Assembly (NCBI GenBank): GCA_964407685.1
Contig: CAYOWI010000004.1
Coordinates: 1 to 57,561, forward strand
Origin: an uncultured Muribaculaceae bacterium
GTDB lineage: Bacteria > Bacillota_I > Bacilli_A > RF39 > UBA660
Direction: 5' to 3'
Length of the DNA stretch: 57,561 nucleotides
In this document: positions 1-57,561 of the stretch, in pieces
Position numbering within the stretch: the first letter of the stretch is position 1
Layout of the letters: every line of letters begins with the position of its first letter
Notes under the pieces: model-generated
The model's database searches: none
What the model was told of the DNA's origin: nothing
The model's input: the letters and a program-made list of their open reading frames with translations, nothing else
Position numbers and translations under genes: made by a program

Positions 1-77
1 AAGTACTTACCTTATCATCTTGTTATGATGATGAAAAGAGAATGGTTCTTCATGCAAAACTTATTGATAACAATTAA
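1..77 (+). CDS. 3' end of a sortase gene (class B-like), partial at window start
   Basis: The frame starting at nt 3 reads VLTLSSCYDDEKRMVLHAKLIDNN*. It has a TLxxC catalytic-Cys-type motif followed by a conserved Arg, as at sortase C-termini. Stop at 75-77. Confidence 0.5.
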   Translation, partial: VLTLSSCYDDEKRMVLHAKLIDNN

Positions 78-103
78 GTTATAATTTAGGAGTGTGAAAA
101 AAT

Positions 104-517
104 ATGAAAAAGAAAATAATTTTTCTGTTAAGTGCCTTTATGCTAATATTAACTTTTCTATTCGCAGAAATGTTTAGCATATATCACTTTGGCAGTGTGC
201 CGACAATATTAACGGCATTGTATTTAATATCTATTTTTGCTATATTTGAATATTTTGCTATCTCTATTACTTATGTTATTAAGAATTTAATAACGAAAAA
301 AAAGATAGAAATGAAAAAGATTATAATTATGATATTGTTATTTATAGTATTATTGTTGATATTATTATTCTTAATTACCGTTAATGTTGATTGGTTAAAT
401 TGGTATTCATATTCAGGACCATTTTATATAAACGTAATTATTAAAGGAATTGAATTTTTATTACCATCAATAATATTTAGCATAGTTATTATTCTTTTAT
501 TAAAAAAGAAAAAATAG
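104..517 (+). CDS. hypothetical multi-pass membrane protein
   Basis: 137-aa ORF with several long hydrophobic stretches. A GGAG sits upstream of the ATG. No recognisable motif. Confidence 0.5.
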   Translation: MKKKIIFLLSAFMLILTFLFAEMFSIYHFGSVPTILTALYLISIFAIFEYFAISITYVIKNLITKKKIEMKKIIIMILLFIVLLLILLFLITVNVDWLNWYSYSGPFYINVIIKGIEFLLPSIIFSIVIILLLKKKK

Positions 518-601
518 TTGTATTTAATAGGAGATAATTTATAAAAAATATACTGCTAGTTATAAAACAAAGGAGATTTATGTTATAATTTATTTAGTGA
601 A

Positions 602-1354
602 ATGGAAGTGAAGTTATTTATGAAGATAAATGGAAAAAAAATAAAATATTTATCAAAGATTACAAATTCTTTATATGAAGATCTTAAAGTTGAATTTTTA
701 TATCATTCTAACCATTTAGAGGGAAGTACTTTTTCTAAAGATGAATTAGATAAGCTTTTAAATGAAAAAAAAGTAGAAGGTAATCACTCGCTAGATGATG
801 TTATTGAAACAAGAAATTCATTAGAAGTATTTGATAAAGTAATTAATGATAGTGAAAATAAATTAGATAAGTTTATGCTCTTTGATTGGCATAGAATATT
901 AAAAAAGGCTACTGTGGATGAAGAAATACATAATACTGGTATGTGGAAAAAATATGAAAATAAATTAAGAGGGGTTGATTTAAAGTTAGCTTATCCAAGT
1001 GAAGTAGATAGCTTGATGTATAATTTAATTTCTGATTGGAATGAATTAGATAATGTTTCAGTAAAGGATATTGCGGATTTTCATTACAGATTTGAAATGA
1101 TTCATCCGTTTCAAGATGGCAATGGAAGAATTGGTAGGTTTATTATCTTAAAACAATGTATTGAAAAAAATATAGATTTAATAGCAATAGATAATGAGTA
1201 TAGTGACGAATATAAAAAGGCATTATATAATGCTCAAAAAACTAATGATAGTAAGGATTTAGTTAAAGTATTTGAAAAATGCCAGTATAGGTTAAACGAA
1301 AAGTTAAATAAATATCAAAATCTTTTGTTAGAAGTAGATAAAGAATTAAAATAG
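602..1354 (+). CDS. Fic family protein (AMPylase-type), class II with an intramolecular inhibitory helix
   Basis: Fic motif HPFQDGNGRIGR. An upstream SNHLEG matches the (S/T)xxxE(G/N) inhibitory motif. The true start may be the ATG at 620. Confidence 0.85.
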   Translation: MEVKLFMKINGKKIKYLSKITNSLYEDLKVEFLYHSNHLEGSTFSKDELDKLLNEKKVEGNHSLDDVIETRNSLEVFDKVINDSENKLDKFMLFDWHRILKKATVDEEIHNTGMWKKYENKLRGVDLKLAYPSEVDSLMYNLISDWNELDNVSVKDIADFHYRFEMIHPFQDGNGRIGRFIILKQCIEKNIDLIAIDNEYSDEYKKALYNAQKTNDSKDLVKVFEKCQYRLNEKLNKYQNLLLEVDKELK

Positions 1355-1459
1355 ATATGGCTTAATTCTTTTTTCTTTAATTATTTGAAATTCAAGTTTT
1401 GTTTCGTGTTAAAAATTACCTTTGCATTATAAGATGAAAGTGTGAAAGGAAAGAATATT

Positions 1460-2173
1460 ATGAATCAAGAAAAAATTGGCAAATTTATCGCTGAAAAAAG
1501 AAAACAAAAAAACATTACACAAGCTCTTTTAGCAGAAAAATTAGGAGTTACTGATCGTTCGGTAAGTAACTGGGAAAATGGAAAAAACATGCCTGATTTA
1601 TCACTTTTTAAATCATTATGTGATATACTTGATATTTCAATTAATGAATTATTAAGTGGCGAGGAGTTAAACCCAGAAAAATATCAGGAGAAATTTGAAG
1701 AAAACATCGTAAATACAATTGACTATTCCACAAAAAAAGTAAATAAGTATAATGGATTGATTTCTTTAATTATAATTGTATTTGGACTATTTATATCAAT
1801 ATCGGCAATTATGATTTTTCCAAGCGAAAGTAGTTGGAGCTCCATTTATTCAGTATTTGGAATAATAATATTTATGATTGGTATTTCAAGAATAATGAAT
1901 AAAATCAAATGGTATAAAAGGTTACTATTTATGATAGTTATCTTTGCTTGCACAATGGGTGTTTTATTATTTACAGATTATATAAATGTTAAAAATAATA
2001 ATGAAGCTCCAATGTTTAGGTTAAAAACAACTTATACTGGTAACGTAATTTATTATGATACTTTATTTTATGACGTATATAGGTGTAATTTTGATGAAGA
2101 TAATGAATACTGGGTTACTTTAAAAAATAATAATGTTAACACTAAAGAACTAATAAATTATTGTAAGAATTAA
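1460..2173 (+). CDS. XRE-family HTH regulator with a C-terminal transmembrane region
   Basis: N-terminus IGKFIAEKRKQKNITQALLAEKLGVTDRSVSNWENG is a Cro/C1-type HTH. Two hydrophobic helices follow. ATG at 1460 sits behind a GAAAGGAAAG RBS; the track ORF starts at a GTG at 1442. Confidence 0.8.
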   Translation: MNQEKIGKFIAEKRKQKNITQALLAEKLGVTDRSVSNWENGKNMPDLSLFKSLCDILDISINELLSGEELNPEKYQEKFEENIVNTIDYSTKKVNKYNGLISLIIIVFGLFISISAIMIFPSESSWSSIYSVFGIIIFMIGISRIMNKIKWYKRLLFMIVIFACTMGVLLFTDYINVKNNNEAPMFRLKTTYTGNVIYYDTLFYDVYRCNFDEDNEYWVTLKNNNVNTKELINYCKN

Positions 2174-2307
2174 TTTAAAAGACAAAAGAAAGTAGATTAA
2201 TGTTACTTTCTTTTATTAATGGTAAAAATCTATTGTTATATAAACAATTGTTTGGTATAATAAATGCTATGTAGTAAATAAAAATATAGTTATGATAGGA
2301 GGCAAAT

Positions 2308-3162
2308 TTGAATACAGAAAAATTAAAAACTATAACAAATTTATTTGAAAGTACAGAAATAAGAAGCGTGTGGGTTAAGGATAAAGAGGATTACTATTTT
2401 AGTGTGGTTGATGTGATAAAAGCTTTAACTGGTAGTGAAAGACCAAGAAAGTATTGGAATGATTTAAAAATAAAATTATTAGAAGAAGGAAGTCAGTTGT
2501 CCGAAAATATCGGACAACTGAAATTAAAATCATCTGATGGAAAATATTATAAGCAAGACGTGCTTGATACGGAAGGTATCTTTAGACTTATAGAGTCAGT
2601 GCCAAGTCCTAATGCAGAACCATTTAAGTTATGGTTAGCAAAGTTAGGTAGAAGAGAGATTGATAACGTTTTTGACCCATCTAAGGGAATTGATAAAATG
2701 ATTGATTATTACTTAAGAAAAGGATATGATCTTGAGTGGATAGAATCAAGAATAAGAGCTATTATTAATAGAAAAAAGCTAACTAAAGTATGGAAAGAAA
2801 ATGGTATTGAGGAAGAATATGAATATGCTATCTTAACAAATGAAATATATAAAGAATGGTCTGGCATGAAGGCTTCTGAATATAAAGAGTATAAAGGTAT
2901 TAGAAAAGAGTCTTTAAGGGATAACATGACTGATATAGAAATAGCGTTAACAGATTTAGGAGAAGCTGCCACAAGGGAATTAGCTAAAGAACATAAACCA
3001 TCAGGATTAAAAGAAAATAAGTCCATTGCAAAACTAGGTGGTCATGCGGCTCTTGTTGCAAGGGATGATATAGAAAAGAATTTAGGAAAGACGGTTATTA
3101 GTAATAAAAATAGTTTGAAGTATCAATATATTAATGAAGATGAAAAGTTAGAACATAAATGA
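2308..3162 (+). CDS. Bro-N domain / DinD-like (DNA-damage-inducible protein D-like) protein
   Basis: The N-terminal IRSVWVKDKEDYYFSVVDVIKALTGSERPRKYWNDLK pattern is typical of Bro-N/DinD proteins. TTG start lies 5 nt after AGGAGG. Confidence 0.65.
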   Translation: MNTEKLKTITNLFESTEIRSVWVKDKEDYYFSVVDVIKALTGSERPRKYWNDLKIKLLEEGSQLSENIGQLKLKSSDGKYYKQDVLDTEGIFRLIESVPSPNAEPFKLWLAKLGRREIDNVFDPSKGIDKMIDYYLRKGYDLEWIESRIRAIINRKKLTKVWKENGIEEEYEYAILTNEIYKEWSGMKASEYKEYKGIRKESLRDNMTDIEIALTDLGEAATRELAKEHKPSGLKENKSIAKLGGHAALVARDDIEKNLGKTVISNKNSLKYQYINEDEKLEHK

Positions 3163-3241
3163 TTTGAAAAACGCAACCTAAAGTTGGTAGAATATAAGTG
3201 TTAATTATAATAAGATTTAACCATGAAAGGAGGAAGGCTTA

Positions 3242-4168
3242 ATGAAATTTTGTGATAATTTAAGACGTATTAGAAAACATAAAAAAATATCTCAAGAAGA
3301 GTTAGCAGAGAAAGTAGGAGTATCAAGACAAAGTGTATCTAAATGGGAGTGCGCAGAAAGCTATCCTGAAATGGATAACATATTAAAATTATGTGATATT
3401 TTTCATTGCAAGATAAATGACTTAGTCCAAGAAGACTTAATAGATATTGATTCATTAGGCGAAGATGTAAAAATGAGTGTGGTTAAATTCAAAAAAGAAA
3501 AACAAAGAAAAATGAAAGGGTTATCCAAAGCAATATACGTTTTAGCAAGGATCGGAAAAGTTGTTTCTATTTTAGGAATAATAGCAGTCTTACTAACCAT
3601 GATTGCAACACCAGTTTTAGCAAATAACGTAAAGGTAGAAAATAATAAAATAATAATGTTTGGTGAAGAAGTTAAGTACGAAAAACAGGATGATAATATT
3701 AAAATAACATTTAAAGAAAATGAAAGCACGATAACGGATCATTCAGAAAGTTATGTGGCAAGTATGATTATTGATAAAATAGAAAATAGTAAAATGACTG
3801 TAATGATAGGATTTATAGAAACTGCTTTTGTATTCTTAGTTGTTTCACTAATATTATTTTATTTAACATTAAAACATTTAGAAAAAATGTTTATTAACAT
3901 TCATAATGGAACAACACCGTTTACCATGGAAAACGTAAATCATATCAAGAAAATGGCAACGTTTATGATATTAACAATTATTTTACCTAACATAGCAGGA
4001 GTTATTGCAGAAATGGTAATGGGTGAAGAACTTGGAATAGGTTTTGAAATGTTTGATATTATTTATATTTTATTCCTGTTTAGTATGGCTTACGTTTTTG
4101 AGTATGGATATCAATTGCAACTTGATTCTAAAGGTAGGATGTATGGAGAGGATGATGAAGAAAAGTGA
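3242..4168 (+). CDS. XRE-family HTH regulator fused to a multi-pass membrane domain (DUF2975-like)
   Basis: N-terminus LRRIRKHKKISQEELAEKVGVSRQSVSKWE is an HTH. The C-terminal half has about 4 TM helices. AAGGAGG RBS. Confidence 0.75.
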   Translation: MKFCDNLRRIRKHKKISQEELAEKVGVSRQSVSKWECAESYPEMDNILKLCDIFHCKINDLVQEDLIDIDSLGEDVKMSVVKFKKEKQRKMKGLSKAIYVLARIGKVVSILGIIAVLLTMIATPVLANNVKVENNKIIMFGEEVKYEKQDDNIKITFKENESTITDHSESYVASMIIDKIENSKMTVMIGFIETAFVFLVVSLILFYLTLKHLEKMFINIHNGTTPFTMENVNHIKKMATFMILTIILPNIAGVIAEMVMGEELGIGFEMFDIIYILFLFSMAYVFEYGYQLQLDSKGRMYGEDDEEK

Positions 4169-4403
4169 ATTTATTAAGAAACTCCAAAATGAATCGAGTT
4201 TTAGTGAAGAGAGATGTATTTTAATAAATGATGTTTTAGAAAAACACTTTCTTATTGGTAAGAATAATAAAAATAAAGTTATTACCGAATTAAGTGAAAA
4301 ACTATTAATAGAAGAAAATGATGCAGAAAAAATATATAATATATCAAACAATATTATTTTGAACGAGGTAAAAAATAAACTTAAACATCCTTTCGGACAG
4401 TAG
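4152..4403 (+). CDS. small hypothetical protein (83 aa), translationally coupled to the upstream XRE-membrane gene
   Basis: An ATG ATG preceded by GGAGAGG overlaps the stop of the 3242..4168 gene. The N-terminus MKKSEFIKKL... resembles the helical part of HU-like proteins, repeated twice, but this resemblance is weak. Confidence 0.45.
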   Translation: MMKKSEFIKKLQNESSFSEERCILINDVLEKHFLIGKNNKNKVITELSEKLLIEENDAEKIYNISNNIILNEVKNKLKHPFGQ

Positions 4404-4485
4404 ATTAATGAATAATGTCAGGGTACTTTATAATTGAGATAATTTATTTTGATTATAAACATAAGAATAATAAAACATAGTTATG

Positions 4486-4511
4486 GCAAATCTTATTTGA
4501 TTTGCTTTTTT
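4486..4511 (+). terminator. rho-independent terminator
   Basis: GCAAATC / GATTTGC stem with a 6-nt loop, followed by TTTTTT. Confidence 0.6.
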
Positions 4512-4567
4512 CGTGTTATAATTTAATTGTAATCAGTATTATAAATATGTGTAAGGAGTGATGTTAT

Positions 4568-5203
4568 ATGAAGTTTGGACCAGATAAAAATAGTAAGTTT
4601 CCAAATCCAGATATCAAGGAAATTTGTTTTATAAAAAACGTTATTACAAGGCCTAATATTATAGTTGGAGATTATACTTATTATGATGATAAAAACGGAG
4701 CAGAAAAGTTCGAGGATCACGTTACTCATCATTATGAATTTAATGGTGATAAACTTATCATAGGTAAGTTTTGTCAAATAGCTTCAGGAATAGAATTTGT
4801 TATGAATGGAGCTAATCATTGTATGAGTAGAGTAACAACTTATCCGTTTAACATAATGGCAAATGGATGGGAAAAGACAGTCCCTGCTATGGAAGATTTA
4901 CCACTTAAAGGAGATACCGTTGTAGGAAATGACGTATGGTTTGGACAGAACGTAACGGTAATGCCAGGAGTTCATATTGGTGATGGTGCGATAATAGGTG
5001 CTAATAGTGTTGTTGCAAGTGATATTCCACCATATCATATAGCAGTAGGTAATCCTTGTAGAGTAATAAAGAAAAGATTTGATGATGAACTTATTAATTA
5101 CTTAGAAGAAATTAAATGGTGGGATTGGAACGAAGAAAAAATCTTTAACAATTTAGAGATATTATGTAGTAACGACTTAAAAAAGATTAAAGAAATAAAA
5201 TGA
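4568..5203 (+). CDS. vat: Vat-family streptogramin A / xenobiotic O-acetyltransferase (hexapeptide-repeat)
   Basis: The N-terminus [14 protein letters not shown]..., the block GDYTYYDD...[28 protein letters not shown] and the left-handed beta-helix repeats [30 protein letters not shown] are characteristic of Vat/XAT enzymes. Confidence 0.8.
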
Positions 5204-5239
5204 CAGTATAAATAATATTTCATATAGGAGATGAATTTA

Positions 5240-5838
5240 ATGAAGAATAGAAAATATATTATTACAATTATTATAGGAACTTTAGTAGGCATATTAACTT
5301 TGATAGGTCAAAAATATTTACCAATTAATTTAAATTTTTTAGCAAACTCTGCATGATGTGGTTAATACCAACATTCTTTGTGCCATACTTTTTAAAAACG
5401 GATAAAAGAGATTCAATTATATTAGGTATTAATTGTTTGATTTCTTGCGTTTTAGGATATTATATTTTTGAGGCAGTCTTTAACAATCATTCTTTTGAAC
5501 TTAGTAGAACAATAGTATTCTGGTTAATATGTGCAGTAGTTGGGGGATTAGTATTTGGGTTAGGTGCAAATTATTCTAATACGAAAAAAAGTATTGTTAG
5601 ATATATGAGTATGAATTTATTACCAGCGGTTTTTATTTCGGAAGGATTAGATAAATTAATTCATATAAGTGAATATGAACATATGATAACAGGTATTATA
5701 TTACAAATTATAATTGGTTTAGTTTTATACTATATTGTAAATTATAAAGATTTCTTAAAAAAGAAAAATTTATTATCCACTTTATGCTTAGTAATAGTAG
5801 GAACATTATCATTTTGCATATTTTTTAGTATTAGCTAA
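5240..5838 (+). pseudogene. membrane protein gene split into a 38-codon ORF (5240..5356) and a 161-codon ORF (5353..5838); either a frameshift or an ATGA-coupled pair
   Basis: The upstream ORF MKNRKYIITIIIGTLVGILTLIGQKYLPINLNFLANSA* has a good RBS. It ends in TGA overlapping the ATG of the next ORF (MMWLIPTFF...), which has no RBS of its own. Joined together they read like one ~199-aa polytopic protein. Confidence 0.4.
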
Positions 5839-5940
5839 ATTAAATTTTTTCTAACTCGGCTACTAGTTTGTGTAAAAAGGTAATAACTTTTGATAAAGAA
5901 GTTATAATTAATATAATAAAATATTCAAAAGGAGAAAAAT

Positions 5941-6579
5941 ATGGTATTTGATTATAAAAAAGAGTATAAAGAGTTTTATATGCCTAAGAGTAAACCTAGC
6001 ATTGTAAACGTTCCTAAGATGAATTATATAGCAGTAAGAGGTAAGGGTAATCCTAATGAAGATGATAGTGAATATAAAAAGTCAATTGAGCTTTTATATG
6101 GAATTGCTTTTACGATTAAAATGAGTTATAAAGGAACACATAAAATAGATGGTTATTTTAGTTATGTGGTTCCACCACTTGAGGGATTTTGGTGGCAAGA
6201 TAATGGTAAGTTAGAAACCCACTATAATAGTAAGGATGAGTTTAACTTTATATCAGTTATAAGACTTCCTGATTTCGTAACCAAAAAAGATTTTGATTGG
6301 GCGATAAAAGAGGCTAGTGAAAAGAAAAAAAAAGATTTTTCAAAGGCAGAGTTTTTAACATATGATGAAGGTTTGTGCGTACAATCGATGCATATAGGTT
6401 CTTACGACGATGAGGTAAAAACAATAAATGAAATGCATGATTATATGTTAGAAAAAGGTTATGAACTAGACACTAGTGGAAAAAGACGTCATCATGAAAT
6501 TTATTTAAGTGATCCAAGAAGATGTGCTGTGGAAAAACTAAAAACGGTTATTAGGCATCCAATTAGGAAAACAAAGTAA
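5941..6579 (+). CDS. GyrI-like small-molecule-binding domain protein
   Basis: The pattern FDYKKEYKEFYMPKSKPSIVNVPKMNYIAVRGKGNPN...PPLEGFWW is typical of GyrI-like/effector-binding domain proteins. Confidence 0.7.
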   Translation: MVFDYKKEYKEFYMPKSKPSIVNVPKMNYIAVRGKGNPNEDDSEYKKSIELLYGIAFTIKMSYKGTHKIDGYFSYVVPPLEGFWWQDNGKLETHYNSKDEFNFISVIRLPDFVTKKDFDWAIKEASEKKKKDFSKAEFLTYDEGLCVQSMHIGSYDDEVKTINEMHDYMLEKGYELDTSGKRRHHEIYLSDPRRCAVEKLKTVIRHPIRKTK

Positions 6580-6683
6580 GTTTATAAAATGGTAATGTTA
6601 ATTCTGGTTGACAAATTTCCAAGCAAAATAGGTGGAGTCTGGCCTGCAAGATGTATATAATTTTACTAAAGAGGTGAAAGAAA

Positions 6684-7319
6684 ATGAATTTAGGGGAAAA
6701 GCTTTTAAAATTAAGAAAGCTAAAAGGTTTGTCACAAGAAGAAGCAGCGGATAAATTAAATGTTACAAGACAAACTATATCAAAATGGGAAACAAACCAA
6801 AGTACACCTGATTTTGATAAATTAATTCCTATTTGTAAGTTGTATGAAATAGGTACTGAAGAATTACTAACAGGAAATAAAGAAGAAATGAAAGATGAAA
6901 TAGAAGCAGAAGGGACTTTAGATAAAACTAATAAAAAGAAGTATGCTTTAGGTATATCGCTTGGAGTGTTAATTTATTTTATTTCGGTAGTGTGGATAAT
7001 GATTACCATTCCCGTAATGGAATTAAATCCAATTATTTCTAGTGCGGTATTTTTAATTATATGTGGTATTGCAACATTTGTAATTGTTTACTCATCAATG
7101 GTTTATAAGAAAAAAGAAGTAAAATATGAAAGTAAAGAAGAAAAGCTAGAAAAGAACATAAATGAGATTTTATCTATTTTGTTTACCATCATTTATTTTG
7201 CTATAAGTTTTATTACAATGGCATGGCATATTTCTTGGATTATTTGGGTTGTTTATGCATTAGTAACTCAAATTGTAAAATTATTATTTATGTTAAAGGG
7301 TGATAATGATGAAAAATAA
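6684..7319 (+). CDS. XRE-family HTH regulator with C-terminal transmembrane helices
   Basis: LGEKLLKLRKLKGLSQEEAADKLNVTRQTISKWETNQSTP is an HTH. About 4 hydrophobic helices follow. Confidence 0.75.
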   Translation: MNLGEKLLKLRKLKGLSQEEAADKLNVTRQTISKWETNQSTPDFDKLIPICKLYEIGTEELLTGNKEEMKDEIEAEGTLDKTNKKKYALGISLGVLIYFISVVWIMITIPVMELNPIISSAVFLIICGIATFVIVYSSMVYKKKEVKYESKEEKLEKNINEILSILFTIIYFAISFITMAWHISWIIWVVYALVTQIVKLLFMLKGDNDEK

Positions 7320-8196
7320 AGGCCTTATAATTTCACTAATTGTATTTCTTACTATAGTATGCATTTTGCTTATTTGTTTTATGGTAAGCGTAATAAACGG
7401 GAAACATGTATTAACAAAAATGTTTGTTAGTGATAGACAAAGTAATAAATTGGTCGTAGATGAAACTTATGAAAATGATTTTGAGAAGATAAATATTAAT
7501 GTGGATGCTGGTGATGTTTACGTAAAAGAATCTAATGATAATAACGTTAAAGTTTTGGTTTATGGCGAAAAGGAAAATACTAAAGTAAATGCTACTGACG
7601 GTAATTTAAGTGTTGCTGCTAAAGAAAAGAAATGCTTTGGATTTTGCTTTAACGTAACTAAGACTAAGGTAGAAGTTTACGTGCCAACTGATTATAAAAA
7701 TAACATCGTTATAAATAGTAAGTATGGTGATGTTTTCGTAGGTAGTTTTTTAAATGCTAATGTTAACGTTGATTTAAACTGCGGTGATGTTTTAATAAAG
7801 AAAGCTTTAAATGCTAAAGTAAATAATGATTATGGAGATATAAAAATAAATAATGCTAAAGACGTAAATGTTAATGCATCATATGGCGATATAAAGCTAG
7901 GAAAAATAAGTAACATAACAGTAAAAAATAGTTATGGTGATATAGAAGTATTAAACGTCCTTGAATGCATGAACATAGAAGCTGCCTGTGGCAACATAGA
8001 AATAAAAACCGTTAACATAAACAAAAACTCATACATTAAAAATGATTATGGTGATGTAGAAATTGGTTCAACAAATGATATTTATATAGACGCTAAAACT
8101 GATTTAGGAGACGTAGATGTTAACCATAATAACCGTATGAGTGACATTACTTTAAAAATAAAAAATAACTGCGGAGATATTGAGGTAGATAATTAA
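7306..8196 (+). CDS. DUF4097-like beta-strand-repeat protein with an N-terminal TM anchor
   Basis: An N-terminal TM helix is followed by many repeats of the YGDI/CGDV/AGDV-type unit (YGDIKI, YGDIEV, CGDVLI, YGDVEI, LGDVDV, CGDIEV). The gene overlaps the upstream XRE gene. Confidence 0.7.
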   Translation: MMKNKGLIISLIVFLTIVCILLICFMVSVINGKHVLTKMFVSDRQSNKLVVDETYENDFEKININVDAGDVYVKESNDNNVKVLVYGEKENTKVNATDGNLSVAAKEKKCFGFCFNVTKTKVEVYVPTDYKNNIVINSKYGDVFVGSFLNANVNVDLNCGDVLIKKALNAKVNNDYGDIKINNAKDVNVNASYGDIKLGKISNITVKNSYGDIEVLNVLECMNIEAACGNIEIKTVNINKNSYIKNDYGDVEIGSTNDIYIDAKTDLGDVDVNHNNRMSDITLKIKNNCGDIEVDN

Positions 8197-8233
8197 TTAA
8201 AAGTTTTATTCTTTTTAGAATAAAGCTTTTTTA

Positions 8234-8262
8234 TTGATTAAAAGTAATAAAAATTGTATAAT
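8234..8262 (+). promoter_or_regulatory. sigma-A-type promoter upstream of map
   Basis: TTGATT, then a 17-nt spacer ending in TG, then TATAAT. This is why the track's TTG start at 8254 is not used. Confidence 0.5.
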
Positions 8263-8292
8263 CCTCTTATAGGTTTAAGAAAGAGTGATGTT

Positions 8293-9048
8293 ATGATAAC
8301 TATAAAAAACGAAAGAGAAATAGAGTTAATGAAACATGCTGGTAATCTTGTTTCTATGATGCATAAATTTATTAAACCATATATTAAAGCAGGTGTTACT
8401 ACCAATGAACTTGATAAATTATGTCATGATTTTATTATAAAAAATGATTCTGTTCCTAGTTGCCTTGGTTATGAAGGATATCCATCAACAATATGTACTA
8501 GTGTTAACGATACTGTTGTGCATGGTATACCTAATAATACGAAGCTAAAAAATGGTGATATAATTACGATAGACGTTGTAATAGGTTATAAAGGATACCA
8601 AGGAGATGCTGCTTGGACTTATACTGTTGGAGAGGTAACTGATGATAAAAAATACTTAATGGAACATACCGAAAAAGCCTTATATGAAGGTATAAAAATG
8701 GTAAAACCAGGTAATAGAATAGGTGATATATCAAATGCTGTTGAGGTATATGCTAGGAATCATAACTTAGGAATCGTAAAAGAACTATGTGGTCATGGTA
8801 TAGGAACAGATATGCATGAAGATCCTGATATTCCTAATTATGGACCTAAGGGAGTTGGACCAAGACTAAAAGAGGGAATGGTAATATGTATTGAACCTAT
8901 GCTTAATTATGGTGGTGATGATATATACATTCTTGATGATGATTGGACGGTTAAAACTTTAGATGGTAGCCCATCAGCACATTTTGAACATACCGTTTTG
9001 GTAACGAAAGATGGTTATGAAATACTAACCCCAAGATTAGATGATTAG
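8293..9048 (+). CDS. map: type I methionine aminopeptidase
   Basis: Starts MITIKNEREIELMKHAG. Has the metal-ligand context DVVIGYKGYQGDAAWTY, HGIGTDMHE and the C-terminus FEHTVLVT. Confidence 0.9.
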   Translation: MITIKNEREIELMKHAGNLVSMMHKFIKPYIKAGVTTNELDKLCHDFIIKNDSVPSCLGYEGYPSTICTSVNDTVVHGIPNNTKLKNGDIITIDVVIGYKGYQGDAAWTYTVGEVTDDKKYLMEHTEKALYEGIKMVKPGNRIGDISNAVEVYARNHNLGIVKELCGHGIGTDMHEDPDIPNYGPKGVGPRLKEGMVICIEPMLNYGGDDIYILDDDWTVKTLDGSPSAHFEHTVLVTKDGYEILTPRLDD

Positions 9049-9162
9049 ATAATTAGATAAATTACCTTTATATATTTTATATCATTAAATAGTTTTACTT
9101 CTGATGTAATGTTTTTAAAAAGAAGTAAGTAAATTTTTGAAGCAAAAGAAAGGATTGAGAAA

Positions 9163-9618
9163 ATGAACCTAAAAGATAATAAATATGTGATTTTAGAAAT
9201 AATACCAACTAGTTTAAATCCTGAAAAAGGCCAAATAGTACAACTTCAAGCTTTAAAAGTAGATGGTATTAGGTTAGAGGCTAGATTTAATTATAGATTA
9301 GATAAAAATAAGATTAATATTCCTGATATATTAGAAATGGTTAACTATGATAACGACTCATTTAAATACGTTAAAAGTAGTAAGACAATTATGAATAATT
9401 TTAAAAAATTTATTGGTAATTTACCGTTATTAATAATAGATAACGAATATACTAAAAACTATTTAAATAGTTTAGAAAATGAAAAATACTCAGTTTTTAA
9501 ATACCTTGGTTTAGAAGTTTCGGCTGATGTGTTCGATGAGCTTATTAAAAAGTATAATTTAAAGCCTAGTAATCATTTGGTTGATTTGCTTTATGAAGCT
9601 TTAATAATGGAGCTATAG
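9163..9618 (+). CDS. hypothetical protein (possible degenerate DnaQ-like exonuclease fold)
   Basis: YVILEIIPTS sits where exonuclease motif I (DxE) would be, but this is only weakly similar. Immediately followed by an MBL-fold gene. Confidence 0.35.
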   Translation: MNLKDNKYVILEIIPTSLNPEKGQIVQLQALKVDGIRLEARFNYRLDKNKINIPDILEMVNYDNDSFKYVKSSKTIMNNFKKFIGNLPLLIIDNEYTKNYLNSLENEKYSVFKYLGLEVSADVFDELIKKYNLKPSNHLVDLLYEALIMEL

Positions 9619-9619
9619 T

Positions 9620-10138
9620 GTGGAAATTAAAAAGGTAGAAGTTGGCGATCTTAAGACTAATTGTTATGTTTTAGTAAAAGGTTTAGAAGCTTTAATCATT
9701 GATCCTGGAGCTGACAAAGAAAAAATAATTAATCTAGTTGGAAATAAAAAGGTTCTTGCAATTTTAATTACGCACTATCATTTTGATCATGTTGGCGTAC
9801 TAGATGAAATTAAAACGTTTTATAGTGCCCCTATAATAGATTATAGAAGTGATAAGACAGAAAAGATAGGTCCATTTATTTTTGAAATAATAGATACTAA
9901 AGGACATAAAAATGATGCTGTTTCATATTATTTTAAAAGCGATGAGGTTATGTTTGTTGGAGATTTTATTTTTAAAGGGACCATTGGAAGATGTGACTTG
10001 CCCGGTGGTAATTTAAATGAAATGAAACTTAGTTTAAATAAAATAAAAGAGTATAAAGGTAACATAACCTTATATCCTGGTCATGGAAGTAAAACTATTT
10101 TAAAAGATGAAATACTAAATAATGAACATTGGTGGTGA
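9620..10138 (+). CDS. MBL-fold metallo-hydrolase
   Basis: HxHxDH motif THYHFDHVG, plus a downstream TKGHKNDAVSYY and GHG. GTG start. Confidence 0.8.
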   Translation: MEIKKVEVGDLKTNCYVLVKGLEALIIDPGADKEKIINLVGNKKVLAILITHYHFDHVGVLDEIKTFYSAPIIDYRSDKTEKIGPFIFEIIDTKGHKNDAVSYYFKSDEVMFVGDFIFKGTIGRCDLPGGNLNEMKLSLNKIKEYKGNITLYPGHGSKTILKDEILNNEHWW

Positions 10139-10143
10139 TTAAT

Positions 10144-11091
10144 ATGAATAAAAAAGTTGTTATATTAGGCGGAGGAACAGGAACATCAACTTTGGTTAGG
10201 GGTTTAAAACAATTTCCCGTTGATATATCTGTTGTGGTATCGGTCTGTGATGATGGAAAATCTACCGGAAAGCTAAGAGAAGAATTTGATATCCCAGCGG
10301 TAGGAGACTTAAGAAAAGTAATAGCCTCATTATCTGATACGGAGCCACTTTTCGAAAGTTTATTAGAATATCGTTTTGAAACGACTAGTGATTTAAACGG
10401 GCACCCGATTGGTAATTTACTTCTTGCGGCGCTTTGTAACATTACTGGAAACATGTCCGATGGTATAGAGTCTTTATCCAAGGTATTAAATTTAAAGGGT
10501 AAAGTTTTACCGCTTACGGAGGATAACGTCGTTTTGATGGGAATTATGGAAGATGGAAGCATAATTGAAGGGGAACATAACATTACCAAAGTAGATAAAA
10601 AAATAAAGAACATATATTATAAGAAAGATCCGGTTATAAACAAGGAAGTAATAGATGACATAAAAAGTGCAGACATGATAATTCTTAGCATGGGAAGCCT
10701 ATATACTAGTATAGCTTGTAATTTAATATGTAAAGACGTTACAGATGCAATAGATAAATCAAATGGTAAGATTCTTTACGTTTGTAATATGTTTACCCAA
10801 CCGGGTGAAACGGATGATTTTTCAGTAAGCGATCATATTAAGGTGCTTAATGAGTATTTGGGAAAAAGGAAAATTGAAACGGTAGTAATAAATGGCGGGA
10901 AAATACCAAAAAAATTCATCGATAAATATCATCGTGAAGAGGAAAAAACGCCAGTTTTAATTGATAAAGAAAACCTAAATAAAATGAATATTAAAATTAT
11001 AAAGGATGATTTTGTAACAACTAAGTTTGATTCACTTAAACATGATGCAATAAAATTGTCGTTAAAAATATTTGAAGATTTAATAAATTAA
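10144..11091 (+). CDS. yvcK: YvcK/CofD-family gluconeogenesis factor (UPF0052)
   Basis: N-terminal VVILGGGTGTSTLVRGLK, and overall length typical of YvcK. ATG at 10144 follows GGTGGTGA. Confidence 0.8.
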   Translation: MNKKVVILGGGTGTSTLVRGLKQFPVDISVVVSVCDDGKSTGKLREEFDIPAVGDLRKVIASLSDTEPLFESLLEYRFETTSDLNGHPIGNLLLAALCNITGNMSDGIESLSKVLNLKGKVLPLTEDNVVLMGIMEDGSIIEGEHNITKVDKKIKNIYYKKDPVINKEVIDDIKSADMIILSMGSLYTSIACNLICKDVTDAIDKSNGKILYVCNMFTQPGETDDFSVSDHIKVLNEYLGKRKIETVVINGGKIPKKFIDKYHREEEKTPVLIDKENLNKMNIKIIKDDFVTTKFDSLKHDAIKLSLKIFEDLIN

Positions 11092-11112
11092 AGCACAATT
11101 AGTGCTTTTTTT
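11091..11112 (+). terminator. rho-independent terminator after yvcK
   Basis: AAGCAC/GTGCTT stem followed by a T-run. Confidence 0.6.
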
Positions 11113-11165
11113 GCTGTTTTGTAGTATTATAAATAAAAAGTTTATGGTTACTGGGGGATAAAAAT

Positions 11166-12275
11166 ATGTACGGGGTAAAGAAATATTTTGGATCGCTGGA
11201 TAATATGTTTTCAAAAAACATAGAGGAATTTATAAAATTAATACCAACCTGCAGTCAATTTAGTAAAGAAGACGTTAAGGTAATATATAAAGCTCTTTAC
11301 AAGGCAACTAGTTTACATGTTGGACAAAAAAGAAAAAATGGGGACCCATATATCACGCACCCAATTTCGGTTGCGAGCTTGCTTGCTAATCTGGGATTTG
11401 ATTTTGAGACGGTAGCGGCAGCACTTTTACATGATACGATTGAAGATACAAACTATACTTTAAGTGATTGCGAACGTGATTTTGGACCAGCAATAACAAA
11501 AATTGTAGATGGCGTAACAAAAATAGGAAATGATGTAAATACTGAGACACATGATAAAATATTAAAGGCTACTTTAGATGACCCAAGAATAATAGCTGTA
11601 AAAGCAGCGGATAGACTTCATAACATGTATACTTTAAGCGCGCTAAGTTCATCTAAGCAAATTGAGATATCAACGGAAACCAATGCTTTTTACGTTCCAA
11701 TAGCAAAAATTTTGGGTATATATAGACTTAAGGATGAACTGCAAGACTTATGTCTTTACTATTTGAATAAAGAAAGATTTGTTCATATATATGAACAAAG
11801 GAAGAATTTAAAATTAAAGTATAATGAAACGTTAGATGAATTAGGATGCAAAACCCAGGTTTTTCTTAGCGAAAAAGGAATTGCTATGAGTTATAAACAT
11901 AGAATTAAAAACGTTGGAGGAATTTATGAGGAACTTCAAAATAATAACAATGATGTTTTGTCAGATTTACTTGCGATAAAAATGGTTTTAGATGATAATA
12001 ATATGTGTTACGAGACTTTGGGTATTGTTCATAATATTTCTAAACCGATAGGTGGTGGGTTCATGGATTTTATTGGAGCACCTAAAAATAATGGTTATAG
12101 ATCATTAAATACAAACGTAATTTATAATGATGCAAACGTTCAAGTTAGAATAAGGACAAAACAGATGCAAAAAACTAATGATATGGGGATTTTTTCTGAT
12201 CTTAATTCAGATGTTAAAGTCAGGTTAAATAATGACATGAAAGAAGAATTAAATAAATTATCAAAGAGAAAGTAA
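11166..12275 (+). CDS. short RelA/SpoT homologue: HD hydrolase domain plus a degenerate synthetase domain, with no TGS/ACT C-terminal region
   Basis: HD motif block GDPYITHPISVA...AALLHDTIEDT. Synthetase-like block RIKNVGGIYEEL...APKNNGYRSLNTNVIY..VQVRIRTKQMQ. The ORF ends at 369 aa. Confidence 0.75.
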   Translation: MYGVKKYFGSLDNMFSKNIEEFIKLIPTCSQFSKEDVKVIYKALYKATSLHVGQKRKNGDPYITHPISVASLLANLGFDFETVAAALLHDTIEDTNYTLSDCERDFGPAITKIVDGVTKIGNDVNTETHDKILKATLDDPRIIAVKAADRLHNMYTLSALSSSKQIEISTETNAFYVPIAKILGIYRLKDELQDLCLYYLNKERFVHIYEQRKNLKLKYNETLDELGCKTQVFLSEKGIAMSYKHRIKNVGGIYEELQNNNNDVLSDLLAIKMVLDDNNMCYETLGIVHNISKPIGGGFMDFIGAPKNNGYRSLNTNVIYNDANVQVRIRTKQMQKTNDMGIFSDLNSDVKVRLNNDMKEELNKLSKRK

Positions 12276-12286
12276 GGCGATATAAT

Positions 12287-12937
12287 TTGAAAAAAGTAAA
12301 AAAAGAGTATTATTTTATTACGATACTTTTAGTATTATTTGTATTACTTACAATGTTAGTTGTAAATGGTAAGGCTGACGTATTTGATGAATCATTTTTT
12401 AATAACGTAATAAAAGTGAGAGGTAACGCTATAACTAAGTTTTTATATGTTATAACAAATTTAGCTTCTACAGCAGGAATATTTGCGTTGCTAGGTGTAA
12501 CTTCAGTAATATTTTTAAAACATAAGGCTTTTTCTGATTTTAAGTATGTAATAGCAAACGTATCAATTGGTGTTGTTTTAATGCAAGTATTAAAAAATAT
12601 TATTAAAAGGGTAAGACCTTCATGGAAGTGGATTGTTCAAGGTGGATTTAGTTATCCATCAGGACACACGATATCAGCTCTTTTACTATATGGAACACTT
12701 ATGTTGCTAGTTTATAAAAAGGTGCATGGTAGGGCAAGAAAACTACTTATTATAGGTTTTTCTTTAATGATTTTATTAACTGGGGTAAGTAGAATATATT
12801 TTGGAGCACATTACTTAACTGATGTTGTTGCAAGTTTAATACTAGGATCTATAATACTTATAATATCTAATATGTTTATGAATAAGGAGTTTAACAATGA
12901 TAAAAATAAAGATAGAAAAACCATTCAAACTAAATGA
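12287..12937 (+). CDS. PAP2-family phosphatase (undecaprenyl-diphosphatase-like membrane protein)
   Basis: PAP2 motifs KRVRPS, PSGHT and SRIYFGAHYLTD. TTG start. Confidence 0.8.
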   Translation: MKKVKKEYYFITILLVLFVLLTMLVVNGKADVFDESFFNNVIKVRGNAITKFLYVITNLASTAGIFALLGVTSVIFLKHKAFSDFKYVIANVSIGVVLMQVLKNIIKRVRPSWKWIVQGGFSYPSGHTISALLLYGTLMLLVYKKVHGRARKLLIIGFSLMILLTGVSRIYFGAHYLTDVVASLILGSIILIISNMFMNKEFNNDKNKDRKTIQTK

Positions 12938-13730
12938 TACGGTAACTTGTGGACAAATATTTAGATTTTTTCCTTTAGATGATGGTAGTTTTGATATTGT
13001 TATAAAGGATAGGGTAATTAACGTTCATATGGAAGATAATTATTTATGTGTATCATCAAATAAAGAGGAAAATCTAAAAGAAGTAGTTATGGATTATTTT
13101 GATTTAAATAATGACTATGATGTTATGAATGAGTTTTTAATTAAGACTGATGAAAAAATAAAACCTGCTGTAGAATTTTCTAAAGGTCTTATGATGATAA
13201 AACAAGACCCATTTGAAACGGTTATGTCTTATATCATTTCTGCTAATAACGGGGTGACTCAAATAGCAAGTGCACTTAATAACATTGCTAAAAATTATGG
13301 AAAAAAAGTTATCTTTAATAATAAGGAATACTTTCTTTTTCCACAGTATAAAGACTTAAAAGATGTAAGTTGCGAAGACTATAGAAATTGTAAAGTGGGA
13401 TTTAGAGATAAATATTTAAAGTCAATGGTAGATAAACTTAATAATAACGAAATAGATTTAGATGAATTTTATAGTATTGATACTAAAGAAGCACTAGATG
13501 AGTTTATGAAAAACGTAGGTATTGGCCCTAAGGTGGCATCTTGTATACTTTTATTTGCATATCAAAAATATGATGTTTTTCCAATTGATACTTGGGTTAA
13601 AAAAGTTATGAAAAATGACTATGGAATTGAAGGGGAAAAGAATATAAGAGATTTTGCCACCAAAACATATGGTAAATATAGCGGTATAGCAATACAACAT
13701 TTATTTAATTATGGAAGAAATAGCAAATAG
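12897..13730 (+). CDS. ogg: HhH-GPD DNA glycosylase, 8-oxoguanine glycosylase (Ogg)-like
   Basis: N-terminal CGQIFRF (OGG_N-like). HhH-GPD block VGIGPKVASCILLFAYQKYDVFPIDTWVKK with the catalytic Lys and Asp positions. Confidence 0.7.
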   Translation: MIKIKIEKPFKLNDTVTCGQIFRFFPLDDGSFDIVIKDRVINVHMEDNYLCVSSNKEENLKEVVMDYFDLNNDYDVMNEFLIKTDEKIKPAVEFSKGLMMIKQDPFETVMSYIISANNGVTQIASALNNIAKNYGKKVIFNNKEYFLFPQYKDLKDVSCEDYRNCKVGFRDKYLKSMVDKLNNNEIDLDEFYSIDTKEALDEFMKNVGIGPKVASCILLFAYQKYDVFPIDTWVKKVMKNDYGIEGEKNIRDFATKTYGKYSGIAIQHLFNYGRNSK

Positions 13731-13942
13731 GCTTATCAATTGAAATAATGTTAATAAGATAAAATTTTAAATGGATTAGATAGATTAAAGGAAAATGATT
13801 GATTTTATTTCCTTTTTTGTGTATGTAATGATAAAATAAAAAAATTCAATTATAATTTTTCAATTGATGTTAGATAAAGAAATAAGTAACCAGTAAAATG
13901 AATAATTAACTTTGTTGTTTAATATGTTAAAATTAATATGAG

Positions 13943-14401
13943 GTGATTGAATTGAAGAAGATGAATGTAATAGTGATTTTTAATAAAGATATGAGTAAAA
14001 TTTTAATGTGTAAAAGAGCAAAAGAACCATATAAAGGAATGTATAATTTAATTGGTGGAAAAATAGAAAGGCCTAAAGATGGTTTAAATGAAGCTTATAG
14101 AGAACTGGAAGAAGAAACTAATATTTGCAAGAATGATGTAGAATTAAATTATTTCATGAATATTGCTTATATTAAATGGGATAAAGAATTAGAGGTATAT
14201 TATGGTATCTTGAATAAGGATGTTGAATTAATTGAAGAAGTTAATAAATTGGAATGGATACCAATAGACGATAATTATTTTAATATGGAAAAATATGCTG
14301 GTGAGGGTAATATTGGTCATATCATTGAAGAGATTAAAATAGATTTGAATAAACCAATGGAAGATGAAGTGATTAATGAAAAGTTAATGTCTAATTTTTA
14401 G
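13943..14401 (+). CDS. NUDIX hydrolase
   Basis: Nudix box GGKIERPKDGLNEAYRELEEETNI. The start is ambiguous: GTG 13943, TTG 13952 or ATG 13961. Confidence 0.75.
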   Translation: MIELKKMNVIVIFNKDMSKILMCKRAKEPYKGMYNLIGGKIERPKDGLNEAYRELEEETNICKNDVELNYFMNIAYIKWDKELEVYYGILNKDVELIEEVNKLEWIPIDDNYFNMEKYAGEGNIGHIIEEIKIDLNKPMEDEVINEKLMSNF

Positions 14402-14464
14402 TGCAAAAATTTACATCTTAAAATTTACGTGCTATAATTAGTTTATGATAGCGGGGTGCATTAC

Positions 14465-16666
14465 ATGGCAAAAAAGAAGACATCATCTTCTAGTAAGAAA
14501 AAAGGAAAAATCCCAGTTGAAATATTTGGGATTTTATATATAGTCTTAACGATTTTAGGTTTACTTAGATCTGGGTTTGTTGGACGGATGGTTAGTAACT
14601 TTGGAATCTTTTTATTTGGTGCGTATTATAATTGGGGATTGGTTTTCTTTTTAATAGTTGGAGGTTATGTATTATTATTTAGGGAAAAACCAAAGCTATT
14701 TACAAAAAAATTAATAGGATTTTATTTGTTCTCGATTGCAATCCTTTCAATGTCTCACGTTAAGTATATAATGTGTGATACTAACGTTGGTAAAGTTGTT
14801 TTTGAAGATACGATTGCTAATATAGTATCAGGTTTTAATGATGTTAATTTTATAGAGGGCGGCGGAATTTTAGGAGCTATATTTTCCTATTTATTTGTAT
14901 TAGCTTTTGACGTGCTAGGTTCTAAAATAATCTGCTTTGTTCTTATATTATTTGGTTCAATGTTAATATTTAATATCTCTTTTTCTACCGCGTTAAAAAA
15001 AATTATATTGTTTTTTACTCCGAAAAAATGGCTTAATAAAAATAAGGAAGATGAAAAAGGTATAAAAGAAATTGATGATGAAGAAAATAAAGAAGATGAA
15101 ATCATAAAGGATAAACGTGTTGTTATATCTAGTGTTAATGATTTGAATCATGTTAGTTTAGAAGAAATGGAAGAACAAGAAGAGCCTATTATTAATGGAG
15201 AGTATAAATTACCACCACTTTCATTATTAAGTGTTCCAAAAAAAGTAAACACAAAAGCTAATGAAGAAAACATATCTTCTAACATTAAATTGTTAGAACA
15301 AGTGTTAAGTGATTTTGATATATATGGAAAAGTAGTAGCAGCTCACGTAGGTCCTACTGTAACGCAGTATGAACTTGAGATTAAATCTGGTACAAAGGTA
15401 AGTAAAATACTTAGTTTAAGTAAGGAAATAGCTCTTGCTTTAGCTGCAAAAGACGTAAGGATACAAGCTCCTATTCCTGGTAAAAGTACAATTGGTATAG
15501 ATATTCCGAACAAAATAACAACCCCTGTTTCCTTAAGAGAGGTGTTGGCCGCCGTTCCAAAAGAAAAGGAAGATAGTAAGTTACTTGCGATACTTGGAAA
15601 GGACATAATGGGCAATCCCAGGTGGATGGAAGTTAATAAAACACCACACCTTCTTATTGCGGGAGCTACTGGTTCTGGTAAGTCTGTTTGTGTAAACTCA
15701 GTTATTACAAGCATTTTAATGCGCGCAAAGCCAGATGAGGTAAAGCTTGTAATGGTAGACCCTAAAAAAGTTGAACTTTCTATGTATAATGGTGTACCAC
15801 ATCTTTTGGCACCAGTTGTAAACGATCCAAAAAAAGCTTCGATTGTTTTAAAAAAGATAGTTGAGGAAATGGAACATAGGTATGATTTATTAAGTGAGAC
15901 AGGAACTAAAAATATAGAGGGTTATAATCGTAAGATGCAAAGTAAGATAGATGCGGGGGATTTATCTGCTAAAAAGTTGCCATATATTGTGGTATTAATA
16001 GATGAACTTGCAGATTTAATGTTAGTTGCGGCAAAAGAAGTAGAGGACTCAATCATGAGAATAACACAAATGGCAAGAGCGGCTGGTATCCATTTAATTG
16101 TTGCAACACAAAGACCATCAACTGATGTTATAACCGGCGTTGTAAAAGCAAATATTCCATCTAGAATTGCTTTTACGGTATCATCGTCAATTGATTCAAG
16201 AACCATCCTTGATATGACTGGAGCGGAAAAACTAATCGGTAAAGGAGATATGCTATTCTTGCCAATGGGAGAAGGTACTCCAACTAGAATACAAGGTTCT
16301 TTTGTATCAGAAGAGGAAGTTCAAAAAGTTGTTGATTATACGATAAAGCAGCAAAAGGCTAAGTATGATGAAACGTTTACTAATCTTACTTCGGCTCCAA
16401 ATGGTTCCTCATCTGCTTCTTATGATGAAAAAGACGATCAGTATGATGATCCTTTGTATAATGAAATAGTAGACTTTGTAATAAAAAGTGGTAAAACAAG
16501 TGCATCACTTTTACAAAGAAAATATAGACTTGGATATAATAGAGCTGCTAGAATGATAGATTTACTTGAAGAAAGAGGAATAGTTGGACCTCCAAATGGT
16601 TCTAAGCCAAGAGAGGTTTTAGTAAAATATGAAGATAATACAAATGAAGAAGAACAGCAAGATTAG
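14465..16666 (+). CDS. ftsK: DNA translocase FtsK/SpoIIIE
   Basis: N-terminal TM helices. Walker A LIAGATGSGKS, Walker B YIVVLIDELADL, and a C-terminal gamma (winged-helix) domain ASLLQRKYRLGYNRAARMIDLLEERGIVG. Confidence 0.9.
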   Translation: MAKKKTSSSSKKKGKIPVEIFGILYIVLTILGLLRSGFVGRMVSNFGIFLFGAYYNWGLVFFLIVGGYVLLFREKPKLFTKKLIGFYLFSIAILSMSHVKYIMCDTNVGKVVFEDTIANIVSGFNDVNFIEGGGILGAIFSYLFVLAFDVLGSKIICFVLILFGSMLIFNISFSTALKKIILFFTPKKWLNKNKEDEKGIKEIDDEENKEDEIIKDKRVVISSVNDLNHVSLEEMEEQEEPIINGEYKLPPLSLLSVPKKVNTKANEENISSNIKLLEQVLSDFDIYGKVVAAHVGPTVTQYELEIKSGTKVSKILSLSKEIALALAAKDVRIQAPIPGKSTIGIDIPNKITTPVSLREVLAAVPKEKEDSKLLAILGKDIMGNPRWMEVNKTPHLLIAGATGSGKSVCVNSVITSILMRAKPDEVKLVMVDPKKVELSMYNGVPHLLAPVVNDPKKASIVLKKIVEEMEHRYDLLSETGTKNIEGYNRKMQSKIDAGDLSAKKLPYIVVLIDELADLMLVAAKEVEDSIMRITQMARAAGIHLIVATQRPSTDVITGVVKANIPSRIAFTVSSSIDSRTILDMTGAEKLIGKGDMLFLPMGEGTPTRIQGSFVSEEEVQKVVDYTIKQQKAKYDETFTNLTSAPNGSSSASYDEKDDQYDDPLYNEIVDFVIKSGKTSASLLQRKYRLGYNRAARMIDLLEERGIVGPPNGSKPREVLVKYEDNTNEEEQQD

Positions 16667-17712
16667 CTGTTCTTTTTAAATTTATCTAAATGTTTTACTA
16701 ATGTATTACCACTTAAATCAACGTCACATTCTTCTAGTAAAGCAAGTTCTTTTTTATAATCAAAATCTAATAACAAGTGTTTTAAATTTTTTAATGCTAA
16801 TTTTGGTTCCTCTAAGTACTGATAGTAAAAATTTATTGCCATTATATAAGAGTAGTAGTAAACCGAGTCTGAAATAGTATTGTTTTTAAAATGTAATCTT
16901 ATTCTGTCAATAAAAGTTGGATTAGGATCATTAATTATTGATTTGAAAATAAAGTAATCAGATATAGTTCCTGTATTTAAAGTCATCATATAATCTTGCA
17001 TTTCTAAAAATAACTCATCGTTTATTATCTCATGATATTTTAAAATGTCTAGTGCAATATGTTCAAATAGTAAGCTTGAAATTTCACTGTATAAAAAGTT
17101 TCTTTTATTAATATCCATAATAAAATCATTGTTAAAGCAATATTCAAAATAATGCCCTAATTCATGATTTAGATTGCAAAAAGAATCTATGTTGTTTTTG
17201 CCGCTAGATAGTATGTAAGCGATATCACCATAAGGGAAAAAATGATTTCCCTTATTATATTTACACATGTGTAAATAATGATTTTTTGGATTCATCATTT
17301 TGTCTAAATCTTCTTGTTTTCCTTCTAATTTTAAGAAAAGTTCTTTAGAAAAATTTATTTTTAGATCTTCTGGTAAGTAAGTTTCGAGATTTTTTTTATT
17401 AAAATTATTAAAATCTCTATTTAAAAATTCCTCATAAGTAGTTGTAATAAAATCGTCTTGAAAAGGTGTTACATATAACTCAAATTCTTCTTTTGCATTA
17501 TTGATATTAAAACTTTTATCATAATAATTAAAATTAAATCTTGTAAAAATTAAATTTATATTACTATAATTTTTAAACATATCTTTTAGAACCATAAGCT
17601 TTGTTTCTAAAATTGTACGTTCTTTTTCTGTAATATTACTTCTTTTTAAATCTTTTAAAATAGAATTATATTCATTTATGAGTCCCTGTTTATTCCATTT
17701 ATATCTTTGCAT
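16663..17712 (-). CDS. putative HExxH zinc metallopeptidase (M3-like)
   Basis: NHELGHYFEY, plus a downstream Glu in EISSLLFEH. The stop overlaps the ftsK stop by 4 nt (convergent), with no terminator between. Confidence 0.45.
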   Translation of the reverse strand: MQRYKWNKQGLINEYNSILKDLKRSNITEKERTILETKLMVLKDMFKNYSNINLIFTRFNFNYYDKSFNINNAKEEFELYVTPFQDDFITTTYEEFLNRDFNNFNKKNLETYLPEDLKINFSKELFLKLEGKQEDLDKMMNPKNHYLHMCKYNKGNHFFPYGDIAYILSSGKNNIDSFCNLNHELGHYFEYCFNNDFIMDINKRNFLYSEISSLLFEHIALDILKYHEIINDELFLEMQDYMMTLNTGTISDYFIFKSIINDPNPTFIDRIRLHFKNNTISDSVYYYSYIMAINFYYQYLEEPKLALKNLKHLLLDFDYKKELALLEECDVDLSGNTLVKHLDKFKKNS

Positions 17713-17842
17713 AAATTATCACACCTTTTTTTCTTAAGGTTATTTATTTTAACATATTTTAAAAAATTATCAACATAATTTGAGGGTTTTGTAATCTTAC
17801 GTGGTATAATAAAAATGAAGGTGATAAAAGGAGGTATCATAA

Positions 17843-18553
17843 ATGCCAACACCACATAACGAAGCTTTAAAAGAAGATATTTCTAAAACGGTTATCATGC
17901 CAGGAGACCCTTTAAGAGCAAAATACATAGCAGAAAAATATTTAGATGATTATAAATTAGTTAATAGTGTAAGGGGAATGTACGCTTATACGGGTTATTA
18001 TAAAGGCAAAAGATTAACCGTTATGGCTCATGGTATGGGTAATCCATCCATTGGTATATACTCATATGAATTATTTAAAGAATATGGCGTTGAAGAAATA
18101 ATAAGAATAGGTAGTGCGGGAGCTACTACAACAAAAATACCTTTAAGGAGTGTTATTTTGGCTGAAAAGTCGTATTCAAAATCTAATTTTGCTAAAATTC
18201 AAAATAATGAAGAGAAAGTAGTTTTAAATAGTAATAATGAGTTGAACAACAAGATAAAAGAAGCTTCAGGAAAGTTTAACATTAAACTTCTTAAATCAGT
18301 AGTTTATTGCTCTGATGTGTATTATAACGAAACAGAAGATCCAAAAGCTTTATATGAAGATTATGGTTGCACATGCGTTGAAATGGAATCTTTTGCTCTT
18401 TTTCATAATGCTAACGTTCTTAACAAAAAGGCAGCTTGTATTTTAACCATATCTAATAATTTAATTACGGGTGAAGAATTACCTAGCATTGATAGACAAA
18501 ATAGTTTTGATGAAATGATTAAACTCGCGCTAGAATCAGCTTTGATAAAATAG
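17843..18553 (+). CDS. deoD: purine nucleoside phosphorylase, DeoD type
   Basis: MPTPHNEA...VIMPGDPLRAKYIAE...GMGNPSIGIYSYEL...VEMESFALF. Confidence 0.85.
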   Translation: MPTPHNEALKEDISKTVIMPGDPLRAKYIAEKYLDDYKLVNSVRGMYAYTGYYKGKRLTVMAHGMGNPSIGIYSYELFKEYGVEEIIRIGSAGATTTKIPLRSVILAEKSYSKSNFAKIQNNEEKVVLNSNNELNNKIKEASGKFNIKLLKSVVYCSDVYYNETEDPKALYEDYGCTCVEMESFALFHNANVLNKKAACILTISNNLITGEELPSIDRQNSFDEMIKLALESALIK

Positions 18554-18578
18554 GCATATTAAAAACGGAGGACTAAAA

Positions 18579-19832
18579 ATGGAAATAATAAAGAAAATAG
18601 TAAATAATGTTCCTGTAACTATTTTAAAAACAAAAAAGTTTAAATCTGTTGCGGGAAAACTTTATTTTAAAAGTTTGGTTAAGAAAGAAAAAATGACGTA
18701 CCGAGACGTTTTAAGAAGTATTTTATTAGAGTCGTGTAAGAAGTATAATACACCTGAAAAACTATATATTAAAGCATTAGAAAATTATGATGCGTATTAT
18801 AGCGCTTCGTCATCAAGGTATGGTAATTATCAAATTAGTTCTTTTACTTTTGCTTCTTTAATTGATAAATATACCAAAAATGGAAATTTAAATGAAGTCG
18901 TTGATACTTTTTGTGAAATTATTTTTAACCCATTATTAGAAAATAATAAATTTGATAAAGAAACCTTTGATTTGATTGTAAATACAAAAAAAGCATATCT
19001 TGAAAGAATAAAAGAGTCTTCTGATATATATGCTGAACGTATGACTTATAAAAACTTAAATCAAAATAAGCCATATACGTTTATGAGTGAGATAGAGTAT
19101 TTAGATGAAATGACACCAGAGAGTTTATATAAAGATTATCTTTCTATGATAGATGAAAGTGAAGTAGAGTTAATACTTTCTGGTGACATAGACTTTGATA
19201 ATTCTATAATAGAAAAGATAACTAGCAATATAAAAAATAATAAAACTTTTGGTGATAAACTTATAATATCAAATGATGATGAAAAAGATGACCTTATAAA
19301 AATTAAAGATAAGGCAAGCGGTACGCAAAATATATTAAATATCATAATGTATTTAAAAAATGTAAGCGATTATGAGCTTAATTACGTGGCACCATTATAT
19401 AAAATTATTTTAGGTGGTGGTAGTTTTTCGAGACTTTTTAACATTATAAGAGAACAAAATTCACTGGCTTATTATTCTTTTGCAAGGTATGAAAAGGACG
19501 ACGGCATAATGAATGTTATTATGGGAATAGAAAGGGAAAATTATGATAAAGCTTTTAACCTTTCTTGCAAGGTAATTAGTGGTATGAAAAAAGTAGATGA
19601 AAAAGAATTAGAGGAAGCCAAAAAAACTCTTATATCAGCCCTTTTAGAATCCCAAGAAAATATTGCTAATATTATTGGAAGATATCATAACGCGAAGTTA
19701 TTTAATTTACCAGACATAGATTTATTTATAAAAAAGATTAAAGCTGTAAAATTAAAGGAAATAGAAGGCTTTGCAAGTAAGTTAAAACCTAACTTAAGTT
19801 ACTTTTTGGAAGGAGAAAAAACTAATGGATAA
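18579..19832 (+). CDS. M16-family peptidase-like protein, non-catalytic type (no HxxEH)
   Basis: Length and position match the first gene of a YmfF/YmfH-like pair. No HxxEH motif is seen. Confidence 0.6.
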   Translation: MEIIKKIVNNVPVTILKTKKFKSVAGKLYFKSLVKKEKMTYRDVLRSILLESCKKYNTPEKLYIKALENYDAYYSASSSRYGNYQISSFTFASLIDKYTKNGNLNEVVDTFCEIIFNPLLENNKFDKETFDLIVNTKKAYLERIKESSDIYAERMTYKNLNQNKPYTFMSEIEYLDEMTPESLYKDYLSMIDESEVELILSGDIDFDNSIIEKITSNIKNNKTFGDKLIISNDDEKDDLIKIKDKASGTQNILNIIMYLKNVSDYELNYVAPLYKIILGGGSFSRLFNIIREQNSLAYYSFARYEKDDGIMNVIMGIERENYDKAFNLSCKVISGMKKVDEKELEEAKKTLISALLESQENIANIIGRYHNAKLFNLPDIDLFIKKIKAVKLKEIEGFASKLKPNLSYFLEGEKTNG

Positions 19833-21108
19833 GATAATAATGTCGAGATTAGATGAAGAAGTTTATCATGAAACGTTAGAAAACGGTCTTGAAGTTTACC
19901 TTTACAAAAAGGAAGGATTTGTTAAGAAAGGAGCTTATTTTGTTACTAAATATGGTTCTGCTTGTAACGATTTTAAACCTATAGGAGAAGAAAAACAAGT
20001 AAGCTTTCCAAAGGGAATCGCTCATTTTTTAGAACATAAATTGTTTGAGTCGGAAGATAATGAAAAAGTGTTTGAAAAGTTTAAGAAAAACGGAGCGTAC
20101 TTAAATGCTTATACAAATCACTTTATTACTAATTATTATTTTTCGACGTCTAATAATTTTGATGAGTGTCTGACAGAACTCTTAGATTTTGTACAAAGCC
20201 CATATTTTACGGATGAAAACGTAGAAAAAGAAAAAGGTATTATTAATCAGGAAATAAACATGACCGATGATAGCATAGAAAGATATATGTATGAAAAAAT
20301 GTTTGATATTACTCTTATGGTTAATCCAAATAAGTATAAAACGATCGGTGATAAAGAAAACGTATCTAAAATAACTAAGGAAGACTTATATAGATGTTAT
20401 AATACTTTTTATCATCCATCAAACATGATTCTTGTTATATATGGTGATGTTAACGTAGAAAAGACCTTTGATTTAGTAAGGAAAAATCAAGCTTCTAAAA
20501 AATTTGAAAAACAAGAAGAAATAGAAGTTAAAGAATTTATCGAAGATGAAAAGGTATGTACTAATTATTTGGAAGAAAAAAGAAACGTAAGCACACCAAG
20601 AATAAGTATCTGTTATAAATTTAAAGAAAAGAAAAGAACTGGTGAAGATAGATTTAAAAGAAATTTATTTTATAACATTTTATTAGATATGAAATTTGGT
20701 GGAACCTCTTCGTTTGAAAAGGATTTAATAAAGAAAAAAATTATAAAAACTGAATTATCTTGGACATACTCTTACTTTGATGACGTTATGCTAGTTATGT
20801 TTGAATCAGATGTTTTAGATAAGGATAAACTAATTGATTTAGTTGATGCAAAGATAAGAGAAGATAATTTTGAAGAAAAGATTTTTGAACTAGATAGAAA
20901 AGCTCTTTTAACATCGATGGTAAAATGTTTTGAAAATCCTGGAGCTTTTGCAAACGTAATATTAAATAGTGTAACAAGACATGGTGAGATAATAAATAAT
21001 GCTTATGATATATATGAAAAATATAGCTTTGAAGAGTTTAAAGATAATTTTAAAAAATTAAACTTTGATAATAAATCTGTTTTATACGTTATAGGTAAGG
21101 AGGAGTAA
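19825..21108 (+). CDS. M16-family (insulinase/pitrilysin) zinc peptidase
   Basis: Inverted zinc motif HFLEH in GIAHFLEHKLFE. Overlaps the upstream M16-like gene. Confidence 0.8.
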   Translation: MDKIIMSRLDEEVYHETLENGLEVYLYKKEGFVKKGAYFVTKYGSACNDFKPIGEEKQVSFPKGIAHFLEHKLFESEDNEKVFEKFKKNGAYLNAYTNHFITNYYFSTSNNFDECLTELLDFVQSPYFTDENVEKEKGIINQEINMTDDSIERYMYEKMFDITLMVNPNKYKTIGDKENVSKITKEDLYRCYNTFYHPSNMILVIYGDVNVEKTFDLVRKNQASKKFEKQEEIEVKEFIEDEKVCTNYLEEKRNVSTPRISICYKFKEKKRTGEDRFKRNLFYNILLDMKFGGTSSFEKDLIKKKIIKTELSWTYSYFDDVMLVMFESDVLDKDKLIDLVDAKIREDNFEEKIFELDRKALLTSMVKCFENPGAFANVILNSVTRHGEIINNAYDIYEKYSFEEFKDNFKKLNFDNKSVLYVIGKEE

Positions 21109-21109
21109 G

Positions 21110-22009
21110 ATGTTAAAAATAGAAAACGTTACTAAATATTATGGTGATTTTAAAGCGGTTGATAATTTATCATTTACCGTTGATAAAGGAGAAATATTTG
21201 GACTTTTGGGAGTAAATGGTGCTGGAAAAACAACAACTTTTAGAATGATAATGAACTTAATTAGTCCAAGTAGTGGCAAGATTACTTTCAATGGTAAAAA
21301 AATAGATTATGATGTAACTGATAAAATAGGTTTTTTAACGGAAGAAAGAAGCCTTCTTACTAAACTTACCGTAAAAGAGCAAATTCTTTACTACGGGGCT
21401 TTAAAATCTTTAGATGAAGTAACTATTTTAAAAAGACTAGATAGGCTTCTTAAAAGGTTTGGGATAGAAGAGTATAAAGATAGAAAGATAAATACTTTAT
21501 CAAAAGGAAACCAGCAAAAAGTACAGTTTATTTCTGCTATTATAAACGAGCCTAAACTACTTATATTAGACGAACCGTTTTCAGGACTCGACCCAATAAA
21601 TGTAGAACTATTTAAAAGTGTTATATTAGAACTTAAAGAAAAAGGAACATCAATAATTTTTTCATCGCATAGAATGGATCATGTTGAACTATTTTGTGAA
21701 AAACTAGTTATTTTAGTTAAGGGAAAAGAAGTTCTTGGAGGATACTTAAAAGACATAAAAAAAGATTATAAGATAAAGAAAATCATCATAGAAGGTGATG
21801 TTAAACTAGCTGAGTTAAAAAAGATAGATGGCGTTATAAGTGCAATTAAGACGGCTTCTAGCTTTTGTGTTAACATAAAAGATGAAAGTTATACTAAATG
21901 TGTATTTGATTATTTAAAGACTAAAAAAAACATAACTAAGTTTGTTTTACAAGAGCCATCTTTAGAGGAGATATTTGTTGCAAAAGTAGGTGAAGCATAT
22001 GGAAAATAA
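21110..22009 (+). CDS. ABC transporter ATP-binding protein (NatA-like)
   Basis: Walker A GVNGAGKTT, signature LSKGNQQK, Walker B LLILDEP. Confidence 0.85.
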   Translation: MLKIENVTKYYGDFKAVDNLSFTVDKGEIFGLLGVNGAGKTTTFRMIMNLISPSSGKITFNGKKIDYDVTDKIGFLTEERSLLTKLTVKEQILYYGALKSLDEVTILKRLDRLLKRFGIEEYKDRKINTLSKGNQQKVQFISAIINEPKLLILDEPFSGLDPINVELFKSVILELKEKGTSIIFSSHRMDHVELFCEKLVILVKGKEVLGGYLKDIKKDYKIKKIIIEGDVKLAELKKIDGVISAIKTASSFCVNIKDESYTKCVFDYLKTKKNITKFVLQEPSLEEIFVAKVGEAYGK

Positions 22010-23324
22010 GTTTAAGTTTTTAACTAAACATAGTTTAAAAAAGAAGATAAAAAACAAGTGGTTTTTAATCGCAAACATAATAGTTGCATTAGTTGCTATA
22101 GCGCTTGTTAACATTGATTCTATAGTAACGATGTTCGGCGGTGATTTTAATAAACCACTTAAGATAAACGTGGTAGATAATACGGGTTATTATGAAACTG
22201 TAAAAGATGGATTAAAAGGTGTTGAAAGCTATCTTGGAACTTCGAAACTTAAGATATCTAAAGTATCAGATGTAAAAAAAGCTAAGAAAAAACTATCAGG
22301 TACGGATGACATATTACTTGTTATAAATCCTGATAGCAATAATGTCTATAGAGTTGAGTTCATAACGGATGCTTACGTAGATGCCGTTAAATATCAAGCA
22401 ATTATATCCAGTTTGAATGCAACCAAGCAAAGTATTGCGCTTGATTTATCTGGTATAGATAAGGATAAATTAAATCAAATTTCATCGGCAGTTGAAATAA
22501 AAAGAAGTTTTATAAACGAAGAAAAAACCGAAGATGAGGAAAATACCAGAACGCTTTTATCAGTTGCATCACTTGTAATAGCTCTTCCTTGTTTCATGCT
22601 TATCATGTACTTAGTTCAGATGATAGGAGCTGAAATAAATGAGGAAAAATCAACGCGTGGAATGGAAATTATAATAGGAAACGTATCTCCTAAAACACAC
22701 TTCTTTTCTAAAATTTTATCTAGTAATTTATTTGTTTTAATCCAAGGCGTTTTACTTATATTATATAGTGGTATAGGGTTAATAATTAGAAAATTAACGA
22801 CTAACTCACCATCTGGTGGTATGAGTGCTATAAAAGATGTTGCAAATAAACTTGATTTATCTGGTGTGTTTGAAATGATAGAAAATAGCGGGATAATAAA
22901 TAAGCTGGGATATATAATACCGCTTATTATAATTTTATTGTTACTAAGCTTTTTAGCATATTCGCTTTTAGCAGGAGTACTAGCTTCTATGACAACCAAC
23001 ATGGAAAATTATCAGCAACTTCAAACTCCACTTATGGTAATTAGTTTGGCAGGATTTTATTTAATAATAATATCTGCTATGTTTCCGGGGGCTTTATTCG
23101 TTAAAATAGCAAGCGTTATACCACTTATGTCTATTTCACTTGCTCCGAGTCTTCTTCTTTCTGGAGAAATAGGAGTAGGTCTTATAATTGTAGCAATAGT
23201 GTTACTTATGATACTTAATTTTGTTTTAATTAAGTTTGGCCTTAAAATATACAAAGTTGGTATCTTAAATTATTCAGAAACTAACCTTTGGAAAAAAATG
23301 TTTAAAGCAATCAAAGAAAAGTGA
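21999..23324 (+). CDS. ABC-2 type transporter permease (NatB-like)
   Basis: N-terminal TM helix, a large extracytoplasmic loop, then a cluster of about 5 TM helices. Overlaps the ATPase gene. ATG follows AGGTGA. Confidence 0.7.
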   Translation: MENKFKFLTKHSLKKKIKNKWFLIANIIVALVAIALVNIDSIVTMFGGDFNKPLKINVVDNTGYYETVKDGLKGVESYLGTSKLKISKVSDVKKAKKKLSGTDDILLVINPDSNNVYRVEFITDAYVDAVKYQAIISSLNATKQSIALDLSGIDKDKLNQISSAVEIKRSFINEEKTEDEENTRTLLSVASLVIALPCFMLIMYLVQMIGAEINEEKSTRGMEIIIGNVSPKTHFFSKILSSNLFVLIQGVLLILYSGIGLIIRKLTTNSPSGGMSAIKDVANKLDLSGVFEMIENSGIINKLGYIIPLIIILLLLSFLAYSLLAGVLASMTTNMENYQQLQTPLMVISLAGFYLIIISAMFPGALFVKIASVIPLMSISLAPSLLLSGEIGVGLIIVAIVLLMILNFVLIKFGLKIYKVGILNYSETNLWKKMFKAIKEK

Positions 23325-23451
23325 TTTTTTTATCACTTTTTTTGTATTTTTCGCGTGATTTTAAAAGTTATATATAATAAGTAAAGTAGGAAGTAGTAAA
23401 AAAACTAGCTTTGTTTTCCATCCAACGTGAATAAGAAGGGTGGTGGTATTT

Positions 23452-23541
23452 ATGAGGTTTAGATTTGAAATAAAATTTAGTCCAAAATTAATTATCATTC
23501 TTGCAGCTTTAATAGTACTAGTTATTATTTTTAGTATATAA
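23452..23541 (+). CDS. 29-aa hydrophobic peptide (candidate type I toxin-like), locus A
   Basis: MRFRFEIKFSPKLIIILAALIVLVIIFSI*. Strong SD GGGTGGTGG at 23438-23446 with 5-nt spacing. Not in the ORF track because it is too short. Confidence 0.45.
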   Translation: MRFRFEIKFSPKLIIILAALIVLVIIFSI

Positions 23542-23622
23542 GAAAAACAGAGTTAGTATGTAACTAGCTCTGCTTTTCATTTTTAACCAAATTGGAAAAC
23601 AACTAGTAATGCTGCTTCCTTC
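23541..23622 (-). ncRNA. predicted ~80-nt convergent small RNA (candidate antitoxin), locus A
   Basis: Minus-strand promoter: TTGAAT (23657-23652), 17-nt spacer, extended -10 TGTATAAT (23636-23629). The transcript would run into the shared hairpin. Confidence 0.3.
23548..23580. terminator. bidirectional terminator hairpin, locus A
   Basis: CAGAGTTAG / CTAGCTCTG stem (one G-U) with a 7-nt loop. An A-run lies upstream and a T-rich run downstream. Confidence 0.55.
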
Positions 23623-23717
23623 ATTTATATTATACAATAGTAACTATGTTTATTCAATATATTATTGAAATAAAAATAAAAATGAATTACAATATTATTT
23701 AAGGGAGGTTTGCCTTT

Positions 23718-25016
23718 ATGAAAGAAATAAATATTTTACCGGCTGATACTTTTATGGTGGTAAACCGCACTATATTAAATGAATATGATAGAAAACTAAT
23801 TAGTATGCTTTATCAACCTATAATAGGCAGTATAGCAACAAGTCTTTATTATACTTTATGGGCCGATTTAGATAAAACTGAGCTTTTAAGTGGAGATTTT
23901 ACGCATCATCATTTAATGACTAGTTTAAGAGTTAAAATGGATGCTATAGTAACCGCAAGAAAAAAACTAGAGGCAATAGGGCTTTTAAAAACTTTTGTTA
24001 AAACGGGAATGTCTAACTCATATGTTTATGAGATGTTTTCACCTATATCAGCATATGAATTTTTCAATCATCCTATTTTGAACATAGTACTTTATAATAA
24101 CGTTGGTAAAAAAGAGTATGAAAATATATTAAAGTATTTTAAAGTACCTAAAATTAACTTGTCATCTTACGAGGAAATTACAAGTAGGTTTGATGAAGTA
24201 TTTGAAAGTGCGCCAGGTACCTTGTTTAATAATTTAAATGAAGATTTAAGAGTTAATAAAACTGGGCAAATTAAAATTGATAATAGTTTTGATTTCGATT
24301 TATTAATATCTTCCGTTCCAAGTGGAATAATTACAAATAAAACTTTTAGTCGTGAAGTAAAAGAATTAATTAATAACCTATCTTATGTATATAACCTTGA
24401 TGCTTTAGAGATGAAATCATCTATTTTAAACTCCATTAAAGAAAATGGACTTATAGATAAAAATTTACTTAGACGAAACGTAAGAAATTACTATAAATTT
24501 GAAAATGAAAATAAGCTTCCATCATTGATATATAAAAGTCAACCAGAGTATTTAAAAAATCCGGTAGGATCTTCTGATAAAAGGGCAAAAATGGTTTATG
24601 TATTTGAAAATACTAGTCCTTATAATTTCCTTAAGGGAGCTAATAAAGGCGTAAAACCAACAGCGAGAGATCTTGGAATATTAGAGTCTTTACTTAGTGA
24701 TTTTAAGTTAAATCCTGGAGTTGTTAATGTTTTAATAGATTATGTTCTTAAAATTAATAATAAAAAATTGACTAGAAGCTATTTGGAAACCATTGCATCA
24801 CAATGGAAAAGACTTAATGTTGAAACAGTAGAAGAAGCAATGAAAGCTGCTGAAAAAGAATATAAAAGGGAAAATAAAGGTGGTCAAAATAAACCGTTAT
24901 CTAAAGTTATAAAGGAAGAAAAGTTACCAGATTGGTTTAATCAAAACATAAAAAAAGAAAAAATAAGTGAGGAAGAAGAAAAATCCCTTAAAGATATGTT
25001 AAAGGAATTTTCATAA
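23718..25016 (+). CDS. dnaB: replication initiation / helicase-loading protein DnaB (Bacillus-type, DnaD-like domains)
   Basis: The N-terminus NILPADTFMVVNRTILNEYDRKLISMLYQPIIGSIATSLYYTLW and the C-terminal DnaD-like block LNPGVVNVLIDYVLKINNKKLTRSYLETIASQWKR are typical. dnaI lies downstream. Confidence 0.7.
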   Translation: MKEINILPADTFMVVNRTILNEYDRKLISMLYQPIIGSIATSLYYTLWADLDKTELLSGDFTHHHLMTSLRVKMDAIVTARKKLEAIGLLKTFVKTGMSNSYVYEMFSPISAYEFFNHPILNIVLYNNVGKKEYENILKYFKVPKINLSSYEEITSRFDEVFESAPGTLFNNLNEDLRVNKTGQIKIDNSFDFDLLISSVPSGIITNKTFSREVKELINNLSYVYNLDALEMKSSILNSIKENGLIDKNLLRRNVRNYYKFENENKLPSLIYKSQPEYLKNPVGSSDKRAKMVYVFENTSPYNFLKGANKGVKPTARDLGILESLLSDFKLNPGVVNVLIDYVLKINNKKLTRSYLETIASQWKRLNVETVEEAMKAAEKEYKRENKGGQNKPLSKVIKEEKLPDWFNQNIKKEKISEEEEKSLKDMLKEFS

Positions 25017-25027
25017 ATGGTGGTTAT

Positions 25028-26236
25028 ATGGGAGTGTTTAATGTTATTGATTTAAACGGCTATACTAAAATAGGTAATTTAACAACTGAAAATCATAGTA
25101 ATGTTAAGAGTACTAAATATTTTCCTATATATGAAATTAATGGCAAAAAAATGATTTATAAACCATTATCTAAAACCAAACCTTTTACAACGCCTTTTTT
25201 TAGTTATAGTGAGGTTTATTGGTCTTATATAATTAATAAGTATTTTGACTATAATGCGCCAAGATATTATTTAGCGAAAAATGGTGATGTGGAAGATAAG
25301 TATTATGATAAGGGCGTGCTTGTAGAAGATATTAATAAAGCCGGATTTAAATTAATAAACTTATATGATTATTTTATTAAATATCCAGATGAAAAGGTTA
25401 ATATAAAAGATTATATTAACTATTGTATGAAGACGTATGATTATACCAAGATTCTTAGCAGTAGTTTGGTTGCTAAAAATGAATTGATTGGTAAGGAAAT
25501 TGCGTATCAAATCTTATTATCAATTCTTAGATTGGATCAAAATTATCATTATGAAAACATAAACTTTCATGAAAATAATAGTAAGTTATTAGTGGCACAA
25601 CCAATTGATTTTGAGTTTTCTACATTTTTTCTTTATCCAGATGACATTAATAGGTATCAAAGATATAAAATTACTATATCAAGCACTTTAAAGGTTAAAT
25701 ATGGTGATGATTTTCAAATGGCTTTTCAAAAGCTCTTTATGGAAAATGATTTTGATTTAGTTGAAACTATGACTAAAAATATTTGCATAATCATTAAAAT
25801 GTATCCTGATGAGGTTAAAGAGTTTTTGAAGAAATTAGATAAATATATTGATGAATTTGACTTTAAAGTATTTGAGGATCCTGATATGTATATTGGAAAG
25901 TTAAATTCTAATTCATGGGAAATAGGACATGCTTTTTTTAAAGATAAGGATATGAATAAATATGAAGTTTTAAGACAAGAAATAAAGGAAGTAGAAATTG
26001 ATAAGAAAAAGGTGTTTGATAGGATATCAAATGATATATTAGAACATGCAAAAAAACTTAGCTTGTTATTAAAGATATATATGCAAGCAAGAAGTGTTGG
26101 AATTGAAGACTTAGAACATTTAACCATTAAAAATTTGCTAGAGGTAAATAAAATATATGGTGATTGTGATATCATTGATATAGATTTAGGAACTAATAGT
26201 ATAAAGACCATAAAAAGAAATGCTAGTAATAGGTAA
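25028..26236 (+). CDS. hypothetical 402-aa protein (weak kinase-like motifs) between dnaB and dnaI
   Basis: Intact ORF with an RBS. Motifs MIYKPLSK, LDQNYHYEN and PIDFEFS faintly recall the Lys, catalytic-loop and DFG-like elements of HipA/APH-type kinases. Confidence 0.5.
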   Translation: MGVFNVIDLNGYTKIGNLTTENHSNVKSTKYFPIYEINGKKMIYKPLSKTKPFTTPFFSYSEVYWSYIINKYFDYNAPRYYLAKNGDVEDKYYDKGVLVEDINKAGFKLINLYDYFIKYPDEKVNIKDYINYCMKTYDYTKILSSSLVAKNELIGKEIAYQILLSILRLDQNYHYENINFHENNSKLLVAQPIDFEFSTFFLYPDDINRYQRYKITISSTLKVKYGDDFQMAFQKLFMENDFDLVETMTKNICIIIKMYPDEVKEFLKKLDKYIDEFDFKVFEDPDMYIGKLNSNSWEIGHAFFKDKDMNKYEVLRQEIKEVEIDKKKVFDRISNDILEHAKKLSLLLKIYMQARSVGIEDLEHLTIKNLLEVNKIYGDCDIIDIDLGTNSIKTIKRNASNR

Positions 26237-26246
26237 GGAGTTTGTT

Positions 26247-27173
26247 ATGGAAAATATTAATAAGACGATAAAAAATAATAAGGATTTGAATTATAAGTTA
26301 AAATTATCTTATGAAGAGGCAAAAAAAGATAATAATTTTAAAGAATTAGTATCAAAAATAAATTTATCTGATGATGAGCTTATGAAATATACATCTAGTA
26401 TAGAAGACTCTGCAATAGAATATGAAAATTGTAAAACTTGTAAAGGTCTTTTAGCGTGTAAAAATAACATGCATGGTTATTGTTATTTACCAGTTTTAAA
26501 AGATGGTAAACTAAGTTTTTCTTATGTTGCTTGCCGTTATAAAAATAAGGTTTTACAAGATAATAAATATCAAAAAAACGTAACTAGTTTTGATGTTCCT
26601 AAAGAAATTAAAGAGGCTAAAATAAAAGATATATATACTGATGATAAAAACAGACAATTAGTAATAAAATGGATATTAAACTATATTAAGGAATACAAGA
26701 AAGGTAATTATGGGAAAGGTTTATATTTACATGGTAACTTTGGCTGCGGAAAAACTTATTTAATAGCGGCATTATTTAACGAACTTGCTAAAGAAGGCGT
26801 TAAAAGTGCTATTGTTTATTGGCCTGAGTATTTACGTTCTTTAAAATCTAGTTATTCATCTAGTAGTAGTGATGAGTTTAAAGATAAATATAATGAAGTT
26901 AAATATGCAAAATTACTTCTTATTGATGATTTAGGAGCGGAAGGTGTTACTTCATGGAGCCGTGATGAAATATTAGGAACTATTTTACAATATAGAATGC
27001 AAGAAGGACTTCCAACGTTTATTACATCTAATTTAAATATTAAGGAATTAGAAGAACATTTAAGTACATCAACTAATAATAAATCGGAAAGAGTAAAAGC
27101 GGTTAGAATAATAGAGAGAATAAAACAGTTAATGATTGATACAGAAATGATAGGACAAAATAATAGAAAATAG
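26247..27173 (+). CDS. dnaI: primosomal helicase loader DnaI
   Basis: N-terminal Cys-rich zinc module (CKTCKGLLACKN...CY). AAA+ Walker A GNFGCGKTYL and Walker B LLLIDDLGAE. ATG at 26247 follows AAGGAG. Confidence 0.85.
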   Translation: MENINKTIKNNKDLNYKLKLSYEEAKKDNNFKELVSKINLSDDELMKYTSSIEDSAIEYENCKTCKGLLACKNNMHGYCYLPVLKDGKLSFSYVACRYKNKVLQDNKYQKNVTSFDVPKEIKEAKIKDIYTDDKNRQLVIKWILNYIKEYKKGNYGKGLYLHGNFGCGKTYLIAALFNELAKEGVKSAIVYWPEYLRSLKSSYSSSSSDEFKDKYNEVKYAKLLLIDDLGAEGVTSWSRDEILGTILQYRMQEGLPTFITSNLNIKELEEHLSTSTNNKSERVKAVRIIERIKQLMIDTEMIGQNNRK

Positions 27174-27197
27174 CAGGAATAATAATTTCTGCTATTT

Positions 27198-28088
27198 TTA
27201 GTTGAATAAATTATTAATTTCTATATCAGTAAATAAATTTAACCCTATATCTGGTATTTTATTATAATTCAAGTTTGCATTTAATGCCTGTGCATATAAT
27301 AAATGTTTTTGCCATAGAGGGTAATTTTCGTTTTTTAAATTTTTAATATTTGAAAAATCTTGTAAAAACTTTTTATATGAATTAGTTAAATACATACAGG
27401 CATAACCTTTATCAGTTAATTTTAGTATTAATGTATTTGTTAATATATCTATATAATATAAAGGACCATTTGGTAAGACTATTAATATGAAACCCATGAT
27501 AATTGATATATCTAAATCATTAAACGGATTACTAACATATAAATAAGTAAAAATAAGAAATATTATACTACTAAAAAAGAAATAGAATTTAAAAAAACTA
27601 AGATCTTTTTTATCGTAAGCTAAACCTTTTTCTAATATATCTTCTTTTACACATTCATTGTATTGTTTTTTACTGAAAATTTTTTTATCATTGCTATCAA
27701 TATAATTTAATATATAATTCTCTGCGTTTGAAAGATTACACATCTTATCTATTCTAGTTATTATAATTTTATTATTTTCTTTTTTTATATCAATTAATCC
27801 TTTAAGATTTAGCTGCATTAAAATTAGTTTAATATTCTTTTTTGATGAAAAATTTTTATTATTTAAAAATAAAATATCATTGACGTCTAAAAATTCAGGA
27901 ACTTCTCTAATAAATTTATAGTTAAAGTTTAATTTTTTAAAATATTTCTTAGAAATTATTTTATTTCTTATTAAGAGTATTAAAATGCTTAATAATATAA
28001 AAGAGATGGATATTAAAATCGCTTTCCATCCACCAGTAGCTAGATAAATAGGATAAAGAAGTATAAAAAATAGTAATAAAATACTCAT
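27198..28088 (-). CDS. hypothetical membrane protein (DUF2207-like C-terminus)
   Basis: N-terminal and central TM helices. A C-terminal LWQKHLLYAQALN-type motif. Convergent with dnaI, with a shared hairpin at about 27173-27197. Confidence 0.45.
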   Translation of the reverse strand: MSILLLFFILLYPIYLATGGWKAILISISFILLSILILLIRNKIISKKYFKKLNFNYKFIREVPEFLDVNDILFLNNKNFSSKKNIKLILMQLNLKGLIDIKKENNKIIITRIDKMCNLSNAENYILNYIDSNDKKIFSKKQYNECVKEDILEKGLAYDKKDLSFFKFYFFFSSIIFLIFTYLYVSNPFNDLDISIIMGFILIVLPNGPLYYIDILTNTLILKLTDKGYACMYLTNSYKKFLQDFSNIKNLKNENYPLWQKHLLYAQALNANLNYNKIPDIGLNLFTDIEINNLFN

Positions 28089-28265
28089 ACAATCACCAAA
28101 TAAATTATAATTCAGATTTTTTCATAATGCAATATGAATAATATTCTGTGTAAAGCAACTAGGTAATATAATAAATTATTTATTTGATCTCTATAATTGA
28201 CTTAAATTATAATTTGTAGTATTATTTTGGTATAAATGCGATTGATGAAGACATGATTGTATAAT

Positions 28266-28445
28266 GATGTTTAAAAGAGAGTCTATGATGGTGGAAATTA
28301 GGCAAACTATTTATATGATTACTACTTCTTTAGCAGGACTCGAAAGAGAATCCCGTGTTTAAACAAACACGTTATCAAATTAAGTTAAAGGTAAGGATGG
28401 TACCGTGCAAAAAGCACTCCTTTGGTATTATCCTTTTTATTTTTC
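28266..28445 (+). promoter_or_regulatory. T-box riboswitch leader, probable Thr (ACU) specifier
   Basis: AGAGAG box and a GGTGGAA distal-loop element. Candidate specifier GATT-ACU-A at about 28321-28324. T-box-like AAGGATGGTACCGTG (28393-28407). Terminator AAGGATGGTACC / GGTATTATCCTT (two G-U pairs) followed by TTTATTTTT. Extended -10 TGTATAAT at 28258-28265. Confidence 0.75.
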
Positions 28446-28461
28446 GAAAGGAAGTGAAAAA

Positions 28462-29241
28462 ATGGTAGAAAAATGGAAACTTGCTTTAAAAGAATTTTTA
28501 AAGAAGTATGAAGAAGATGATGATGTTATAGGAGCAATACTTTGTGGTAGTTATGCAACTGGTAATTATAATGAAAATTCAGATATTGATGTTCACTTGA
28601 TTTTAAAAAATAGCGTGAATTATACTGAAAGAGGGAATGTAGATTCTAATAGTTATTTAATAGAGTACTTTATGAATCCTGTATGGAAATATAAAGAGTA
28701 CATGAAAGAAAACTATAATAAAAATATACTTACTATGGCAAATATGTTAGCATATGGGAAAATAATATATGACTTAGATGGGAGTGTAAAACAATTACAG
28801 GATTTAGCTTTAGAATATATTGATAAATCATTTAATGTCATTAAACCTGATAATTTAGATATGAATAATTATCATATATGGGATGATTTAGATGAATTAA
28901 AGGTGTGCTTAAAAGAAAATAATCCGCAGTTTAATTTAATTTATTATGATTTATTAGAACAAGTTTATGATGCTTATTCAGAATATTTAAGTATTCCAAG
29001 ACTTCCAAAAACTAAGATTTATAAAATATTAACAGATGAAGATTTTAGAAGACGATATCATGTATTTAAACTGCCGGAAGATGAATTTATTGATTTATAT
29101 ATAAAATGCTTTGAGGTAGATAAACCTGATAAAATGTATAAGAATATCGAAGAATTAATAAATTATTATTATAAGAGGCAAGGCGGTTTTAACATTAGAC
29201 AGTTTAAACTAAGAACAGAGTTAAAGGAGGAAGAGTTATGA
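28462..29241 (+). CDS. nucleotidyltransferase-fold protein (KNTase/ANT-like)
   Basis: [25 protein letters not shown] matches the GS-x(9-10)-DxD polymerase-beta-type NTase signature. ATG at 28462 follows GAAAGGAAG. The stop overlaps the thrS ATG (ATGA). Confidence 0.65.
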
Positions 29242-31007
29242 TAAACATAAAAGAAAATGAAAAATTAAATATTTTAAATCATTCTTGTGCACACCTTTTA
29301 GCACAAGCGGTAAAGCATTTATTTCCAAATGCTAAGTTTTGGGTAGGACCAGTAATAGAAGAAGGATTCTATTATGATATAGACTTAGGAGATAAAACAT
29401 TAACAGAAGAAGATTTATTAAAAATAGAAAAAGAAATGAAAAAGTGTGCTAAGTCTGATAAGAGAATTTATAGAGAAGAACTCTCTAAGGAAGAAGCCCT
29501 TGAAAGATTTTCTGATGATCCTTATAAGATTGATTTAATTAGTAGAATGGATGAGGCTGATACTGTTATTTCTTGCTATACACAAGGAGATTTTACTGAC
29601 CTTTGTAGAGGACCTCACGTAGAGACTACTAAGATGATGAAATACTTTAAGTTAATTAAATTTTCTGGAGCATATTGGAAGGGTGATTCTAAAAACAAGA
29701 TGCTTCAAAGAATATATGGAGTATGCTTTGAAAGTGAAGAAGACTTGAATAATTATCTAGCAGAACTTGAAGACCGAAAGGCAAGAGATCATAGAAAAAT
29801 AGGTAAAGAACAAGAACTATTCATGAGCCATGAATTAGTTGGTGCTGGTATGCCTATATGGCTTCCGAATGGAGCGGTAATACGTAAACAATTAGAAAAT
29901 TACATATATGAAAAAGAAAGAAATTTAGGCTATGAACATGTTTACTCACCGTGCGTTGGAACAGTTGATTTATATAAAACCTCAGGTCACTGGGATCATT
30001 ATAAAGAAAATATGTTTCCATCAATGAAAGTTGATGATGAGGAGTTTGTTTTAAGACCTATGAATTGTCCACATCATATGTTAGTATTTAAAAACAAACT
30101 ACATTCATATAGAGATTTGCCAATTAGAATAGGCGAGTTTGCAACTGACTTTAGATATGAAGCATCAGGCGCTGTTAAAGGTTTAGAACGTGTTAGATGT
30201 ATGTGTCAAAATGATGCTCACCTTTTTGTAACTCCAGAGCAAATTGGTGATGAATTTAAAAAAGTTGTAAGCCTAATTCTTGATGTTTATAAAGATTTTG
30301 GTATTAAAGAATACAAGTTTAGATTATCACTTAGAGATCCAGAAGACAAAGAAAAATACTTTGATGATGATAAGATGTGGAATGAAGCAGAAAGTAAGTT
30401 AAGAGAGGTTTTAAATGACCTTGGTGTAGATTATTTTGAAGCTATTGGTGAAGCAGCGTTTTACGGACCTAAGTTAGACGTTGAAGTAAAACCAGCGGTT
30501 GGACCAGAAGTTACTTTATCAACTTGCCAATTAGACTTCTTACTTCCAAGACGTTTTGATTTATCATACATTGATAATAAAGGCGAAAAGAGGGTTCCAG
30601 TAGTACTTCATAGAGCAATTTTTGGAACGTTTGATAGATTTACTGCATTCTTAATAGAAGAAACTAAAGGAGCATTCCCAACTTGGCTTGCACCAGTTCA
30701 AGTAAGTGTTATACCAGTTAATAATAACTATCATTTAGAATATGCTCTTGATGTATATAACTTATTAAAGGAAAATGGTATTAGAGCTGAATTAGATGAC
30801 AGAGAAGAAAAGCTTGGATATAAGATGAGGGAGTCTGTAGTCAAGAAAATCCCTATAACTTTAGTATTAGGAGATAAAGAAAAAGATGGAAACCTAGTAA
30901 GTTATAGAAGACATGGGTCAGATAAAACTTATTCAGTAGAAAAAAATATGTTTATCGAATTATTACTTAATGAGATTAAAGATAAAAGAAGAAAAGAAAT
31001 AAATTAA
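29238..31007 (+). CDS. thrS: threonine--tRNA ligase lacking the N-terminal TGS domain
   Basis: Starts just before the editing-domain HxxxH motif ([10 protein letters not shown]). Class II motifs RPMNCPHH and [11 protein letters not shown], plus an anticodon-binding C-terminus. 589 aa. Confidence 0.9.
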
Positions 31008-31030
31008 TTTCCTTTTTGTTAATAAAAAAA

Positions 31031-31660
31031 TCACCTGTAAAGTAAGGTGATTTTTCTTCCTTTGGATTTAATAAAGCCTTCTTCTTTTAAGTATTTTAAT
31101 TCTCTTGACATAGCGGATCTATCAACTGCTAGATAATCGGCTAAGTCAGTTAAACTAAATGGCAAATAAATGTTATTCGTTCCATGCTTTTTTCTATATA
31201 TATTAAAATATTCAAGTAGTTTATCTCTTATTGTTTTTTTTGTTAATATTTCTATTCTATCATTTTTTTCATCAATTACTTTTGTTGTAATTTCTAGCAA
31301 ATTTTTTATAAATTGATTGTAATACGGAAAGTTTATATTCTCAAAAGAGATTATTGCGTCGTAATCTATTATTAGTGCCTTGGTATCCTCTTTGGCTATT
31401 ATTTGGCATTCGTCGCTTGTTAATGAAGATATTGCTGTACCGAATGCAAATCCTTCTTCCAATTCTTCTATAATAGTTCTATTTCCATTGTAATCAGTTC
31501 TTATTATTTGTGCGGTACCTTCAAGTATTATACCAATTATGCTTTCGTTTATACCAGATAACATAACCGTGTTTTTTTTGTAGTTTAAGATGCTAGCTTC
31601 CAATAATTTTAATAATTTATTTTGCTGGTTTACACTAATATTATTAAATAATTTGTACAT
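31031..31660 (-). CDS. Crp/Fnr-family transcriptional regulator
   Basis: N-terminal cNMP-binding-like beta-roll. C-terminal HTH LTDLADYLAVDRSAMSRELKYLKEEGFI. Divergent from the nrdD cluster. Confidence 0.8.
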   Translation of the reverse strand: MYKLFNNISVNQQNKLLKLLEASILNYKKNTVMLSGINESIIGIILEGTAQIIRTDYNGNRTIIEELEEGFAFGTAISSLTSDECQIIAKEDTKALIIDYDAIISFENINFPYYNQFIKNLLEITTKVIDEKNDRIEILTKKTIRDKLLEYFNIYRKKHGTNNIYLPFSLTDLADYLAVDRSAMSRELKYLKEEGFIKSKGRKITLLYR

Positions 31661-31700
31661 TTTACACCTCTTACTTAAAATAATATCATTTTTTTAAAAA

Positions 31701-31716
31701 TGTTGCAATTGCAACA
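31701..31716. promoter_or_regulatory. perfect 16-bp palindrome TGTTGCAATTGCAACA (candidate operator)
   Basis: Self-complementary over all 16 nt. Lies in the divergent intergenic region between the Crp/Fnr gene and the first nrdD-like gene. Confidence 0.4.
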
Positions 31717-31773
31717 GTGTTATGCTGTATAAATGTGATATATTCTTTTTGTAACATAGCAAGAGGAGTTAGT

Positions 31774-33885
31774 ATGAAAGTAGTTAAAAGGGATGGACAC
31801 ATAGTAGATTATTGCCCAGAAAAAATCGAAATTGCAATTAAAGCGGCTAATAATGAGGTTCAAGAAGAAGATAAAGTATCTGATATTCAAATAAAAAACA
31901 TTATTAAGTATATAGAGAGTTTAAAGAAAAAAAGAATGCTTGTTGAAGATATCCAAGATATTATTGAAGTAAGACTTATGGCACTTAATAAGTATGCTTT
32001 GGCAAAAGCTTATATTACGTATAGATACACAAGAGAACTAGTTAGAAGAAGTAATACAACAGATTTGTCTATTAAAGAATTGATTGCTGGTGAAAATGAA
32101 TATTGTAGTACTGAAAATTCTAACAAAAATACTAAGGTTATTACTACCCAAAGAGATTATATTGCAAGTATTACATCAAACGATATTGCTAGAAGATTTT
32201 TGCTTCCTGAAGATATTGTAAAAGCACACGATGAAGGTTTAATTCATTTTCACGGTATGAATTATTTTGCTCAAAATGCACTTCATAATTGTGATTTAAT
32301 AAACCTAGATGACATGCTTCAAAATGGTACAAATATAAATGGTATTATGATTGAAAGGCCACATAGATTTTTGACCGCAATGACCATTGCAACCCAATTA
32401 ATTGCGGCAGTTAATTCTAGCCAATATGGAGGGACGACAATAACACTTACTCATTTAGCTCCGTTTGTTAGAGAAAGTTATAATTGTTTCTTAGACAAAT
32501 ATAAGAAAAGAAAGTTTACTAAAGAGAAATGTGAAAAATACGCAAAAGAAGATTTGAAAAAAGAGGTTGCTGATGGAGTTCAAACCTTTCAATATCAAAT
32601 AAATTCTATGACTACAACAAATGGTCAAGTTCCGTTCTTATCGGTTTTTCTATACCTAGGTGAAACTGATGAGTATAAAGAAGAACTTGCTATGATAATT
32701 GAGGAGGTACTAAAACAACGTATAAAGGGAATGAAAAATGAAAGTGGAAGTTTTATAACTCCTACGTTTCCAAAACTTTTATACGTGCTTGAAGAAGATA
32801 ACATTCATAAAGATGGTAAATATTATTATTTAACTGAAATTGCTGCAAAATGTACTAAAAAAAGAATGACACCTGATTACATATCAGAAAAAGTTATGAA
32901 AGAAATTAGTAAAGACGAAAATGGCGTTGGACAGTGTTATCCTTGCATGGGAAGAAGATCATTTCTTACGCCGGATAGAACACTTAATTTTGGAAACCTT
33001 GCTAAAGCAAAAAATTACATTCCTGGAAAAGGAAAATATTATGGCAGGTTTAATCAAGGGGTTGTAACAATAAATTTAGTGGACATAGCGTTATCTTCAG
33101 ACAAGGACATGGATTTGTTTTGGAGCATAATGCGTGAAAGGTTAGAATTGTGCCACAGAGCGCTTCAAATTAGACATAAAAGATTATCTAAAGTAACTAG
33201 TGATGTTGCGCCTATACTGTGGCAGCATGGTGCACTTGCAAGACTAGAAAAGAAAGAAAGCATTCATGATTTATTACACCATGGGTATTCGACTATATCA
33301 CTTGGCTATGCTGGTCTTTATGAGTGCGTTAAATTCATGACGGGATATTCACATATTGATGATGGTGATGGTAAAGATTTCGCCGTTAGGATAATGAAGG
33401 AGCTAAACGATAATTGTAAAGAGTGGAAAGAAAAAGAAGACATAGATTATTGTGTTTATGCTACTCCAGGAGAATCAATAACTTATAAATTTGCTAAATG
33501 TTTGAGAGAGAAATTTGGCAGGATTAAAGGTATTACGGATTCAATTAACATAACTAATTCATATCACGTGCCAGATTTCGAAGATCTTAACTGGATAAGT
33601 AGATTAAAATTTGAAAGTGAATTTCAGTCTTTATCTAAGGGTGGTGCAATAAGTTATATAAACATAAATAGCATAGATAACATAATGGAAGTAATCCAAT
33701 TTTTATATGATAACATTTTATATGCTGAGTTAAGTACAAAATCTTATAAGTGTCAAAATTGTGGCTATGAAACAGAAACTTTAATGGATGAAATCTCAGA
33801 GTGCTGCTGTCCGGAATGTGGATTTCAAGGTAGTATGCAAAAAATAAAAAAAAGTATGGATAATACCAAGCAAGAAAATCTTTGA
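31774..33885 (+). CDS. NrdD-like anaerobic ribonucleotide reductase paralogue lacking the glycyl-radical motif
   Basis: ATP-cone N-terminus (VVKRDGHIVDYCPEKIEIAI). NrdD-like core, including GRFNQGVVTINL. C-terminal Zn ribbon CQNCG...CPECG. The protein ends ...SMQKIKKSMDNTKQENL* without an RxxGY motif. Confidence 0.8.
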   Translation: MKVVKRDGHIVDYCPEKIEIAIKAANNEVQEEDKVSDIQIKNIIKYIESLKKKRMLVEDIQDIIEVRLMALNKYALAKAYITYRYTRELVRRSNTTDLSIKELIAGENEYCSTENSNKNTKVITTQRDYIASITSNDIARRFLLPEDIVKAHDEGLIHFHGMNYFAQNALHNCDLINLDDMLQNGTNINGIMIERPHRFLTAMTIATQLIAAVNSSQYGGTTITLTHLAPFVRESYNCFLDKYKKRKFTKEKCEKYAKEDLKKEVADGVQTFQYQINSMTTTNGQVPFLSVFLYLGETDEYKEELAMIIEEVLKQRIKGMKNESGSFITPTFPKLLYVLEEDNIHKDGKYYYLTEIAAKCTKKRMTPDYISEKVMKEISKDENGVGQCYPCMGRRSFLTPDRTLNFGNLAKAKNYIPGKGKYYGRFNQGVVTINLVDIALSSDKDMDLFWSIMRERLELCHRALQIRHKRLSKVTSDVAPILWQHGALARLEKKESIHDLLHHGYSTISLGYAGLYECVKFMTGYSHIDDGDGKDFAVRIMKELNDNCKEWKEKEDIDYCVYATPGESITYKFAKCLREKFGRIKGITDSINITNSYHVPDFEDLNWISRLKFESEFQSLSKGGAISYININSIDNIMEVIQFLYDNILYAELSTKSYKCQNCGYETETLMDEISECCCPECGFQGSMQKIKKSMDNTKQENL

Positions 33886-33896
33886 TGGAGGGTGAA

Positions 33897-34610
33897 ATGG
33901 TAAGTAGTAAAAATTTTAAGATAGGTGGATTTCAAAAATTATCATTACTTGATTATCCAGGAAAAATGTGTGCAATTATATTTACTGATGGTTGTAATTT
34001 AAGATGTCCATATTGCCATAATTATGAACTAGTTGAAAGCGAAAAAGAAAATGATTTGATTGAACCAGGAGAAATAATTAAATATCTTATAAAAAGAAAA
34101 AATGTATTAGATGGGTTGACCATTAGTGGTGGGGAGCCTACCATGCAAATTGGCTTAGAAGAGTTTATTGAGGAAGTAAAAGAAAAAACGGGTTTATCAA
34201 TAAAGCTTGATACTAATGGAATAAATACGCAAAAACTAAAAAAACTGGTAGATAAAAAATTGGTAGATTACGTGGCGATGGATATAAAATGTGATTTAGA
34301 TGGATATAAAAACGTAAGCGGAATTTCTAATCTAGATTTAGAAAAAATAAAGGAATCTATAAAAATATTAAAAGAAAACAAAGTGAATTATGAATTTAGA
34401 ACTACCATAATAAAAAATTATCATAACGTAGATAAAATAAAAAATATATTAAAAATGATTGGTTATGATTCTCATTATTATTTACAAAAATTTATTGTAA
34501 GTGATAATGTTCCAAATAAAAGTCTATTATCTTTTGATAATGAAGAGCTAAAAAAAATGTATAGCGAAATAAAAAAGGATTATCCTAATGTAAAAATTAG
34601 AGGTATATAA
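33897..34610 (+). CDS. nrdG: anaerobic ribonucleotide reductase activating protein (radical SAM)
   Basis: SLLDYPGKMCAIIFTDGCNLRCPYCHN contains the CxxxCxxC cluster. ATG at 33897 follows GGAGGGTGA. Confidence 0.85.
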   Translation: MVSSKNFKIGGFQKLSLLDYPGKMCAIIFTDGCNLRCPYCHNYELVESEKENDLIEPGEIIKYLIKRKNVLDGLTISGGEPTMQIGLEEFIEEVKEKTGLSIKLDTNGINTQKLKKLVDKKLVDYVAMDIKCDLDGYKNVSGISNLDLEKIKESIKILKENKVNYEFRTTIIKNYHNVDKIKNILKMIGYDSHYYLQKFIVSDNVPNKSLLSFDNEELKKMYSEIKKDYPNVKIRGI

Positions 34611-34631
34611 AAGTTGAAGGAGGAAAATAAA

Positions 34632-37013
34632 ATGTACAACGTAAAAAAAAGAGATGGAAAAATAGTAAAATTTGAATTAGGAAAGATAAAAAACGCTTTA
34701 AAAAAAGCTATAGAATCTTCTGATACCCCAATAGAAGATGACGTAATTGATTTTATGTCGTTAAAAGTTACCGCGGATTTTTCTGCTAAGATAGAAAATA
34801 ACGTAATATGCGTTGAAGATATCCAAGACAGTTGTGAAAACGTTCTTGGAAAATCTGGTTACCAAGAAGCTGCAAAAGCATTTATCTTATATAGAAAAAT
34901 TCATGAAAATCAAAGGAACATAACAAATACTATGCTAGACTACAAAAAATTAGTAAATAGTTATTTAAAGGTTGCAGATTGGAGAGTAAAAGAAAATTCA
35001 ACGGTAACTTACTCAATAGGAGGACTTATTTTAAGTAACTCTGGGGCTATTACTGCGAACTATTGGTTAAATGAAATTTATGATAAAGAAATTGCAGACG
35101 CACACAAAAATGCTGATATACACATACATGATTTATCAATGCTTTCAGGATATTGTGCAGGATGGAGTTTAAAACAATTAATTAAAGAAGGATTAGGAGG
35201 CGTTCCTGGGAAGATAACATCATCTCCAGCAAGACATCTATCTACTTTATGTAACCAAATGGTAAATTTCTTAGGGATAATGCAAAACGAATGGGCTGGT
35301 GCACAAGCATTTTCTTCATTTGATACTTATCTTGCACCATTTGTAAAAGTTGATAATTTATCATTTAAACAAGTAAAACAATGCATCCAATCATTTGTTT
35401 ATGGCGTAAACACACCTTCTAGATGGGGAACCCAAGCTCCGTTTACAAATATAACTTTAGACTGGACTGTACCAAATGACTTGGCAAACTTAAATGCTAT
35501 CATTGGTGGAGAAGAAATGGACTTTAAGTATAAAGATTGTAAAAAAGAAATGGATATGATAAACAAAGCGTTTATTGAAATTATGATTGAAGGGGACGCA
35601 AATGGTAGGGGGTTCCAATATCCAATTCCTACATATTCAATAACTAAGGATTTCGATTGGTCTGAAACTGAAAATAATAAACTTTTATTTGAAATGACCG
35701 CAAAATATGGAACACCATATTTCTCAAACTACATTAATTCTGATATGGAGCCAAGCGATGTTCGATCTATGTGTTGTAGATTAAGATTAGATTTAAGAGA
35801 ATTAAGAAAGAAATCAGGAGGTTTCTTTGGAAGTGGGGAATCAACTGGTTCAGTTGGTGTCGTTACAATTAACTTACCTAGAATAGCATATGTTGCAAAA
35901 GATGAAAAAGACTTTTATGTTAGATTAGAAAAAATGATGAATATAGCAGCTAAAAGTTTAAAAGTAAAAAGAGACGTAATCACAAAGTTACTAAATTCAG
36001 GTCTTTACCCATATACAAAGAGATATTTAGGAACTTTTAATAATCATTTTTCAACCATTGGTTTAGTTGGAATGAACGAAGTAGGATTAAATGCTAAATG
36101 GTTAAAGAAAGATTTAACAAATAGTAAAACTCAAAAATTTGCTCAGGATGTTTTAAACTTCATGAGAAATAAATTATCTGATTACCAAGAAGAATATGGG
36201 GATTTATACAACCTAGAAGCAACTCCAGCAGAATCAACTTCTTATAGGCTTGCTAAACATGATAGGGAATTATATCCAGAAATAATAACTGCTACTGAAG
36301 GAGAAAAAACACCTTACTATACAAACTCATCACACTTACCAGTAGGATATACACAAGATGTATTTGAGGCGTTAGATGTTCAAGATAAACTTCAGACCTT
36401 ATATACTTCTGGAACGGTATTTCATACTTTCTTAGGTGAAAGATTAGAAGATTGGAGTGCTACTGCAAAATTAGTTAGAACCATTGCAGAAAATTATAAA
36501 TTACCATATTACACTATTTCACCAACATATTCGGTTTGCAGTGAACATGGATATATTGTTGGCGAAGTATATAAATGCCCAGAATGTGGCGAGGAAACAG
36601 AAGTATATAGCCGTATAACAGGATATTATAGACCAGTTAAAAACTGGAATGATGGTAAAGCACAAGAGTTTAAAGATAGAAAAATATATAAAGTTGATTG
36701 CGACAAAAAAACTAAAAAGATAGCAAAAACTAAGTGTTGTAAAGAATCAGAAAAAGAAACTAGTTGTGCTGAAAACCAGACCGGTAATAAAATAATGTTA
36801 TTTGAAAGAAAAACTTGCCCAAATTGTAAAATGGCAGATAAACTTCTTACAAGCAAAGGAGTAAATTTTATAAAAATTGATGCTGAAGAAAACGCAGATT
36901 TAACAAAACAATATGGAATAAAAACCGCTCCAACACTTGTTATAGAATCAAATGGTGAGCAAAAGATAATTGTAAATTTATCAAATATAAAAGGTGAAAT
37001 AGAAAAACTATAA
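34632..37013 (+). CDS. nrdD: anaerobic ribonucleoside-triphosphate reductase NrdD fused to a C-terminal glutaredoxin/NrdH-like domain
   Basis: ATP-cone (VKKRDGKIVKFELGKI). Finger loop RSMCCRLRL. Zn ribbon CPECG. Glycyl-radical motif SRITGYYRP. A Cys-rich linker is followed by a 73-aa thioredoxin-fold tail with CPNC (36792-37010). Confidence 0.85.
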   Translation: MYNVKKRDGKIVKFELGKIKNALKKAIESSDTPIEDDVIDFMSLKVTADFSAKIENNVICVEDIQDSCENVLGKSGYQEAAKAFILYRKIHENQRNITNTMLDYKKLVNSYLKVADWRVKENSTVTYSIGGLILSNSGAITANYWLNEIYDKEIADAHKNADIHIHDLSMLSGYCAGWSLKQLIKEGLGGVPGKITSSPARHLSTLCNQMVNFLGIMQNEWAGAQAFSSFDTYLAPFVKVDNLSFKQVKQCIQSFVYGVNTPSRWGTQAPFTNITLDWTVPNDLANLNAIIGGEEMDFKYKDCKKEMDMINKAFIEIMIEGDANGRGFQYPIPTYSITKDFDWSETENNKLLFEMTAKYGTPYFSNYINSDMEPSDVRSMCCRLRLDLRELRKKSGGFFGSGESTGSVGVVTINLPRIAYVAKDEKDFYVRLEKMMNIAAKSLKVKRDVITKLLNSGLYPYTKRYLGTFNNHFSTIGLVGMNEVGLNAKWLKKDLTNSKTQKFAQDVLNFMRNKLSDYQEEYGDLYNLEATPAESTSYRLAKHDRELYPEIITATEGEKTPYYTNSSHLPVGYTQDVFEALDVQDKLQTLYTSGTVFHTFLGERLEDWSATAKLVRTIAENYKLPYYTISPTYSVCSEHGYIVGEVYKCPECGEETEVYSRITGYYRPVKNWNDGKAQEFKDRKIYKVDCDKKTKKIAKTKCCKESEKETSCAENQTGNKIMLFERKTCPNCKMADKLLTSKGVNFIKIDAEENADLTKQYGIKTAPTLVIESNGEQKIIVNLSNIKGEIEKL

Positions 37014-37030
37014 ATTTAAGGGAGAATAAA

Positions 37031-37960
37031 ATGGCTGAAAATAATAATTCAACTTATGATGTAATCATTATCGGAGCAGGGCCTGCGGGCCTTACTTCCG
37101 CCATATACTTATTAAGAGCTAATAAAAAGGTTTTAATTCTTGAAAAAGAGGCAATAGGTGGTGGAATTACTTCAACGCCGCTTATTGAAAATTATCCTGG
37201 ATTTATAAATATATCGGGTCAGCAGTTAGCAAGCAATTTGTTTGAACAAGTTACAAACCTTGATGGTGAATTAGAAGTATATGAAGTTAGCTCTATAGAA
37301 AAAACTTCAGATAATTTAATAAAGATAATAACTGATGGACCAACGTATTTGTCAAAATCGGTTATTATTGCAACAGGTACTAAATACAGAACTTTAAATC
37401 TTCCAAATGAAGAAAATTTAATTGGTCATGGAATAAGTTTTTGTGTTACTTGCGATGGTGCATTTTATAGGGGACAGGTTGTTGCAGTTATTGGTGGAGG
37501 CAATAGCGCCATAACAAATGCTTTAGAGTTGTCAGACATTTGTAAACAGGTAATTATTATTCAAAATCTTCCGAACTTAACCGCAGAAAATACTTTGTTA
37601 GATAGGCTAAATGAAAAAAATAACGTTAGGGTTATTTGTAATGCTAAGGTTACGGAGTTAATTGGTGAAAAAGAATTAGAAAAAATAAAAATAATTAATG
37701 ATAAAAATGAAGAAACAATTAAAGTAGATGGCATGTTTGTTTCCGTAGGACGTTTACCGGAAACTGATTTTGTAAGCGGAATCATTAATCTTAATCAAGA
37801 TAATTTCATCAATTCGGATGATAACTGTAATACAAACATTGAAGGTATTTTTGTTGCAGGAGATGTAAGAAATAAAGCTTATAGGCAAATAACAACTTCA
37901 ACATCTGATGGTACAGTAGCAGCTTTAGAAGTTATTAAATACCTAAGTAATAATGAATAG
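37031..37960 (+). CDS. trxB: thioredoxin-reductase-like flavoprotein disulfide reductase
   Basis: FAD motif IIIGAGPAGLT. Redox CxxC in FCVTCDGAFY. GGGNSA motif. C-terminal FVAGDV. The HRRxxxR NADPH motif position reads IIQNLPNLTAE. Confidence 0.8.
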   Translation: MAENNNSTYDVIIIGAGPAGLTSAIYLLRANKKVLILEKEAIGGGITSTPLIENYPGFINISGQQLASNLFEQVTNLDGELEVYEVSSIEKTSDNLIKIITDGPTYLSKSVIIATGTKYRTLNLPNEENLIGHGISFCVTCDGAFYRGQVVAVIGGGNSAITNALELSDICKQVIIIQNLPNLTAENTLLDRLNEKNNVRVICNAKVTELIGEKELEKIKIINDKNEETIKVDGMFVSVGRLPETDFVSGIINLNQDNFINSDDNCNTNIEGIFVAGDVRNKAYRQITTSTSDGTVAALEVIKYLSNNE

Positions 37961-37976
37961 TAAAAAGGAAAATTAT

Positions 37977-38426
37977 ATGATAATAGAAAAAGTTAAAATA
38001 AAAAAATTAGATAAAAATGCAAAAATACCAACATATGGTACAAATTTTGCTGCTGGAGCTGATCTTTATGCTTGCTCTAGTGAGGCTATATCATTTGAAC
38101 CGGGTGAAACAAAGTTAATTAAAACAGGTATTTCACTTGAAATACCTGAAGGGTATGCAGGACTTATTTATGCAAGAAGTGGTCTTGCTACTAAAAGAGG
38201 GTTAGCGCCAGCAAACAAAGTTGGAGTTATTGACTCTGATTATAGAGGAGAAGTTATGGTATCACTTCATAATCATACTAATGAAGTTAGAAAAATAGAA
38301 AGCTATGAAAGAATAGCACAACTTGTTATTACACCATATTTAAAAGCCGATTTTGAGGAAGTAGAAGAGTTAGATGATAATACTGAAAGAGGAACTTCGG
38401 GATTTGGATCTACTGGTACTAAGTAA
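37977..38426 (+). CDS. dut: dUTP diphosphatase
   Basis: dUTPase motifs AAGADLYA, ARSGLA, GVIDSDYRGEV and C-terminal RGTSGFGSTG. Confidence 0.85.
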   Translation: MIIEKVKIKKLDKNAKIPTYGTNFAAGADLYACSSEAISFEPGETKLIKTGISLEIPEGYAGLIYARSGLATKRGLAPANKVGVIDSDYRGEVMVSLHNHTNEVRKIESYERIAQLVITPYLKADFEEVEELDDNTERGTSGFGSTGTK

Positions 38427-38449
38427 AGAAACGTAAAAGTTTCTTTTTT
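38426..38449 (+). terminator. rho-independent terminator after dut
   Basis: AAGAAAC / GTTTCTT stem followed by a T-run. Confidence 0.6.
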
Positions 38450-38508
38450 CTTTTGTATAAAATTGACTAAAAAAAATCATAATGATATTATGATAATAGG
38501 TGATAGAT

Positions 38509-38907
38509 ATGAAAAAGAATAATAAAGGTTTTACATTGATAGAGTTGCTTGCAGTAATAGTAATACTTTCAATAATTCTTACTATTGCAACTACGTCAGT
38601 CATTAAGAACATTAATGATTCTAAAGAAAAAGCAAGATATATAACAGCTAAAGAAATAGTTCAGATAGCAGAAGCTTATTTTGCTACAAAAGGTGCTGAT
38701 GAAAATGGTTGTGTTAATGTTGAAGACATGGTAACAGATGGTTTTTTAGAAGAAGATATTATTAATCCATTAAATGGAGAAAATAGAAACGAAAGTAATA
38801 AATTAACTAATCAAAAGATTTGTAAATCGGAAGATGTTGCTCAAAGTGATTATAAAGTAAATGATAATACTTATAAATTTGATGGCTTTTATTATAAATT
38901 AAAATAA
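38509..38907 (+). CDS. prepilin-type N-terminal cleavage/methylation domain protein (type IV pilin / pseudopilin-like)
   Basis: MKKNNKGFTLIELLAVIVILSIIL is the class III signal (G/FTLIE) with a hydrophobic helix. No other pilus or com assembly genes are adjacent. Confidence 0.7.
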   Translation: MKKNNKGFTLIELLAVIVILSIILTIATTSVIKNINDSKEKARYITAKEIVQIAEAYFATKGADENGCVNVEDMVTDGFLEEDIINPLNGENRNESNKLTNQKICKSEDVAQSDYKVNDNTYKFDGFYYKLK

Positions 38908-38915
38908 TTAAATAA

Positions 38916-38949
38916 AAAAATACTTCAATTTTTTACTTGAAGTATTTTT
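38916..38949. terminator. bidirectional terminator between the pilin-like gene and rpmB
   Basis: AAAAATACTTCAA / TTGAAGTATTTTT, a perfect 13-bp stem flanked by A/T runs. Confidence 0.65.
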
Positions 38950-38950
38950 A

Positions 38951-39124
38951 TTATTCAGCATTATTTTTTCTAAACTTTTTAGCTTCCTTAGCACTCATTA
39001 TAACGGTAACACCATTTAAAGTAACTTTTTGCATGTTAACTTTTTGTCTCTTTTTAGTTGCGTTTAAAGCATGAGATCTTTTGTTTCCGAATAATGGTTT
39101 TTTATTAGATACTTTCTTAGCCAT
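38951..39124 (-). CDS. rpmB: 50S ribosomal protein L28
   Basis: MAKKVSNKKPLFGNKRSHALNATKKRQKVNMQKV matches the L28 pattern (GN..SHA.N.TKR...N.Q). The ATG at 39124 follows AAGGAGGAG; the longer track ORF start is rejected. Confidence 0.8.
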   Translation of the reverse strand: MAKKVSNKKPLFGNKRSHALNATKKRQKVNMQKVTLNGVTVIMSAKEAKKFRKNNAE

Positions 39125-39249
39125 ATTTAACTCCTCCTTAAATACGTGTTTGCTTAATAACTTTACCATATAATGGGCAAATAGTCAAATTAAAATAGGA
39201 AAAAATTAGTATTTGTAGTAAAATATTATTAGAAAGGAAAGTGATATTT

Positions 39250-42123
39250 ATGAATTATATACCGCTATGGATAAAATCCGATTATTCTATTTTATCTAGT
39301 TTAATAAAAATAGATGATTTAATAAATACACTTTCTTTAAATAATGTAGGTGTAGCAGCTATATGCGATGATAATTTATTTGGTTGCATGGAGTTTTACA
39401 ATAAGTGTAAGAAGCATGGTATAAAGCCTATAATAGGGTTAGAAGTACATTTAGAATATACAATTTTATTATATGCAAAAAATTATAAAGGATATCAAAA
39501 TTTATGTAATATAAATACACTTATTAGTGATAAAAAACTGAATTTTGATAGTCTAAAAAAATACTTGTCTGATTTAGTTGTAGTAGTTCCATTTAAGTAT
39601 ATGGATAAAATAGATGAATTAAAATTATTAGCAGAAGATATTTTTATAGGTTATAGCTCTTTAGAAGAAAAAGATAAAATTACTGGTAATAAGGTATTTA
39701 TAAATAAAACACTTTGTTTAAAAAAAGAGGATGAAAAGTACTTAAAATATTTATATAAAATAAAAGAAGAGGATTTTAAAACTGAGGAAAATGTTAGTCT
39801 TAATTTTGATGTATCCGTGGAAGATAAAAAAACAACGATGTATTTAAGTTCTTTGTGTGATTTAGAAATTCCTAAGCAAGATGATTTGCTTCCTATATAT
39901 AGTAATGAACCAAGCTTTGATGAAAAAAAATATTTAACAGATTTATGCATCGTAGGTCTTAAAAAAAGATTAAATGATAACGTAACAAATAAATATGTAG
40001 ACCGTTTAAAATACGAACTGAACATCATTATAAAAATGGGATTTTGCAACTATTTTTTAGTGGTTTGGGATTATGTTAAATATGCTAAAAAAAATAACAT
40101 AATGGTTGGCCCAGGAAGGGGTTCAGCCGCATCAAGCCTTGTTTCATACTCACTTGGAATAACTGATGTAGACCCAATAAAATATAATTTGTTATTTGAA
40201 AGATTTTTAAATCCTGCAAGGGTTACCATGCCTGATATTGACGTTGATTTTGATGCTGAAAAAAGAGATGAAGTAATTAAATATGTTATAAAAAGGTATG
40301 GAAAAGAAAAGGTATCAGGGATAATTACTTTTTCTAATTTGCTTGCAAAACAAGTAATAAGGGATGTAGCTAGAATATTTGATGTTAGTAACTATAAAAT
40401 AGATAATTTACTTAAAAATTTTGATGATAAAAAAGATTTGAAATTTCAACTTTATAACATAAGTGTTAAAAGAATATTAAATGATGATGAAGATTTACGT
40501 AAAATTTATGATATTGCAATTCATTTGGAAGGACTTAAAAGACATACTTCGGTTCATGCAGCGGGTATAATTATATCTAATAAAAACTTAAGTAATTACG
40601 TTCCTTTGGCTACTAACTCAGATGGTACTTATCTTTGTGGATATACAATGAATTATATAGAAGAACTTGGTCTTTTAAAAATGGACTTTTTAGGTCTTAA
40701 AAATTTAAGTGTAATTGATAAGATAATATCTAAAGCTGGTAGTATTAAGTTTAATGAAATACCGCTTGATGATAAAGAAACTTTTGATTTATTTTCAAGA
40801 GCAGACGTAGACGGTATATTTCAATTTGAATCTGCTGGAATGAGAAAGTTTGTAAGCGAGTTAAAACCTACATCAATCGATGATTTAATCGCAGCAATAG
40901 CGCTATATAGACCGGGACCTATGGAAAATATCCCATTATATGTTGCAAGGCGTCATAAAAAAGAAAAGGTAACGTATATTCATGAAGATTTAAAAGATAT
41001 ATTAGAGCCTACCTATGGAATAATTGTATACCAAGAACAAATAATGCAGATAGCAAGCCTTATGGCTGGATTTTCGTATTCAGAAGCTGATGAGTTAAGG
41101 CGTGCCATGAGTAAGAAAAAAGAGGATGTACTTTTATCATATAAAAAGCAATTTATAAATGGGAGTATAAATAAAGGGTATACTAAAGAAACTGCGGAAG
41201 AAGTATATAACCTTATTTTAAAATTTGCTAATTATGGATTTAATAAGGCACATTCTGTTTCTTATGCTATAGTAGGGTATAAAATAGCATATTTAAAAGT
41301 ACATTTTCCAATTTATTTTGAAAGTGAAATATTAAATAATTGCATAGGATCAGTTAACAAAACTAAAACTTCAATAAATGAATGCAAAAGATTAGGCGTT
41401 GAAATAATAAATCCTAAAATAAATATATCAACGGATAAATATGAAATAATGGAAGATAAGCTTATTTATCCACTTTCTTTGGTAAAGGGAATAGGTACTT
41501 TAACTGCAAGAGCAATATTGAAGGAAAGAGAAGATAATGGTAACTTTTCTTCGTATTTGAACTTTGTCAAAAGAACTTATAAGTTTGGGAAAGACGTGTT
41601 AAGAAACTTAATACTAGCGGGAGCGGTAGATGGTTTTGGGAAGAATAAAAGAACATTAATAGAAAACTTAGATGATGCGATTAACTATGCTGAATTATGT
41701 TCAGATTTAGATGAAAGTTTAGTTCTTAAACCAGAAATAAAAGATTATGAGGAGTATTCTAAAGAAGAACTTACAAAGTATGAAATAGATTTATTTGGTT
41801 TTTATATAAGTAATCATCCTACAAGTAAGTACATAACTGATGCTAGTATAACTACTAAAAATATAGAAAAATACTTTGATAGTAACGTGGTAATGTTCCT
41901 TTATATCGAAAGAAAAAAAGAAATAGATACTAAAACTGGAGAAAAGATGATGTTTTTAAATGCCAGTGATTCATTTGGAACTATAGAACTAGTAATGTTT
42001 CCTAAAACATATAATAAGTTCTTTAACATTCCATTACCTGGAGTTTATAAAATAAGGGGTAAGGTAGAAAAAAGATTTTCTAAGTTACAAATTGTATTGT
42101 ATGATGTCCAAAAGGTGGTGTGA
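39250..42123 (+). CDS. dnaE: DNA polymerase III alpha subunit, DnaE type
   Basis: PGRGSAASSLVSYSLGITDVDP, MPDIDVDF, GLLKMDFLGLKNL, ALYRPGPM and NKAHSVSYA motifs, plus a C-terminal OB fold. The N-terminal PHP His motif is degenerate (IPLWIKSDYS). Confidence 0.9.
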   Translation: MNYIPLWIKSDYSILSSLIKIDDLINTLSLNNVGVAAICDDNLFGCMEFYNKCKKHGIKPIIGLEVHLEYTILLYAKNYKGYQNLCNINTLISDKKLNFDSLKKYLSDLVVVVPFKYMDKIDELKLLAEDIFIGYSSLEEKDKITGNKVFINKTLCLKKEDEKYLKYLYKIKEEDFKTEENVSLNFDVSVEDKKTTMYLSSLCDLEIPKQDDLLPIYSNEPSFDEKKYLTDLCIVGLKKRLNDNVTNKYVDRLKYELNIIIKMGFCNYFLVVWDYVKYAKKNNIMVGPGRGSAASSLVSYSLGITDVDPIKYNLLFERFLNPARVTMPDIDVDFDAEKRDEVIKYVIKRYGKEKVSGIITFSNLLAKQVIRDVARIFDVSNYKIDNLLKNFDDKKDLKFQLYNISVKRILNDDEDLRKIYDIAIHLEGLKRHTSVHAAGIIISNKNLSNYVPLATNSDGTYLCGYTMNYIEELGLLKMDFLGLKNLSVIDKIISKAGSIKFNEIPLDDKETFDLFSRADVDGIFQFESAGMRKFVSELKPTSIDDLIAAIALYRPGPMENIPLYVARRHKKEKVTYIHEDLKDILEPTYGIIVYQEQIMQIASLMAGFSYSEADELRRAMSKKKEDVLLSYKKQFINGSINKGYTKETAEEVYNLILKFANYGFNKAHSVSYAIVGYKIAYLKVHFPIYFESEILNNCIGSVNKTKTSINECKRLGVEIINPKINISTDKYEIMEDKLIYPLSLVKGIGTLTARAILKEREDNGNFSSYLNFVKRTYKFGKDVLRNLILAGAVDGFGKNKRTLIENLDDAINYAELCSDLDESLVLKPEIKDYEEYSKEELTKYEIDLFGFYISNHPTSKYITDASITTKNIEKYFDSNVVMFLYIERKKEIDTKTGEKMMFLNASDSFGTIELVMFPKTYNKFFNIPLPGVYKIRGKVEKRFSKLQIVLYDVQKVV

Positions 42124-42128
42124 TAAGT

Positions 42129-42704
42129 ATGAAATTAACGAGTAAAAAAGCACTGGAAATGTTAGAATCATCTAGAGGAAAAACTCCTCATGATGGTTGG
42201 ATTGATCATTCTATATGTGTTGGATATGCAGCAGGAGTAATTGCGAATGCTTTAAACTTAGATGAAGAAAAAGCCAAAACTTTAGGATATATACATGATA
42301 TTGGAAAATTAATAAAGTTTGAAGGACACGTTATGGAAGGTTATAATTATTTAAAAGAATTAGGTTATGATGATTGTTATTGCAACGTATGTTTAACTCA
42401 TTCATACTTAAATAACGACGTTAATTGTACGCAAGGTGAGCCAAGCAACATTCCTTTTAGAACAGAGTTTATTAAAAATCATGAGTATACTATTTATGAA
42501 AAAGTAATTAATTTATGTGATTTAATGTGTATGAAAAATGTAGTTACCATGGAAAAGAGATTAATAGATGTTATTTCTAGAAGACTACAACATAAAAACA
42601 TTGTTTATCATGTTAAAGAATCTTTAAAATTAAAGAAATATTTTGATGATTTATTAGGTTATAATTTATATGATTTGTTTCCGGAAATAAAGGAAAATTT
42701 ATAA
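42129..42704 (+). CDS. HD-domain phosphohydrolase
   Basis: HSICVGYAAGVIA...YIHDIGK carries the H...HD signature. Overlaps the dnaE stop. Confidence 0.65.
   Translation: MKLTSKKALEMLESSRGKTPHDGWIDHSICVGYAAGVIANALNLDEEKAKTLGYIHDIGKLIKFEGHVMEGYNYLKELGYDDCYCNVCLTHSYLNNDVNCTQGEPSNIPFRTEFIKNHEYTIYEKVINLCDLMCMKNVVTMEKRLIDVISRRLQHKNIVYHVKESLKLKKYFDDLLGYNLYDLFPEIKENL
42592..42703 (+). repeat. direct repeat copy 1 (3' end of the HD-domain gene)
   Basis: 112 nt match 47938-48049 at a constant offset of 5346. The last 100 nt are identical. The 3 mismatches all lie in the first 12 nt. Confidence 0.9.
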
Positions 42705-42706
42705 TT

Positions 42707-42741
42707 AAAAAACACGAAATATAAAAAGACGTGTTTTTTTT
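42707..42741 (+). terminator. rho-independent terminator after the HD-domain gene
   Basis: AACACG / CGTGTT stem followed by TTTTTTTT. Confidence 0.55.
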
Positions 42742-42824
42742 AGTTGACGGCACTGAAAAAACTTAGCTTTTTGCATTTATAAAATATTTAGTTGAAAAAC
42801 TTTTTGTAAAAAATACCAAAAGTA

Positions 42825-42853
42825 TTGACAATCTCTAACTTATGGTATAAAAT
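42825..42853 (+). promoter_or_regulatory. sigma-A-type promoter for the 42911.. operon
   Basis: TTGACA (42825-42830), 17-nt spacer, TAAAAT. Alternatively TGgTATAAA as an extended -10. Confidence 0.5.
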
Positions 42854-42910
42854 ACTAAATGTAAAACAGTTGATTGTGGCAATAAATTAATTGCTATGAG
42901 GGAGGTTTTT

Positions 42911-43297
42911 ATGAGAAATAAAAAATATGATAAAAGTAATTTGTACATATTATACGTGGATGAATATGTGTATTATATACCTTACGCAGATGAAATGCTT
43001 GCATCTGGTACGGATTATTCGATTGATTATTACACGGTTGCTTTTTCCAAAGATGAAAAAAAGTTTATAGATGTTTTTAATAAAAAGAAATACTATATTC
43101 CAGGAAAATTTCTTTGGGGAAATTATAGAGATGTTAAAACATTTATTCCTATAACAAGATATGTTGATTCAGAAGAAGATTTTTTGGATTTATCTCATAT
43201 AAATGATACTCTAGAAAAATATAAAGATGACGTTAGAGATAAAAATGAAGAAATAAGAAAGGAAAAATCAGTATGCCTAGTATTGCAGCACACTTAG
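42911..43297 (+). CDS. hypothetical protein (128 aa)
   Basis: ATG follows GAGGGAGG. No recognisable motif. Overlaps the next gene by 25 nt. Confidence 0.45.
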   Translation: MRNKKYDKSNLYILYVDEYVYYIPYADEMLASGTDYSIDYYTVAFSKDEKKFIDVFNKKKYYIPGKFLWGNYRDVKTFIPITRYVDSEEDFLDLSHINDTLEKYKDDVRDKNEEIRKEKSVCLVLQHT

Positions 43298-43839
43298 TGG
43301 TAGGTAAGCTTGTTGGTAATAAACTTAATAAAGAAAGTTTAGGATTTATACAGGGAAACGTTTTGCCGGATATAATTAAAATTGAAGATAGTCACTGCAA
43401 AATAAAAGGAAAATATTATCTAATACCTAATATTAGTGCTTCACTTAAGAAAAGTAATATAAAAGACAATGATGTACTTGATGGTTATTTATGTCATCTT
43501 TTATTAGATAAATATTTTTTAGACGAATATATTCCTAATAATATTAAAGAATATGATAAAATTAATTTATTTCAAGAAAAAGGTATTTATAGAGATTATA
43601 GTTTAGTAAGTAAAGAACTAATAAATAGTTTTGGAATTGATTTAAAAAAGGTAAATCATTCATTTGAAAATATGGATTATGTTTATGATGATATTAAACT
43701 AAGTGATAATCTAAGATATTTGACTTATGACGCCAAAAGTGAAGTGCCAAGGTATATAGATTTTGATGATTTTTCTAAGTTTTTAATCGAAGTTTCTGAT
43801 AAGATTGTTAATGATATTAAAAAAATGAGGAGGAGATAA
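43273..43839 (+). CDS. putative metal-dependent hydrolase (zinc phospholipase C-like fold)
   Basis: The N-terminus MPSIAAHLVVG, then GNVLPD and GYLCHLLLDKYF, resemble His/Asp ligand blocks of the Zn-dependent PLC/P1-like family. This is a weak call. Confidence 0.4.
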   Translation: MPSIAAHLVVGKLVGNKLNKESLGFIQGNVLPDIIKIEDSHCKIKGKYYLIPNISASLKKSNIKDNDVLDGYLCHLLLDKYFLDEYIPNNIKEYDKINLFQEKGIYRDYSLVSKELINSFGIDLKKVNHSFENMDYVYDDIKLSDNLRYLTYDAKSEVPRYIDFDDFSKFLIEVSDKIVNDIKKMRRR

Positions 43840-43841
43840 AT

Positions 43842-44567
43842 ATGAACATAGTTTTAACGGGATGTTTATTTGTTTTAGACAAGGAAGAAAGTAAAGATAT
43901 AAGAAAGTCAGACACTAATAAAATAAAAGTTGTTTTAGATAAAAATAATGAGCTTATTAAAGCTAACTTTGATAATAAAAATGATTTAAAAGAAATTATT
44001 AGATCGGAAATTAAAAACATTATAGGAACCAGTAAGTTTCATCTTGAACAAGTTTATACGTTAGGTGATGCTAAGTATTATGAAGATGGTGAGATTAACG
44101 TTATATACATAGCAGTTACTAATTCTCAAAACACAAAAAAATTTTCTAAAGATTATAATTTAAAAGAGTTTAGCATTAGTAATAATAGTGAAATGATAAT
44201 TGATGGAATTAAGGTTGGTTATCAAACTAAACAAAAAATTAATAAGGGTGGTATAGAATATTTACATGAGTTTGAGTACCATGAACAAATTAAAGAAAAG
44301 ACTTTAATGGAAATATTAATTTCGTATAAATATTTAAAATCACGGATTGATAATACAGATATTATGTTTAAATTTATGCCCGAAAAATTTGCGTTAGAAG
44401 ACGTAAGACAAGTATATGAGATGATAGCTAATAAAAAGGTTGATAAATCTAATTTTAGAAAACGGATAACTTCTTATTGTTATCCATTAGAGGAAACGAT
44501 AAACAGAGGTTATAGACCTACTCAGTTATATAAATTTAAAGTAAATGAAAATGACGTATGGATATAG
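43842..44567 (+). CDS. NrtR-like regulator (degenerate Nudix domain plus C-terminal winged helix)
   Basis: The C-terminal FMPEKFALEDVRQVYEMIANKKVDKSNFRKRI matches the NrtR wHTH signature (F.L..Lq.vYE.I.g..ldk.NFRkk). The Nudix box is degenerate (RSEIKNIIG). Confidence 0.55.
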   Translation: MNIVLTGCLFVLDKEESKDIRKSDTNKIKVVLDKNNELIKANFDNKNDLKEIIRSEIKNIIGTSKFHLEQVYTLGDAKYYEDGEINVIYIAVTNSQNTKKFSKDYNLKEFSISNNSEMIIDGIKVGYQTKQKINKGGIEYLHEFEYHEQIKEKTLMEILISYKYLKSRIDNTDIMFKFMPEKFALEDVRQVYEMIANKKVDKSNFRKRITSYCYPLEETINRGYRPTQLYKFKVNENDVWI

Positions 44568-44578
44568 GAGGAAGAAAC

Positions 44579-45151
44579 ATGATATTTGCAAGTAACAATA
44601 AAGGTAAATTAAAAGAAATAAGAGAGATTTTAAAATCTTATGAAATTAAATCATTAAAAGAAGCATCAATAGATGTTGACGTAGAAGAAGATCAAGATAG
44701 TTTTTATGGAAATGCTTTAAAAAAGGCTAAAGAGATATATGAAATAGCAAAAGTTCCAGTTATAGCTGATGATTCGGGATTATGTATAGATGTATTAAAT
44801 GGTTGGCCAGGTGTAATGACACATAGATTTTTAGGTGAAAACGCGGGAGATGATGATAGAAATACCGCAATACTTGATAAAATGATGCGGTATAAAAATG
44901 AAGAAAGAAAAGCAAGCGTAGTATGTAATCTAGTTTATTATGATGGAACGGATATCATAACTGGAATTGGGGTTTTAACTGGAAGAATTTCGAATGAAAA
45001 ACGGGGAGAAAATGGATTTGGATTCGACGAGATATTTGAAATAGATAACGGAAAAACTCTAGCAGAGTTATCGGCTCAAGAAAAAAACGAATGTAGTGCA
45101 AGGGCTTTAGCTTGTAAAGACCTAAAGTTAAAATTAAAAAAACATAAATAA
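44579..45151 (+). CDS. rdgB: RdgB/HAM1-family non-canonical purine NTP pyrophosphatase
   Basis: MIFASNNKGKLKEIREIL, ADDSGLCIDVLNGWPGV, GENGFGFDEIF. Confidence 0.85.
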   Translation: MIFASNNKGKLKEIREILKSYEIKSLKEASIDVDVEEDQDSFYGNALKKAKEIYEIAKVPVIADDSGLCIDVLNGWPGVMTHRFLGENAGDDDRNTAILDKMMRYKNEERKASVVCNLVYYDGTDIITGIGVLTGRISNEKRGENGFGFDEIFEIDNGKTLAELSAQEKNECSARALACKDLKLKLKKHK

Positions 45152-45165
45152 AAGGATTTGATATT

Positions 45166-46083
45166 ATGAAAAAAAATTATATAAAAATAATAATTGGAAT
45201 TGTTATTATCTTATTATTAGGAATTTTAATAATCTTTAATAACAATAATAAAAAGGAAAATAACACGGCAAAGGAAAGCTTTAAAGTAGCTGGAATAACA
45301 AGATCACCACTTTATTTACCAATATTTGTTGGTATGGAAAAAAATATGTTTTATGGATTAAAGGTGGAATACGTTAATACTACTGGTGGGGACGTTGTTA
45401 ATACAATGTTGCTTTCTGGTGAAATAGATGCAGCCTTAAATAGTTTAAATATTTCGATAACTAACGCAAATGAAAAAAAACGCCCTATATCAATAGCTGA
45501 ACTTACATCAAGAGGTGGAATAACATTAATAAGTAAAGTTCCTTTAAATGAAATTAAAACGATTGTTAGTGCTAAAAAAGGTGGACTACCAAACGAAATT
45601 CTTGAAAAAAGTACTGACTATGAAATTGTTGCAAATTTAAGTCCTCAGGAAGGAGTTACTTATTTCTTAAATCAAGATGTTGATGCAATAATGGCTTTTG
45701 AACCATTTGCAACACAATTAAAGGATAAAGGGTATAAGTCAAAATCAATGAATACCTATTATGAAGAACTTCCATTTAATACTGTGTTAGTTATGGAAGA
45801 AAACTTGAATGATGATAAGTATAAAAAATTTGTAGAAGGACTTAAAAAGGCAACTGATTATATTTATTCTACTGATTCAAGTAAAGTTGCAGAAGAGGTT
45901 AAAGAGGTTATGGAATTTAGTGATAAAAAGACTTTAGCATCTATTATAGATACTTTTAAAGAAGATAATGTATGGAATAAGACGTTGGAATTAGATGAAA
46001 AAGAATATGAGTATTATTTAAAATTTACTGGACTAAAAAAAGTAGAGTATAAAAAAATATATAAAAACATTCTTGACAAATAG
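45166..46083 (+). CDS. ABC transporter substrate-binding protein (NMT1/SsuA-like)
   Basis: An N-terminal signal/anchor helix followed by a periplasmic-binding-type fold. Operon position is ahead of the permease and ATPase genes. Confidence 0.6.
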   Translation: MKKNYIKIIIGIVIILLLGILIIFNNNNKKENNTAKESFKVAGITRSPLYLPIFVGMEKNMFYGLKVEYVNTTGGDVVNTMLLSGEIDAALNSLNISITNANEKKRPISIAELTSRGGITLISKVPLNEIKTIVSAKKGGLPNEILEKSTDYEIVANLSPQEGVTYFLNQDVDAIMAFEPFATQLKDKGYKSKSMNTYYEELPFNTVLVMEENLNDDKYKKFVEGLKKATDYIYSTDSSKVAEEVKEVMEFSDKKTLASIIDTFKEDNVWNKTLELDEKEYEYYLKFTGLKKVEYKKIYKNILDK

Positions 46084-46095
46084 AAGGTGGTAGTT

Positions 46096-46809
46096 ATGTT
46101 CATAGATATTGTAATTATTATAATAATTCAACTACTATGTAAAAATAGCCTTATTAACACAACCATTTTACCAGCACCGACGGATATCATTTTTAATAGT
46201 GATAGTATTAACATATTAAGTTCATTTTTAATAACTTTAAAATTTATTGGAGTAGTCTTTGCTATTTCGTTAGCTATAAATATGCTAATTGTTATTATAA
46301 TATATCTTCTAGAATTTAAATATTTAGAAAACATTTTATACAGATTAAATTCGATTCCAAGAATAGTAATTATGTTAGTGGGGATTGCAATATTAGGTGT
46401 TGGATATAAAACCATTTCGATAATGACGATTATAAGTAATATGCCTAACTTCGTTATAACGGTACTTGGTTATTTAAAAGGTGAGAATAATAAAAGTATA
46501 ATAGAAGCTGCAAAGGATTGTGGTGCTAGTGATTTTAAAATATTAATTAAGGTTTTAATACCTACTAACATAAGAGGAATTATAATAAGTACAAAAATAT
46601 TGGTATCACAAATAATAAATAGCGTAATTATTGGTGAGTATTTAATAGGAACAACGGGAATAGGTAGTTTACTTCAATATAATTTATTTATGTATAACAT
46701 GAAAAACGTATGGTTTATCGCTTTAATAATTTGTTTGTTTACAATAATTATAAGTAAAGTATTTGATTATGTTTTATCATCAAAAAAACTATGGTTTAAT
46801 TTTAGTTAA
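46096..46809 (+). CDS. ABC transporter permease
   Basis: Polytopic membrane protein. The EAA-like loop region is IEAAKDCGASDFKILIKVLIP. ATG follows AAGGTGG. Confidence 0.7.
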   Translation: MFIDIVIIIIIQLLCKNSLINTTILPAPTDIIFNSDSINILSSFLITLKFIGVVFAISLAINMLIVIIIYLLEFKYLENILYRLNSIPRIVIMLVGIAILGVGYKTISIMTIISNMPNFVITVLGYLKGENNKSIIEAAKDCGASDFKILIKVLIPTNIRGIIISTKILVSQIINSVIIGEYLIGTTGIGSLLQYNLFMYNMKNVWFIALIICLFTIIISKVFDYVLSSKKLWFNFS

Positions 46810-46820
46810 GGAGAAGTATT

Positions 46821-47900
46821 ATGTCAAAGTTAAAGTTTGAAAACGTGATTAAAAAATACGGGAATAACGTTGTTTTTGAAAATTTGAGTTTTGAAATAAA
46901 CGATGGTGAATTTGTTGTTTTGGTTGGTCCTTCTGGTTGTGGAAAAACAACTTTATTAAGAATGATATCTGGTCTAGAAGATTATGATAGTGGAAACGTT
47001 TACTATGAAAATAAATTAGCCAATAAAAATAAACTTATTAATAAGAGTGCTATGGTGTTTCAAAATTATGCTTTGTTTCCTAATATGACGGTGTTTGATA
47101 ACATGACCTTTGGACTAAGAAATAATAAAATAAATAAACAAGAAATAAATGACATGGTTTATAAAACGGCAGAAATGTTAAAAATAAACCATTTGTTAAA
47201 GAGAAGACCTAATGAATTATCAGGTGGTGAAAAACAAAGAGTAGGTTTAGGAAGAGCTTTAGTAAGAAAGCCAGATATATTCTTACTTGATGAACCATTA
47301 GCAAACCTTGATGCAATGTTAAAAGGAAACATGAGAAAAGAAATCAAAAAGATTCATAAAAGAATAAAAAGTACGTTTGTTTACGTTACTCATGATCAGT
47401 TAGAAGCGATGACTTTAGCAACTAAGATAATCGTTATTGATGATAAAAGTATAAAGCAAATAGGAACTCCTTATGAAATATATAAAGAACCAAAAAATAT
47501 ATTTGTAGCAACTTTTTTTGGTAGTCCTAAAATTAATATTTTAGATGCCTACATAATAAAAAAAGATAATACGTATTATATTAAATACGATGAACAATTA
47601 TTTAAATTAAATAAGAATAAATATAATTATGAAGTATTGGTAAAATACGATGCTAAAAAGATTAAAATCGGTATTAGAGCAGAAAATATAAAAATAACTA
47701 GAAATACAGGTATGCAGGTAGATGTTATTAACGCAGAAAACATAGGTAAGGAAAGTTATCTTTATGTAAAATATAAAAATGATTATTTAAACGTTATAAG
47801 TGATAATGACTATCGTGAAAAAAAAGAAATTTTTATTGATTTTAATAATGACTTTTTGTTGTTTGATTATGAGTCTGAAAAAAATATATGTAGTAAATAA
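46821..47900 (+). CDS. ABC transporter ATP-binding protein with a C-terminal TOBE-like domain
   Basis: Walker A GPSGCGKTT, signature LSGGEKQR, Walker B IFLLDEP, plus a ~120-aa C-terminal extension as in MalK/PotA-type ATPases. Confidence 0.85.
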   Translation: MSKLKFENVIKKYGNNVVFENLSFEINDGEFVVLVGPSGCGKTTLLRMISGLEDYDSGNVYYENKLANKNKLINKSAMVFQNYALFPNMTVFDNMTFGLRNNKINKQEINDMVYKTAEMLKINHLLKRRPNELSGGEKQRVGLGRALVRKPDIFLLDEPLANLDAMLKGNMRKEIKKIHKRIKSTFVYVTHDQLEAMTLATKIIVIDDKSIKQIGTPYEIYKEPKNIFVATFFGSPKINILDAYIIKKDNTYYIKYDEQLFKLNKNKYNYEVLVKYDAKKIKIGIRAENIKITRNTGMQVDVINAENIGKESYLYVKYKNDYLNVISDNDYREKKEIFIDFNNDFLLFDYESEKNICSK

Positions 47901-47923
47901 CCATAAATGATAAATTTATGGTT
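47899..47923 (+). terminator. hairpin after the ABC ATPase gene (weak terminator, no clear T-run)
   Basis: AACCATAAAT / ATTTATGGTT, a perfect 10-bp stem with a 5-nt loop. Confidence 0.35.
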
Positions 47924-47937
47924 ATGAAGAGGATCTT

Positions 47938-48049
47938 ATAAAAACGTATTTTATCATGTTAAAGAATCTTTAAAATTAAAGAAATATTTTGATGATTTAT
48001 TAGGTTATAATTTATATGATTTGTTTCCGGAAATAAAGGAAAATTTATA
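47938..48049 (+). repeat. direct repeat copy 2 (orphan remnant of the HD-domain gene 3' end)
   Basis: Matches 42592-42703. It keeps the reading frame (…KNVFYHVKESLKLKKYFDDLLGYNLYDLFPEIKENL) and ends in TAG instead of TAA. No upstream ORF body. Confidence 0.9.
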
Positions 48050-48199
48050 GTATTATATAAATGCTAGAAAAAGAATTCATTATTTCAAGTGTTTTGCAAA
48101 AATATGTATAATAATTAAAATGAAAGCAACTAATATTTTTGTTCTTGGGTTAGAATATGTTTTCCATTTTTTATAGGAATAAGAAATGGGGTGATGTCT

Positions 48200-48280
48200 A
48201 TGAGAAAAGAAAATAAATTTCTTAAAGTCATAGTTATCCTTTTAATTTTATTAATAGGCTTCCTAATATATAAAATATAA
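48200..48280 (+). CDS. 26-aa hydrophobic peptide (candidate type I toxin-like), locus B
   Basis: MRKENKFLKVIVILLILLIGFLIYKI*. SD GGGGTGA (48188-48194) with 5-nt spacing. Promoter TTCAAG-17 nt-TATAAT, with TG (48084-48112). Confidence 0.45.
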   Translation: MRKENKFLKVIVILLILLIGFLIYKI

Positions 48281-48377
48281 AAGAAAAGCATGCTATCCCA
48301 GGGGGGTGTAGCATGCTTTTCCAATACCAAAATATTGGAAAACTTCTAATCCTTTGAAGGTATTAGTCGCTTTCACT
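48281..48377 (-). ncRNA. predicted ~95-nt convergent small RNA (candidate antitoxin), locus B
   Basis: Minus-strand promoter: TTGAAT (48413-48408), 18-nt spacer, TATAAT (48389-48384). The transcript would end at the shared hairpin. Confidence 0.3.
48284..48320. terminator. bidirectional terminator hairpin, locus B
   Basis: AAAAGCATGCTA / TAGCATGCTTTT, a 12-bp stem flanked by A and T runs. Confidence 0.6.
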
Positions 48378-48478
48378 ATTTATATTATATAATAACAATA
48401 ACTAATTATTCAATAGAAAATGAGCTTAATATAGATTAAATCTAGTTTTTTTGTTATAATCTTTATTAGGTGATAGAT

Positions 48479-49144
48479 ATGAAGTTACTCGATAAATTTA
48501 ATATTAAAACTAGTAATATGCACATTTATGATACAGCATTTTCACATTCATCATATTGTAATGAACATAATTTAACAGAAGATTATCAAAGATTAGAGTT
48601 TTTAGGTGATAAAGTATTGGATTTAATTATGAGCGATTATCTTTATAATACAACTAATTACGAAGAAGGTAAAATGACTAAGATTAGATCAATGTATGTA
48701 TGTGAAAACGCTTTATATGAATATGCTTTACTTTTGGATTTTCCATCGTATGTTAAAGTTGGAAAAGGTGAAGAAGCATCCGGAGGTAAGTTTCGAAAAG
48801 CAACACTTGCAGATATGTTTGAATCTTTTTTGGGTGCGGTATATTTAGATCAAGGATATAAAAAAGCTAGAGAAATAGTATATGAAATAGTTATTCCTTT
48901 TATTAAAGAAAAACCAGAGACATTTTTTATGGATTATAAATCTAAATTACAGGAAATGGTACAGACTACAAAGAAGTCGGTAACTTATAAGCTTATAAAT
49001 GAAGAGGGGCCCGCTCACGATAGAACGTTTACAATGAATGTTATCGTTGATGGAATAGTACTTGGTACTGGAATTGCAAAATCAAAAAAAGAAGCAGAAC
49101 AAGAAGCTGCACACTATGCCATGGAAAAGTGCGCTAAACTTTAG
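48479..49144 (+). CDS. rnc: ribonuclease III
   Basis: RNase III signature QRLEFLGDKVLD, plus a C-terminal dsRBD (GPAHDRTF...AKSKKEAEQEAA). Confidence 0.9.
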   Translation: MKLLDKFNIKTSNMHIYDTAFSHSSYCNEHNLTEDYQRLEFLGDKVLDLIMSDYLYNTTNYEEGKMTKIRSMYVCENALYEYALLLDFPSYVKVGKGEEASGGKFRKATLADMFESFLGAVYLDQGYKKAREIVYEIVIPFIKEKPETFFMDYKSKLQEMVQTTKKSVTYKLINEEGPAHDRTFTMNVIVDGIVLGTGIAKSKKEAEQEAAHYAMEKCAKL

Positions 49145-49161
49145 TTAGGAGAGTATTTAAG

Positions 49162-52116
49162 ATGTATTTAAAAGAAATAAGAGTATCTGGATTTAAATCA
49201 TTTGCGGAAAAAACAACGATTGATTTAACATCTGGTATATCCGGTGTTGTTGGACCTAATGGTTCTGGTAAAAGTAATATAGTTGATGCTGTACGCTGGG
49301 TTTTAGGTGAACAATCTGTTAAACAATTACGTGGTGAAGGCGCTATGAGTGACGTAATATTTTCTGGAAGTAAATCAAGAAGGCCAGCTTCTAGTGCTAG
49401 TGTTACCCTTGTTTTTGATAATAGTGATAAGTATTTACCTACTGATTATACTGAAGTTAGTGTAAAAAGATGCATTTATAAAACTGGTGAGAACGAGTAT
49501 TATTTAAATAATGAAAAAGTAAGACTTAAAGATGTGCAGGATTTATTTGTTGATACCGGAGTTTCTAAAGAATCTTTTAACATTATTTCACAAGGTGATA
49601 TAGGAGCTATTTTATCTAATAAACCAGAGGAAAGAAGAGTTATTTTTGAAGCTGCCGCAGGAACTTTAAAATATAAAAAAAGAAAAGATGAGGCTTTAAG
49701 AAAATTAGAGAGAACCCATGATAACATGGATAGAATAAATGATATAATTTTAGAATTAGAAGCAAATTTAGAACCTTTAAAAAAGCAAAGCATTGATGCT
49801 AAAAAATATTTAGAAAATAAAAAACAACTAGATGAAATAGAAGTTTCTTTAATAGTAAGTGAAGTAGATGAGATAAATAGAGATTATCAAAATAATAAGG
49901 CTTTAGTACAAACTTTAAGTGAGGAAATAATAAGGTTAGAAAAAAATAGTAACGTTGATTTATCAAAAATAGAAGAGTTAAAGCTTATACAAACTAAAAA
50001 AGAAGAAGAGTTATATGGTATGCAAGGTGTGCTAACTAAATTAGCAGAAGAAACTCAAGAGCTTTTAGGTAAGAAAAACTTAATTGTTGAACGGCAAAAA
50101 TATAATGCTATGGATACCAAGGTTCATGATAACATGGTTAATATAAAAGAATCTATCTTAAGAAAGGAAAACGAAATTTTTGGCGTCAAAAATACACTTG
50201 AAATTCTTAACAAGAAAATAAATGCTTTGACGCTAAAGTTAAATGATAAAGAAGAGGAATTTTTAAGCTTAAGAAAACTACATGATGATAACGAACGTGA
50301 TTTAACGAATCAAAATAGATTAGAAAACGAAACTAAGTATAAGATAGAGATGTTAAAAAATGCCATAGAAGGTGGATTTTTACTTTCTTATGCGGTAAAA
50401 AGTGTTTTAGATAATCCTAAACTGGTTGGTATTCACGGCGTTATTGGCAATTTAATTGAGACAGAAAAGGATTATTCGGTTGCGATAACAACTGCTCTTG
50501 GTATGGCGGTAAATTACGTTGTAACTGATGATGAGTTTGCTGCGAAAGAAGCGATAAAATACTTAAAGTTTAATAAATTCGGAAGAGCAACATTTTTTCC
50601 TCTTAATATAATTAAGTCAAAGGAAATAGATAATCTAACTTATAAAATTTTAAGAGATGAAGATGGATTTGTTGGGGTCGCTTCTGATTTAGTAAAATAC
50701 CAGTCAGTTTATAATAACATTGTTAAAAACCTTCTTGGAACAACAATAATTGCACGAGATATGGATGTAGCGGGCGTTATTGCTAGAAAAATAAATTATA
50801 AATATAAAATAGTAACTTTAGATGGAGAGTTACTTCACGTAGGTGGTTCACTAACCGGTGGTGCTTTAAAAAACCAGTCTAGTTTAATAACCCAAAAACA
50901 TGAACTTTTAGATAATGAAGAATTACTTAAGAACTTAGAAGCTAAAAGGGCTAATTTAGAAGAAAATATAAATGCATGGGATAATAAATACAAAATAATA
51001 ATAGAACAAAGAAACAAATTAATCGAGGAAAAGACAAATTTAGAAATATCATTAAGGTATGAAAAAGAAAGACAAACTTTATATGAGGAAGAACTAAAAC
51101 GTTTGAAAGATGAAGCTAGTAACATAAATGGTTTAATTAATGGTACCTTAAGTAAAGAAGAAGAACAAATAGTTGAAGAATACTATGAAAAAGAAAAAGA
51201 AAAGAAGACGCTTTCTATAAAAGTAGATAACTTAAAAAGCGAAATTAATGATTATAAAGAAACCATTGGTAGAATGGAAAAGGAAAATAAGGTTAATAAT
51301 CAGGAATTTTATAAAAAACAGCAGGAATTAAAGGAGTTGGAAATAAAGGTTAACCGTGCGGATGTTAAGTTGGATAATTTGCTTAATACATTAACCGAGG
51401 ATTATGGTATGACTTTTGAAAAAGCTAAGGCTAATTATTTTCTTGAAATTGATGTTCTGGAGGCTAGAAAAATAGTTGATAAGTGTAAATTAGAGATAAA
51501 AAAGCTTGGAGACGTAAACCTAGGGTCTATCGAAGAATATGATAGGGTATCAAAAAGATATGATTTTTTAATTGCTCAAAAAGCTGATTTAGTAAAGGCT
51601 GAAGATACCATACTAGAGATAATAAAAGAATTAGATGGAATAATGAAAGATAAGTTTTTAAATTCATTTGAAAATATTAAAGAAAAATTTAAAGAAGTGT
51701 TTAAAAAGTTATTTTCTGGTGGAGATGCAGAACTTAAACTTACTGATCCAGAAGATGTTTTAACAACAGGTATTGATATAAAAGCGTTACCACCTGGCAA
51801 AACACTGCAACACATTTCTTTATTATCTGGTGGAGAAAAAACATTAACCGCAATATCGCTACTATTTTCAATACTTGAAACAAGACCAGTACCATTTTGC
51901 ATTTTAGATGAGGTAGAAGCAGCACTTGATGAGGTTAACGTTGATAATTTTGGAAAATTTTTAGAAGAGTTTAAGAATAAAACGCAATTTATTGTTATTA
52001 CGCATAAGAAAAAAACTATGGAATATGCGGATGTTTTATATGGTATAACGATGCAAGAATCAGGTGTATCAAAACTTGTTAGTGTAAAATTAGAAGATAT
52101 AAAAGAGGAAAAATAG
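49162..52116 (+). CDS. smc: chromosome segregation protein SMC
   Basis: Walker A GPNGSGKSN, long coiled coils, a hinge region, signature LSGGEKTL, Walker B FCILDEVEAALD. Confidence 0.9.
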   Translation: MYLKEIRVSGFKSFAEKTTIDLTSGISGVVGPNGSGKSNIVDAVRWVLGEQSVKQLRGEGAMSDVIFSGSKSRRPASSASVTLVFDNSDKYLPTDYTEVSVKRCIYKTGENEYYLNNEKVRLKDVQDLFVDTGVSKESFNIISQGDIGAILSNKPEERRVIFEAAAGTLKYKKRKDEALRKLERTHDNMDRINDIILELEANLEPLKKQSIDAKKYLENKKQLDEIEVSLIVSEVDEINRDYQNNKALVQTLSEEIIRLEKNSNVDLSKIEELKLIQTKKEEELYGMQGVLTKLAEETQELLGKKNLIVERQKYNAMDTKVHDNMVNIKESILRKENEIFGVKNTLEILNKKINALTLKLNDKEEEFLSLRKLHDDNERDLTNQNRLENETKYKIEMLKNAIEGGFLLSYAVKSVLDNPKLVGIHGVIGNLIETEKDYSVAITTALGMAVNYVVTDDEFAAKEAIKYLKFNKFGRATFFPLNIIKSKEIDNLTYKILRDEDGFVGVASDLVKYQSVYNNIVKNLLGTTIIARDMDVAGVIARKINYKYKIVTLDGELLHVGGSLTGGALKNQSSLITQKHELLDNEELLKNLEAKRANLEENINAWDNKYKIIIEQRNKLIEEKTNLEISLRYEKERQTLYEEELKRLKDEASNINGLINGTLSKEEEQIVEEYYEKEKEKKTLSIKVDNLKSEINDYKETIGRMEKENKVNNQEFYKKQQELKELEIKVNRADVKLDNLLNTLTEDYGMTFEKAKANYFLEIDVLEARKIVDKCKLEIKKLGDVNLGSIEEYDRVSKRYDFLIAQKADLVKAEDTILEIIKELDGIMKDKFLNSFENIKEKFKEVFKKLFSGGDAELKLTDPEDVLTTGIDIKALPPGKTLQHISLLSGGEKTLTAISLLFSILETRPVPFCILDEVEAALDEVNVDNFGKFLEEFKNKTQFIVITHKKKTMEYADVLYGITMQESGVSKLVSVKLEDIKEEK

Positions 52117-52158
52117 TGTGATACTTAAAAATAATTAAGAATAAAGGAAAACATTATT

Positions 52159-52701
52159 ATGAATATTTTAGCGGAAAAACAATTTAAAGAAAATTGTAAA
52201 AGTTTTGAATTTTCAAGAGATTTCTTTGAGGGAAAAAAGTACTTAGAAAATTTAGGTAATTTAATGTATGATAAGTTAAGTAAAGAAGACCAATCCAAAG
52301 TACATGAAATGATAGATCAAATGATATTTATGTGGGAAGTTATTTATAATTTAATAATGGATGATTATTATTTATCCAAATGGTTTAAGAAGATAGGTAT
52401 AATTTTTACTAAGAAAAATGGAGAAAATTTCCAAATAACTTTATCAAATCACTATAATAATATGTTAAAATATATTGATTATTTTGATAACTCCTATAAG
52501 ATATGTGAAAGACCTAAATCTGATTTAAACATGTGTGATTTAGAAAATACGTATGTTTTAACTTATTTATCTTTTGTTACATTAATTAATGATTGTGCAC
52601 AAGCTGATTTTAATTTATTAAATAAGAAAAAATACCGTGATAGTGACATCAAGGATTTTAGCGAGGTAAAAAAACAATTAATGCATGTGCTCAAACCCTA
52701 A
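52159..52701 (+). CDS. hypothetical protein (180 aa)
   Basis: Intact ORF with a weak RBS. No recognisable motif. Confidence 0.4.
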   Translation: MNILAEKQFKENCKSFEFSRDFFEGKKYLENLGNLMYDKLSKEDQSKVHEMIDQMIFMWEVIYNLIMDDYYLSKWFKKIGIIFTKKNGENFQITLSNHYNNMLKYIDYFDNSYKICERPKSDLNMCDLENTYVLTYLSFVTLINDCAQADFNLLNKKKYRDSDIKDFSEVKKQLMHVLKP

Positions 52702-52731
52702 GATATAAAAACAGGCAATTTGAAAAAAAGA

Positions 52732-52759
52732 AAAACGAAGAAAATTAATTCTTCGTTTT
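52732..52759. terminator. bidirectional terminator between the 52159 gene and def
   Basis: AAAACGAAGAA / TTCTTCGTTTT, a perfect 11-bp stem with a 6-nt loop. Confidence 0.6.
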
Positions 52760-52760
52760 A

Positions 52761-53309
52761 TTATATTGGTCTATATTTATCGGCATCTTTAAAAGGATTT
52801 CTCTTATCTATTCTATCTACAAATAATATGCCATCTAAATGATCCATTTCATGTTGTACACATATTGCTAAATCTTCCCTTAACCGTAAAGTAAATTTAT
52901 TACCATCCATGTCTCTGGCTTCAACGGTTACCCTTGCATATCTTGGAATTATTCCTCTAACTTCACGATTAACACTAAGACAACCTTCACCTTGCTCAAC
53001 ATAAATTTTTTCGGTACTATTGCTTATTATTCTAGGGTTTGCAAAAAAATACTCCTTAAAACTACCATCTTCTTGTTCTTCGACTATAATAAACCATCTT
53101 TTAGCAATTCCAATTTGTATTGCAGATAATCCCCATCCAGCTCTTAAATCATATTTTTTAGCATATTTGTCAATTTGACTATATCTTAAGTTTTCCATTG
53201 CGTTTTTTATAGTATTTTTTTCTTCTTCGACTAATGGAAAAATAACATCATTGCTAATTGTTCTTAATCTTTTATCTTTTTCATCTAATATTTTAAGTTT
53301 TTTAAACAT
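52761..53309 (-). CDS. def: peptide deformylase
   Basis: Motifs GWGLSAIQIG, EGCLSV and HEMDHLDG. ATG at 53309 follows GAGGTGG. Confidence 0.9.
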   Translation of the reverse strand: MFKKLKILDEKDKRLRTISNDVIFPLVEEEKNTIKNAMENLRYSQIDKYAKKYDLRAGWGLSAIQIGIAKRWFIIVEEQEDGSFKEYFFANPRIISNSTEKIYVEQGEGCLSVNREVRGIIPRYARVTVEARDMDGNKFTLRLREDLAICVQHEMDHLDGILFVDRIDKRNPFKDADKYRPI

Positions 53310-53379
53310 ATTGCCACCTCTAAACAAGAGTATTCTATCATAAAAAAAAAGGAAAGTAAAACTTTCCTAGTTGTTATTC

Positions 53380-53565
53380 CTAGTTGTTATTTCCAAACCA
53401 TCTTGCACCGATAACTATAACTAATAAGATGAATAGAACTAAGATAATAGCTGCTCCATAGCCTGTGCCACCTTGATTCCCGTATCCATAAGCTGGATAT
53501 GCGTAACCACCACCGCAGCATGGAGAGTTATATCCGTAGCCACCTTGGTAACCATAATAATACAT
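53380..53565 (-). CDS. YjcZ-like Gly/Tyr-rich tiny membrane protein
   Basis: A GYGY-rich N-terminus with a CC pair, followed by AAIILVLFILLVIVIG. This resembles the small sporulation-associated YjcZ family. Strong GGAGGAGG RBS. Confidence 0.55.
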   Translation of the reverse strand: MYYYGYQGGYGYNSPCCGGGYAYPAYGYGNQGGTGYGAAIILVLFILLVIVIGARWFGNNN

Positions 53566-53690
53566 ATTAATATTCCTCCTCCCACATTATCTATTATAGT
53601 TTACTCTAAATGTAAATAAAGTGTTATACCAAATACCTATATATAAAAAAAATAAAAAATATGATATTATATTTATGATAGGTGATAACA

Positions 53691-54833
53691 ATGAGAAAAG
53701 TGTTTAATAAAATAGATAAGCCACTGCTTATATTAACCATTATATGTTTGATTTTTGGTGTTATGATGGTTGGAAGTGCCTCATCACTTAAGGCTTACAT
53801 GAAATATGGGGATAGTTATTTTTATTTTAAGAGACAGCTTTTATTTATTATGGCAGGAATTTTTGCCGCTTACATCCTAATTAGAACACCTATAAAAAGG
53901 TGGAAAAGTCTAATTTATGTAGCAGTATTAGGAGTATTTGGCGCCTTATTATACGTACTTATAAAAGGTGAGGTAAGTAACGGTGTTACTGGTTGGTTAT
54001 TTATTAAAGGATTTGGTATTCAACCTAGTGAATTTGCTAAAACCGTTTTAATTTTATTTTTTGCCCTTGCCTTTGAAAAAATGATGAAAATTAAATTTCT
54101 TAGTAATGTTGTTAAAGTTATTCCTTTTATAGTACCATTTATTTTTATAGCATTAGTTTTTAAACAACCAGACTTTGGTACCATGATGGTATTAGTTGGA
54201 ATAACCGCAGTAATATTTTTAATTATTCCATATGATAATAAAACAAAGTTTATAATGGGATCTTTTACGGTTATTTCGGTTCTTATTTTAGCACTTGTAA
54301 TGGTGCTAACTGGTAAGGGTTTAACTAGTAGTCAGATGAGTAGGTTTAATTATAAAGATCCATGTACTAGATATCGGGAAAAAACTGGCTATCAAGTATG
54401 TAATAGTTATATAGCGATAAATAGTGGTGGCCTTTTAGGCAGTGGTTATGGTAATAGTAAGCAAAAGTATTTGTATTTACCCGAGGCTCACACGGACTTT
54501 ATATTTGCAATAATAATAGAAGAGATGGGACTAATCGTTGGTATTGCTATTATATTAGTATACTTTATAATGGTGTGGAGAATAATTTTAATAGGTAAAA
54601 AATCATATAACTTACAAGGAACAATAATATGTTATGGCGTTGCGACCTTAATATCTCTTCATGTCATGATTAACTTAGGTGGAGTTTTAGGTGTAATTCC
54701 TTTAACTGGTGTTCCACTTCCTTTTTATTCGTATGGTGGCTCATTCATGATTAATTTACTTATATGTTTGGGATTAGTTCAAAGGGTATCAGTTGAAAAT
54801 AAAATTTTCGAGCAAAAACACTTAGTTAGATAG
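53691..54833 (+). CDS. FtsW/RodA/SpoVE-family SEDS peptidoglycan glycosyltransferase
   Basis: About 10 TM helices. Conserved QPSEFAK, PDFGT, LPEAHTDFIFA and GVPLPFYSYGGS blocks. Confidence 0.85.
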   Translation: MRKVFNKIDKPLLILTIICLIFGVMMVGSASSLKAYMKYGDSYFYFKRQLLFIMAGIFAAYILIRTPIKRWKSLIYVAVLGVFGALLYVLIKGEVSNGVTGWLFIKGFGIQPSEFAKTVLILFFALAFEKMMKIKFLSNVVKVIPFIVPFIFIALVFKQPDFGTMMVLVGITAVIFLIIPYDNKTKFIMGSFTVISVLILALVMVLTGKGLTSSQMSRFNYKDPCTRYREKTGYQVCNSYIAINSGGLLGSGYGNSKQKYLYLPEAHTDFIFAIIIEEMGLIVGIAIILVYFIMVWRIILIGKKSYNLQGTIICYGVATLISLHVMINLGGVLGVIPLTGVPLPFYSYGGSFMINLLICLGLVQRVSVENKIFEQKHLVR

Positions 54834-54853
54834 AATTTTATTTTAATATGTTT

Positions 54854-54881
54854 AAAAGTTAACGTAAATGTTAACTTTTTT
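54854..54881 (+). terminator. rho-independent terminator after the SEDS gene
   Basis: AAAAGTTAAC / GTTAACTTTT stem followed by a T-run. Confidence 0.6.
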
Positions 54882-54940
54882 AGTTTTTTACGAGTGTTTT
54901 TATGTTTTATGTCTAATAATTAAAGTGAAAGGAGGAAAAA

Positions 54941-55636
54941 ATGATTAGTTTTATAAGAAGATATTGGAAGTATTTAACTTGTGCTTTAATTGTATTAGTT
55001 ACTTTAATTTTAAGTGTTTTTTACTATCAAAAAAATAATAGTGTGTCAACGCCTAACGTTAAGAAATTATCTTTGGTTAAGGAAGAAAAAAAAGAAAGTT
55101 CAACCGTATTTGTTGATGTTAAAGGTGCTGTAAATGCTCCGGGGGTTTATGAAATTGATGATGAAAAAAGAATAATTGATGCGATTAATTTAGCAGGCGG
55201 TTTATCTGATAATGCTGATACCGTAAATCTTAATTTAAGTAAGAAATTAAGTGATGAAATGTACATAATAGTTTATACAAAAGATGAGGTATATAATTAT
55301 AAAAAAAATAATGAAAATAGTAGTGAGGTAAAATGCGCTTCGTTAGAATGTGTATGTCCTGATACGAATAATGATGCGTGTATTGTAAGTGATGATAGAA
55401 AAACAAGTGATACTAAAAAAGAAGAATCAATTGCGGTAGAAAATAAAAGTGTTTCAATTAATAATGCTACTAAAGAAGAACTTATGAGCGTTAACGGAAT
55501 AGGTGAATCAAAGGCTGATGCCATAATTAAATACAGACAAGAAAACGGAAACTTTAAAACGTTAGAAGAAATAAAAAATGTATCTGGGATAGGAGATGCT
55601 CTTTACGAAAAAATAAAAGATAGTATTGTTTTATAA
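54941..55636 (+). CDS. comEA: competence protein ComEA (SLBB plus helix-hairpin-helix DNA-binding)
   Basis: N-terminal anchor. VDVKGAVNAPGVYEI (SLBB). C-terminal NNATKEELMSVNGIGESKADAIIKYRQENGNFKTLEEIKNVSGIG. Confidence 0.8.
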   Translation: MISFIRRYWKYLTCALIVLVTLILSVFYYQKNNSVSTPNVKKLSLVKEEKKESSTVFVDVKGAVNAPGVYEIDDEKRIIDAINLAGGLSDNADTVNLNLSKKLSDEMYIIVYTKDEVYNYKKNNENSSEVKCASLECVCPDTNNDACIVSDDRKTSDTKKEESIAVENKSVSINNATKEELMSVNGIGESKADAIIKYRQENGNFKTLEEIKNVSGIGDALYEKIKDSIVL

Positions 55637-57561
55637 TGTGTAAGAAAATATTTTTTATAATATCTGTTTTAGCTTTAATTAGGATCTGTGGGGTTTTAAT
55701 AAGTGGTAATAATTATAATGAAAAGGAGGAAAAGAAAGATTTTACAGGTACTATAACTAATTTAATTAATAATGATACTAAAACAGTTATTGATATTGAT
55801 AGATACTACCGGGTAACATTATATAAAAAAGTTGATTATAATTTAGGAGATTTGATTAAGGTTAAAGGAACTTTTAAGCTTCCTGATAATAATACGGTTC
55901 CTAATTTATTTAATTACCGAAAGTATTTATTATCTAAGAAAATAAAAATGATAAGCAATGATGTTAATATTAAACTAATTAAGAAAAACACTAATATTTT
56001 TTATAAAATAAAAAATACCTTTATAAAAAGAATATTACATTGTAAATCAAATCAGTATTTAAATGCTTTTATTTTAGGTAATACATCATATATAGATGAA
56101 AGCGTTAAGCAAGGTTATAGTAGCATGGGAATAAGTCATCTTTTTGCTATTTCTGGTATGCACGTTAGTGTTTTTCTTTTTGCTCTAAACGTTATTTTTA
56201 AAAAGTTTAAGCATAAAAACATCGCAATCTTTTTATTTTTTATGTTTTTTCTTTTTTTAACTAATTTTTCTGAATCTCTTTTAAGAAGTGTTTTGTTTCT
56301 TTTTTTGTCTAAAATCAATAAGAAATTTAATTTAAAAATAAAAAATGAACTGTTAATAGTATTTGAATTTTTACTTTTTATTTTAATTAATCCATATTTA
56401 ATATATAACGTTGGTTTTATATTTTCCGTAGTAATTACTTTTTTTATTGTTTTATCCAGCGATTTATTCAGCTTAAAAAAATATATTTTAAAAACTATAA
56501 TTCTATCTATAATTTGTTTTTTTTCATCTATCCCTATTTTAGCTTTTTCATTTTTTAAAATAAATTTACTATCTATTATATATAATGTTATATTTATTCC
56601 TTTGATTTCTTTTTTTTATTTTCCTTTTGCTTTAATTACTTTTATTTTTCCGTTGTTTGATAATTTTTATTATCAGGTTATAAAGATTTTAGAATGGATT
56701 ATATTAAATCTTTCTAGTATAAAATTATTAACGTTTACCATTTCTAAACCCAATATAATTGTTGTTATCACGTATTATGCATTTCTCTTCTTAACACTTA
56801 AAATTAATAGAAAATATATTGCATTTTTTATTCTTATTTTAATCATTAATATTAATTCAAGTCTTTTTATAAAAGATACCGAAATTACGTTTTTAGATGT
56901 GGGCCAAGGAGATAGCAGTATTGTTATTTTGCCCTTAGGTAAAGCCTTATTAATTGATACTGGAGGTGTTTATAAGAATAATGGCGCAATAGTAAAAAAT
57001 AAAATTATACCATACCTAAACTCTATGGGTATAAATAAATTAGATACTCTAATTATTACCCATGGAGATTATGACCATATGGGTGAGGCAATTAACTTAG
57101 TAGAAAACTTTAAAGTAGAGAAAGTAATATTTAATTGTGGAGAAATTAATGATTTAGAACAAGATTTAATCAAAATTTTAGATAAAAAGAAAATACCGTA
57201 TTACTCATGTATTAAAGAGCTAAATATAGATGATAATAAATTGTATTTTTTGAATAATAAAGACTATGGAAATGAAAATGATAATTCATCCGTTATTTAT
57301 ACCGAACTAAATAATCATAAATTTTTATTTATGGGAGATGCAGGAGTAAAAGTTGAAGAAGATTTAATAGAAAAATATAACTTACAAGACATTGATGTGT
57401 TAAAAGTAGGACATCATGGAAGTAAAACAAGTAGTAGTGAAGAATTTATTAATGAAATTAATTTTCATAATGGAGAAATATTAGATAAAGCGAAAGAAGA
57501 ATATTATATTCAATTAGTAGAAGAAAAATCAAAAGAAAGAAGAATAATTATTATTTTACTT
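55636..57561 (+). CDS. comEC: DNA internalisation competence protein ComEC/Rec2, open at the window end
   Basis: Not in the ORF track because no stop falls within the window. A single open frame runs from the ATG overlapping the comEA stop (TAATG). It contains MGISHLFAISGMHVSVF, the MBL-domain blocks TFLDVGQGDSS and ITHGDYDHMGE, and KVGHHGSKTSSS. Confidence 0.8.
   Translation, partial: MCKKIFFIISVLALIRICGVLISGNNYNEKEEKKDFTGTITNLINNDTKTVIDIDRYYRVTLYKKVDYNLGDLIKVKGTFKLPDNNTVPNLFNYRKYLLSKKIKMISNDVNIKLIKKNTNIFYKIKNTFIKRILHCKSNQYLNAFILGNTSYIDESVKQGYSSMGISHLFAISGMHVSVFLFALNVIFKKFKHKNIAIFLFFMFFLFLTNFSESLLRSVLFLFLSKINKKFNLKIKNELLIVFEFLLFILINPYLIYNVGFIFSVVITFFIVLSSDLFSLKKYILKTIILSIICFFSSIPILAFSFFKINLLSIIYNVIFIPLISFFYFPFALITFIFPLFDNFYYQVIKILEWIILNLSSIKLLTFTISKPNIIVVITYYAFLFLTLKINRKYIAFFILILIININSSLFIKDTEITFLDVGQGDSSIVILPLGKALLIDTGGVYKNNGAIVKNKIIPYLNSMGINKLDTLIITHGDYDHMGEAINLVENFKVEKVIFNCGEINDLEQDLIKILDKKKIPYYSCIKELNIDDNKLYFLNNKDYGNENDNSSVIYTELNNHKFLFMGDAGVKVEEDLIEKYNLQDIDVLKVGHHGSKTSSSEEFINEINFHNGEILDKAKEEYYIQLVEEKSKERRIIIILL

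Follow-up and report, generated by a model that had tools for sequence, protein, structure and literature searches.

[quoted passage not shown] The par locus contains convergent promoters, a shared terminator and direct repeats, and toxins of the Fst/Ldr family begin with a hydrophobic domain that carries a PXXXG(C) motif and end in a charged tail (PMC7472228). In bsrG/SR4, an antitoxin RNA that binds at the 3' end makes the toxin mRNA decay faster and extends the sequestration of its SD (PMC3834814). The 24 families collected in T1TAdb are confined to genomes already in the literature (PMC8594479), and compact cassettes of this kind have been reused as portable RNA regulators (PMC12721322).

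Here we analysed locus A, which occupies the intergenic gap between an ABC-2 permease gene and dnaB in a 57,561-nt stretch of DNA (the window). Locus A is probably a member of a family of type I TA-like cassettes, of about 300 nt each, that has not been described before, and is best read as a new type I TA family that combines aapA/hok-like mRNA folding with a Gram-positive-style 3'-convergent antisense RNA. If this is true, the type I TA catalogue would gain a well-defined new family, from an uncultured gut lineage that T1TAdb lacks, and the reading suggests that the 5'-3' closed-mRNA design, best known from hok and aapA, also evolved beside a 3'-convergent antisense RNA. A type I TA-like module had been predicted at this locus from the sequence of the window. 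The hydrophobic peptide, the SD sequestration in cis, the convergent small RNA (sRNA) with a shared hairpin and the departure from the par/Fst design all stood, but a deliberate same-sense module and an anti-SD acting in trans did not. The type I TA-like reading is now much stronger because of comparative data, namely coding conservation, conserved promoters, covarying helices, multi-copy and tandem occurrence, and a site that is either filled or empty.

A multi-copy cassette in Aphodocola-like genomes

At least 52 copies of the cassette have been sequenced, across about 14 Aphodocola-like metagenome-assembled genomes, and the host range so far comprises only uncultured gut Bacilli related to Candidatus Aphodocola. 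A genome scan with the A-type pattern gave 43 matches at 38 loci, all in Aphodocola-like metagenome-assembled genomes, with at most 11 loci per assembly. The distribution is patchy, and the copies occupy many different genomic contexts. The site between the ABC-2 permease gene and dnaB is filled by a cassette in relatives L001-L004, L012 and L013, holds a tandem duplicate in L011, and is an empty 98-nt gap in L005-L008; three cassettes form a tandem array in L016. Just beyond the left edge of the cassette in the window lies the intrinsic terminator of the upstream ABC-2 permease gene (hairpin and T-run, inverted repeat I3; 23309-23348, plus strand), and almost all copies elsewhere are likewise located directly 3' of an unrelated terminator hairpin with the upstream gene co-oriented. 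The cassettes are unannotated because their ORF is shorter than 30 codons, and they account for several "empty" intergenic gaps in Aphodocola-like genomes.

No family in Rfam, Pfam, NCBIfam or PADLOC matched the cassette. Searching the window and both of its loci against Rfam at gathering and E-value thresholds returned only noise, the best scores being 22-26 bits against thresholds of 60-80. No match was obtained by blastn of the module DNA against plasmids and phages, by the A-type pattern in viral contigs, or by the B-type pattern in metagenome contigs. A relaxed A-type pattern picked up seven loci in metagenome contigs, of which L054 is the only true copy; the others were discarded as chance matches or unrelated palindromes.

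Within the window, the combined arm motif TGCTTTTC-N13-TTGGAAAAC is present at locus A and locus B only, where 0 occurrences are expected by chance. Locus B corresponds to the paralogue suspected at 48.08-48.42 kb, and indeed proved to be a B-type cassette (48075-48425, plus strand) with the same architecture and 75% column identity to locus A. It comprises an ORF, MRKENKFLKVIVILLILLIGFLIYKI (48200-48280, plus strand), a hairpin (48283-48321), long-distance arms (48107-48172 and 48330-48389) and a minus-strand promoter (48413-48384), and its long plus-strand RNA folds with a 5'-3' closing helix. In a tblastn search of all fetched loci with B-type peptides, B-type copies were detected in the window and L013 only, the L013 copy having other arm sequences and the same fold.

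The peptide ORF and the predicted folding of its mRNA

The toxin promoter region (23350-23384, plus strand) contains a -10 box, TATAAT (23373-23378), and upstream of it a G-rich/T-rich block, aGgGg.aTTTtAAAAgttaTg.cTAAt, which is conserved in 45 copies. There is no sigma-70-type -35 box; the consensus promoter scan did not call this region, which is not recognisable as sigma-70-type. A loose resemblance to a sigma-H-type motif (AGGGGGATTT...) was dropped as too weak. The toxin mRNA would start at about 23385.

The candidate toxin ORF (23452-23541, plus strand) encodes a 29-aa peptide, MRFRFEIKFSPKLIIILAALIVLVIIFSI, composed of a charged amphipathic N-terminus and a C-terminal hydrophobic helix of about 17 residues. 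The peptide thus has the features of the type I toxin class, being hydrophobic, shorter than 60 aa and with a predicted transmembrane segment. This ORF of 29 codons behind a strong SD had been noticed in the window alone, and its coding proved to be conserved in relatives. Its frame is open in 42/42 aligned copies and each other frame in 0/42, its indels are multiples of 3, and codon position 2 is the most constrained (entropy 0.36, against 0.84 at position 1 and 0.77 at position 3). Conservation is strong in the N-terminal motif M(R/K)F(R/K)FEIKF. A small number of copies have decayed: three carry ATT in place of ATG, one has lost the SD by deletion and one is frameshifted. Searches of Pfam, NCBIfam and PADLOC with the peptide gave weak matches only, owed to the transmembrane segment, and no homology to proven toxins was found in Pfam or NCBIfam, where no type I toxin family, Fst included, was matched. 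Exact-protein look-ups of a 33-aa ORF variant and of the DnaB of the window found neither on record.

The SD, GGGUGGUGG (23438-23446, plus strand; GGGTGGTGG before the ORF; family consensus GGTGAT), and the AUG are predicted to be masked by two covarying helices, one formed from upstream and the other from within the ORF. The upstream anti-SD, aSD1 (UCCAUCC, 23417-23423, plus strand), forms pairs with the SD, and 3-4 nt of it are also part of the end of the long-distance helix. Complementarity of CCAUCC (23418-23423) to the SD core GGGUGG (23438-23443), and hence sequestration in cis, was part of the original prediction. Indeed, the two segments pair in the MFE fold, their pairing covaries in homologues (for example CCAACC/GGUUGG and CCAUUUC/GGGAUGG), and cognate aSD1-SD duplexes are on average stronger than non-cognate ones (-8.3 vs -5.9 kcal/mol). 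The ORF-embedded anti-SD, aSD2, forms an initiation-region helix (23445-23496, plus strand; columns 77-84 with 121-128), in which the segment from the 3' part of the SD to the A of the AUG (23445-23452) pairs with codons 13-15, UAAUUAUC (23489-23496); 97% of its cells are paired, and an AU<->GC exchange is found in 16 sequences. As a structure prediction, these two covarying helices would make the primary transcript untranslatable through SD sequestration, as is typical of the type I class. Folding predicts a masked SD whether the mRNA is long or short, so the fold alone cannot tell which form is translated or how the sRNA affects translation.

The long-distance helix was analysed by RNAalifold and pair counts in 42 copies (alignment columns 6-14 and 24-39 for the 5' arm). 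Its 5' arm, AGGAAGUAGU...ACUAG..UUGUUUUCCA (23389-23420, plus strand), contains DR1, one unit of a direct repeat, and its 3' arm (23593-23619, plus strand) would lie on a read-through part of the toxin mRNA, the complement of which is the 5' hairpin of the sRNA. The consensus structure from RNAalifold contains the outer 5'-3' helix, the initiation-region helix and the hairpin, and GC<->AU exchanges occur at five pairs of the long-distance helix. The invariant core of the outer helix was set by the search pattern, so that only its nine outer pairs count as evidence for it. Four helices covary on the plus strand. In the pair counts, 98% of cells are paired and 104 cells are changed on both sides, compared with 41±6 in shuffles (0/500 reach 104); sliding the partner strand reduces pairing to 33-55%. 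The outer helix is paired in 96.3% of cells on the plus strand, 72 of them G·U, against 78.5% on the minus strand. Moreover, folding of the complete module is more favourable than that of its reverse complement in 52/52 copies, with a mean gain of 17.4 kcal/mol, and the closing helix is present in the MFE fold of 52/52 copies. The fold z-scores of the long plus-strand RNA are -5.6 for locus A, -9.4 for the B-type cassette of the window and -6.6 for that of L013, although the arm sequences of the B-type copies differ. The 52 natural variants offer a ready-made compensatory mutation set for studies of toxin mRNA folding.

The covariation pattern and the G·U asymmetry indicate that the arms pair with each other on the plus-strand RNA. 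The inverted arms noted at 23389-23420 and 23593-23619 are real and conserved, and their pairing is maintained in relatives, but they do not represent a 5' module deliberately placed in the same sense on both RNAs; the 5' end of the sRNA resembles that of the mRNA only because the sRNA is antisense to the 3' arm of the mRNA. On these folds, the toxin mRNA probably reads through a weak plus-strand terminator and closes on itself via a 5'-3' long-distance interaction. A long-distance helix in the full-length mRNA, as in hok and aapA, exists only given read-through of the hairpin. No clear terminator was seen after the 3' arm. DNA-level correction of a quasi-palindrome or gene conversion could contribute in part to the concerted change of the arms, but neither would yield the G·U strand asymmetry.

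A predicted convergent small RNA and the shared hairpin

A near-consensus minus-strand promoter had been predicted at 23657-23629. It is present there as TTGAAT-17-TATAAT (23629-23657, minus strand; -10 box TATAAT at 23629-23634) and agrees with the consensus at 10/12 positions. Taken singly, this promoter does not exceed chance expectation, which for a stretch this AT-rich is 3.7 promoter-like sites; across the family, the -10 box, the -35 box and the 17-nt spacing are conserved in 43 independent copies. The promoter would drive an antisense sRNA of about 85 nt (23538-23622, minus strand, with both ends placed by inference), the antitoxin candidate, delimited by the conserved convergent promoter and the terminator. 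Its 5' hairpin and its terminator hairpin are separated by a U-rich single-stranded spacer, and its fold z-score is -4.2. No conserved ORF was detected in it across the family, in line with the convergent RNA of about 80 nt, devoid of a credible ORF, that was foreseen. The covariance model finds the sRNA in all copies; in the window it gave no further copy, the leftover weak matches being generic terminators.

Like the antisense RNA genes of type I systems, the sRNA gene is complementary in sequence to the toxin mRNA, covering the mRNA 3' region and about 15 bp of the 5'UTR. With an inferred end at about 23538-23540, the sRNA would reach no more than 2-4 nt into the 3' end of the ORF, stop codon (23539-23541) included. 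Its predicted duplex with the 5'UTR, a pairing that the original prediction had proposed to check, averages -32.7 kcal/mol (z = -3.7) in 18 copies sampled, and in each of them the 5'UTR segment engaged covers the direct repeat. An sRNA paired at this repeat would be in competition with the upstream anti-SD, an effect not readily reconciled with an antitoxin role. The further proposal that a UUUUCCA copy in the sRNA serves as a trans anti-SD was rejected, as by inspection no good pairing of the sRNA UUUUCC with the SD was seen (at most 3-5 bp).

The A-run/T-run-flanked hairpin shared by both strands (23540-23584; stem 23548-23572, 10 pairs; scan and fold) is present and conserved as predicted, and a terminator is called at 23548-23572 on the plus strand, where shuffles expect 0.1 such sites. 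GC<->AU exchanges occur at 2 of its pairs. The minus-strand hairpin folds with a 1x1 internal loop followed by UUUUUCUU, and in 31/42 copies a position paired as U·G on the plus strand is mismatched as C·A on the minus strand. In the 9 nt after the stem, T residues average 5.2 on the plus strand vs 7.05 on the minus strand, and the U-tract is weaker on the plus strand in 39/42 copies; that of the B-type cassette in the window is only UUUUCC on the plus strand. Thus, as far as its sequence goes, the hairpin is bidirectional and should terminate the minus-strand sRNA well and the plus-strand mRNA less well. Taken by itself, the plus-strand hairpin with CUUUUCAUUUUU could plausibly act as a terminator, and if it were efficient, the 3' arm would seldom be transcribed. 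At the level of sequence and fold, the locus therefore has the convergent promoters and shared bidirectional intrinsic terminator that characterize par. A par-like direct DNA repeat, overlooked previously, is also present: DR1 (23403-23421, 5'UTR) and DR2 (23562-23580, 3' arm and T-run of the hairpin) are 84% identical and give the sRNA its complementarity of about 15 bp to the 5'UTR. By inspection, the repeat recurs in the B-type copies.

A proposed mechanism, alternative readings and known systems

In the model that we propose, a weak plus-strand promoter would yield a highly structured mRNA for a 27-29-aa membrane peptide, the putative toxin. Part of the transcripts, possibly most, would pass the weak plus-strand terminator hairpin and gain the 3' arm (23593-23619), which would pair over about 23 bp with the very 5' end (23389-23420). 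The molecule would then be closed, with its 5' end buried, and would probably be stable but inert. The strong convergent promoter would produce the antisense RNA of about 85 nt, ending at the same hairpin and fully complementary to the 3' arm, spacer and hairpin of the mRNA. Two single-stranded spacers could nucleate pairing, and the resulting long duplex would open the closing helix and lead to double-strand cleavage, presumably by an RNase, and decay of the mRNA. Opening of the closing helix would also free UUUUCCA, which would complete the upstream anti-SD helix. Through the direct repeat, the complementarity of about 15 bp to the 5'UTR could allow the sRNA to act on terminated or 3'-trimmed mRNA, like the par repeats. 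We tentatively suggest, as a possibility to be held with some reserve, that this is the first Bacillota type I TA family in which a 5'-3' helix locks the mRNA by means of a 3' arm located past a shared terminator, and in which the antitoxin RNA, a near copy of the mRNA 5' end, competes for that arm and thereby switches the mRNA from a closed and stable form to an open one, subject to degradation or to fuller masking. It would be a hybrid of Gram-negative aapA/hok folding and the Gram-positive 3'-convergent layout.

It is rather unlikely, but conceivable, that the functional mRNA is instead short (about 195 nt) and ends at the shared bidirectional terminator in the style of par/Fst. The sRNA would then overlap it in the hairpin only and act through kissing of the terminator loops and pairing of its terminator 5' arm with the 5'UTR repeat, the arms being alike as the same protective 5' hairpin. 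Such an mRNA has a precedent in par (PMC7472228) and accords with the terminator-like call on the plus-strand hairpin, with the 84% identity of the repeat and its recurrence in B-type copies, with the predicted sRNA:5'UTR duplex spanning the repeat in all copies sampled, and with consensus folds that predict local 5' hairpins in the short mRNA and the sRNA. However, independent 5' hairpins leave the joint change of the arms at five positions unexplained, because the purine-rich 5' end pairs UUUUCC with A or G, and they do not account for mismatches being tolerated solely as plus-strand G·U (72 cells vs 5). In addition, the plus-strand U-tract is the weaker one, reduced to UUUUCC in the window B-type copy, and the repeat lies about 17 nt upstream of the SD, whereas the par repeat covers the initiation site.

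The remaining readings concern the nature of the cassette as a whole. The conservation of M(R/K)F(R/K)FEIKF beyond the apparent need of a generic membrane-inserting toxin, together with the lack of homology to known toxins, would suit a non-toxic small membrane protein under a cis-antisense regulator, with a physiological role such as modulating a membrane complex. This is improbable for a locus with up to 11 copies per genome, tandems, filled and empty sites, varied contexts and inactivated copies, which are typical of selfish TA cassettes and not of a housekeeping gene; moreover, masking of the ribosome-binding site in three layers is a recognised hallmark of type I toxin mRNAs (PMC6733600). 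Filled or empty sites, insertion after terminators and a multi-copy unit of about 300 nt with inverted repeats could also be produced by a non-coding intergenic repeat or MITE-like miniature mobile element, with the arms as terminal repeats and the ORF and promoters incidental. We consider this highly improbable, as the ORF is under coding constraint in one frame only, both promoters are conserved, and the arms are internal to the unit rather than at its ends, with no target-site duplication apparent by inspection. Furthermore, the G·U strand asymmetry points to selection at the RNA rather than the DNA level, and no copy was found in viral contigs, plasmids or phages.

Taken as a type I TA-like cassette, locus A shares features with three groups of known systems. 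Like par of the Enterococcus faecalis plasmid pAD1 (Fst/RNA I-RNA II, Fst/Ldr family), it has promoters that converge on one bidirectional hairpin, a direct repeat through which the RNAs are complementary in a second place, a predicted stem within the mRNA that masks the SD, and a predicted helix burying the extreme 5' end of the toxin mRNA (PMC7472228). In contrast to par, the 5' ends of the two RNAs do not carry a DRa/DRb pair but are same-sense, being inverted copies, and the single repeat lies in the 5'UTR and the terminator arm, away from the initiation site. The polarity of the peptide is opposite to that of Fst, with a charged N-terminus and a hydrophobic C-terminus, and it has neither the PXXXG motif nor a charged tail. 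Neither the Fst family in Pfam/NCBIfam nor RNA II in Rfam matched the cassette, and no Rfam family did so at gathering score.

Bacillus subtilis bsrG/SR4 and txpA/RatA resemble the cassette in having a convergent antisense RNA on the 3' part of the toxin mRNA, but the toxin candidate is unrelated to theirs in sequence. To our knowledge, no 5'-3' closing helix has been described for either of these systems. Their antisense RNAs overlap the ORF (PMC8594479), whereas the cassette sRNA would stop just past the stop codon. Binding of SR4 to the 3' end causes both decay and a longer SD-masking helix (PMC3834814), and the model proposed here predicts a similar dual effect.

In its mRNA, the cassette is akin to aapA/IsoA of Helicobacter pylori and hok/Sok of enterobacterial plasmids. 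The toxin mRNAs of these systems close through base-pairing between their two ends, as is proposed for the cassette mRNA. Further common features are masking of the SD, predicted in the cassette, by an upstream and an ORF-internal anti-SD one after the other, multiple copies on the chromosome, and a stable hairpin just 5' of the 3' arm that could halt 3' trimming to give a shorter form. The antisense RNAs of aapA and hok, however, lie over the 5' UTR or ORF start, while that of the cassette is convergent and covers the 3' arm, its sole conserved antisense promoter being at the 3' side. The peptides and RNAs are non-homologous, with no AapA or Hok match in Pfam/NCBIfam. Unlike in aapA and hok, the helix of the cassette would cover the 5' end and the sequence flanking the upstream anti-SD rather than the SD, its 3' arm is located beyond a terminator-like hairpin common to the sRNA, and its host belongs to a low-GC Bacillota lineage rather than to the Proteobacteria.

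Architecture, distribution and promoters of the cassette

Locus A lies in a gap of 393 nt that separates the ABC-2 permease gene (end 23324) from the gene for the DnaB-type replication initiation protein (start 23718). The parts named by the original prediction were all found there: a 29-codon ORF on the plus strand (23452-23541) behind the strong Shine-Dalgarno (SD) sequence GGGTGGTGG, a 10-bp hairpin (23548-23572) between an A-run and a T-run, inverted arms (23389-23420 and 23593-23619) and, on the minus strand, the promoter TTGAAT-17-TATAAT (23657-23629) of a convergent small RNA (sRNA). The hairpin was flagged as terminator-like on the plus strand, with 0.1 such sites in shuffles. Because 4 promoter-like sites were found in the stretch (28% GC) and 3.7 were expected, the scan match to the sRNA promoter alone is not above chance, and its significance comes from conservation of the -35 and -10 boxes and the 17-nt spacing across copies. 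The paralogue, locus B (48075-48425), repeats this order of parts at 75% column identity, and the joint motif TGCTTTTC-N13-TTGGAAAAC occurs in the window only at these two loci, with 0 matches expected. Locus B encodes the peptide MRKENKFLKVIVILLILLIGFLIYKI and carries a 10-bp hairpin TTTTCCAATA/TATTGGAAAA (48317-48342) directly after its main hairpin. A covariance model of the sRNA detected no third copy in the window; its weak matches on both strands (17-24 bits; 16624-16716, 30987-31059 and 42672-42775) probably reflect ordinary intergenic bidirectional terminators.

Gut metagenomes contain hundreds of relatives of the DnaB-type protein (80-95% identity), and NCBI names one of them Candidatus Aphodocola sp., a genus unplaced within the Bacilli. 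The orthologous ABC-2/dnaB region was fetched from relatives with 81-95% identity (loci in related genomes and contigs bear L numbers). The cassette is present there in L001-L004, L012 and L013, occurs as a tandem duplicate in L011, and is absent from L005-L008, where a 98-nt gap still keeps the dnaB promoter. In L013, B-type and A-type copies lie either side of an inserted gene (2694-3593) encoding 299 aa without a Pfam match; this B-type copy (2265-2693) is the only one found besides locus B, with none in JGI metagenomes. A pattern made from two conserved blocks and run on a species-representative genome collection gave 43 matches at 38 loci, all in Aphodocola-like metagenome-assembled genomes with various labels, including 11 loci in one assembly, 7 in another and a tandem triple with a period of 318 nt (L016). 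A relaxed pattern added one copy (L054) and the covariance model, run on related genomes, one divergent copy (L043 6130-6480), which brings the total to 52 A-type copies, of which 50 formed the main set for analysis, and 2 of the B type. Cassette DNA had no blastn match in plasmid and phage collections and no match in viral contigs. The relaxed pattern also returned unrelated long near-perfect palindromic elements (L053 1027-1216, L056 2087-2263 and L057 8750-8926, the last two being the same element) on metagenomic contigs of 37-38% GC. In addition, a 402-aa ORF without a Pfam match (25028-26236) lies between the dnaB-type and dnaI-type genes of the window; it is present in L001, absent from L002-L008, where dnaB is directly followed by dnaI, and replaced by a 261-aa TPR-like gene in L009, a pattern that suggests variable insertion within the operon for replication initiation.

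Nearly all copies follow immediately on the terminator hairpin that ends a co-oriented gene upstream, these hairpins being mutually unrelated in sequence, and the toxin orientation equals that of the upstream gene in 42/43 and of the downstream gene in 37/41 cases. On the plus-strand side, a conserved block contains a -10-like (T/G/A)(A/C)TAAT and no -35 of the sigma-70 type. [quoted passage not shown] A 'TG' directly abuts the toxin-side -10, and a conserved G-run block (T)AGGGGGATTTTAAAA occupies the expected -35 position (23350-23372 and equivalents); the region does not match the sigma-70-type consensus, and it may be served by an alternative sigma factor or contain a protein-binding site.

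Coding constraint and predicted folding of the candidate toxin mRNA

Several features of the alignment argue that the ORF is a real coding sequence. Counted from the aligned start, one reading frame runs without a stop for 25 codons or more in 42/42 copies, versus 0/42 for the other two; the entropy of alignment columns is lowest at codon position 2 (0.36, against 0.84 at position 1 and 0.77 at position 3); and insertions and deletions have lengths in multiples of three. In the consensus peptide, M(R/K)F(R/K)FEIKF..K precedes ~17 aliphatic residues. The comparison with known toxin families was run against Pfam, NCBIfam and PADLOC, where only noise from the transmembrane segment was returned. 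ATT replaces ATG at the aligned start in L018 5923-6167, L027 1215-1458 and L031 2517-2766, all in the 11-locus assembly CAMMVQ01, the SD is deleted in L042, and L028 is frameshifted; these copies look like inactivated, decaying members of a multi-copy family.

RNAalifold on alignment A2 (42 different copies, spanning the inferred mRNA start to the right-arm end) predicted four helices, namely helix 1 in the outer variable part of the arms (9 pairs), helix 2 in their invariant core (14 pairs), helix 3 between codons 13-15 and the stretch that begins in the 3' part of the SD and ends at the A of AUG, and helix 4, the hairpin. In this alignment, 98% of cells are paired, two-sided changes occupy 104 cells versus 41±6 in column shuffles (0/500 reach 104), and sliding the partner strand by 1-3 columns lowers pairing to 33-55%. 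GC/AU switches occur at 5/9 pairs of the outer helix and at two pairs of the hairpin, and an AU<->GC switch in helix 3 is seen in 16 sequences. The core helix is uninformative for covariation, being fixed by the search pattern. The core is nevertheless unchanged in the seven copies reached via DnaB synteny and in L054, and the divergent L043 copy keeps UUGUUUUCC/GGAAAACAA; the two B-type copies have the same closing helix with different arm sequences.

Most telling is an asymmetry of the pairing between strands. The outer helix has 72 G·U cells versus 5 A·C on the plus strand and is 96.3% paired in plus-strand RNA versus 78.5% in minus; the corresponding values for the hairpin are 98.4% and 86.9%, and in 31/42 copies a hairpin pair that is U·G in plus-strand RNA becomes a C·A mismatch in the sRNA. 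Moreover, in 52/52 copies the predicted fold of the complete module is more stable than that of its reverse complement (mean gain 17.4 kcal/mol), with the 5'-3' closing helix in every minimum-free-energy fold (52/52). Fold z-scores of the long plus-strand RNA are -5.6 for locus A, -6.6 for the L013 B-type copy and -9.4 for locus B, the most strongly structured of all.

The arms had been read as a same-sense module beginning both convergent RNAs. If each RNA formed an independent 5' hairpin, A or G would pair equally with the U-rich partner and the arms would have no need to co-change, and homogenisation of the arms at the DNA level would give no G·U bias, contrary to that observed. Given the co-change and the G·U asymmetry, the simplest reading is that the arms pair with each other on one plus-strand RNA; the same-sense starts then follow from the sRNA being antisense to the mRNA 3' arm, and the module mechanism gives way to a 5'-3' closing helix. 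The toxin mRNA would accordingly run past the hairpin to ~23620, its ends forming a long-distance interaction. This extension is supported by the weaker plus-strand U-tract after the hairpin (mean 5.2 T/9 nt versus 7.05 on the minus strand; weaker on plus in 39/42 copies), which at locus B is only UUUUCC. On balance, we lean towards the existence of this long-distance form.

The proposed CCAUCC:GGGUGG pairing over the SD is present in the predicted fold and covaries across the family (CCAACC/GGUUGG, CCAUUUC/GGGAUGG, CCGUUUUUUA/UAGAAAGCGG, CCUC/GAGG), with cognate anti-SD:SD duplexes averaging -8.3 kcal/mol versus -5.9 for non-cognate ones. The modelled mRNA thus has three elements, an upstream anti-SD, an ORF-embedded anti-SD (helix 3) and the closing helix. 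The upstream anti-SD and the end of the closing helix have UCCA in common and are therefore partly mutually exclusive. The SD is masked in the predicted folds of both the 200-nt and the 242-nt RNAs, so the folds do not tell which form is translated.

Candidate antitoxin RNA

The putative sRNA (~85 nt, minus strand, 23622 to ~23538 by inferred ends) has a predicted fold (z = -4.2) in which a single-stranded, U-rich spacer separates a 5' hairpin from a terminator hairpin, and has no ORF conserved across copies. Its complementarity to a long mRNA is complete across the 3' arm, spacer and hairpin. Both spacers are single-stranded in the predicted folds and could nucleate pairing; the resulting ~80-bp duplex would displace the mRNA 5' end, be open to cleavage by an RNase specific for double strands and release UUUUCCA, which could then complete the upstream anti-SD helix. 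In this reading, an antisense RNA to the 3' arm takes the place of the anti-SD acting in trans that the original prediction envisaged.

A DNA direct repeat absent from that account (23403-23421 and 23562-23580, 84% identity), which B-type copies also have with a different sequence, gives ~15 bp of complementarity between the 5' arm of the sRNA terminator and the 5'UTR. For 18 sampled copies, duplexes predicted between the sRNA and the 5'UTR have a mean energy of -32.7 kcal/mol (z = -3.7), and the paired 5'UTR stretch spans the repeat in 18/18. Pairing here could act on terminated or 3'-trimmed mRNA and, in the model, would compete with the upstream anti-SD.

Judged at the sequence level, the cassette has the features of the class and would work like a type I TA system. 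The coding constraint on the ORF, the conserved promoters and the covarying helices much strengthen the original prediction of such a module, and we regard a type I toxin/antisense cassette as likely.

Comparison with known type I systems

No Rfam family reaches threshold. In aapA3 of H. pylori, which has the same trio of upstream anti-SD, ORF-embedded anti-SD and closing helix as predicted here, two transient hairpins mask the SD during transcription before a long-distance interaction takes their place, and it is by removing this interaction that 3' trimming later activates the mRNA (PMC6733600). However, the antisense RNA of the cassette lies on the other side of the mRNA and the toxins are unrelated, so it is not a member of the aapA/IsoA or hok/Sok family. 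A documented parallel for the proposed action at the mRNA 3' part is SR4: its binding to the 3' region of bsrG mRNA favours degradation of the message and extends the helix over the SD from 4 to 8 bp (PMC3834814). In contrast to bsrG/SR4 and txpA/RatA, the sRNA of the cassette overlaps at most the stop codon and not a substantial part of the ORF (layouts: PMC8594479), and their toxins are unrelated to its peptide; it is not one of these systems either. The direct-repeat logic, with the sRNA directed to the 5'UTR, resembles par (PMC7472228), but the cassette agrees with par/Fst neither in toxin type nor in the DRa/DRb arrangement nor in the RNA II model, and does not belong to that family. From its sequence features, the cassette appears to combine features of the two design schools of type I TA systems.

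Follow-up and report, generated by a model that had tools for sequence, protein, structure and literature searches.

The window analysed here, by which we mean the whole stretch of 57,561 nucleotides, comes from a small bacterium of gut type and contains a locus for an oxygen-sensitive, class III ribonucleotide reductase (RNR), in which a resident nrdD gene (nrdD1) is followed by nrdG2, nrdD::grx, a trxB-like gene and dut (positions 33882-38426; Table 1). The Crp/Fnr-family regulator gene upstream is syntenic, being found at the equivalent place in 8 congeners with 69-81% identity.

Table 1. Genes and sequence features of the class III RNR locus (positions refer to the window)
Feature	Position	Strand	Remarks
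Crp/Fnr-family regulator	31031..31660	-	Pfam HTH_Crp_2 and cNMP_binding; divergent from the nrd operon
NrdD1, resident E. coli/T4-type NrdD	31771..33885	+	PRK09263, 724 bits; both radical residues lost
NrdG2-type radical-SAM activase	33882..34610	+	TIGR02495, 208.9 bits (cut-off 131); opens the acquired cassette
NrdD2::Grx, class III RNR catalytic subunit with C-terminal redoxin domain	34632..37013	+	
ATP-cone of NrdD2	34638..34907	+	Pfam PF03477
Active-site Cys (GYC), strand beta-A	35154..35156	+	Corresponds to T. maritima NrdD Cys125 (alignment to 4COI/4U3E)
Finger loop SMCCRLRL	35766..35789	+	Residues 385-392; double Cys with Met ahead
Active-site Glu (YNLEATPAE)	36216..36218	+	Corresponds to T. 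maritima Glu495 (alignment)
Zn site CSEHG...CPECG and glycyl-radical loop RITGYYRP	36537..36635	+	Residues 642-659 and 667-674
Linker	36690..36788	+	33 residues (693-725); lysine-rich; 4 non-conserved Cys
Thioredoxin-fold redoxin domain	36789..37010	+	74 aa
CPNC	36816-36827	+	Residues 735-738, within redoxin domain
cis-Pro loop TAPTLV	36924-36941	+	Within redoxin domain
TrxB-like flavoprotein disulfide reductase	37031..37960	+	17 nt downstream of nrdD::grx; GGGAG ribosome-binding site
CVTC	37442-37453	+	Residues 138-141 of TrxB-like protein
GGGNSA	37493-37510	+	Residues 155-160 of TrxB-like protein
QNLPNLTAE	37562-37588	+	Residues 178-186 of TrxB-like protein
dUTPase, PRK00601 type	37953..38426	+	Overlaps trxB by 8 nt; closes the cassette

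The open reading frame of NrdD2::Grx extends from 34614 to 37013. The ATG at 34632, preceded by an AGGAGG ribosome-binding site, is the probable true start; residue numbers given here refer to the 799-aa frame from TTG. Pfam places an ATP-cone at residues 9-98 (E 1.2e-17) and the NRDD domain at residues 127-692 (E 1.9e-192), the latter covering positions 1-562 of the 562 in profile PF13597, and the protein scores 1132.7 bits against NCBIfam PRK08270 (cut-off 548). Barrel, finger-loop cysteine, Zn site and glycyl-radical loop of a class III catalytic subunit are all there; a preliminary description of this DNA had listed the ATP-cone, finger loop, Zn ribbon and RITGYY as hallmarks, and Pfam, PRK08270 and motif searches located every one of them where it had been placed. 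C181, C387-C388 and E535 align to C125, C329-C330 and E495 of the T. maritima enzyme (4COI/4U3E). The protein has the double-Cys finger loop and the active-site Glu of the NrdD2 class of Wei et al., the redoxin-dependent class that is defined by a third active-site Cys and an active-site Glu (PMC4493059, PMC9669993); for redoxin-dependent NrdDs, residue 495 has been put forward as the proton donor (PMC9669993). The thioredoxin-only subclades, to which the N. bacilliformis and T. maritima enzymes belong, have SCCR without a Met before the two cysteines (PMC9669993), whereas the present protein and 119 of the 120 listed fusion homologues have SMCCRLR, with Met. Burnim et al. 2022 regard the Met of MCCR as compatible with formate or thioredoxin (PMC9669993); with this Met kept, components of formate chemistry are by their account also present in NrdD2, an observation that counts against a redoxin-based explanation of the locus. 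CPNC, MCCR and RITGYYR are each retained in 119 or all 120 of the listed fusion homologues (CPNC in all 120).

The linker that follows the catalytic part (residues 693-725, including KCCKESEKETSC) is probably a flexible tether. Its Cys-rich character, which had been remarked on before, holds for this protein but is not conserved: in a set of 83 distinct tails, linkers differ in length and carry 0-6 cysteines, most often one. Its dN/dS of about 0.2 is the highest within the gene, and that of the redoxin domain is about 0.1. The tail itself exceeds the Pfam cut-offs for Glutaredoxin (residues 727-778, E 3.7e-8, 33.9 bits, cut-off 22.9) and for Thioredoxin (28.5 bits, cut-off 23.5). Its AF2 model (pLDDT 93.6; topology beta-alpha-beta-alpha-beta-beta-alpha) places the CxxC where helix 1 begins and includes a cis-Pro loop, and Foldseek aligned it with thioredoxins at TM 0.7-0.8, with probability 1.00 for many; the thioredoxin fold claimed in the preliminary description is thereby corroborated. 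In 24 sequences that are 48-72% identical, 17 columns of the domain are invariant, among them those of C-P-N-C and of A-P in the cis-proline loop. The proposed NrdH/YruB type fits only in that TIGR02196 (YruB) is the best NCBIfam match, at 37.2 bits far below its cut-off of 88.55; NrdH (TIGR02194) scored 28.8 bits against a cut-off of 85.75. Judged from its sequence, the tail is a subfamily distinct from both, and it has a conserved signature of its own (KTCPNCKMA...IDAEEN...APTL...SNIK). A search of the genome (91.5% complete) limited to PF04262 gave no match to a GshA/GshF-type ligase, and a TrxR-type reductase is therefore a plausible recharger of the domain, as for NrdH.

The redoxin domain occurs at at least 538 places in a one-genome-per-species collection. 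Of the best 80 of these, 78 had enough upstream sequence to be checked, and in every one it forms the NrdD C-terminus; no free-standing version was found in the 80 loci examined. A strongly conserved CxxC domain is tethered to a catalytically complete NrdD, as had been suspected. Within the phylum, 44 of 299 sampled genomes (15%) carry the fusion, always as open frames of 784-846 aa. A survey of its co-occurrence with trxB, which had been recommended at the outset, showed that in 55 of 74 loci, spread over two classes of Firmicutes, the gene immediately downstream of the fusion is a trxB homologue. In a RefSeq search, Rozman Grinberg et al. 2018 had noted a grx::nrdD fusion (Lachnospiraceae bacterium TWA4; PMC6187632), and we found no biochemistry on any nrdD::grx family member in the literature searched. 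The fusion design, initially taken to be uncharacterised, is indeed so, but it is neither rare nor wholly unnoticed.

The product of the adjacent gene has the GAGPAG, CVTC and GGGNSA motifs of a low-Mr TrxR, and its AF2 model matches TrxR structures. It scores 330.2 bits against TIGR01292, just below the equivalog cut-off of 343.45, and the HRRxxxR motif of NADPH-dependent TrxB is absent: QNLPNLTAE occupies the place of HRRDxLRA in three aligned NADPH-type TrxRs. The spacing of 17 nt, the CVTC pair and the replacement of HRRxxxR by QNLPNLT had all been read correctly before. In FFTR and TRi enzymes GxGxxA is degenerate as well as HRR, whereas GGGNSA is intact here. All 117 parsable sequences of the closest 120 homologues combine Q(N/D)LxxLT(A/G/C/S)E with GGGN(S/T)A. 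The best PDB match is Thermosipho africanus TrxR 7JYP (241 bits), in which the motif reads VQNLPYLTA, and L. lactis TR and FFTR 6GNA scored 213 and 138 bits. It is very improbable that the gene encodes a general thioredoxin reductase that lies next to nrdD by coincidence. A score slightly short of the TrxB equivalog threshold (330 vs 343 bits) and the name 'thioredoxin reductase (NADPH)' given to homologues in the source annotation would agree with such a function, but in this genome there are also a canonical WCGPC thioredoxin and another TrxB; the latter, on contig C15, is of the type that is the sole TrxB in some congeners. Moreover, only one TrxB is present in each of the 24 congeners (HRR or NRS type in the five that were inspected), and all 24 lack the QNL-type gene, which came with the cassette and whose adjacency is kept in the majority of fusion loci. 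Because the QNL-type reductase came in together with the fusion and is additional to a housekeeping TrxB and thioredoxin, 'dedicated', the word first chosen for it, is a fair one.

The further suggestion that the reductase might be NADPH-independent suits the present enzyme, which lacks the NADPH triad, but does not extend to all of its counterparts. Among 57 partner reductases, 14 are canonical HRR enzymes and the remainder falls into at least three motif classes; in another 15 of the 57 the GxGxxA loop itself is degraded, to GDANTA. Since about three quarters of the partners are devoid of the NADPH site, the electron source is often other than NADPH, and the heterogeneity of the cofactor sites means that no single donor can be generalised. 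For the enzyme described here, motifs are the guide to the donor: NADPH would be a poor candidate, since the enzyme has lost the HRR/R 2'-phosphate site but retains the GGGNSA pyrophosphate loop. NADH would be the likeliest donor, by extrapolation via 7JYP to the T. maritima TR, which prefers NADH (Yang and Ma 2010, cited in PMC5627308). A variant of the same redoxin chain, in which the QNL-type reductase is fed by ferredoxin, flavodoxin or another low-potential carrier instead of a pyridine nucleotide, appears possible but unlikely. The complete loss of the HRR/R triad, the GDANTA loop of some partners and the existence of NAD(P)H-independent low-Mr TRs (DvTRi, FFTR and T. acidophilum TR; PMC5627308) speak for it. 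However, the GxGxxA motif is 'highly degenerate' in NAD(P)H-independent TRi (PMC5627308), the GGGN(S/T)A loop is intact here and in 117 of the closest 120 homologues, and the sequence is nearer to 7JYP and the L. lactis enzyme than to FFTR 6GNA.

Compared with its congeners, the species has had its native nrdG and dut swapped for nrdG2, nrdD::grx, trxB and dut. The activase of the congeners is instead a 172-aa NrdG of the TIGR02491 type, none of which is left in this genome (91.5% complete), and the PRK00601-type dUTPase stands in for their PRK13956-like dut. The cassette genes were co-acquired in this species. The junctions are identical in two independent assemblies, and the dut-ending gene order is also present in L101 and L102. 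The cassette, the design of which is common in Firmicutes, arrived here as a mobile unit; what is new is cassette replacement in a species whose 24 congeners all lack the nrdD::grx fusion. As a result of the replacement, the resident nrdD, which is of formate type, lost the segment that encodes its glycyl loop. The genome as assembled encodes no catalytically competent RNR besides NrdD2::Grx, and neither a class I nor a class II RNR was detected in it, absences that are provisional at 91.5% completeness.

Taking into account these data, we propose with a probability of roughly 0.65 that genes 33882-38426 are a horizontally acquired, self-contained class III RNR cassette (nrdG2, nrdD::grx, trxB-like, dut) which serves as the cell's RNR and is driven by its redoxin, the electron path leading via the TrxB-like enzyme and CPNC to MCCR. 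This proposal builds on the domain architecture, the fold, the conservation of redox motifs and the conserved gene neighbourhood observed here. A redoxin-driven mechanism is likely, and we infer that the tethered redoxin rather than formate would be the physiological reductant and that the adjacent flavoenzyme would recharge it. A pyridine nucleotide, NADH being the likeliest, would reduce the FAD of the TrxB-like enzyme, from which electrons would pass to its CVTC dithiol and on to the CPNC dithiol of the redoxin domain, flexibly linked to the NrdD C-terminus. CPNC would then reduce the disulfide that, in every catalytic cycle, comes to link the beta-A cysteine with a cysteine of the finger loop (MCCR); Glu535 may act as the proton donor in the active site, and NrdG2 would place the glycyl radical on G670.

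Two further findings count against a redoxin chain: the genome encodes a true pyruvate formate-lyase (PFL; TIGR01255, 1217 bits), so that formate is available, and trxB is not adjacent in 19 of the 74 fusion loci. Together with the retained Met of MCCR, with which either reductant is possible according to Burnim et al. (PMC9669993), the PFL and the quarter of loci without adjacent trxB favour a formate-dependent NrdD2, whose redoxin and TrxB-like protein would act in protection or repair or as a redox switch and would not deliver electrons at each turnover. In a protective function, they would hold the cysteines of the finger loop and active site in the reduced state following oxidative episodes. 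We nevertheless consider formate dependence doubtful, because NrdD2 has both of the features that define redoxin-using enzymes, namely the active-site Glu and a second Cys in the finger loop, and because the compact operon, with trxB translationally coupled, is conserved widely. Moreover, displacement of the formate-type NrdD/NrdG despite the presence of PFL, in effect a natural replacement experiment, is hard to explain if the chemistry is the same.

Many strict anaerobes, a large part of the gut microbiota among them, depend entirely on class III RNRs for their dNTPs, and the textbook reductant of these enzymes is formate. To our knowledge, dependence on a protein thiol has been shown for just one class III enzyme, that of Neisseria bacilliformis, and we know of no reductant assigned to the MCCR enzymes, the majority class of those with a double Cys. 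Strong genomic evidence that anaerobic dNTP synthesis runs on a thiol relay in many gut Firmicutes comes from the fusion of a redoxin to an MCCR-class NrdD that has a private reductase, and fusion protein, reductase and activase make up a compact three-gene set. N. bacilliformis NrdD is reported to be a thioredoxin-dependent class III RNR that works with TrxA, TrxB and NADPH (Wei et al. 2014, cited in PMC4493059 and PMC9669993). NrdD2::Grx shares with it and with T. maritima NrdD the beta-A Cys, the double-Cys finger loop and the active-site Glu. The reductant of N. bacilliformis-type NrdD is a protein dithiol recharged by TrxR, and we propose the same for NrdD2::Grx. In the former the redoxin is free and general, whereas here a 74-aa CPNC domain is fused to the enzyme and has its own reductase gene; likewise, SCCR is replaced with MCCR, the Met of which leaves formate chemistry possible.

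Grx::ATP-cone::NrdB of Facklamia ignava carries a fused glutaredoxin domain that proved to be the reductant of the enzyme (PMC6187632). In both proteins a glutaredoxin-fold domain is joined to an RNR polypeptide, but the F. ignava enzyme is of class I, with a GSH-dependent GrxC-type domain fused N-terminally to the radical-generating subunit. By contrast, NrdD2::Grx is a class III enzyme with a C-terminal fusion on the catalytic subunit, a TrxR-type partner and no PF04262 match in the genome. The NrdD of Methanosarcina barkeri (NrdD3) is reported to use an NrdH-like redoxin and a ferredoxin:disulfide reductase (Wei et al. 2015, cited in PMC5704485). The likeness lies in a class III RNR that has a small redoxin and an NADPH-independent reductase of its own; however, in M. 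barkeri the redoxin is separate, NrdD3 lacks the Glu and the reductase is an Fe-S enzyme of the ferredoxin:thioredoxin-reductase type, whereas here it is a flavoprotein TrxR homologue. The genes for M. barkeri NrdD3, redoxin and reductase are reportedly located in one cluster. The TrxB-like protein and T. africanus TrxR 7JYP share the change from HRRxxxR to QNLPxLTA and an intact GGG(N/D)SA loop, but Thermotogae TrxRs serve free thioredoxin or glutaredoxin-like proteins as a general thiol system. The YruB/Cp9 system of Clostridium pasteurianum is similar in that a short CxxC redoxin has a TrxR-like flavoprotein, not glutathione, as its reductant; Cp9 is said to be paired with the NADH-dependent TrxR-like Cp34.

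The resident NrdD1 has CMGRRSF in its finger loop where PCMGCRSF is expected from alignment to 9D3X and T4 NrdD, a motif that is kept in 119 of the 119 closest homologues. In place of the glycyl loop RRTCGYIG it has QGSMQKIKKSMDNTKQENL, and Pfam/NCBIfam profile searches found no Gly_radical domain in it; congeners have an intact nrdD1 gene. Against a close relative in which the same Cys-to-Arg change is found, nrdD1 has 15 non-synonymous and 36 synonymous differences (dN/dS 0.09), by which measure the gene is under purifying selection despite the lost radical cysteine and glycyl loop. Several other Bacilli MAGs have a more degenerate ATP-cone and NRDD paralogue directly upstream of nrdG, nrdD::grx and trxB. 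Based on this arrangement and on the low dN/dS, one may tentatively speculate that the cassette is a plug-in RNR which displaced the formate-type NrdD/NrdG while NrdD1 was kept as a non-catalytic partner and is not a dying pseudogene. NrdD1 might then be an ATP-cone-bearing regulatory or structural subunit, or a nucleotide sensor, and if so, it would be the class III counterpart of Rnr4, the inactive R2 paralogue of yeast.

The catalytic hallmarks that the preliminary description had attributed to NrdD2, namely the ATP-cone, MCCRLRL finger loop, Zn ribbon, and RITGYY, are all present according to Pfam matches, motifs, and alignment. In the 799-aa TTG frame, the ATP-cone occupies residues 9–98 and a complete NRDD profile residues 127–692 (E 1.9e-192), the protein is a PRK08270-type NrdD (1132 bits; cut-off 548), and both the Zn site (CSEH...CPEC) and the glycyl loop (RITGYYRP) are intact. 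A third cysteine and a glutamate define the redoxin-dependent 'NrdD2' subtype (PMC4493059; PMC9669993). By structure-sequence alignment, GYC181 corresponds to Tyr124-Cys125 of T. maritima NrdD, and C387-C388 (SMCCRLR) and E535 (YNLEATPAE) align with Cys329-Cys330 of SCCR and with Glu495, respectively.

Past the end of the NRDD profile, a lysine-rich linker (residues 693–725) leads into a redoxin domain (residues 726–799). The thioredoxin fold proposed for this tail was borne out by an above-cut-off Pfam Glutaredoxin/Thioredoxin match (residues 727–788), by an AlphaFold2 model with a pLDDT of 93.6 (24-sequence alignment as input) and β-α-β-α-β-β-α topology, and by TM scores of 0.7–0.8 against thioredoxins in Foldseek. 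Helix 1 begins at CPNC, and the cis-proline loop has an invariant A-P. The suggested likeness to NrdH and YruB-type glutaredoxin-like proteins stands in so far as these are the closest profiles, but the scores are far under the cut-offs of both families; judged by its sequence, the tail is a separate subfamily with the signature KTCPNCKMA...IDAEEN...APTL...SNIK. The Cys-rich character ascribed to the linker is not conserved: among 83 distinct tails the linker varies in length and contains zero to six cysteines, which rules it out as a conserved electron relay.

The NrdD::Grx design is common. A search restricted to the tail yielded 221 clusters of NrdD proteins of about 780–820 aa with the redoxin domain; among the matches listed (120 of the 221 clusters), CPNC and RITGYYR were present in all 120 and MCCR in 119. 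In a one-genome-per-species collection the domain is encoded at no fewer than 538 places, and within the best 80 of these it forms the C-terminus of NrdD at all 78 loci with upstream sequence. Record titles include Lachnospiraceae, Oscillospiraceae, Ruminococcaceae, Acutalibacteraceae, Faecalibacterium prausnitzii, Pseudoflavonifractor, [Eubacterium] hominis, Erysipelotrichaceae, and numerous 'Bacilli bacterium' MAGs. An even sample of the window's phylum contained the fusion in 44 of 299 high-quality genomes (33 of 135 genera), always as an open frame of 784–846 aa. An assembly artefact is ruled out by the in-frame fusion in hundreds of independent assemblies and, for the window, by the recurrence of its gene order and truncated nrdD1 in two independent Logan assemblies (L101 and L102). 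Our literature search found no characterisation of a grx::nrdD fusion and a sole mention, the one-sentence record of such a fusion in RefSeq by Rozman Grinberg et al. 2018. The arrangement, believed to be uncharacterised at the outset, is indeed an uncharacterised variant of redoxin-dependent class III RNR, but it is widespread and already has one mention in print. A match to the last 200 residues of the fusion (52% identity, 99% coverage) also occurs in MT835493.1, an unannotated 57-kb phage genome from human faeces; other phage NrdDs matched solely the region preceding the tail.

Features of the nrd region and of related loci (window coordinates unless a contig, locus, or accession precedes them)
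Feature	Location	Strand	Remark
Crp/Fnr-family regulator gene	31031-31660		divergent from the five + strand nrd-to-dut genes
Promoter-like site	31661-31689
Palindrome	31701-31716		16 bp, perfect
nrdD1	31771-33885	+
nrdG (nrdG2)	33882-34610	+	TIGR02495 type
nrdD2 (nrdD::grx)	34632-37013	+	AGGAGG ribosome-binding site
trxB homologue	37031-37960	+	GGGAG ribosome-binding site
dut	37953-38426	+	PRK00601 type
N-methyl (type IV pilin-like) gene	38500-38907		beside cassette
WCGPC thioredoxin gene	C2:49195-49494		other contig of same genome
Second trxB homologue	C15:17046-17972		other contig of same genome
Degenerate ATP-cone+NRDD paralogue	L024:5149-7161		Bacilli MAG
Degenerate ATP-cone+NRDD paralogue	L025:5232-7184		Bacilli MAG
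Degenerate ATP-cone+NRDD paralogue	L028:4745-6640		Bacilli MAG
Degenerate ATP-cone+NRDD paralogue	L031:149-2137		Bacilli MAG
Degenerate ATP-cone+NRDD paralogue	L052:1599-3557		Bacilli MAG
Degenerate ATP-cone+NRDD paralogue	L076:5244-7187		Bacilli MAG
Phage match to NrdD::Grx	MT835493.1:47428-48036		C-terminal part of fusion

The window is a clear case of cassette-wise gain that displaced a formate-type system. Eight congeners share the order ThrRS, Crp, nrdD1, nrdG, dut, pilin-like gene, L28, and PolC (L28 being found at that position in four and PolC in six of the eight), with an intact nrdD1 (PCMGCRSF and RRTCGYIG) and a small nrdG of the TIGR02491 type (172 aa). In the window, nrdG2, nrdD::grx, the trxB homologue, and a dut of another type take the place of the segment that spans the final ~45 codons of nrdD1 through dut, with breakpoints at ~33830, right after the Zn-site codons of nrdD1, and at 38426–38500 between dut and the pilin-like gene. 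The replacement of the nrdD1 3' end accounts for the loss of the NrdD1 glycyl loop, in whose place there is an unrelated 19-residue tail. Neither a TIGR02491 activase nor a class I or class II RNR was detectable in the genome (91.5% complete); given these absences and the lesions of NrdD1, NrdD2::Grx is the only catalytically competent RNR found in it. The arrangement is reproduced in L101 and L102. In the latter, the cassette and the nrdD1 3' end are window-like (dS 0.2–0.3) and the remainder of nrdD1 is congener-like (dS 1.2; MGCGSF), a mosaic suggestive of cassette transfer among species of the genus through homologous recombination. The pilin-like gene flanking the cassette varies from 132 to 452 aa among the congeners at the same syntenic position.

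NrdD1 itself carries a second lesion, a Cys-to-Arg exchange in the finger loop (CMGRRSF), where 119 of 119 homologues keep the cysteine (PCMGCRSF). It is 78–81% identical to the congener enzymes, which share 89–96% identity among themselves; its divergence is about double that expected, an excess without counterpart in ThrRS, Crp, and PolC. Neutral decay is not supported by the comparison of the window with L101, both of which have the exchange: 15 non-synonymous and 36 synonymous differences (dN/dS 0.09) were counted within a lineage that already bears both lesions. The radical-less NrdD1 therefore seems to be kept by selection, perhaps as a paralogue without catalytic function. At six further Bacilli MAG loci, the gene directly preceding nrdG, nrdD::grx, and trxB encodes a far more degenerate ATP-cone+NRDD paralogue. 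These proteins (630–670 aa; Pfam NRDD 97–123 bits, reaching profile positions up to ~503 of 562) lack the MGCR/MCCR motif and the glycyl loop in a pattern search, and no Zn-site CxxC was present in their C-terminal sequences. A scan of the 299 phylum genomes with an L024-type query gave no support for a dead NrdD paralogue as a general companion of the fusion, as it returned only 27–34% identical open frames of ~790 aa in fusion-less genomes.

The adjacent gene encodes, as originally described, a low-Mr TrxR homologue (GAGPAG, CVTC, GGGNSA) that scores slightly below the TrxB equivalog cut-off and reads QNLPNLTAE at the site of HRRDxLRA in three aligned NADPH-type TrxRs. Since all 117 parsable sequences among the 120 closest homologues have Q(N/D)LxxLT(A/G/C/S)E together with GGGN(S/T)A, the replacement of HRR is a fixed family trait and not decay. 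The best PDB sequence match, Thermosipho africanus TrxR (7JYP), reads VQNLPYLTA, and the TR of the related Thermotoga maritima uses NADH in preference to NADPH (Yang and Ma 2010, cited in PMC5627308). The GxGxxA loop, which is degenerate as well in NAD(P)H-independent TRs (PMC5627308), is intact in the window's reductase. Taken together, these features make NADH, or relaxed use of NADH and NADPH, the likeliest electron source, with ferredoxin or flavodoxin as the chief alternative.

The phylogenomic survey called for in the preliminary description covered 74 fusion loci that have 1 kb or more of downstream sequence, 55 of which have a trxB homologue directly 3' of the fusion on the same strand. 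The cofactor motifs of 57 full-length partner reductases fell into the classes Q(N/D)L, as in the window (21), (T/A)LFD with a degraded GDANTA loop (15), canonical HRR (14), (Y/C)R(G/K) (5), and HR(S/Q) (2). Adjacency and motif counts point to a conserved TrxR-type partnership with a plastic cofactor site, the NADPH triad being kept in about a quarter only. With at least five motif classes downstream of nrdD::grx, the QNL type is ruled out as intrinsic to the module.

A canonical WCGPC thioredoxin and a second TrxB homologue (CAIC, GGGNSA, NRSSSLRA), likewise under the TIGR01292 cut-off (302 bits), are encoded elsewhere in the genome and probably represent the housekeeping system. The 24 congeners surveyed encode a single TrxB each (HRR or NRS type in the five inspected), and all of them lack the redoxin domain, which indicates that the QNL reductase came in with the fusion. 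No GshA/GshF-type ligase was detectable in the genome; this would fit recharge of the redoxin by a TrxR-type enzyme, in an NrdH-like manner.

The observation from which this analysis started is real, and its interpretation is largely right. In the best-supported model, a five-step redoxin relay, the FAD of the TrxB-like enzyme would be reduced, probably by NADH, and would reduce CVTC; CVTC would reduce the tethered CPNC, and CPNC the active-site disulfide C181-C387/C388, with E535 as the putative proton donor and the G670 radical presumably installed by NrdG2. The main rival holds that formate drives NrdD2 catalysis and that the redoxin chain is protective or regulatory, for which the retained Met of MCCR (PMC9669993) and the presence of pyruvate formate-lyase in the genome speak. 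As this formate-lyase is bona fide, lack of formate is ruled out as the cause of the thiol route and of the replacement; its presence also makes formate use by NrdD2 ecologically conceivable.

The genes nrdD1, nrdG, nrdD2, trxB, and dut are separated by at most 21 nt or overlap slightly on the + strand, no terminator-like site was found on that strand within 31717–38426, and ribosome-binding sites precede nrdD2 and trxB; together this looks like a single operon. The perfect palindrome TGTTGCAATTGCAACA, which may be an operator, lies immediately downstream of the promoter-like site in the region separating nrdD1 from the divergent Crp/Fnr-family regulator gene.

Follow-up and report, generated by a model that had tools for sequence, protein, structure and literature searches.

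A candidate type I toxin-antitoxin-like module with matched 5' stem-loops upstream of rnc in AT-rich uncultured gut Bacilli

Introduction

[quoted passage not shown] In Fst/RNAII and SprA1 the antisense RNA is encoded to the 3' side, where it overlaps the terminator and leaves the open reading frame (ORF) free (PMC8594479, PMC7472228), and occlusion of the SD has been described as a hallmark of the toxin mRNAs of type I systems (PMC6733600). Locus B, found upstream of rnc in the 57,561-nucleotide stretch of DNA from an uncultured bacterium that was analyzed here (the window), resembles the par systems of E. faecalis pAD1 (Fst / RNA I-RNA II) and S. aureus (SprA1/SprA1AS) in its predicted convergent promoters and in a putative toxin mRNA (RNA I) of ~200 nt that would share a bidirectional intrinsic terminator with a short sRNA (RNA II), giving both RNAs complementary hairpins. 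As in par, the sRNA would leave the bulk of the ORF uncovered, and an intramolecular stem-loop is predicted to hide the SD.

The likeness is limited by several differences. The 5' ends of the two module RNAs are same-sense copies, encoded by inverted DNA repeats, and the module lacks DRa/DRb repeats that could pair with the initiation region. A 5' stem-loop would begin ~3 nt from the predicted start and may answer to the structure at the extreme 5' end of par mRNAs, though its helix is local and not par-like. When repeats of the DRa/DRb type were sought between the leader/ORF of locus B and its right side, none exceeding 7 nt was found, and par-type direct repeats were rejected for this locus, in which the arms are inverted and the duplex of the 5' parts equals shuffled controls. 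The A-type modules described below do carry a 19-nt direct repeat (84%), running from the leader to the 3' strand of the terminator, which makes a second, imperfect target for RNA II. Where present, this second complementary site covers the anti-SD sequence and not the start codon as in par; its signal in locus B is weak (duplex p = 0.15, sequence similarity p = 0.012). The peptide differs from Fst and Ldr in having no Trp, no charged C-terminal tail and no PxxxG (P/D/S/TxxxG) motif, only a transmembrane (TM) helix.

With txpA/RatA, bsrG/SR4, bsrE/SR5 and yonT/SR6, whose 3'-overlapping layouts are described for Bacillus (PMC8594479), the module shares a small hydrophobic peptide and a convergent antisense RNA on the 3' side. 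The proposed action, via a 3' duplex, is also alike. The overlap in the Bacillus systems reaches into the ORF and spans 75 nt or more, whereas that of the module is ~50 nt, covering little more than the terminator and the final two codons, and there is no sequence similarity. An inert primary transcript with anti-SD elements, as in hok/Sok and aapA/IsoA (PMC6733600), is predicted for the module, as is a possible long-range 5'-3' stem around the mRNA, found in the fold of a read-through RNA only. Unlike in hok and aapA, the 3' partner of that stem lies beyond the terminator, so that the stem requires read-through, the antisense RNA covers the 3' end and not the 5' region, and the stem would leave the SD uncovered. 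On its sequence, we judge the layout to be par-like but the module not to be a member of the par/Fst family.

Results

Architecture of locus B

A sequence-only reading of the window had described locus B as a second copy of the small-peptide and convergent-sRNA architecture of locus A, and the same layout was recovered at both loci (Table 1). The elements that it had listed were all present at the positions given: a left promoter TTCAAG-17-TATAAT with TG, the SD followed by a 26-codon ORF, a bidirectional terminator (the stem is 13 bp and perfect, where 12 bp had been given), a minus-strand promoter, a leader arm that recurs inverted on the right, and a 10-bp hairpin overlapping the terminator. 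Locus A, at about 23350-23660, likewise has its own matching arms, ending in GTTTTCCA.

Table 1. Features of locus B and related elements, in window coordinates
Feature	Position	Strand	Details
Locus A paralogous module	23371..23659	+	peptide MRFRFEIKFSPKLIIILAALIVLVIIFSI at 23452-23541; arms 23388-23420, 23593-23620
RNA I left promoter	48084..48112	+	TTCAAG (48084-48089), 17 nt, TATAAT (48107-48112), with TGTATAAT
Left arm	48122..48166	+	predicted RNA I 5' stem-loop (GAAAGC...GUUUUC), GUUUUCCA at end
Anti-SD hairpin	48164..48189	+	CCAUUUUUUAU / AUAAGAAAUGG, takes in first SD bases
Shine-Dalgarno	48188..48194	+	GGGGTGA
26-codon ORF	48200..48280	+	MRKENKFLKVIVILLILLIGFLIYKI; predicted membrane peptide, putative toxin
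Shared bidirectional terminator hairpin	48283..48321		13-bp perfect stem, 48283-48295 with 48309-48321
10-bp hairpin	48317..48342		UUUUCCAAUA / UAUUGGAAAA; 48317-48326 with 48333-48342; overlaps terminator and right arm
Right arm	48336..48374	-	predicted RNA II 5' stem-loop, same-sense copy of left arm
RNA II convergent promoter	48384..48413	-	TTGAAT, 18 nt, TATAAT; 10/12 matches
rnc terminator and promoter	48432..48460	+	hairpin + T7, TGTTATAAT promoter; outside the module, bounds it

On the sense side, the TG abuts the -10 hexamer (48105-48112), one base nearer than in the canonical TGnTATAAT, and the left promoter was missing from the consensus-scan list because its -35 matches TTGACA at only 3/6 positions. 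The left -10 boxes of other modules are degenerate (GATAAT, TCTAAT, GGTAAT, TCAAAT), each lying immediately 3' of TG. RNA I would start near 48119 and open with the left-arm hairpin, which is more stable on the plus strand (-7.5 kcal/mol) than its complement on the minus strand (-1.6). The pairing between leader and SD that had been suggested earlier was recovered in the minimum-free-energy fold, in which CCAUUUUUUAU pairs with AUAAGAAAUGG and the helix includes no more of the SD than its first two G. In the family consensus UUGUU..CCAYYY pairs with RRGUGG.UGAUA, and occlusion of the SD in the primary transcript is predicted and conserved in both the consensus fold and the folds of single modules; GGTGAT is itself conserved in the full modules, with the exception of L049. 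The fold of RNA I has a z-score of -5.2.

The terminator went undetected in a terminator scan because of its 13-nt loop. Its hairpin is strong and conserved and pairs even better on the plus strand, owing to G.U positions, and its U-tract has only four U on the plus strand and reads U4CU4 on the minus strand. Together with its flanks it is the sole region of perfect complementarity between RNA I and RNA II, ~50 nt in length. YUNR (U-turn) motifs in the terminator loops, judged by eye, are inconsistent between modules, and the 10-bp hairpin keeps its stem in the relative L002 with a changed loop. RNA II would start near 48377. Its promoter is nearly identical to the right promoter of locus A, as had been claimed, and in nearly all modules takes the form TTGAAT or TTGATA, 17-18 nt, TATAAT (TTGTAA in L009). 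The right-arm hairpin has a mean energy of -10.6 kcal/mol on the minus strand versus -4.9 for its complement, and the only changes in its family consensus helix are A<->G opposite U, which pair on the minus strand only. The RNA II fold has a z-score of -6.4.

Distribution of the module family

About 15 full modules of the locus B type were recovered, in AT-rich gut metagenome-assembled genomes (MAGs) labelled Bacilli, Mollicutes or Clostridium sp., which bears out the earlier suggestion of a small family of peptide/convergent-sRNA pairs, type I TA-like in character. Modules were found on 9 MAG contigs in a scan of a genome collection for an exact motif, which misses some variants, L018 and L049 among them; a scan of JGI metagenomes added one true module (L012) and five chance matches within coding DNA, and additional modules were found upstream of rnc in relatives. 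Tandem copies occur in L008 and L010, and orphan right halves in L004 and L007. Common to the full modules are a weak left promoter, an anti-SD hairpin on the SD (GUUUUCCA…), a shared bidirectional terminator, an intact hydrophobic ORF of 26-29 codons and a near-consensus convergent promoter, always in the same orientation, with the left-type arm adjoining the leader (15/15). The architecture thus recurs across independent genomes beyond chance, and locus B is a member of a real module family. No DNA similar to the module was found in plasmid and phage collections, and the single match in a viral scan was judged to be chance. Rfam gave no match at gathering score over the window (13 type I antitoxin families included), and at E <= 10 only sub-threshold noise across 47900-48500.

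The hairpin with T7 terminator and the TGTTATAAT promoter of rnc are kept in relatives with and without the module. In relatives with 86-95% identical Rnc, the slot before rnc is either empty or occupied, by an A-type module or by PDDEXK_2, rve or other genes, and the same module type also adjoins unrelated genes. By this distribution the module is accessory.

The encoded peptide

The ORF is open in 15/15 full modules (26-29 codons); in the L049 module the SD is lost and the ORF kept. The A-type peptides have the N-terminus M-[RKE]-F-[KR]-F-E-I-K in common, which is not found in B or L009. The peptide core stays hydrophobic throughout despite many substitutions, and those between modules are mostly non-synonymous, which suggests coding constraint on composition and not on sequence. 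Compared with L002, in which flanking DNA is ~95% identical, the window has 0 substitutions in the left arm, leader and ORF. No peptide matched toxin models of Pfam or NCBIfam even at E <= 10; searches of Pfam, NCBIfam and PHROGs returned weak TM-helix noise and no family, a profile search of 1.84 billion representative proteins returned no homologue, and exact look-up found 0/10 peptide forms among 15 billion proteins.

Relationship between the two arms

The arms are inverted DNA repeats and not antisense partners: the two convergent RNAs open with one and the same hairpin, which ends in GUUUUCCA. The inverted repeat reaches the -10 boxes (48107-48135 with 48361-48389, 29 nt, 79% complementary), and a second inverted pair joins 48159-48172 with 48330-48343. 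Since the arms are inverted in the DNA, the 5' ends of RNA I and RNA II are same-sense and not complementary. Predicted duplexes between the arms of the two RNAs do not improve on shuffled controls in locus B (-19.8 versus -19.7 +/- 3.1) or locus A (-15.7 versus -15.8 +/- 2.9), and arm-to-arm antisense pairing was rejected. The earlier proposal that the arms match within each locus by RNA covariation therefore stands in one part only: cognate arms are more alike than non-cognate ones (permutation p ~0.001 or less), but their matching is not the covariation of an sRNA/mRNA duplex, and they could pair only in a plus-strand transcript reading through the terminator. Nor do the arms always co-vary across aligned modules. 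Cognate similarity holds overall, but matching is loose in A-type modules, several of which have non-parallel A/G changes, and in L002 the right arm has changed at ~6 positions and the left arm at 0.

Each left arm also mimics the 3' strand of its own terminator, and the terminator hairpin is related to those of both arms. That gene conversion alone accounts for the matched arms was judged unlikely because the discriminator and loop flanking the co-varying strand keep left- and right-specific sequences. Two further pairings were tried and rejected: the left arm could pair with the terminator 5' strand over ~14 bp in A-type modules as a cis antiterminator but loses to the terminator hairpin (-15 to -25 kcal/mol in these modules), and pairing in trans between GUUUUCCA of RNA II and the SD of RNA I comes to only 3-5 bp in locus B.

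Locus A is syntenic in L010. For the window loci, predicted RNA I/RNA II duplexes are -98 and -74 kcal/mol for cognate and -29 and -38 kcal/mol for cross combinations, with the strong cognate pairing lying entirely at the terminator. By these energies the two copies in the window are predicted to be orthogonal, in keeping with the claim of cognate pairs.

Discussion

What was observed, namely the sequence anatomy with its conserved ORF, promoters and helices, the preference of these helices for one strand and the presence/absence polymorphism, is best explained by a chromosomal, accessory module at locus B that is type I TA-like and belongs to an undescribed family from AT-rich uncultured gut Bacilli, which we consider probable. 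A small hydrophobic peptide is encoded on a short predicted mRNA, and a predicted antisense RNA is complementary to that mRNA via the terminator overlap, as type I systems demand. We infer transcription, toxicity, the role of RNA II as antitoxin and the mechanism of decay as follows. The weak promoter would give an RNA I of ~205 nt that begins with the 5' stem-loop and in which GUUUUCCA... folds back over the SD region, so that the 26-residue peptide would be poorly translated from the primary transcript. The much better convergent promoter would give an RNA II of ~95-105 nt, whose 3' half would be exactly antisense to the terminator and stop-codon region of RNA I. Pairing of the complementary terminator hairpins would yield a ~50-bp duplex that may inactivate RNA I or mark it for double-strand-specific cleavage, and the arms would serve as homologous 5' stem-loops, not as the sRNA/mRNA pairing site. 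Counting against this account, both RNAs and their ends are predictions, the putative toxin has no family match and the plus-strand promoter has a poor -35. In locus B, RNA II shows no significant complementarity to the translation-initiation region of RNA I (p = 0.15), which leaves a translational block by RNA II without an obvious basis, and an overlap limited to the terminator may be a thin handle for regulation.

The type I TA-like explanation also does not account for the persistent matching of the two arms. A fold-back, which would extend that explanation and not replace it, is unlikely in our estimation: selection would have paired the left arm with the right arm as copied on the plus strand. 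A portion of RNA I would pass the weak plus-strand terminator, and its 5' arm would pair with the 3' extension in a panhandle enclosing the mRNA; RNA II, by definition the antisense of that extension, would resemble the left arm and compete for the extension, and trimming to the terminator hairpin would free the 5' arm. Type I toxin mRNAs are established to form such 5'-3' long-distance interactions (PMC6733600), and in the predicted fold of the read-through RNA (48119-48455) the two arms pair with each other and enclose the mRNA (-93 kcal/mol, z = -7.5). Duplexes of left arm with plus-strand right arm reach -23 to -37 kcal/mol, and this pairing is better on the plus than on the minus strand (by a mean of 4 kcal/mol; 12/15 modules), a bias that two separate hairpins alone could also explain. 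The 9-bp outer helix is 96% paired over 12 A-type modules, and four of its pairs have changed on both sides, with a covariation score reached by 1/500 shuffles; the independent compensatory events are few (~2-3 lineages, related sequences), however, and several arm differences are non-parallel (L003, L009, L018). That cognate matching exceeds non-cognate matching while discriminator and loop stay side-specific fits selection for such pairing and argues against plain gene conversion. The plus-strand U-tract is short (U4 in B) and that of the minus strand longer, yet the terminator hairpin is strong, conserved and better paired on the plus strand, and read-through is hypothetical. In the panhandle, moreover, the anti-SD GUUUUCCA would pair with UGGAAAAC, partly freeing the SD, which is the opposite of hok.

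Three rivals would dispense with a TA system. The module may be the gene of a non-toxic small membrane protein with a cis-antisense regulator, its arms the trace of an inverted duplication of promoter and 5' stem-loop that shields both RNAs from 5' exonuclease, which we regard as improbable. Stem-loops at the 5' terminus are a general stabiliser in Firmicutes, both hairpins are strand-specific, the peptide resembles no toxin family, and L049 has lost its SD and retained its ORF. Against this stand tandem amplification, orphan antisense copies, patchy presence at a single slot in near-identical strains, SD occlusion and the pairing of a weak sense with a strong antisense promoter, all part of the usual type I TA syndrome; simple descent, moreover, fails to explain lineage-specific matching of the arms. 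That the arms are recombination or transposition sites, of a MITE-like element or of an invertible cassette switching the ORF between weak and strong promoters, is very improbable. Inverted repeats of 29-45 nt do flank the unit, and relatives carry transposase-like genes in the slot before rnc, a hotspot, but orientation is single in 15/15 full modules, no recombinase was called beside the rnc-upstream modules checked or among the ORFs on either side of loci A and B in the window, the promoters are external to the arms and conserved along with them, arm differences are biased to G.U on the transcribed strands, as is not expected of a DNA site, and locus A keeps its synteny in L010. Least probable of all is that the region serves rnc as a long structured 5' leader or a regulatory element, such as a site of RNase III autoregulation. 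Its place just upstream of rnc would fit, as would its many long stems of the kind that RNase III cleaves, but a conserved terminator and promoter separate it from the rnc start codon, the module is absent altogether in relatives with 86-95% identical Rnc, and modules of this type are also found by unrelated genes.

A tentative and distinctly unlikely elaboration of the type I TA-like module is that the antitoxin RNA would not be the antisense of the toxin mRNA but a structural paralogue of its 5' end, with left arm, terminator and right arm as three co-evolving hairpins. RNA II would then control the toxin mRNA by competing with the 5' arm of that mRNA for a shared partner, which would be the 3' extension of a read-through RNA I, the terminator strands or both. 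If so, the leader would switch between SD-closed and SD-open folds, matched arms would set specificity between paralogous modules of one genome, and this mode of mimicry or strand competition would be one not described for type I TA systems. The quasi-palindromic build, in which promoter and hairpin precede the ORF and terminator and recur after them as hairpin and promoter, suggests that an antisense regulator may arise by inverted duplication of the 5' end of a toxin gene, and the module is a compact test case for whether matched 5' hairpins set cognate specificity. It also marks a recombination hotspot beside rnc that varies between near-identical strains, and it exposes an annotation gap, its peptides being too short for any gene finder to have called. 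If the module is indeed type I TA-like, it would add a family from a poorly known uncultured gut lineage, the AT-rich Bacilli/'Mollicutes' MAGs.

Anatomy and relatives of locus B

All of the elements that the sequence-only reading had placed in locus B, the module at 48084-48415 upstream of rnc, were found there, and its description as a second copy of the locus A architecture was borne out by the identical layout of locus A (~23350-23660). The left promoter of locus B was not listed by the consensus scan because its -35 box is poor. The inverted repeat formed by the arms was traced by repeat search as far as both -10 boxes. When folded, the predicted RNAs of locus B far exceed dinucleotide shuffles in structure, with z = -5.2 for RNA I (the plus-strand peptide mRNA) and z = -6.4 for RNA II (the convergent minus-strand antisense RNA). 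Locus A is flanked by an ABC-2 permease gene and a DnaD/DnaB-like gene, and its site in the related contig L010 holds a tandem module pair.

Features of the two loci and their surroundings in the window, with the form of each part in the full modules of the family
Feature	Position	Strand	Form in the window	Form in full modules
Left promoter, locus B		+	TTCAAG, 17 nt, TATAAT; TG abuts hexamer (TGTATAAT)	Weak -10 directly after TG: TATAAT, GATAAT, TCTAAT, GGTAAT, TCAAAT
Left (5') arm, locus B	48122-48166		Inverted repeat with right arm	Ends GTTTTCC[A/G]
Leader				Contains GAATAAGAA and GG(T/A)GGTGAT
SD, locus B	48188-48194	+	GGGGTGA	
ORF, locus B	48200-48280		26 codons, encodes MRKENKFLKVIVILLILLIGFLIYKI	ATG start, 26-29 codons
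Perfect 13-bp hairpin, locus B	48283-48321		Repeat search	
10-bp hairpin, locus B	48317-48342		Repeat search	
3' part				Bidirectional terminator, spacer, [T/C]GGAAAAC, right arm
Right arm, locus B	48336-48374		Inverted repeat with left arm	
Convergent (right) promoter, locus B	48413-48384	-	TTGAAT, 18 nt, TATAAT; 10/12 matches	Nearly all: TTGAAT or TTGATA, 17-18 nt, TATAAT; L009 TTGTAA
Repeat reaching both -10 boxes	48107-48135 with 48361-48389		29 nt, 79%	
Locus A	23371-23659			
Left arm/terminator direct repeat, locus A	23403-23421, 23562-23580		19 nt, 84% identity	
Extra 5.2 kb	42705-47937			
Direct repeat of HD gene 3' end	42592-42703, 47938-48049		112 nt, 97%	
Block directly before rnc	48432-48460		Hairpin CTAGATTAAATCTAG, T7, TGTTATAAT	

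The locus B module is a member of a family and not a local curiosity; the proposed small family of peptide/sRNA modules was recovered as 15 distinct full modules with identical part order. A genome scan (one genome per species) with the leader motif common to types A and B, GTTTTCCA-N6-14-GAATAAGAANNGNGGTG, gave 11 matches on 9 contigs, every one from a gut MAG and labeled uncultured Bacilli, Mollicutes or Clostridium sp., plus one Muribaculaceae. JGI metagenomes yielded 1 true member and 5 chance matches in coding DNA, and the viral scan yielded 1 match, by chance. More variants, missed by the exact motif, were retrieved from relatives by taking the DNA that precedes rnc (L018-L020, L022, L049, and L050). 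An nhmmer profile of the modules led to tandem copies in L008 and L010 and to two orphan right halves adjoining full modules (L004 3825-3960; L007 5853-5988). These halves, each consisting of an ORF 3'-end remnant, terminator, right arm, and right promoter, lie directly upstream of the full modules, just past the preceding gene's stop codon, and could be spare antisense RNA genes.

Several family members depart from the common form. The two copies in L008 (5374-5997) and in L010 (306-739) stand head to tail and encode identical peptides, and their anti-SD spacers differ (CCACACTTTTT, CCATTCGTCTT). L049 (326-647) carries an A-type module, that is, one resembling locus A, with ORF and arms intact and the SD region exchanged (GAAGAATAGAAAATTGTTTGGCGTT replaces GAATAAGAAGGGTGGTGAT); the right arm has also been rewritten, ACTAGTTG giving way to ACCAGCTG, with the folding kept. 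In L018 (~960-1170; also L019-L022), the ~240 nt between an A-type module and rnc contain a second convergent pair of promoter-like boxes, followed by matched GAAGGAT[G/A]AGAAAA arms without an ORF between them; this element could represent a module that has decayed or a miniature one.

The module peptides comprise MRKENKFLKVIVILLILLIGFLIYKI, MRFRFEIKFSPKLIIILAALIVLVIIFSI, MRFKFEIKLNTKLIIILILIVILVITYNV, MKFKFEIKFNIKLIIILIFIILYIIYN, MEFKIKINNKIVIILLIVIAVIVIINK, MRFKFEIQFTPRLIIILLIIVVIVIVI, and close variants. A disrupted ORF beside retained arms had been named as counterevidence by the sequence-only reading; despite heavy divergence, the reading frame is open in every full module, with changes mostly among I, L, V, and F. 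Rfam returned 0 families at gathering score on the window and sub-threshold noise only around locus B, and Pfam, NCBIfam, and PHROGs returned 0 families for the peptides, with weak transmembrane-helix noise only. None of 10 peptide forms was present among ~15 billion predicted proteins, a profile built from both window peptides had no match among 1.84 billion representatives, and plasmid and phage collections held no DNA similar to the module. The family is without annotation in the collections searched.

The slot upstream of rnc

In L002, a related contig with flanking DNA ~95% identical to the window, dnaE is followed by the HD gene, locus B, and then rnc. Absent from L002 are an extra 5.2 kb that in the window separate the HD gene from a remnant of its 3' end and carry small ORFs, an RdgB/ITPase-like gene, and an ABC transporter. 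With a direct repeat of the 3' end of the HD gene at its borders, this segment looks like a recombination insertion that left the orphan HD remnant. Among relatives with 86-96% identical Rnc, the slot before rnc is empty in some (rnc follows HD or dnaE) and in others holds an MFS, DUF5662 or LRR gene, a PDDEXK_2/Rpn-like gene, an rve transposase, or an A-type module; the window, L001, and L002 alone have a B-type module there. The slot (compared in L018-L064) is a strain-level hotspot. Many assemblies break at this point.

The hairpin, T7, and TGTTATAAT directly before rnc are kept in every relative examined, whichever gene precedes, and likely constitute an insulator terminator and the rnc promoter, so that rnc would be insulated from upstream transcription and have its own promoter. 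A role of the module as rnc leader was rejected because the slot is variable and rnc keeps this block. The module is accessory, in a variable slot.

Arms and hairpins of the predicted RNAs

Because the arms are inverted in the DNA and the RNAs converge, RNA I and RNA II start with the same sequence, GAAAGC[A/G]ACUAAUA…UUAGAA…GUUUUCCA. The earlier claim that the arms pair as sRNA and mRNA was rejected, since the arms are same-sense and the best duplexes of non-overlapping 5' parts equal shuffled controls (locus B, -19.8 versus -19.7 +/- 3.1 kcal/mol; locus A, -15.7 versus -15.8 +/- 2.9 kcal/mol). Par-like direct repeats were sought in locus B and were absent. The family consensus of the RNA II 5' end is an 8-bp helix in which all variable positions are A<->G opposite U. 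Such changes preserve pairing only in minus-strand RNA, and the right-arm hairpin is therefore stronger there than its complement (mean -10.6 versus -4.9 kcal/mol); the left-arm hairpin averages -5.6 kcal/mol on the plus strand versus -2.8 for its complement. No other sequence-level evidence argues as well for the existence of both predicted RNAs, and for the relevance of their 5' hairpins, as this strand bias.

An alifold consensus of 9 RNA I leaders contains a hairpin of UUGUU..CCAYYY with RRGUGG.UGAUA, by which the conserved GUUUUCCA would act as an anti-SD. Changes in this hairpin are mostly C->U opposite G, the helix being CCAUUU:AAAUGG in B versus CCAUCC:GGGUGG in A. PMC6733600 names an inert primary transcript that carries an anti-SD nearby as a hallmark of type I toxin mRNAs.

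The 3' half of the left arm is similar to the 3' strand of the same module's terminator, which makes the left arm, terminator, and right arm three related hairpins. The likeness takes the form of a direct repeat in locus A (alignment p 0.0005) and of the pair GGGT-TAGAATATGTTTTCCA and GGGTGTAGCAT-GCTTTTCCA in locus B (p = 0.012), and the fit is type-specific. In A-type modules the RNA I leader consequently has significant complementarity to the 5' terminator strand of RNA II (-22 to -36 kcal/mol, p <= 0.004); the corresponding value for B is not significant (-22.1, p = 0.15). A-type modules would gain a par-like second contact, on the anti-SD rather than the start codon.

Within-locus covariation of the arms, as previously proposed, stood in part. 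Cognate arms outscore non-cognate pairs (permutation p <1/20000 overall, ~0.001 without the B type), the modules being related and the independent events therefore few. Parallel states include GGAGA in L008, GGAAG in window locus A, AGGC in the L004 type, G at position 8 in L049, and a long extended hairpin in both B arms. The arms do not always co-vary in pairs, however: non-parallel A/G differences occur in L003, L009, and L018, and of the two arms only the right one differs from that of L002. In that comparison, 12 of 13 module differences fall in the RNA II body (48288-48370), on the terminator 5' side and loop, the spacer loop, and the right arm, with ~10 changes in right arm and spacer and 0 in left arm, leader, and ORF, reflecting either fast evolution or antisense RNA replacement. 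Gene conversion as the source of arm matching is argued against by the discriminator and loop, which flank the co-varying purine strand, one on each side, and stay left- or right-specific family-wide.

Discussion

The module is probably type I TA-like, with RNAs that would pair at their terminator hairpins and arms that would be homologous 5' stem-loops. The earlier type I TA-like proposal had the architecture right but not the arms as sRNA/mRNA pairing partners. We infer transcription, toxicity, and the decay route as follows: the weak left promoter would yield an SD-occluded mRNA for a membrane peptide, and the strong convergent promoter would yield RNA II, which would pair with the mRNA via the complementary terminator hairpins and so inactivate or destabilize it. 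The calculated cognate duplex of B reaches -98 kcal/mol, versus -29 and -38 for A/B cross pairs.

The most interesting extension of this type I TA-like reading, although we consider it unlikely, is a panhandle or competition model in which the two arms pair within one plus-strand RNA. Across 12 A-type modules, the outer 9 bp of such a helix are 96% paired, with 4 pairs changed on both sides and a covariation score equalled in 1 of 500 shuffles (slid controls, 31-60% paired); on the plus strand the arm-arm duplex surpasses its minus-strand counterpart by 4 kcal/mol on average, and read-through RNA I (48119-48455) folds into an arm-paired panhandle with z = -7.5. The model requires leakage through the plus-strand terminator, which is unproven but plausible in B, where only U4 follows on that strand.

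Under the preferred type I TA-like reading, the module resembles par/Fst-RNAII and SprA1 in its convergent promoters, shared bidirectional terminator, sRNA that leaves the ORF uncovered, and SD stem-loop (PMC7472228, PMC8594479). Unlike par/Fst, its toxin candidate lacks an Fst/Ldr signature, and the module is devoid of DRa/DRb repeats that would pair with the initiation region. As these two defining features fail, the module appears to act in the manner of par-type or 3'-overlapping type I systems while standing outside the par family. The module is real and conserved, and among type I TA-like modules it is most aptly classed as a new family and variant.
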